A stretch of DNA of 20,000 bases from an uncultured virus (IMG/VR IMGVR_UViG_3300017761_005195) (taxonomy: Duplodnaviria; Heunggongvirae; Uroviricota; Caudoviricetes): IMG/VR virus record IMGVR_UViG_3300017761_005195. One strand, written 5' to 3'. How positions within the stretch are numbered: position 1 is the stretch's first letter; every line of letters begins with the position of its first letter. A program made the translations under genes and the position numbers. The notes beneath the pieces are model-generated. The model made no database searches. It had not been told where the DNA came from and worked only from the letters and a program-made list of their open reading frames with translations. Shown here in pieces: positions 1 to 20,000 of this stretch.

Positions 1-2
1 CC

Positions 3-302
3 AGTTTGTCTAAAATCTTTACACATCTTAGCAATTATATCTCTACTTTTGTAAGATTTTTCTATTTCTTCTTTTGATAGAAAATAAACTTCACTATTGA
101 TACAATAGTTAAGAAATAGTGATGATATATGTTGTAAAAATAGAAAAATCTTACTCCTAACATCATAGTCAGAAGTATCCATATTACCAATAAAAGATTT
201 TAGAGAAACTTGAATATGAAATTCTATCTTTTCATCATCAAGTCTCAATGTTTCATCAACTATTTTTTTACTAAATTCGTAATCTTTATATTCTAATTTC
301 AT
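3..302 (-). CDS. Hypothetical protein, partial (MKLEYKDYEFSKK..., runs off the window's left edge); probable cassette ORF
   Basis: Manual translation from ATG at 302, open to the window edge; lies just left of attC-like site 1. Confidence 0.65.
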   Translation of the reverse strand, partial: MKLEYKDYEFSKKIVDETLRLDDEKIEFHIQVSLKSFIGNMDTSDYDVRSKIFLFLQHISSLFLNYCINSEVYFLSKEEIEKSYKSRDIIAKMCKDFRQT

Positions 303-327
303 ATTCAAATGTTTTTAATTTACATAC

Positions 328-381
328 TTATAACAAATGATAAACAACATTAAAACGATTGTTTATCATCGGACGTTATGT
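328..381 (+). repeat. attC-like site 1 (short family A)
   Basis: TAAC-aa-ATGATAAACAA-cattaaaacga-TTGTTTATCAT-cggac-GTTA; near-identical copies at 716 and 2371. Confidence 0.85.
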
Positions 382-392
382 GTAATAATTTT

Positions 393-650
393 TTATCCGC
401 CTAACTCTGAAATTCTATTTTGAATTTTCTTTTTTAAATTAAGAAACCCCTCTTTTTGTTGTTTCTCCATTTCTTCAACAGATAGATTTCTCATTTTCGC
501 TTTCATCTTTTTAATAACATCACTATCTTTACCAATATTATCAATATCCATATCAACATATCTTTCTAATTCTTTAAGATATTCTATATCTGTTGATTTT
601 TCAATATCCTTATTAATGTCAAAGTTATTAAAATTTTCTAAGTATTTCAT
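393..650 (-). CDS. Hypothetical protein, 85 aa, MKYLENFNNF N-terminal motif; cassette ORF
   Basis: ORF track; TTTATATATA motif upstream (670-679). Confidence 0.8.
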   Translation of the reverse strand: MKYLENFNNFDINKDIEKSTDIEYLKELERYVDMDIDNIGKDSDVIKKMKAKMRNLSVEEMEKQQKEGFLNLKKKIQNRISELGG

Positions 651-715
651 AATTTAAGTTTATTTAGTTTATATATAAAAATTCAAAATAGAAATCCCTC
701 CCACAAAATTACTAC

Positions 716-769
716 ACATAACAAATGATAAACAACATTAAAACGATTGTTTATCATCAGACGTTATAT
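716..769 (+). repeat. attC-like site 2 (family A)
   Basis: Same hairpin as site 1; AATTACTACACATAAC mirrors GTTATGTGTAATAATT at 375. Confidence 0.85.
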
Positions 770-775
770 TCAATT

Positions 776-1036
776 TTAATATTCGAATGGTTTATCCATA
801 TGTGTTTTTAATAATTGAACAAACTTTTCATAAATGATATTGAAGTCTTCATCTTCTAACTCCAATGAAGAATTTTCTTCCATTACTTTTGCTAATTGAT
901 ATATCATGTCAATATCATTTATTCCAACACTATTTAGTGCTAAATTTGATGCTAAGATGTTTCTATTACCACAAACAGGATAATTAAGGTTTGTGTAAAA
1001 AGTTTGTTCAATTATTTTTCTTACTTTATCTTTCAT
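776..1036 (-). CDS. Hypothetical protein, 86 aa; cassette ORF
   Basis: ORF track; fills the space between sites 2 and 3. Confidence 0.8.
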   Translation of the reverse strand: MKDKVRKIIEQTFYTNLNYPVCGNRNILASNLALNSVGINDIDMIYQLAKVMEENSSLELEDEDFNIIYEKFVQLLKTHMDKPFEY

Positions 1037-1064
1037 TGTATTTGTATTTGAATATTATAACTAA

Positions 1065-1156
1065 ATATAACAAGGTATATATGAAATACCTTATAAAGTT
1101 TATACTAAATTTAAAGTTTTGTGGTAAGGTACTTCACATATACCCAACCGTTATAA
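1065..1156 (+). repeat. attC-like site 3 (family B)
   Basis: TAAC-aa-GGTATATATGAAATACCTT...AAGGTACTTCACATATACC-caacc-GTTA; related copies at 4206 and 5796. Confidence 0.85.
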
Positions 1157-1166
1157 GTAGTTAAGA

Positions 1167-1252
1167 AAGTGGTGGTTGGACTCGAACCAACGTCCTCCGA
1201 AATTCCTGATTGGTTACAGCAAATCGTACTCTCCCATCTGAGTTACACCACT
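1167..1252 (-). tRNA. tRNA-like gene (possible Tyr-GTA, atypical anticodon arm) forming a cassette by itself
   Basis: Minus strand: acceptor AGTGGTG/CACCACT, D stem ACTC/GAGT, loop CTGTAAC in a bulged stem, T arm GTTGG-TTCGAGT-CCAAC; no encoded CCA. Confidence 0.7.
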
Positions 1253-1263
1253 TTCTTAACTAC

Positions 1264-1385
1264 TTATAACAACAAATATAAAACATTTTATTCGTTTTTC
1301 AAAATAAAGTTTATACTAATTGTCAAGTTTATTCATTTTATTTAAGTTCTGTGTTAAAACGTTTTATATTTGCAATACGTTATAG
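1264..1385 (+). repeat. attC-like site 4
   Basis: TAAC-aa-CAAATATAAAACATTTTA...TAAAACGTTTTATATTTG-caatac-GTTA. Confidence 0.8.
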
Positions 1386-1394
1386 GTAATAAAA

Positions 1395-1559
1395 TTAAAC
1401 CTCATACCTATAAAGTATAGTCAAAAACGAACCACTGTCTAATATACTTATAATAGCATCCGCATCAATGTTCCTGTTTTGCAAACCTTCATCAATACGT
1501 TCAAGTTCGTTTTTCCCACAAGTAAAGTAACCAATTCTTTTTTTAATAGTAATATTCAT
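1395..1559 (-). CDS. Hypothetical protein, 54 aa (MNITIKKRIGYFTCGKNELERIDEG...); cassette ORF below the ORF-track cutoff
   Basis: Manual translation; fills the cassette GTTATAGGTA...TACCTATAAC. Confidence 0.7.
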   Translation of the reverse strand: MNITIKKRIGYFTCGKNELERIDEGLQNRNIDADAIISILDSGSFLTILYRYEV

Positions 1560-1578
1560 AATGTTTAATTTTACATAC

Positions 1579-1672
1579 CTATAACAAAGTGTATAAGAAA
1601 GTTTGCTACAGCAGTTGTGATAATTTGAAAATTAGTTTAAGCAAACCTTCTCATACACCCAATCCGTTATAT
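1579..1672 (+). repeat. attC-like site 5
   Basis: TAAC-aaa-GTGTATAAGAAAGTTTGCT...AGCAAACCTTCTCATACAC-ccaatcc-GTTA. Confidence 0.8.
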
Positions 1673-1676
1673 TCAA

Positions 1677-1877
1677 TTAAATTATTGTTTTGATTTTTAA
1701 TAACTTATCAGATATTCTATAATCCTCGTTTTTATTATGATATTTTATCAATTCATCTATTTCATTATTTGAGACTTCCAAACCTTCTCTTAGTATCTGA
1801 TAAGTTTTCCAAACCATTGAAAAATTATTGTGTGATGATTTAAAACCATCCATTTCTATTTTATCTAATATATCCAT
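1677..1877 (-). CDS. Hypothetical protein, 66 aa; cassette ORF
   Basis: ORF track. Confidence 0.7.
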   Translation of the reverse strand: MDILDKIEMDGFKSSHNNFSMVWKTYQILREGLEVSNNEIDELIKYHNKNEDYRISDKLLKIKTII

Positions 1878-1878
1878 C

Positions 1879-2004
1879 TTAATCTTTAAATTTGAATAAG
1901 TCTTTTAATTTACCTGACCATGTTGTATCTATACAACGCATCAATATAAATATAATAAACCACAATATAATACCACCTAAAATTAAAAGACTTATTTTTA
2001 TCAT
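1879..2004 (-). CDS. Small predicted membrane protein, 41 aa (MIKISLLILGGIILWFIIFILMRC...)
   Basis: Manual translation; hydrophobic N-terminal stretch; abuts ORF 1677-1877 in the same cassette. Confidence 0.55.
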   Translation of the reverse strand: MIKISLLILGGIILWFIIFILMRCIDTTWSGKLKDLFKFKD

Positions 2005-2045
2005 AAACAAGATTTTTATAATTTGTAAAACAATAATTTAACTAA

Positions 2046-2131
2046 ATATAACAACAAATATAAGAAATAAATTTTGATTTATCTAGTTTTTTATAGGAAA
2101 AATTTACTTCTCATATTTGCAAACGTTAGGT
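2046..2131 (+). repeat. attC-like site 6 (family C)
   Basis: TAAC-aa-CAAATATAAGAAATAAAT...ATTTACTTCTCATATTTG-caaac-GTTAG; related copies at 2922, 6555, 8460. Confidence 0.85.
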
Positions 2132-2320
2132 TCAATCATTAATTTGTTTTGAACGTTCTATTACTTTCTTCAATAATTCATCTTTCCATTTAGAAAATAT
2201 TTCAACCGACCTGTCTGTTGTATCAGTTTGGTATAATGATGAGTAATATCCTTTATCAAAGAATTCACCACAAATATTTTCTAATTCACTTTCTGTTAAA
2301 ATTACAAATCCCTTTTCCAT
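2132..2320 (-). CDS. Hypothetical protein (probable start MEKGFVIL...); cassette ORF with its own promoter
   Basis: ORF track 2132-2347; the upstream in-frame start overlaps the TACCTTTG promoter box at 2345-2352, so the ATG at 2320 is preferred. Confidence 0.7.
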   Translation of the reverse strand: MEKGFVILTESELENICGEFFDKGYYSSLYQTDTTDRSVEIFSKWKDELLKKVIERSKQIND

Positions 2321-2370
2321 ATTATTTATTGTTTTTAATTTATACAAAGGTAAAACAAATTAATGACAAA

Positions 2371-2424
2371 ACCTAACAAATGATAAACAACATTAAAACG
2401 ATTGTTTATCATCAGACGTTATGT
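2371..2424 (+). repeat. attC-like site 7 (family A)
   Basis: Identical core to site 2. Confidence 0.85.
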
Positions 2425-2604
2425 TTAATTATTATAATATTTTGACATTTTTTTATCAACATCACTAATTTTTATTCCAATTTTAGTTATCCAATCACTA
2501 AATTTATTACTTGAAATTAATGTAGTAATTAATGATAATATTACTATTATAATTGTAATAAAAATTAAAATAACCCACCACATTATCCCTATTATTTTTT
2601 TCAT
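2425..2604 (-). CDS. Small predicted membrane protein, 59 aa (MKKIIGIMWWVILIF...); cassette ORF
   Basis: ORF track, start moved to the ATG inside the cassette; long hydrophobic segment. Confidence 0.7.
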   Translation of the reverse strand: MKKIIGIMWWVILIFITIIIVILSLITTLISSNKFSDWITKIGIKISDVDKKMSKYYNN

Positions 2605-2629
2605 ATTGTAAAATATTATAATAACTAAA

Positions 2630-2683
2630 ACATAACAACAAATATATTGCATTAAAACGACAATATATTTGCAACCGTTATAT
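2630..2683 (+). repeat. attC-like site 8 (family A loop, different stem)
   Basis: CAAATATATTG-cattaaaacga-CAATATATTTG between TAAC and GTTA. Confidence 0.85.
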
Positions 2684-2689
2684 GAAATA

Positions 2690-2893
2690 TTAATTTTTAG
2701 AGTGCCAGTCCCATTTTGTAATCCAACATACTTCCAAATTCTTCATCAACCAACCTCTCGATATTTTACCATTTTCGTCAAATATACTCTTTATTTTACT
2801 AATTTGATATGAAGAATTTGTAACCCATCCTATCCAAGCTTCATCATAACCTTCAAGTTTAACCTTGTCGCCAATTTTAAGTTCTGTAATCAT
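2690..2893 (-). CDS. Hypothetical protein, 67 aa (LKIGDKV motif, SH3/KOW-like start); cassette ORF
   Basis: ORF track. Confidence 0.75.
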   Translation of the reverse strand: MITELKIGDKVKLEGYDEAWIGWVTNSSYQISKIKSIFDENGKISRGWLMKNLEVCWITKWDWHSKN

Positions 2894-2921
2894 ATTATTT
2901 AGTTTTAAAAATTAATACATC

Positions 2922-3006
2922 ATATAACAACAAATATAAGAAATAAATCTTACTTTGTCTATTTTTTAATGAAAAGATTTACTTCTCATATTTGCAACCG
3001 TTAGAA
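2922..3006 (+). repeat. attC-like site 9 (family C)
   Basis: Near-identical to site 19. Confidence 0.85.
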
Positions 3007-3019
3007 GTAATAAAATAAA

Positions 3020-3277
3020 TTATATATCAAACTTCTCTGATTCAAGTTTTTTAATCTTTCTATCAAGTATTTCATTAAACTCTTCAGTTGAAATATTATA
3101 TCCCTTAATTCTTTCAAACATAGATTTCAAAACTTGAATCGCATAGTCAATCTGACCATTTATTATTTCCTTTTCCATATCATCCATAGATTCATTTATT
3201 TTACTACTTCTAACATCAGATATATTCAAGTTTTCTTCTGACTCGTTAAATCTTTTTATGTGTTTTAAATCTTTCAT
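3020..3277 (-). CDS. Hypothetical protein, 85 aa, MKDLKHIKRFNE N-terminus encoded inside attC-like site 10
   Basis: ORF track; first ~22 codons lie within the 3208-3341 hairpin. Confidence 0.8.
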   Translation of the reverse strand: MKDLKHIKRFNESEENLNISDVRSSKINESMDDMEKEIINGQIDYAIQVLKSMFERIKGYNISTEEFNEILDRKIKKLESEKFDI

Positions 3278-3341
3278 CTTCGTAAGTTATTTTTTAGTAT
3301 ATATTAAAAGAAAACCTAAATATATCTGAGTATCGTTATGT
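3208..3341 (+). repeat. attC-like site 10 (family D, contains promoter motif and gene start)
   Basis: TAAC-a-TCAGATATATT...AATATATCTGA-gtatc-GTTA; ATTTATTTTACTACTTCTAAC mirrors GTTAGAAGTAATAAAATAAAT at 3000. Confidence 0.8.
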
Positions 3342-3410
3342 GTAAGTGTTCCGTTCATCATTCTAATTAACATTTAGGTAGAAAATTTTTAAAGAAAAAC
3401 CCGCCACACA

Positions 3411-3836
3411 TTATAAAAAAGATTGACCATCCCAACCATAAACCACACCGTATTCATCAACCATTAAACCTAATTTTCTTGCTAAATCATCAGCCTTATA
3501 ATCATTTGGTAATCTCCCAAATAATGCTTCATCATCACTTGGAGAATCTAATCTTTGAACTTGCCAATAATACCCATTCAACTTTTTACCATTAAAAGTT
3601 CTCTCACTGTGATATTTCTCGTTTGGTGCTTCTGTATCGGAATCGAATACAGCCCAACCTTGTTTATGAGTATAATCACTATATTCACTTTGAAACCAAT
3701 CTATGAATTTTTTAATTTTATCAAAATCATAAAATATTTTATCATCAAAGTCTTTCAAATTACCATCCTTATCAATATATGATTCATTCAAAAACTCTCG
3801 TATGGTTGTTTTAATAAATTGTTTTAAGTCTTTCAT
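3411..3836 (-). CDS. Hypothetical protein, 141 aa, MKDLKQFIKTTIREFLNE N-terminus; cassette ORF
   Basis: ORF track; TTTATATATA upstream at 3847-3856. Confidence 0.85.
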   Translation of the reverse strand: MKDLKQFIKTTIREFLNESYIDKDGNLKDFDDKIFYDFDKIKKFIDWFQSEYSDYTHKQGWAVFDSDTEAPNEKYHSERTFNGKKLNGYYWQVQRLDSPSDDEALFGRLPNDYKADDLARKLGLMVDEYGVVYGWDGQSFL

Positions 3837-3948
3837 CCTTTTCTTTTATATATAAATATTAAGAATTAAAATACCAACCCTTCTTTTTCTTTTAAAATTT
3901 TTGTTCAGTTCTTCGAATAAACATTTTACCTTAATAATCCACACCTAT

Positions 3949-4002
3949 ACATAACAAAGTGTAAAAAACATTAAAACGATTTTTTACACTCAACCGTTAT
4001 AA
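3949..4002 (+). repeat. attC-like site 11 (family A loop, third stem variant)
   Basis: AGTGTAAAAAA-cattaaaacga-TTTTTTACACT between TAAC and GTTA. Confidence 0.85.
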
Positions 4003-4012
4003 AACATAAAAA

Positions 4013-4207
4013 TTATTGCGGTTCTAACTGAGCAATATGGAATGCAAATATATAACCATTTATTTTTCCATCATACATTGTATCCATACCAGACCATTGT
4101 CTTCCTTCAATAACAATTCCATAATGCTCATTTCGCTTATCTATAACTTTGAACTTTGATAATTTGCCTTTAAGTTTATCCATATAATACATAATTTTTA
4201 CATTCAT
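4013..4207 (-). CDS. Hypothetical protein, 64 aa; cassette ORF
   Basis: ORF track. Confidence 0.7.
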   Translation of the reverse strand: MNVKIMYYMDKLKGKLSKFKVIDKRNEHYGIVIEGRQWSGMDTMYDGKINGYIFAFHIAQLEPQ

Positions 4208-4298
4208 ATAACAAGGTATATGTGAAATACCTCATAAAGTTTCTACTAATTATTTAAGTTTCGTGGTAAGGTACTTCACATATACCCAACCGTTATAA
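4206..4298 (+). repeat. attC-like site 12 (family B)
   Basis: Homologous to sites 3 and 17. Confidence 0.85.
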
Positions 4299-4481
4299 GC
4301 CATTTTGGGAACCCCACTCTTGAAACAACTTTTCCAGTTCTTCACAGTCATATACAGGCTCATCGCTTTCTCCCATAGTTACTGTCCAATTTTCACTTGA
4401 GTGCCTTGTGTATTTGTTTAGTTCGTTTTCATCTGTTTCAACATAAAAAACGATTGACTTTGTTGCGTTTATAATTTTCAT
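4293..4481 (-). CDS. Hypothetical protein, 62 aa; cassette ORF, stop codon within the GTTA box
   Basis: ORF track. Confidence 0.75.
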   Translation of the reverse strand: MKIINATKSIVFYVETDENELNKYTRHSSENWTVTMGESDEPVYDCEELEKLFQEWGSQNGL

Positions 4482-4510
4482 TTTATTTTAAATTTGTGAA
4501 GAAAAACGGC

Positions 4511-4642
4511 TTATAACAGCACATACCCAAAAGAGGGGTTTTAGTGGTTATATGAACATTTTTACTTCGATTAAACATTTGTTTTTATATTAAATTTTGT
4601 GCTTCGTAATCACCTCCTTCGGGTATCTGCAAAATGTTATGA
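4511..4642 (+). repeat. attC-like site 13 (long type)
   Basis: TAAC-a-GCACATACCCAAAAGAGG...CCTCCTTCGGGTATCTGC-aaaat-GTTA. Confidence 0.8.
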
Positions 4643-4858
4643 AACATATTTCCACACACCTATTTCCATAAACAAGTACTTTAGTGATTTGATTCTTCTA
4701 TCCAAGTTATCATAATCAAAAGAATCGTTGCATTTACTTATGTTAATTTTTGCTTGTTTATATTCATCTATCAACTCTTCAATACGTTTCATAACATCAG
4801 ATATATGTAATTTTTTATCTGTGTCATTAACTTCTGTGTTCTTATTTTCTGTATTCAT
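4637..4858 (-). CDS. Hypothetical protein, 73 aa; start lies inside attC-like site 14 (LHISDVM junction motif)
   Basis: ORF track. Confidence 0.75.
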   Translation of the reverse strand: MNTENKNTEVNDTDKKLHISDVMKRIEELIDEYKQAKINISKCNDSFDYDNLDRRIKSLKYLFMEIGVWKYVS

Positions 4859-4918
4859 ATTATTTAATTTTTGTATTTCAATTTAAGAAAAAACTACATA
4901 TATCTGTGTCCGTTATAA
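4789..4918 (+). repeat. attC-like site 14 (family D-related)
   Basis: TAAC-at-CAGATATATGTAATTTTT...AAAAACTACATATATCTG-tgtcc-GTTA. Confidence 0.8.
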
Positions 4919-4933
4919 GTAATAAAAATAAAA

Positions 4934-5116
4934 TTATTGATATAACACATATATACCTTCATAATCACCAAAAATAGTTAATTTTTCATTTGGTATATTG
5001 TAATCAAATTTTAGTCTATTACCTTCTGTGTCCCATACATCAGTTATGTATTCCGCTTTGATGAAAAATAAACTATTATTTCCATCATATTCTTTTCTTA
5101 TTAATCTTGTTTTCAT
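4934..5116 (-). CDS. Hypothetical protein, 60 aa; cassette ORF
   Basis: ORF track. Confidence 0.75.
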   Translation of the reverse strand: MKTRLIRKEYDGNNSLFFIKAEYITDVWDTEGNRLKFDYNIPNEKLTIFGDYEGIYVLYQ

Positions 5117-5140
5117 TTGTATAATTTTATTTTTACATAC

Positions 5141-5250
5141 TTATAACAATGTGTAAAAAACATTTAAACGATTTTTTACACGCCAAAAAGCGGTTTTACA
5201 TTTATTTAAGTTTTTCGGTGGCGTACCTCTCATATACGCAACCGTTAGCA
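5141..5250 (+). repeat. attC-like site 15, apparently chimeric
   Basis: Left part resembles the site 11 hairpin; right part (CTCATATACGCAACCGTTAG) resembles the right arm of a long-type site. Confidence 0.7.
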
Positions 5251-5529
5251 GTAATTGCTAAGAGCCTTGATATTAATAAATCCTATTTCTTGGGCGTGTT
5301 CCATTGAAAAACTAACTGTGTAAACCTTCAACCCTTTTTCAATTGTTACTTTAACCATTGAACTAAAACTATCTATAAATATATTAGTTACATTATGGGT
5401 TATATCTTTACCTTCTTTTACATCGTAAAACCCTACACCCCAAGAAATAACACAACCGCAACTACTGCTAACAATAGGTTTATTCAATGCGGGGTTCCTG
5501 CTCCCAAATAACATTTTTAGTAATTTCAT
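5245..5529 (-). CDS. Hypothetical protein, 94 aa; start inside attC-like site 16 (LNKPIVSSS junction)
   Basis: ORF track. Confidence 0.7.
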   Translation of the reverse strand: MKLLKMLFGSRNPALNKPIVSSSCGCVISWGVGFYDVKEGKDITHNVTNIFIDSFSSMVKVTIEKGLKVYTVSFSMEHAQEIGFINIKALSNYC

Positions 5530-5595
5530 ATTTTCTGCTTTTAAATTAATTTATCTGTTCAATCCCGCACTAAATAAACCTGCAAAACGTTATAA
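5466..5595 (+). repeat. attC-like site 16
   Basis: TAAC-aat-AGGTTTATTCAATGCGGG...CCCGCACTAAATAAACCT-gcaaaac-GTTA; GCAACTACTGCTAAC mirrors GTTAGCAGTAATTGC at 5244. Confidence 0.8.
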
Positions 5596-5784
5596 AACAT
5601 TTTTCAATACACCAAGTTCCTTTGATTTTACTAAAAATTCTGTTTCATCTTCCAAAGAAAGAGTTGAAAACAAATGATGTTCTACTAAATAAGATGGTGC
5701 GTTTGATGTAACCAAATCATTTAATTTAGCTTTATCCCAGAATTTTTCAACTCTTTCTTCTTGTTCTTTTGTTAATTTTTCCAT
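5590..5784 (-). CDS. Hypothetical protein, 64 aa; cassette ORF
   Basis: ORF track. Confidence 0.75.
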   Translation of the reverse strand: MEKLTKEQEERVEKFWDKAKLNDLVTSNAPSYLVEHHLFSTLSLEDETEFLVKSKELGVLKNVL

Positions 5785-5795
5785 ATTAAAACGTT

Positions 5796-5888
5796 TTATA
5801 ACAAGGTATATGTGAAATACCTTATAAAGTTTCTACTAATTTTTAAAGTTTTGTGGTAAGGTACTTCACATATACCCAACCGTTAGTG
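5796..5888 (+). repeat. attC-like site 17 (family B)
   Basis: Homologous to sites 3 and 12. Confidence 0.85.
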
Positions 5889-5902
5889 ATAATAAATTTG
5901 AA

Positions 5903-6214
5903 TTATTTAGTCTTATATAACTTACAATCAAAATTATTTTCAGATAACATATCATTCATAAATCCGATGTGTCTATTTTCATCACCCTCTGGTTCAAATT
6001 TCACAAAAATGGAATAGTTATCTGAAACTAATAGTGACCAATCCATAGGTTTTAATTTAACAGAATCATCATAATTTTGATTGATAAAGTTTATACCATC
6101 CAAAATCTCATCCATATCTGGACCTATCATTTCAAATTTACTATCACTAACATTAGATATATTCAAGTTTTCTTGATGTTCGTTAAATAATTTAACGTGT
6201 TTTAAATTTTTCAT
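5903..6214 (-). CDS. Hypothetical protein, 103 aa, MKNLKHVKLFNE N-terminus encoded inside attC-like site 18
   Basis: ORF track. Confidence 0.8.
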   Translation of the reverse strand: MKNLKHVKLFNEHQENLNISNVSDSKFEMIGPDMDEILDGINFINQNYDDSVKLKPMDWSLLVSDNYSIFVKFEPEGDENRHIGFMNDMLSENNFDCKLYKTK

Positions 6215-6278
6215 CTTTGTTTATTATTTTTTAGTATATATTAAAAGAAAATCTAAATATATCTGAGTATCGTTATAT
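6145..6278 (+). repeat. attC-like site 18 (family D)
   Basis: Homologous to site 10; TTCAAATTTACTATCACTAAC mirrors GTTAGTGATAATAAATTTGAA at 5882. Confidence 0.8.
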
Positions 6279-6291
6279 TCAATACCAAAAA

Positions 6292-6531
6292 TTATTCAAA
6301 TTCTATAATAAAAAAATCATCGAAGTCCATATCACCAGCACCGTAAGTATAATTCACTTTCAGTTTTGTTTCAGATATTATATCATATCCATCATAAGCG
6401 TGATATGTTCCAATCGGTTTTTCTTCATTACTAAATCGTTCAATATACTTACTACGAGCAAAGTCATTTACTACTGCTCTATGATTAGCAACCTTAGCTA
6501 ATACTTCTAATGATTTTTTTATATTTTCCAT
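6292..6531 (-). CDS. Hypothetical protein, 79 aa; cassette ORF
   Basis: ORF track. Confidence 0.8.
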   Translation of the reverse strand: MENIKKSLEVLAKVANHRAVVNDFARSKYIERFSNEEKPIGTYHAYDGYDIISETKLKVNYTYGAGDMDFDDFFIIEFE

Positions 6532-6554
6532 GTGTTAATAATTTTTGATACTAA

Positions 6555-6640
6555 ATATAACAACAAATATAAGAAATAAATCTTAATTTGTCTAATTTTT
6601 TAATGAAAAGATTTACTTCTCATATTTGCAACCGTTAGTG
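6555..6640 (+). repeat. attC-like site 19 (family C)
   Basis: Near-identical to site 9. Confidence 0.85.
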
Positions 6641-6754
6641 GCAATTTGAGCCAAATAAAAAATTATATTCGTTCATATACCATTTTTCGTCTATTGAATG
6701 TTGTATAAATCTAAGTGGATGCGTACCGGCATCATGCCATGTTGCCCAGGTCAT
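6635..6754 (-). CDS. Small hypothetical protein, 39 aa (MTWATWHDAGTHPLRF...)
   Basis: Manual translation; stop in the GTTA box; TATCTTTG promoter box directly upstream (6759-6766). Confidence 0.5.
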   Translation of the reverse strand: MTWATWHDAGTHPLRFIQHSIDEKWYMNEYNFLFGSNCH

Positions 6755-6791
6755 AAAACAAAGATAAGGGAAATAAGTTAGAAAAACAAAT

Positions 6792-6832
6792 AAAAAAAAA
6801 TAGTTAAGAGTATTTCTTAACTATTTTTTTTT
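6792..6832. terminator. Probable bidirectional intrinsic terminator
   Basis: A-tract-TAGTTAAGA-gtatt-TCTTAACTA-T-tract, just downstream of ORF 6855-7349. Confidence 0.7.
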
Positions 6833-6854
6833 ATAAGTTCCTCCTTGGTCATTA

Positions 6855-7349
6855 TTATTCCCAGCTGTCTCGTACTGGTCTTCCTCTGTCTCTCCACTCT
6901 TTATCAGCTTTTACACTCTTACCTGGAATGACTTTACCATTTGACCATTTCTCCCATACATCACCATTGAGCTGATATACCTCTACTCCACTAACGTTAA
7001 CCTTATTCTTAAAATCATTAACTATAGTATCATAATCACCAGGTCCTCTAAACTCTGGTAGGTCAGGGAAAGTATCATGAACGATTCCAAAGATTCCATC
7101 AGGTTGAAATCCTTTACCTCCCATTCCAAGTGGAACTTTAACACCAAATTCTGAGTTTAGTTCTGACTTACTTATCATATCTACATTTTTTTGATTTTCA
7201 CTAGGTATTCTTAACTTATCAAAAATCACCTTCTTACAAGCAAGTTCAAAACTATACTCATTATCACGACTTTCTTGTCCACCAAATTCGTCATAGGCAC
7301 TACCACCCTGAGCCTCATTAACAAACTTATTGAATTTCTTAATAATCAT
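6855..7349 (-). CDS. Hypothetical protein, 164 aa, MIIKKFNKFVNE N-terminus
   Basis: ORF track; TAAATATATA upstream (7369-7378). Confidence 0.85.
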   Translation of the reverse strand: MIIKKFNKFVNEAQGGSAYDEFGGQESRDNEYSFELACKKVIFDKLRIPSENQKNVDMISKSELNSEFGVKVPLGMGGKGFQPDGIFGIVHDTFPDLPEFRGPGDYDTIVNDFKNKVNVSGVEVYQLNGDVWEKWSNGKVIPGKSVKADKEWRDRGRPVRDSWE

Positions 7350-7418
7350 ATATTGTTATATTTTTTTTTATATATTTAATTGAAAAAACAGATTATTTAA
7401 TTCTAATATAGAATGTTT

Positions 7419-7646
7419 TTATGAGTTTTTTATTTCTGATAATTTGCTTATAACATTATCAATTACACCTTTACAAAAATCTCTTTCCAAAGTTAATGTA
7501 AGTGCTTGTTCAGCATCTATTCCAACGCCATTTGACGCTCTTTCAATTATTTGTTCATCTGTAAGCATTCCAAATTCTGCAAGATGCTTCATCAAGTCAT
7601 TTTGCGTTGGAAATAGTTTTCCTAATATGTGTCCACTTTCATTCAT
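7419..7646 (-). CDS. Hypothetical protein, 75 aa
   Basis: ORF track. Confidence 0.7.
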   Translation of the reverse strand: MNESGHILGKLFPTQNDLMKHLAEFGMLTDEQIIERASNGVGIDAEQALTLTLERDFCKGVIDNVISKLSEIKNS

Positions 7647-7733
7647 ATTTGATTTGGTTTTAATTTACTAAATTAAAAATTAGAGGCATCTACTAATAGT
7701 TTATCTAAATAGTCTTTAGTAAAAAACTCTTCA

Positions 7734-7928
7734 TCACTCATAATTACATTTATCACATATTCGCTCTCTAACATCATAAGTTAGATTTTCTTCATTCTCT
7801 TGAATTGTGAGTTCCAACCCACAAACACAGCACATAACATCAGATAAACTCAATTTTTTATCGAGCAATCCAACTCTATTCAAGTGCTGATTTAACCAAT
7901 TGTTTTTGTAATATATTTTCTTTTCCAT
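7734..7928 (-). CDS. Hypothetical protein with CxxC...CxxC (possible zinc ribbon); start inside attC-like site 20
   Basis: ORF track (start moved to MEKKIYY); CCVCG and ICDKC motifs. Confidence 0.65.
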   Translation of the reverse strand: MEKKIYYKNNWLNQHLNRVGLLDKKLSLSDVMCCVCGLELTIQENEENLTYDVRERICDKCNYE

Positions 7929-7961
7929 AATAAAAACTGAGTTTATCTGCAACCGTTATAA
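7832..7961 (+). repeat. attC-like site 20 (family D-related)
   Basis: TAAC-at-CAGATAAACTCAATTTTT...AAAAACTGAGTTTATCTG-caacc-GTTA. Confidence 0.8.
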
Positions 7962-7977
7962 GTAATAAAAACTAAAA

Positions 7978-8199
7978 TTAAACTACCCCAACTTTATATA
8001 TAGTTCTATTACCTAAATTTTCTTTTGAAAAACTTTTAATTACATCATTATTTTTGTGTGAAATAGCTTCCACATCCGAATTGTTTTTAAATTCTTCTAA
8101 CACTTTACTTAATCTGTTAAAATATATTTGATTCCACAAAAATATACTAGTCCATCGTAAGTTTTTCAAAATAAAATCTGTTAATTTAGTTCTTTTCAT
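7978..8199 (-). CDS. Hypothetical protein, 73 aa; two-gene cassette
   Basis: ORF track; cassette ends GTTATAAGTAATAAAAACTAAAA / TTTTAGTTTTTACTACTTATAAC. Confidence 0.7.
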   Translation of the reverse strand: MKRTKLTDFILKNLRWTSIFLWNQIYFNRLSKVLEEFKNNSDVEAISHKNNDVIKSFSKENLGNRTIYKVGVV

Positions 8200-8216
8200 T
8201 TGTTCAATTTTTAAAA

Positions 8217-8432
8217 TTATTTACCATATATACTATTAACAAAAACTCTATTAGCACCTATTGTAAGTGATAGTTGATTTTGTTCTTTCATGAGTGTCTC
8301 AAATTGATTTTCTATTTTTAATCTATCTGAATTACTTTTTAACATATTAACCAATTTTTCCAACTCTATATCTCTTTTTGAAGTTAGAAAATCAATTTGT
8401 TCATTGTAATTTAATTCGAGTTTTTGTTCCAT
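8217..8432 (-). CDS. Hypothetical protein, 71 aa; two-gene cassette
   Basis: ORF track. Confidence 0.7.
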   Translation of the reverse strand: MEQKLELNYNEQIDFLTSKRDIELEKLVNMLKSNSDRLKIENQFETLMKEQNQLSLTIGANRVFVNSIYGK

Positions 8433-8459
8433 TTATATAATTTTTTTAGTTTTTACTAC

Positions 8460-8497
8460 TTATAACAACAAATATAAGAAATAAATCTTACTTTGTT
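8460..8497 (+). repeat. Truncated attC-like site (left half of family C)
   Basis: TAACAACAAATATAAGAAATAAATCTTACTTTGT matches site 9, then the match stops. Confidence 0.75.
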
Positions 8498-8606
8498 TAA
8501 GTTCTGTAATCATATTATTTATTTTTCTAAAACCGCCACTTTTATAAAAAGTCTTTAGTAAAGGTAAGGAAATATTCTATCAATTCCAAATTTATTTTCC
8601 TGTATA

Positions 8607-8741
8607 TTATTCATATATATCAAAGGCATCAATACCAACCATAGGGTCAAAATCTTCTTTAATATTTTCACTACTTCTAACATCAGATATATTCAATTCT
8701 GAGTTCTCGTTAAATCTTTTTATATGTTTTAAATCTTTCAT
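8607..8741 (-). CDS. Short ORF, 44 aa, MKDLKHIKRFNENSELNISDVRSS... on a relic family D site (possibly a remnant)
   Basis: Manual translation; 8670-8780 is homologous to 3203-3316 but lacks the right arm and GTT. Confidence 0.55.
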   Translation of the reverse strand: MKDLKHIKRFNENSELNISDVRSSENIKEDFDPMVGIDAFDIYE

Positions 8742-8835
8742 CTCCTTTATTACATTTTATGTATATATTAAAAGAAAACCCAACAAATGTTTATCCGAAA
8801 TAGATTTTAATATATAATGAAAATTGAAAAACTTT

Positions 8836-9477
8836 ATGAAGTATTTACAAAAATTTGAAAATTTTGATTCTACAAACGAGGAAATAAATCTCAAAAAGGC
8901 TTTAATTGGAGGGGCTATGGCCGGTGCTATTGGATATGGAGTTTATCAAACCTCTCAGATAAATAAATTTGCTAAATTAGAAGATACTGAAGTTATATCA
9001 GGAATGAAGTTTAATCAATATGATGTTTATGTAAATGATAAAACATTTAACTTAAATATATCAGAAGATGGTATTATTTCAGCAGAATGGTCTGAAGAGG
9101 ATGAAAAAAATACTAACACATATAATTGTATAACTATACCAAATAAAACTCAAAAAATATGGATATCTTCAAATATGGATATGGATAATGGAATTTTTGT
9201 AAGTGGGAAACCAATTCCAGGTAGTGAAAGTATTTCTATTTCTGATTTAGATATTTATGACCAATCAGAAACTTATATAATTTATGAATCTCCTATGTTT
9301 TCTTCTGTTAATTATATTATTATGAATAAAGAACATAAACAAGGAGAAGATTTTGAGATTGAAAATAAAATGGGAAAATATATTTGTGATGAGTTAGATT
9401 CAAAAATATATATTTTCACCTTTAAAAGCTTCGGTGATGGGTCAATGGGTGGTGCTGGATCGGAAAGTGATTATTAA
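8836..9477 (+). CDS. Hypothetical protein, ~213 aa, MKYLQKFENF N-terminus, Gly/Ala-rich hydrophobic segment, FGDGSMGGAGS C-terminus
   Basis: ORF track (ATG at 8836); TTAATATATA at 8807-8816. Confidence 0.85.
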   Translation: MKYLQKFENFDSTNEEINLKKALIGGAMAGAIGYGVYQTSQINKFAKLEDTEVISGMKFNQYDVYVNDKTFNLNISEDGIISAEWSEEDEKNTNTYNCITIPNKTQKIWISSNMDMDNGIFVSGKPIPGSESISISDLDIYDQSETYIIYESPMFSSVNYIIMNKEHKQGEDFEIENKMGKYICDELDSKIYIFTFKSFGDGSMGGAGSESDY

Positions 9478-9481
9478 AATA

Positions 9482-9503
9482 TAACAAATGATAAACAACA
9501 TTA
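9482..9503 (+). repeat. Relic left half of a family A attC-like site
   Basis: TAACAAATGATAAACAACATTA identical to sites 1, 2 and 7; right arm absent. Confidence 0.7.
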
Positions 9504-9525
9504 GGAAAATAATTATCTTTGTAAA

Positions 9526-9792
9526 ATGGAATATGAGAAGAATAAAATACAGGAATTAGAGGGGGAGATTTTTGAGATGGAATCTATTCTTAGGGACAAT
9601 AGAGATAAGGAAAGAATTTATCAAGAGATATTATCTGATATCAATAGTTCCATTATTAATTTATTTAAGAGAGAAGAAGAGAATATAAGATTTAATTTTG
9701 GGGAAGAGATTGATTATCGTCAGTGCATGATTGGAATTAAAGAATATTTGGATAATATTAAATCTGTGTATAAGGGAAAGATTAATTTTTAA
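9526..9792 (+). CDS. Hypothetical protein, 88 aa
   Basis: ORF track; TATCTTTG at 9514-9521. Confidence 0.8.
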   Translation: MEYEKNKIQELEGEIFEMESILRDNRDKERIYQEILSDINSSIINLFKREEENIRFNFGEEIDYRQCMIGIKEYLDNIKSVYKGKINF

Positions 9793-9826
9793 TGGAGTTT
9801 GTGTAAACCACCGACCACCCGAAAAT

Positions 9827-10219
9827 CTATATTACACTTAATAATTTTAATAATCCATCAAACTGATCACATAAGTAATATTTTTGATCAACACTGTGGT
9901 AAGAAGGTTCTCTACCAGAAACTGAGACTTTCAAATCTATATTAATAGTAATAACTTTAAACCATTCATCTTCCATAGAACTTATTTCAATTTTAATACC
10001 CATTCTAGTTCTAGGTATTGATTCTTTATGGAAAACAATAGTTTTTGATTCTGAGGCTGAAGTATACCAATCTAGGAAACCTTTTTTTTCCATAATTTCA
10101 ATTATTTTATTTAGTTCAGTATCATTCCAAATGGAAATAACCCCAAATTTAATACATTGGTCACGATCAACTTCTTTATATTCACCACCAAATGATTCAA
10201 ATAACTTCAAATGTTTCAT
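9827..10219 (-). CDS. Hypothetical protein, 130 aa, MKHLKLFE N-terminus; paralog of 10216-10593
   Basis: ORF track; shared DE(W/Y)F and Y..DQ.DGLLKLL motifs. Confidence 0.85.
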   Translation of the reverse strand: MKHLKLFESFGGEYKEVDRDQCIKFGVISIWNDTELNKIIEIMEKKGFLDWYTSASESKTIVFHKESIPRTRMGIKIEISSMEDEWFKVITINIDLKVSVSGREPSYHSVDQKYYLCDQFDGLLKLLSVI

Positions 10220-10593
10220 AGTTTATCATTTAATAATTTTAATAATCCATCTATTTGATCTGCTTTATAAAAAGTAGATGAAGATATTGGAAAACGATTT
10301 GCTAGTCTATCAACATTAAACCCAAATAAAAAATATTCATCTTTTATTTTATAAATAAGTGATAACCCAACCCCACTTACATTTGTATTAAGCGTAAGTT
10401 CATATACCTCATTATCTAAATCTATCACCTTAGGCGCTTTTAACTTTGTATTAGTCTCATCACATATAGATTTTATGATTTCTATTTCTCTATTAGTAAA
10501 TGGTAATATATCATCTTGAGATTCCAAAAAATAATCTTCTGGAATTTCTTCATAATAATCTTTCGATTCATTAAATTTTTTCAAATGTTTCAC
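10216..10593 (-). CDS. Hypothetical protein, GTG start (M)KHLKKFNE; paralog of 9827-10219
   Basis: ORF track, start moved to the GTG at 10593 downstream of TTTATATATA (10614-10623); ATGA overlap with the next gene. Confidence 0.85.
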   Translation of the reverse strand: MKHLKKFNESKDYYEEIPEDYFLESQDDILPFTNREIEIIKSICDETNTKLKAPKVIDLDNEVYELTLNTNVSGVGLSLIYKIKDEYFLFGFNVDRLANRFPISSSTFYKADQIDGLLKLLNDKL

Positions 10594-10804
10594 CTTTGTA
10601 TTATAGTTTGATTTATATATAAATTTAACAAAAACCAATTATTTAATCCTACCCAGGTTGATTTATTTTATCTGATTGATACAAAGTATAACCTAAACTA
10701 ATTCATTTGACTGGCGACCCCTTTCTGAAAGAAATAGTCACTCTTTGACTCCCTCGGTAGAGGGTAGAGGTGATTTGTAGATATGTGTTAGTTAGAAGTA
10801 ATGA

Positions 10805-11134
10805 TTAGACACCATCAGTTGGGTCTATACCCAAAAATATACAAATTCTGTATGATGTATCTGACCAAATACCTAAACCTCTATCAACATCGTTCATAAA
10901 TTGTTGCAATTCACCCTTTGTGAGTGTAATAGTATCACTACTTCTAACATCAGATATATTCAAGTTTCCCAATACCTCACTTTTTGTGGGTTTCATAACT
11001 TCACCACCACCCATTTCTGGCTTTAGATTGTCAATCATATAAGGTCTTAATTTTCTACCTGTTGGAACTTCTGGTACTTGTCCAGAACCTTCCGCTGATT
11101 GGAATGTAGCTTCAAATGTCTTTAGGTGTTTCAT
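10805..11134 (-). CDS. Hypothetical protein, 109 aa, MKHLKTFE N-terminus, C-terminal half derived from a cassette relic
   Basis: ORF track; internal NLNISDVRSS motif. Confidence 0.8.
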   Translation of the reverse strand: MKHLKTFEATFQSAEGSGQVPEVPTGRKLRPYMIDNLKPEMGGGEVMKPTKSEVLGNLNISDVRSSDTITLTKGELQQFMNDVDRGLGIWSDTSYRICIFLGIDPTDGV

Positions 11135-11155
11135 TCTTTATAGTTTAATTTTAAT

Positions 11156-11199
11156 TATATATTAAAACAGAAAAACCCAATTATTTATTTTAATATATA
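11156..11199. promoter_or_regulatory. Divergent pair of TTAATATATA motifs (putative phage-specific promoter); representative of ~14 copies
   Basis: Motif recurs ~10-30 bp upstream of MKHLKxF(N)E-type genes. Confidence 0.6.
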
Positions 11200-11653
11200 A
11201 TTATAGTTATTTAGTTAGAAAAGTAGCATCAGCACAAATAAGTCCACTGGCATAGATAAGTCTGAGTAATGTGAAAAGTAAAATAGAATAACTTGGGAGG
11301 CAATGGGATAAATGGTTTAAGGGCGACATCGGATTGTGTTATCTGAGTATTGTCTTTAAAACCAAAATAAAAGGTTCTGGGAGGTTTTAATAGTTAAGTG
11401 ATAGTGAGTGTGGTTTTAATGATTTGAGTTGAATGTGAGTTGATTGTGGAAGTCTGGTAAGGTTTTATGAAGATGGGTTGAAAATTATTGGTTAATTATA
11501 AATGTGAAACGCCTGTTTAGGGTTTCTTTGATTTGGCACTGGGAGGTTTATAAATGAAAAAAATGGTATAAAAGTCATAACAGGAAAAGTATGCTCTATC
11601 CAATTCTCTTTAAAAAAAGAGATTAAAGTTGGAATGATTTTTTATTGCCTAAA

Positions 11654-12007
11654 TTAATTTAGTATATCTTCAATAATATCATCTCTAAGCAAATGTGCTT
11701 TTGATTTTACCAAATGATCGATTGGTGTTTGGTAGAAGTCATTTTTATAGGATTTAAGTGATTTAATAATCTTATATTCAAGTTCTTCTGAATTTTCTAT
11801 TAGTTTACCAAGGGCTCCGCGATTCCAACACCTTCCATGGAAAAATCCTTGCTGGTGGCGCATATCATCATCCATTGGATAACCATAATATAATCTACCT
11901 TTAGTTGTGGAACCTAATCTACCATCAAAGCAGAAAATTCCTTCATTGGTGGTTATTTTTATAGTTCCACCATCTCTATACATATCAAATCCTTTAATTT
12001 CAATCAT
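11654..12007 (-). CDS. Hypothetical protein, 117 aa
   Basis: ORF track. Confidence 0.8.
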   Translation of the reverse strand: MIEIKGFDMYRDGGTIKITTNEGIFCFDGRLGSTTKGRLYYGYPMDDDMRHQQGFFHGRCWNRGALGKLIENSEELEYKIIKSLKSYKNDFYQTPIDHLVKSKAHLLRDDIIEDILN

Positions 12008-12013
12008 TTTATT

Positions 12014-12172
12014 TTATCTTGTTTCAATCCAATTAACAAATTTACTATAGGTTCCTCTTCCATATTTAGTTTTAATATCTCTGTATGCCAGGTCCAAAGC
12101 AATTCTATCATCGTGACCAAATTCAATGTGTTGGTCTTTCATTTTATCTAAGTAATCTAATATCTCGTTCAT
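12014..12172 (-). CDS. Hypothetical protein, 52 aa (MNEILDYLDKMKDQHIEFG...)
   Basis: Manual translation; tightly packed in operon. Confidence 0.65.
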   Translation of the reverse strand: MNEILDYLDKMKDQHIEFGHDDRIALDLAYRDIKTKYGRGTYSKFVNWIETR

Positions 12173-12175
12173 AAA

Positions 12176-12334
12176 TTAAATAAGTCCTTTTTCTTTTAAC
12201 ATATTTACAATTCTTTTTGCTGCATCATCAATAGAATTTGGATCTACATCCACATCATCTGAATAGGGTACATTTCTTGTATACACCTCATCACTAATTA
12301 TATCTGCTATCATATACATTAAATCATTTTCCAT
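12176..12334 (-). CDS. Hypothetical protein, 52 aa (MENDLMYMIADIISDEVY...)
   Basis: Manual translation; TACCTTTG box at 12339-12346. Confidence 0.7.
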   Translation of the reverse strand: MENDLMYMIADIISDEVYTRNVPYSDDVDVDPNSIDDAAKRIVNMLKEKGLI

Positions 12335-12338
12335 AAGA

Positions 12339-12370
12339 CAAAGGTAGTCATTTGGTTTGAGAGTTCCAAA
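12339..12370 (-). promoter_or_regulatory. Bacteroidota sigma70-type promoter (-7 TAnnTTTG with upstream TTTGG); representative of ~8 copies
   Basis: TA(C/T)CTTTG boxes at 2345, 6759, 12339, 13714, 14129, 17167, 18403 (minus) and 9514 (plus), each shortly before a gene or RNA. Confidence 0.7.
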
Positions 12371-12411
12371 TTTATTAAAGATAAGGTTATTGTTGAAAAC
12401 CTAATAAAAAG

Positions 12412-12497
12412 ACCACTGGTGGGATTTGAACCCCAAAGACCTTGCGTATCGGTCACCCTCCTGTTCGTCCGTTCCAAACGTAACTTACATCAGTGGT
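12412..12497 (-). ncRNA. Degenerate tRNA-like element
   Basis: Minus strand ACCACTG...GGG-TTCAAAT-CCC-AC-CAGTGGT (acceptor-like and T-arm-like parts); no clear D or anticodon arm. Confidence 0.45.
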
Positions 12498-12553
12498 TTT
12501 TAATCAATAGGGGGATTACGAATCCCTAGAACAGGTACTCCTATTGAAGTTTG

Positions 12554-12656
12554 TAGTCAGGACAGGATTCGAACCTGCGGTCATCAGGGTATAGGTACTA
12601 GGTTACCACCCCTCAGACTCTTCCTAGTTAGCGTTAGCCCACTCCGCCACCTGACT
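12554..12656 (-). ncRNA. tRNA-like RNA, AGTCAGG family copy 1 (103 nt, expanded middle)
   Basis: AGTCAGG-TG-GCG..CGC...GCAGG-TTCGAAT-CCTGT-CCTGACT. Confidence 0.7.
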
Positions 12657-12663
12657 ATACCTT

Positions 12664-13110
12664 TTACTTTTTAATCAAGTCTGCAATCAATCTACTTTTT
12701 TCAATCATTGAAAGCTTACCATCATCTAGTAATTTTAAAGTTTGATAAACTTTAAACTCATCCTCTGAAAAGTTTTCAGATCCTGTTTCTTTCATCCAAT
12801 CAATTTTTGATTGAACAGTGTCTAGGTTTGTTTTTGCATCTGAGAGTTCTTTTTCAAGTTCTTTCATTCCCAAGTTAAATACAACCATTTCACATTCATA
12901 AGCCCATCCACAACCTCCACCAAAAGAATTATATACTAACCAACCTTGTAGTTGCCCTGATGGCTCTCCTACCGTATATACTTCCCCATTTCCGAGATGT
13001 GCGTTATTAGATGTTTTAGATTTACTAGCTACCAATTTTACCTTTTTACCTTTCATTATTTTTTCTTTTTTGTTTATTTTGTTAAGTAAGTTATTAAAAA
13101 ATTTATTCAT
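12664..13110 (-). CDS. Hypothetical protein, up to 148 aa, with predicted coiled-coil segment
   Basis: ORF track. Confidence 0.8.
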   Translation of the reverse strand: MNKFFNNLLNKINKKEKIMKGKKVKLVASKSKTSNNAHLGNGEVYTVGEPSGQLQGWLVYNSFGGGCGWAYECEMVVFNLGMKELEKELSDAKTNLDTVQSKIDWMKETGSENFSEDEFKVYQTLKLLDDGKLSMIEKSRLIADLIKK

Positions 13111-13150
13111 TTGTTATTTTTTTTTATTGTAGTGAACTTCGTGAACTCAG

Positions 13151-13227
13151 TAGTCAGGACAGGATTCGAACCTGTGGTTTTAGGTACGTTTTAAATGACC
13201 CTGCGTCTACCATTTCGCCACCTGACT
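13151..13227 (-). tRNA. tRNA-like RNA, AGTCAGG family copy 2 (77 nt; possible Leu-TAA loop, imperfect anticodon stem)
   Basis: D arm GGCGAAATGGTAGACGC, loop TTTAAAA, T arm ACAGG-TTCGAAT-CCTGT. Confidence 0.65.
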
Positions 13228-13239
13228 ATATTGTTATTT

Positions 13240-13446
13240 TCAATTTCTATTAATAAACTCATTATAAAGTTTTTCTTCATTATCTGTTAGATAATCCATT
13301 TTACCCAACCATTGAAAGACTTCTTTTATTGTATGACCATTTACTGATTTTGTCATACGTTCTTTATATTCTCTGGATGAATTTTTAAATTCGTGACCAC
13401 ACTCACAAGGAGTTGACCAACATTCTACACAATCTGATAATGCCAT
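13240..13446 (-). CDS. Hypothetical protein, 68 aa, N-terminal Cys cluster (CxxCxxxxCxC)
   Basis: ORF track. Confidence 0.8.
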   Translation of the reverse strand: MALSDCVECWSTPCECGHEFKNSSREYKERMTKSVNGHTIKEVFQWLGKMDYLTDNEEKLYNEFINRN

Positions 13447-13461
13447 ATTTTAATATTTTTG

Positions 13462-13583
13462 TAGTCAGGACAGGATTCGAACCTGTAATCCACCATTGAT
13501 GGTTTCGTACTTACTTTTCATATAGTCGTCACACTATAAAGGACTTACTCATTGCCTTGCGTTTACCATTTCGCCACCTGACT
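13462..13583 (-). ncRNA. tRNA-like RNA, AGTCAGG family copy 3 (122 nt, expanded middle)
   Basis: Same acceptor, D and T arms as copy 2; unrelated middle with hairpins. Confidence 0.7.
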
Positions 13584-13589
13584 AAATTT

Positions 13590-13680
13590 GAGGATGAGAA
13601 GTCCTCTGTGTTGTAGAAGATTACACATCTATTCTTCTCTTTGCATTCCAGTTTCATTCCTTTCTCAAGGGAACAACACA
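13590..13680 (-). ncRNA. Candidate structured RNA with loop-loop pseudoknot
   Basis: TGTGTTGT/ACAACACA closing stem; hairpin loops TTGAGAA and CTTCTCA are complementary; lies downstream of the TACCTTTG box at 13714-13721. Confidence 0.55.
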
Positions 13681-13746
13681 TTTTTTTAATTCCTCTCCTC
13701 TAATTCAACAACACAAAGGTAATACAATTACCCAGATTAACCAAAT

Positions 13747-14124
13747 TTATTTAGAATTTTTTACAATTTCAATCAATTTAATTAAACAAGCAAGTTCTGC
13801 TTCTTCTGGAGTATTAAAATCCAAATGAGTTGCTATAGGATTTTTATTTGGTATATCATCTATATAAAATGAGAAAGTAGTCCACATATTTGTACTAATG
13901 ATATTACTATGTAAACCATATACCTCTCTAAACCAACGGAAGGCTTGTTGGTAAAGTGGAACAGAAACAAAATATTCAGATAATGGTTTGGATTGGTTCC
14001 AATCAAACCAATCTTTTTGGTCGAAATATTTTCCAATACCATTCCAGTATTTTAAACAAGGTTCATCAAAACCAAGTTCTTTCAAAGCTACTGATTGTTC
14101 GTAAGGTATAAATTCTTTATTCAT
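13747..14124 (-). CDS. Hypothetical phage-type protein (MNKEFIPYEQSVALKELGFDEPC...PLYQQAFRWFRE)
   Basis: ORF track, start moved to the ATG at 14124 behind the TATCTTTG box (14129-14136). Confidence 0.85.
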   Translation of the reverse strand: MNKEFIPYEQSVALKELGFDEPCLKYWNGIGKYFDQKDWFDWNQSKPLSEYFVSVPLYQQAFRWFREVYGLHSNIISTNMWTTFSFYIDDIPNKNPIATHLDFNTPEEAELACLIKLIEIVKNSK

Positions 14125-14190
14125 ACCACAAAGATATAACAATAAAACAGAATAACCAAATATATTTAATAAAATTCGATTAATCATAAT

Positions 14191-14214
14191 AAAAAGATGG
14201 GAAAATATCCCATC
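14191..14214 (-). terminator. Intrinsic terminator
   Basis: Minus strand GATGGGA-tattt-TCCCATC followed by TTTTT, directly after ORF 14226-14759. Confidence 0.7.
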
Positions 14215-14225
14215 AATTCTAAATT

Positions 14226-14759
14226 TTATAAATACCTATACAAATCATCTGGTAGATCCGATTTGGTCATGCCTAAAAGTCTCATAATAGATTTTACAAA
14301 CTTTTTCTTATCTTCATCTGTTCCATCTATAAGTTTTTCTAATTCTATAATCTTATTATATTGTTTTTCTGGATAATCGTCTTTTAGTTTTTTAGTATCA
14401 TCTATTAATTTTTTAGCCTTAGTCTTAAAACTCTCATTAACAATTTGTTCATTAAATCCTTCTTCAAACTCACCTTCCATTCCTGGTTCTTCAAACTCAC
14501 CTTCCATTTCTGGTTCTTCAAACTCACCTTCCATTCCTGGTTCTTCAAACTCACCTTCCATTCCTGGTTCTTCAAACTCACCTTCCATTCCTTCTTCTCC
14601 GAATGTATGATCAAAAGGTTTTTTTGAGACAGTTGGATTATCTTCTTTTTGTTGTTTTGACTTTCTTCTTTCTTCTTCTTGATTCGCTAAGTTTTGTGCA
14701 TTCTTTAATAATACAGATTGCATAGTTTCTAAGAAAGTTTCATAATTTAATATTTTCAC
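14226..14759 (-). CDS. Acidic repeat-containing hypothetical protein, 177 aa, (M)KILNYETFLE N-terminus
   Basis: ORF track; five MEGEFEE repeats. Confidence 0.85.
   Translation of the reverse strand: MKILNYETFLETMQSVLLKNAQNLANQEEERRKSKQQKEDNPTVSKKPFDHTFGEEGMEGEFEEPGMEGEFEEPGMEGEFEEPEMEGEFEEPGMEGEFEEGFNEQIVNESFKTKAKKLIDDTKKLKDDYPEKQYNKIIELEKLIDGTDEDKKKFVKSIMRLLGMTKSDLPDDLYRYL
14461..14592. repeat. 27-bp in-frame tandem repeat, ~5 copies
   Basis: TCTTCAAACTCACCTTCCATTCCTGGT unit, encoding PGMEGEFEE. Confidence 0.95.
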
Positions 14760-14784
14760 TACTAAATTTATTTTTTAGTATATA

Positions 14785-14913
14785 TTAAACTTTTGAACGA
14801 CTTAAAATGACTTTTGTAAGATTCGTATTGAAGTTTTCTTCTGATGATCCACCTATGCCATTTCTATAATAGGCAGCTAATTCTGACTCGTTAAATTTTT
14901 TAATATGTTTCAT
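14785..14913 (-). CDS. Short ORF, 42 aa, MKHIKKFNE N-terminus
   Basis: Manual translation; TTAATATATA at 14934-14943. Confidence 0.6.
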   Translation of the reverse strand: MKHIKKFNESELAAYYRNGIGGSSEENFNTNLTKVILSRSKV

Positions 14914-14964
14914 ATTCCTATTTCGATTTGATTTATATATTAAAGAAAGTAAATAAAAAGATTA

Positions 14965-15210
14965 TCAAATACCTAAAAAACTGTGATCATCTTTATCACT
15001 ATTTTCTCTTAAATACTTTATCTCTTCGTCAGTTAAGTTATGTATAGCCCATTTAGCACCATTAATGAAAGCACCTTGTTTATTCATAGTCCCAAAGGAA
15101 TTTGCAACAGAATAAGCAGCATCACTTATTTTGTCGTTTATTTCTTCCAATTTAGTATCCTTTTGTTTTTTTGAGAACCAACCCTCATTAAATATTTTAA
15201 TATGTTTCAT
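14965..15210 (-). CDS. Hypothetical protein, 81 aa, MKHIKIFNE N-terminus, AFINGAKW motif
   Basis: ORF track. Confidence 0.8.
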   Translation of the reverse strand: MKHIKIFNEGWFSKKQKDTKLEEINDKISDAAYSVANSFGTMNKQGAFINGAKWAIHNLTDEEIKYLRENSDKDDHSFLGI

Positions 15211-15214
15211 TATA

Positions 15215-15541
15215 TCATTTTATTTTTTTTTTTAGATATATTTTATCACCATCTATTTTTTCTATATCAGTGGTATCAAAATCAGAACTATTTGGATCAT
15301 AAACAAGTCCTTCCATTTCAGTTCCTATAAACTTTTCCTCCCATTCGTTTTTGTTTCCATATGAATACAAACACAAAAAATCAATAGTATTGCCGTTTAT
15401 TTCTTCAATCTCTATTGGTAATGGACCATCGTTAAAAAAGTTATATAATGTATATTTTCCACCTTCTTCGAGGTAAAAGTAAAATTTCATGTCTGTTGAA
15501 GAATCAAAAATTCCTTCGTTAAACTTTCTAATATGTTTCAT
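15215..15541 (-). CDS. Hypothetical protein, 108 aa, MKHIRKFNE N-terminus
   Basis: ORF track; ATAATATATA at 15563-15572. Confidence 0.85.
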   Translation of the reverse strand: MKHIRKFNEGIFDSSTDMKFYFYLEEGGKYTLYNFFNDGPLPIEIEEINGNTIDFLCLYSYGNKNEWEEKFIGTEMEGLVYDPNSSDFDTTDIEKIDGDKIYLKKKIK

Positions 15542-15590
15542 ATCTTTTTGTTTTTTCTATATTATATATTATAATTGAAAAAACAAAAAT

Positions 15591-15923
15591 TTAGTCCGCA
15601 TAAGATTTAACAGATGGTAGATTACTATACTCACAATAAAGTTCTTCTCTTTTCTTTTCCAATTCTTCTTTCACACTATCCGGAAAATAAACACCATCAC
15701 CTTCCATATCTGATATGGTACGCGTCATTGCTTTGAAGATAGTTTCTTGTTCTTTGATGGTTTGTTTATCATCGAATAACCTACCCATAAAATTGACCAT
15801 ATTAGCTCTTGGACCCATTTCTTTTACTGGTGGGGTATATTCCTTATTGATTTCCCTATATACGGTTATACCGAACACTATAAATAGGGTTACTACAATT
15901 GAACTTAAGATTACTATTTCCAT
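15591..15923 (-). CDS. Hypothetical protein with N-terminal transmembrane helix, 110 aa
   Basis: ORF track. Confidence 0.8.
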   Translation of the reverse strand: MEIVILSSIVVTLFIVFGITVYREINKEYTPPVKEMGPRANMVNFMGRLFDDKQTIKEQETIFKAMTRTISDMEGDGVYFPDSVKEELEKKREELYCEYSNLPSVKSYAD

Positions 15924-15999
15924 AGGTTTTTATTGTTTTTAGAGATGAAATAATTGAGAATTAGGGTTACTACAATTGATGTTAAGATAGCTACTACCA

Positions 16000-16179
16000 T
16001 TACTTATTATTGGTTTTAGAGTTGAAATAATTGAGAAGACCAATGATTGTTGGGGGCCAGAGGCCGATAAAGATTGCTTTATCCACATTATTTTCCACAA
16101 GGAAGTGGTATTCACTTATAAAGATGACGATTATGGCCATTGCTAAAATAAGTAGTTCGGAGGTTTTAAATTTTTTCAT
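16000..16179 (-). CDS. Small two-helix membrane protein, 59 aa (…AIFIGLWPPTIIG…)
   Basis: Manual translation; two hydrophobic segments. Confidence 0.7.
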   Translation of the reverse strand: MKKFKTSELLILAMAIIVIFISEYHFLVENNVDKAIFIGLWPPTIIGLLNYFNSKTNNK

Positions 16180-16210
16180 TATGTAAAGGTATTTAATATT
16201 TTTTATAATT

Positions 16211-16447
16211 CTAGTTTATTTTTTTAAATTGTCCAAACCAATCTTCAAAGTCGGGTTGGGTTCTTTTTGGTTGCTCTCCAATATCAGTATTTTGTTCATC
16301 AAATTTACTTTCTTGTGCTTGCTCCCAACATTTCTTCATATCTTCCTCACTATACATTCTTTCTTGTTCTTGTTTTATCTCATTAATATAAACATGAGTT
16401 TTTTTAAAATTATTTACAACTTCTTCAAGGGTTATATACTTTTTCAT
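16211..16447 (-). CDS. Hypothetical protein, 78 aa (QEQERMYSEED motif)
   Basis: ORF track. Confidence 0.75.
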   Translation of the reverse strand: MKKYITLEEVVNNFKKTHVYINEIKQEQERMYSEEDMKKCWEQAQESKFDEQNTDIGEQPKRTQPDFEDWFGQFKKIN

Positions 16448-16499
16448 ATATGTTTAATTATTTTTCTTATTTATATTAAAAAAAGAACCCTAATTTTTC

Positions 16500-16700
16500 C
16501 AACTTACAGGTTCTATGGTTGTCCTCTAGAGCTTGACCCGAAAAGAGTACAAGTTGGAGTTAGGAATAGACTTAGCTCGCTCTTTTACAAACAAGTACAG
16601 ATAGTCAATCTGGGTGAAACCAACTCTCACCACGATACCCATATAGGAATCACCCTATTTCATCATATTGGGCATATTATCCATTGATTAGATGGATTGT
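16500..16700 (-). ncRNA. Candidate multi-hairpin structured RNA downstream of tRNA-like copy 4
   Basis: Raised GC and consecutive stems (AAAAGAG/CTCTTTT, GGTGA/TCACC, CAGA/TCTG, ATAGG/CCTAT inside CCCA/TGGG, ATCCAT/ATGGAT); strand inferred from context. Confidence 0.5.
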
Positions 16701-16701
16701 G

Positions 16702-16798
16702 CAGTCAGGACAGGATTCGAACCTGCGTCTTAGTTACTCCAATTTATATGCAATTCTGCAAAGTGTTTTACTATGTGGTACCATTCCACTACCTAACT
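16702..16798 (-). ncRNA. tRNA-like RNA, AGTCAGG family copy 4 (97 nt)
   Basis: AGTTAGG/CCTGACT acceptor, GTGG/CCAC D stem, same T arm. Confidence 0.7.
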
Positions 16799-17162
16799 AA
16801 TTTATTTCTTCAACTTTTAGTATTTTACAATCTGTAACATTAGAACATTTTAACATTTCTTTTTTCCACTCTTTGAGTTTCTGTAAATTAGATGTTTGTC
16901 TATAACCAATAGTGTAGTGGTCATTTCTTTCATCTAAAATAAGACCTATATAATTTTCCATTTCTATATTTTTAGTAGTCAGGACAGGATTCGAACCTGC
17001 GCCGTTGGATTTACAGATATCATTACCTATCTGGTCAAGAAACTCAATTAATTGTTTAGATTGGTCTAATGATAATTCCAATTCCCAACCATTACAACTA
17101 ATAGTTACACTTCTACCTTCCAATTCTACTTCTTGTGTTATTTTATCTAATACTCCTTTCAT
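16797..17162 (-). CDS. Hypothetical protein, 121 aa, reading through a tRNA-like remnant (may be two fused units)
   Basis: ORF track; GAGSNPVLTT is the translation of the T arm and acceptor repeat. Confidence 0.55.
   Translation of the reverse strand: MKGVLDKITQEVELEGRSVTISCNGWELELSLDQSKQLIEFLDQIGNDICKSNGAGSNPVLTTKNIEMENYIGLILDERNDHYTIGYRQTSNLQKLKEWKKEMLKCSNVTDCKILKVEEIN
16976..17032 (-). pseudogene. Truncated tRNA-like copy 5 embedded in ORF
   Basis: GCAGGTTCGAATCCTGTCCTGACTAC intact, CTGTAAA loop, D arm missing. Confidence 0.55.
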
Positions 17163-17259
17163 AATACAAAGATACTACCTTTTATTTACACTTCCAAATT
17201 TATTTTCTAATATGAATAAATATAATAACTTTCAAACATCTTTAAATTATTCATAACTT

Positions 17260-17568
17260 TCAATTATTTTGGCTTATCTGCTCAAATAATACTTTTATCT
17301 TGTCTCTAAAAACTGTCATCACTAAATCCTCAGCTAAGAGATGTCCAACTGGATTAAGCATGTCTTCACAATGCTGACATCCTAAGAAAACATTTTCTTC
17401 TAAACCCAGTAAGGTCATTTTTGTTGAAATACCGAGTTGACCAATTGGGTAATGTTCAGAAGGTGCTGTTCGTTTCATCTCACCTATAAATTCTACCTCT
17501 AAGCCTTTATTAACTTGTTTCATTAAATCGACGGCAGCTATAATGATAGGGCTAATTTCTTTATTCAT
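17260..17568 (-). CDS. Hypothetical protein, 102 aa (CQHC motif)
   Basis: ORF track. Confidence 0.8.
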   Translation of the reverse strand: MNKEISPIIIAAVDLMKQVNKGLEVEFIGEMKRTAPSEHYPIGQLGISTKMTLLGLEENVFLGCQHCEDMLNPVGHLLAEDLVMTVFRDKIKVLFEQISQNN

Positions 17569-17902
17569 AACTTTCTATTGTTTTATCGTTGTATGTTATT
17601 GTGATTAGTTTGGTTGACCATAATGCAGTACTTCCTTTTAATACTGGGTTGTTTTGATCTACTTGCTCTAATACTATTCGTTCTTCAATCTTTAATCCCC
17701 ACTTTTCAGAGAACTCTGTATCGGTTTTACATTTGTTGATGAATTGTTCTTTTGTTAATAACTCAATCAAAGAAACCTTTAATCGTTTACCTTGACTTCT
17801 TAACCTATTAACTTCTTCTTTTTGCAGTTGTCTTTGGCGAAGAATTTCTTTTTTATAATTCTCATACGCCTCATCCAATAATTCTTGTTGTTCTTTATTC
17901 AT
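17561..17902 (-). CDS. Hypothetical protein, 113 aa; paralog of 18046-18390
   Basis: Shared MNKEQQELLDEAY, FINKCKTDTEFSE.WGLKIEER and TKLITITYNDKTI blocks. Confidence 0.85.
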   Translation of the reverse strand: MNKEQQELLDEAYENYKKEILRQRQLQKEEVNRLRSQGKRLKVSLIELLTKEQFINKCKTDTEFSEKWGLKIEERIVLEQVDQNNPVLKGSTALWSTKLITITYNDKTIESYE

Positions 17903-18045
17903 AATTTTCTATTTTTGTAAATATAGGATTACCTTTTGAGTCAAGTTTTTCAAATTTTAATGGTAATTTAAATTCAAAAACTTTTATGTATGGATAAAAA
18001 ACATATCCACTATCTGATTTTCCTTTTGTACCAATCACTATTTTA

Positions 18046-18390
18046 TCATTCATAACTCGTTATTGTTTTATCGTTGTAAGTTATTGTGATTAGTTTGGTT
18101 GGTATGTTTTGTTGATCTAATTCGTAATCTTTCCAATCATCTTTACATCCACGTCTATTACCACCACATCTGTATTTTACATGCCATTCATTTCTTTCTT
18201 CCAAACTCAACTCTCGTTCCTCAATCTTTAATCCCCATGTTTCAGAGAACTCTGTATCGGTTTTACATTTGTTGATGAATTCTTCTTTTGTTAATAATGT
18301 TCCATGAAATCCATGTCCCATCATTATTTCAGTTTTGTTCTTATAATTCTTATAAGCCTCATCCAATAGCTCTTGTTGTTCTTTATTCAT
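18046..18390 (-). CDS. Hypothetical protein, 114 aa; paralog of 17561-17902
   Basis: ORF track, start moved to the ATG at 18390 behind TACCTTTG (18403-18410). Confidence 0.85.
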   Translation of the reverse strand: MNKEQQELLDEAYKNYKNKTEIMMGHGFHGTLLTKEEFINKCKTDTEFSETWGLKIEERELSLEERNEWHVKYRCGGNRRGCKDDWKDYELDQQNIPTKLITITYNDKTITSYE

Positions 18391-18471
18391 ATTTTTATAA
18401 TACAAAGGTAAACAATAGTTTTTATAATTCCAAATAAACATAACCTTTTATTCAATTCCCATATAATAAAT

Positions 18472-18873
18472 ATGATTAAGTTACTTATACCTATCCTTTT
18501 ACTATTATTTACTTCTTGTAATCCATTAAAGTTAAAATGTACCAGTCTTTCCACCCATGTTAAAGTAGATAACCAATGGAGTCACCTTGATGATTGGAAA
18601 CCAATGGATGTAAATGTAAAATTAAAAAGTCCAATCTTTAGGACTATACCATCTAAATTAGTTATTAAAGGTAAAAAAAGACTTGTTTATAGGTTTAAGA
18701 AGTTAATTAAAAACGATACCACCGATAATGGTGAAGAATACCTAATCTTTAAAGTTAAAGATAATAAAGGAGTGGAATGTTTGGCCACTTTCATAGGTAA
18801 AGGAGATTCAGTTTGCTTTATTGTAAATTATGAAAATATTAACTATTCTTATAATTTAATAGAGAGGAAGTAA
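18472..18873 (+). CDS. Putative lipoprotein, 133 aa
   Basis: Signal peptide MIKLLIPILLLLFTSC with lipobox-like FTSC. Confidence 0.75.
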   Translation: MIKLLIPILLLLFTSCNPLKLKCTSLSTHVKVDNQWSHLDDWKPMDVNVKLKSPIFRTIPSKLVIKGKKRLVYRFKKLIKNDTTDNGEEYLIFKVKDNKGVECLATFIGKGDSVCFIVNYENINYSYNLIERK

Positions 18874-19635
18874 TTAATCAGATGTTTTCTTATAGTTATC
18901 TGAATAGGTAAAAGATGCATTTTGATTTGGATAAGTAGGTCCTTCAATTTCAATATTTTTAAATTTTTCTTCAACTTCTTTTGGATTACAATATTTGGGA
19001 TTCATAACTACAACCATATCATATTCCAAGGGCTTAGTTTTTAATAAATCTGGATCTCCGGTTTTAATCCAAACATAGTCGTTTTTTTTGAATAACCACT
19101 GATAAACACTTGTTTTAATTTTATCACTAGATCCTTTCTCGCTTATTATATACCCAACATTTGGATCATCTAATAAAGCACGATATACTTTAAAACCGAA
19201 TCTTTCTACATCTAGTGTTGGTAACACTTCACCTGTTGAACCTTTGAATCCCATTTCAGGAATAGGATCAAACTTCTGTCCTCCTGGCTGTTTTCCGTGA
19301 TACCAATGTATTTGATTTTTAGGAGTCAATACAATATAGTTCATATTCTTCCACACCTCCCAAGCTGTTGTATCAGCAGTCCATTCATATGTAGTATATT
19401 GATTATTTCGATCAGTCTCAAGTCCTTCATACCAAAATGATTGCATAGAACCAGGTTTACCCATTTTATGAGTCATCATTTTTCTCATGAGCTCTTTATT
19501 ATTGAAAAATATATCAAAAGATTTTGCACCAGGTTCACTGACTCCTCTTTTTTTATTTGAAATCTGAACAGATATGGAATCAAATGTAGCTTCTAATATA
19601 AGTCTAAATTGTTCATATAACCTCAAGTGCTTCAT
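18874..19635 (-). CDS. Hypothetical protein, 253 aa, MKHLRLYEQF N-terminus
   Basis: ORF track; CTAATATATA at 19655-19664. Confidence 0.85.
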   Translation of the reverse strand: MKHLRLYEQFRLILEATFDSISVQISNKKRGVSEPGAKSFDIFFNNKELMRKMMTHKMGKPGSMQSFWYEGLETDRNNQYTTYEWTADTTAWEVWKNMNYIVLTPKNQIHWYHGKQPGGQKFDPIPEMGFKGSTGEVLPTLDVERFGFKVYRALLDDPNVGYIISEKGSSDKIKTSVYQWLFKKNDYVWIKTGDPDLLKTKPLEYDMVVVMNPKYCNPKEVEEKFKNIEIEGPTYPNQNASFTYSDNYKKTSD

Positions 19636-19677
19636 AAAAATATTCTCTTTTGAGTATATATTAGTTTTTACAATTTA

Positions 19678-19950
19678 TTAAACTACTTCCCAAGCTTGTA
19701 AAATAACCCTCTTAGTCTTTAAGATATCTTCATGGTTTCCAATAACCACACCATTAGATATAGTGAAAGCATGTCCACTAACCATAACCATATAAGTTCC
19801 TTTAGGATATTTCTTAAGAAACTGAAAGGTAGTCATATTCCTCATTCTAGACCCTTCCTTGTAGGTCATAGAGTTTCTGGTATTCCCATCACCTAAACGA
19901 CGTAAAGTCTTACCCCATAGATTTTGGGAGTGACTAGACATATTATTCAT
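19678..19950 (-). CDS. Hypothetical protein (true start may lie beyond the window); resembles the C-terminal part of a papain-like fold (F.KKYPKG.Y.V....HAF.I.NG)
   Basis: ORF track; fold resemblance is by eye only. Confidence 0.65.
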   Translation of the reverse strand: MNNMSSHSQNLWGKTLRRLGDGNTRNSMTYKEGSRMRNMTTFQFLKKYPKGTYMVMVSGHAFTISNGVVIGNHEDILKTKRVILQAWEVV

Positions 19951-20000
19951 AATGGTAGTATATCTACTAGTTCCTTTTCTGGGTTTACGATTAAACTTAG

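Follow-up and report, generated by a model that had tools for sequence, protein, structure and literature searches.

The DNA analyzed here, a 20,000-nt stretch referred to as the window, carries an integron-like array at positions 331 to 7958. Nineteen attC-like hairpins were found in this array, all on one strand, and its cargo ORFs are encoded on the minus strand. No recombinase-sized ORF was found in the window, and PHROGs named three of its 28 proteins, weakly. Deposited matches were confined to short stretches of uncultured phages of 462 kb and 642 kb, and all nine sequencing runs that contained at least half of the sampled window words were freshwater metagenomes, two of which may be the source. 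The window most likely derives from a large freshwater phage.

One unit of the array encodes no protein and contains a tRNA-like sequence bounded by an inverted repeat. Positions 1150 to 1174 and 1246 to 1270 are reverse-complementary at 25 of 25 bases, as the original prediction had it. Repeat search, Rfam, and folding place the 5' arm of the repeat at 1246 to 1270 on the minus strand. Its inner bases, 1246 to 1252, form the 5' acceptor strand and pair with 1168 to 1174 in the alignment to Rfam RF00005, so the inner 7 bp are indeed a tRNA acceptor stem. The 3' arm (1150 to 1174, minus strand) includes the 3' acceptor strand at 1168 to 1174, followed by a discriminator U at 1167 with no CCA after it. 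On the minus strand, the 121 nt enclosed by the repeat fold at -50.7 kcal/mol (z = -7.8), and none of 200 shuffles was equally stable. Folding and site detection identified hairpin sites on both sides. The one at 1068 to 1153 is the attC-like site of a neighboring cassette (764 to 1150), whereas that at 1267 to 1382, 116 nt long and better folded on the minus strand, is the unit's own. A cassette with only a tRNA-like gene had been proposed at 1150 to 1270. The repeat and the ORF-less, tRNA-like content are real, but these limits are too narrow, as the own site belongs to the moving unit. The mobile cassette would be 229 bp long (1151 to 1379; RNA-coding content plus own attC-like site), with putative crossovers at 1150/1151 and 1379/1380, its polarity being taken from the related loci L052 and L053, in which the content directly abuts an attI-like site.

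A metagenome scan for the unit yielded four loci (L051, L052, L053, and L054). L054 is the window's strain, and the other three have the unit beside different neighbors or at different places, as sought by the original prediction. L051 carries the same unit, with a site of the same family as 1068 to 1153 followed by a different gene beyond the unit's 3' side. It lacks 80 nt, 1313 to 1392, and has thereby lost the outer half of the unit's own site. The deletion joint (1312 joined to 1393) recurs in the RNA run X16, and contig ends match it in run X6. L052 and L053 represent a second phage lineage in which the own site is 87 nt long and the unit occupies the first (L052) or second (L053) array place. 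L053 differs from L052 only in having 659 more nt, and there is an overlap of 4 nt at the core located 3' of the RNA. The unit is thus bounded by core sites and appears to move as content plus its own attC-like site, given its different neighbors and the exact gain or loss of 659 nt at a core. Runs X6 and X14 agree with these loci: X6 covers 1066 to 1313 with six changes, and X14 covers 1165 to 1289 with three, including C1251T, a change that would fit the L052 allele. These comparisons support mobility of the unit. L052 and L053 seem to diverge upstream of the own site, but this difference involves just 4 nt at the end of a contig and was rejected. The extra unit of L053 (1764 to 2426) has an apparent hairpin site of ~550 nt, with an entire N6-adenine methyltransferase-like ORF in its loop, and then ~110 nt of content.

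In L052 and L053, a motif beyond the unit is shared with seven of eight upstream regions of intact recombinases and is attI-like. It adjoins a recombinase remnant whose first 17 residues are those of the intact L280 recombinase; the gene is truncated after these 17 residues (L052 256 to 345; L053 2479 to 2568). The first array place still differs between the two loci beside this cut recombinase, and therefore movement preceded the loss or came in trans. The place of the unit, first or second beside the attI-like site, sets the geometry: the top strand is plus, the cassette spans 1151 to 1379 and has its own site at 1267 to 1382, and its cargo has the opposite orientation to that in ordinary integrons. 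An attI-like site beside a recombinase gene that points away from the array, as in integrons, was found in related loci including L052 and L053 and is not visible in the window. The recombinases adjoining related arrays are tyrosine recombinases of 266 to 288 aa. PF00589 exceeded its cut-off in eight of 38 records, mostly fragments, and attC-like sites were present in each fetched locus. Three recombinases of related phages scored 150 to 155 bits vs 265 for TIGR02249, below the integron-integrase cut-offs, and the L280 enzyme has 34 residues where IntI4 (2A3V) has 82, i.e., ~48 fewer at the IntI-specific insertion. The unit works like an integron cassette, yet under an integrase-based definition of the integron family it falls outside. 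One family of the sites is present in 32 viral contigs.

The paired ends of the unit are an extreme case of an array-wide property. Among 132 distinct units between sites (window and 37 loci), 131 have ends that pair perfectly over 4 to 10 bp, the first 4 bp being imposed by the design of the detector, and only the tRNA-like unit does so over 25. For the 107 units whose ends pair perfectly over 6 bp or more, the two ends of a unit matched at 16.6 of 25 positions, compared with 11.3 of 25 for ends of different units. In the L052 and L053 allele, position 11 of the ends is G-T and 2 nt are bulged out, as in other cassettes. The perfect form of the 25-bp repeat is, on the sequences compared, the state of one strain, and its perfection is incidental, because ends are paired throughout the arrays and the second allele is imperfect. 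About 15 bp correspond to the general cassette stem and 7 bp to the acceptor stem, so little of the repeat is extra. Position 11 was itself peculiar: 99 of the 107 units have a non-Watson-Crick combination there, which is G-T (folding strand) in 72 and some other mismatch in 27, and eight have a matched pair. Pairing resumes at positions 12 to 15, and the mispair is a possible recognition feature of the recombinase.

It had also been suggested that such cassettes form from RNA or single-stranded DNA with ends already paired. Formation from RNA is unsupported because the unit overruns the tRNA body by 17 to 18 nt on either side, has no CCA, and shares its paired ends with protein-coding cassettes. 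It is plausible that such cassettes arise or recombine via single-stranded DNA whose ends are paired. Across the window and 42 loci, 155 of 167 sites folded better on the cargo (bottom) strand, 10 on the other, and two were ties. The array ORFs and the tRNA-like RNA are on this folding strand, so the integron rule of top-strand cargo read from Pc does not hold here. A canonical attC site has a symmetric unpaired spacer and extrahelical bases in its L arm. The two sites that were folded have spacers of 2 vs 5 to 6 nt and no clear extrahelical base.

As a single-stranded circle, the minus strand of the tRNA-like unit is the most stable per base of 17 window units (-0.173 vs -0.07 to -0.125 kcal/mol per nt); its body also has a much higher G+C content, and this alone lowers the folding energy. 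Such stability would suit a role at the DNA level, in which the unit either serves other integrases as a tRNA-like attachment target or is a selfish element that folds on itself. None of the four loci has an inserted element at the unit, each array holds a single copy, and a promoter match (see below) points into the unit, all of which make a DNA-level role highly improbable.

The tRNA-like body (1167 to 1252, minus strand) is 86 nt long and has 48% G+C, compared with 26% in window positions 1 to 8500. ARAGORN, one of the checks proposed for it, called tRNA-Tyr(GTA) at 1165 to 1253 on the minus strand, and RF00005 matched 1167 to 1252 with 41.6 bits (gathering cut-off, 29; E = 6e-6). The L052 allele scored 40.8 bits against the same cut-off of 29. 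The Rfam alignment takes in the acceptor, D, and T arms and leaves 28 nt of the anticodon region unaligned. The D arm (1228 to 1243, minus strand) is of the 4-bp class I type, with a pairing probability of 0.78 to 0.85, and the same 18 nt are found in phage tRNA-Asn and tRNA-Ala genes of ordinary type. The T arm (1175 to 1191, minus strand) has 5 bp and a canonical 7-nt loop. Both arms were expected to be canonical and both are present, but the T arm is the minority predicted fold, with a probability of 0.3 against 0.6 for a competing, equally stable pairing. The unit has, in sum, the 7-bp acceptor stem, D arm, and 5-bp T arm with 7-nt loop of a tRNA, the last with this competitor. Alone, the 86-nt body folds no better than its shuffles (z = -0.8).

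The body is identical to the L053 allele at 84 of 86 nt, and both changes belong to one compensated pair, acceptor pair 2 (G-C to A-U). The own sites of the two alleles differ in length (116 vs 87 nt) and in sequence. Selection on the RNA would account for a shared body with compensating changes beside diverged own sites, although near identity may reflect recent transfer because only two alleles were found. Covariation in the D and T arms, the lack of which was named in advance as counting against a tRNA, is absent for this unit: one of 39 pairs is compensated, between two alleles.

The anticodon region (1198 to 1226, minus strand) is enlarged and irregular, with 29 nt instead of the 17 of a class I tRNA, and all 29 nt are identical in both alleles. 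The original prediction was of a bulged anticodon arm with a GTA (Tyr) loop. The irregular arm was borne out. The Tyr reading was not, as the GUA hairpin had a pairing probability of 0.00 and the identity elements for Tyr fail. Folds with this hairpin reach -43.6 vs -50.7 kcal/mol, ~7 kcal/mol worse than the long irregular arm, and in the favored fold the GTA triplet (1215 to 1217) is paired within a stem. Only three contiguous pairs close the 7-nt GUA loop, which has U33 and A37; the 5-bp anticodon stem with 7-nt loop of a translating tRNA is absent. Bacterial tRNA-Tyr identity is described, in the accessible text of the source, as G1-C72, A73, and a long variable arm (PMC9976931); the unit has A1-U72, U73, no CCA, and no paired variable arm. 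Its best global match among 371 distinct tRNAs was a class I tRNA-Ala(TGC), in a comparison set that is biased because its loci were partly gathered with patterns from this unit. Relative to Ala or Thr arms, the anticodon region has insertions of 7 nt and 8 nt and a loss of 2 nt. Descent from a tRNA-Tyr is nevertheless conceivable, since viral tRNA-Tyr genes with an identical loop exist.

These results bear on the possibility that the unit encodes a functional, unusual tRNA-Tyr(GUA) that refills a pool cut by host nucleases. The ARAGORN call and the 7-nt loop with U33 and A37 speak for it, as does the existence of viral tRNA-Tyr genes with an identical loop. A strongly expressed phage tRNA-Tyr rescues infection from retron Eco7, according to the part of the study available (PMC11555353), and an A1-U72 tRNA-Tyr occurs in apicoplasts, according to the text seen (PMC9976931). 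Against these stand the three loop-closing pairs with their probability of 0.00, the lack of a class II variable stem, U73, the missing CCA, and the closest match being of class I, and we regard a decoding tRNA-Tyr as very unlikely. The unit is probably not a tRNA-Tyr, and on the predicted folds its tRNA-shaped RNA probably cannot read codons. It resembles a tRNA, yet it fails the tests for a translating one.

A Bacteroidota-type promoter match lies inside the unit's own site on the minus strand (1273 to 1303), with a -33 box at 1300 to 1303, a 19-nt spacer, and a -7 box at 1273 to 1280. This is a consensus match, in a class with 19 to 21 nt between -33 and -7 boxes. The predicted start is close to 1268, where the repeat arm begins. 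Such boxes are known for Bacteroides and Flavobacterium, as stated in the accessible part of PMC2483708, and the -7 box is placed at -12 to -5 in that of PMC9723704. From the promoter match alone, we infer a Bacteroidota host. Among 167 distinct sites (window and 42 loci), a -7 box is present at the cassette end in 20 and a -33 box as well in two. The two sites with the full match are the own sites of the window unit and of its L052 allele, which are homologous and not independent. The 80-nt deletion variant L051 retains both boxes and the RNA. A sigma-70 scan found five sites vs 7.3 expected, i.e., chance level, and no terminator was found for the tRNA-like unit. Contigs of the RNA library X16, which may contain DNA, cover 1233 to 1312 and not the 3' half.

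We considered whether other tRNA-like units exist in such arrays. Architecture scans of 183 loci used patterns requiring a T loop close to the unit end, so a T loop in that position is not evidence. At least 15 rows were flagged, among which at least five distinct units were judged to be cassettes (L106, L144 = L195, L163, L177 = L200, and L204); the remaining rows were rejected as ordinary tRNAs or chance, and none of 53 bacterial or archaeal loci with the architecture pattern was a cassette. The five units have a T loop and a closing acceptor-like stem, and L036 has a 108-nt cloverleaf between two sites, with a D arm similar to that of the window unit. L106, the flanking sites of which were judged by eye, scored 56.3 bits as a tRNA in Rfam and comes nearest to a canonical anticodon arm, with a pyrimidine at 37. 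L163 fell under the Rfam tRNA cut-off, and L144, L177, L204, and the L036 unit had no tRNA match at E up to 2. That the other units exceed chance rests on their paired ends and flanking sites. In none is the anticodon arm fully canonical, and the anticodon regions differ wildly between units. By inspection, the own sites of these units mostly lack a promoter match. The L204 unit is second from an intact recombinase. It is homologous to L144, and six of 33 pairs, including acceptor-like and T-stem pairs, are changed on both sides in this low-power comparison of two sequences. Such units are uncommon: in 32 records picked for the site alone, a T-loop cassette was found in none and a cloverleaf in one. 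ARAGORN at a lowered threshold called 15 tRNAs in 14 units; besides the window unit (two calls), seven were inspected and rejected as coding sequence. The recurrence of unrelated cassettes of this kind suggests that phages trade tRNA mimics as bacteria trade genes.

These units could instead be functionless passengers, decayed class I tRNA genes captured for an acceptor stem that gave the needed paired ends and persisting with no selection on the RNA. Paired ends are a property of all cassettes, the acceptor-like stem runs into the terminal stem in most tRNA-like units, anticodon regions vary wildly, the units are rare (0 of 32 and 1 of 32 site-chosen records), and the window unit is known from two alleles. 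The 84 of 86 identical positions with a compensated change beside a diverged own site argue the other way, as do the compensated changes in the L144/L204 pair and a full promoter match that occurs only at these sites and is retained in the deletion variant. We consider a passenger unlikely.

Somewhat less likely again is a cis-acting signal, a promoter and processing cassette with a fold that RNase P or RNase III would cut, giving downstream mRNAs a stable 5' end or punctuating the transcript. The unit is on the cargo-ORF strand, upstream of further cassettes and, in L052 and L053, of the recombinase start, and the window has five intergenic tRNA-like repeats outside the array whose acceptor and T arms are constant and whose middles vary. 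In the portions of these papers available, ORF-less promoter cassettes are described (PMC8876359) and RNase P is said to cut non-tRNA substrates (PMC11143913). However, the identity of the 29-nt irregular arm in both alleles goes beyond what a cis signal needs, and after RNase P cleavage the downstream RNA would carry the tRNA-like part at its 5' end only in the absence of a subsequent 3' cut.

On balance, we think that the unit is a genuine cassette in an integron-like array of a phage, with a small, non-decoding, tRNA-shaped RNA as its cargo that acts by shape, a decoy being more likely than an antisense carrier. The 229-bp unit would move as content plus own hairpin site, a step supported by the locus comparison. 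A short recombinase would fold the minus strand and recombine it at the core by single-strand recombination, and host RNA polymerase would use the promoter in the own site, starting near 1268. The RNA would open with one repeat arm, its ends pairing into a long stem that runs on into the acceptor stem, and trimming by host RNase P or RNase III may follow. Least certain is the action of the product, which may work by shape because the class I acceptor stem and D/T elbow are kept while the anticodon arm is scrambled. If the RNA is such a mimic, it is fairly probable that it serves as a decoy or competitor for host tRNA-recognizing proteins, such as tRNA-cleaving defense nucleases, an idea that is plausible; a stable carrier of an antisense loop is somewhat less probable. 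In the available text of PMC11555353, rescue by a phage tRNA-Tyr is abolished by anticodon or stem changes; the published effect needs an intact anticodon and stems, and therefore no direct precedent was found for a non-decoding decoy.

A broader reading joins these elements, and we offer it as speculative and rather doubtful. Bacteroidota phages would keep a shuffled library of self-promoted tRNA-mimic cassettes, with a constant acceptor stem and elbow and a variable anticodon arm, that neutralize whichever tRNA-targeting defense or tRNA-binding host protein is met. Their arrays would also show cassettes built from single-stranded DNA with ~15-bp paired ends and a conserved non-Watson-Crick pair at position 11, for which the acceptor stem of a tRNA gene would be a ready seed.

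Several known systems share features with the unit. The original prediction took integron cassettes to carry ORFs almost always, which overstates the case: 6 to 49% of cassettes are non-coding in Vibrio arrays (PMC1382264), and some cassettes known to lack an ORF hold regulatory RNAs or promoters (PMC8876359), as far as the accessible texts of both sources go. Like the window unit, these have no ORF and an own attC-type site and are kept between genomes, whereas here the cargo is tRNA-shaped, on the folding strand, in a phage, and with the promoter inside its own site; the available part of PMC8876359 does not mention tRNA. Phage integrons and CALINs (PMC9892861), in the text accessible, include attC-type arrays, one in a Polaribacter phage, and DNA methyltransferase cargo as in L053. 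They differ from the arrays studied here, which have a short recombinase without the integron-integrase insertion and ends that pair over ~15 bp, and the main text of that source, as available, does not mention tRNA.

Phage tRNAs have reportedly also been linked to the tRNA-cleaving defenses PARIS and OLD and to anticodon-loop mutations. The anti-defense phage tRNAs directed at retron Eco7 PtuAB and PrrC resemble the unit in being phage tRNA-type RNAs with a predicted strong promoter, but in the part of the source seen they translate and need an intact anticodon and stems, whereas the window unit is probably non-decoding and a mobile cassette (PMC11555353). Pseudo-tRNAs, such as Bacillus cereus tRNA-Other (PMC3399842) and irregular allo-tRNA-like RNAs (PMC7609411), are likewise untranslating and are proposed, in the accessible sections, to be a structural component of another RNA or to be linked to mobile elements. 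In contrast to the unit, they are chromosomal or transposon-linked and lack bounding recombination hairpins, and allo-tRNAs have 8/4 or 9/3 stems (PMC7609411, available part) compared with 7/5 here. The C4 antisense RNA of phages P1 and P7, an RNase P substrate in the part seen of PMC11143913, is also a phage small RNA that uses the host tRNA-processing machinery. Unlike it, the window unit had no C4 family match in Rfam and no antisense target in the window or 36 loci. The P4 CI and N15 CA RNAs are phage RNAs grouped with C4. Non-coding cassettes, phage attC arrays, and pseudo-tRNAs are thus known, and tRNA-like cassettes appear undescribed in the literature found.

ORF-based annotation treats such cassettes as empty. 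If the RNAs are made, RNA is among the cargoes of phage cassette arrays, and tRNA mimics that do not decode are an exchangeable tool of counter-defense or regulation. Expression, processing, and recombination are directly testable because the 229-bp unit has its own predicted promoter, two natural alleles, a natural immobilized variant, and relatives beside an intact recombinase. The array-wide end pairing offers a handle on cassette creation and on why insertion may outrun excision. Should cassettes arise from end-paired single-stranded DNA, their creation would become testable.

Further searches were run with parts of the unit. An exact 23-mer had no viral match, and a genome collection searched for the unit gave none. 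The acceptor pattern occurred in seven viral loci, none within an array; the loop pattern in 18 loci, none with a site; and the D-arm pattern in 16 loci, among which only L272 (= L036) had it in an array. A pattern joining the site end and the D arm hit 11 loci, all ordinary tRNAs or chance. A DNA search of 32 array-bearing records gave only two short T-arm matches, and in deposited phages only the hairpin site was matched, in one 462-kb record with no tRNA in the 30 kb surrounding the match. The best antisense target of the 32-nt middle in the window and 36 loci had an E value of 4.5. No published description of tRNA or tRNA-like cassettes was found in the literature searched, most subscription journals lying outside it.

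Five tRNA-like repeats were observed outside the array, on the minus strand (12545 to 12660, 13151 to 13227, 13462 to 13583, 16702 to 16798, and 16967 to 17032). They lie between genes; their acceptor and T arms are nearly identical and their middles unrelated. Three score 43 to 47 Rfam bits, one scores 22.7, and one lacks its 5' half. A sixth member of this family is present in viral locus L013. tRNA-like genes with irregular anticodon arms and no arrays nearby were seen in unrelated viral contigs (L044, L045, L046, L047, L048, and L050, at 1501 to 1586). Small phages (L296 and L297; 37.6 kb and 12.5 kb) also have the same kind of site with a tRNA-like unit. A 75-nt ORF-less hairpin cassette occurs in two phages (L013, ~3360 to 3435; L036, ~476 to 550), in each behind a site with a -7 box.

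Within the window array, the sites at 3211 to 3338, 4792 to 4915, 6148 to 6275, and 7835 to 7958 contain a start codon from which reading continues across the core into the following content. In two of these four there is also a repeated A/T motif, together with an N-terminus resembling that of many window ORFs, which may be comparable to the capsid-targeting leaders of T4. An A/T-rich 25-bp hairpin with a 5-nt loop lies at 6785 to 6839, directly after an ORF, and a 27-nt tandem repeat at 14433 to 14630, in six copies, encodes an acidic 9-residue repeat.
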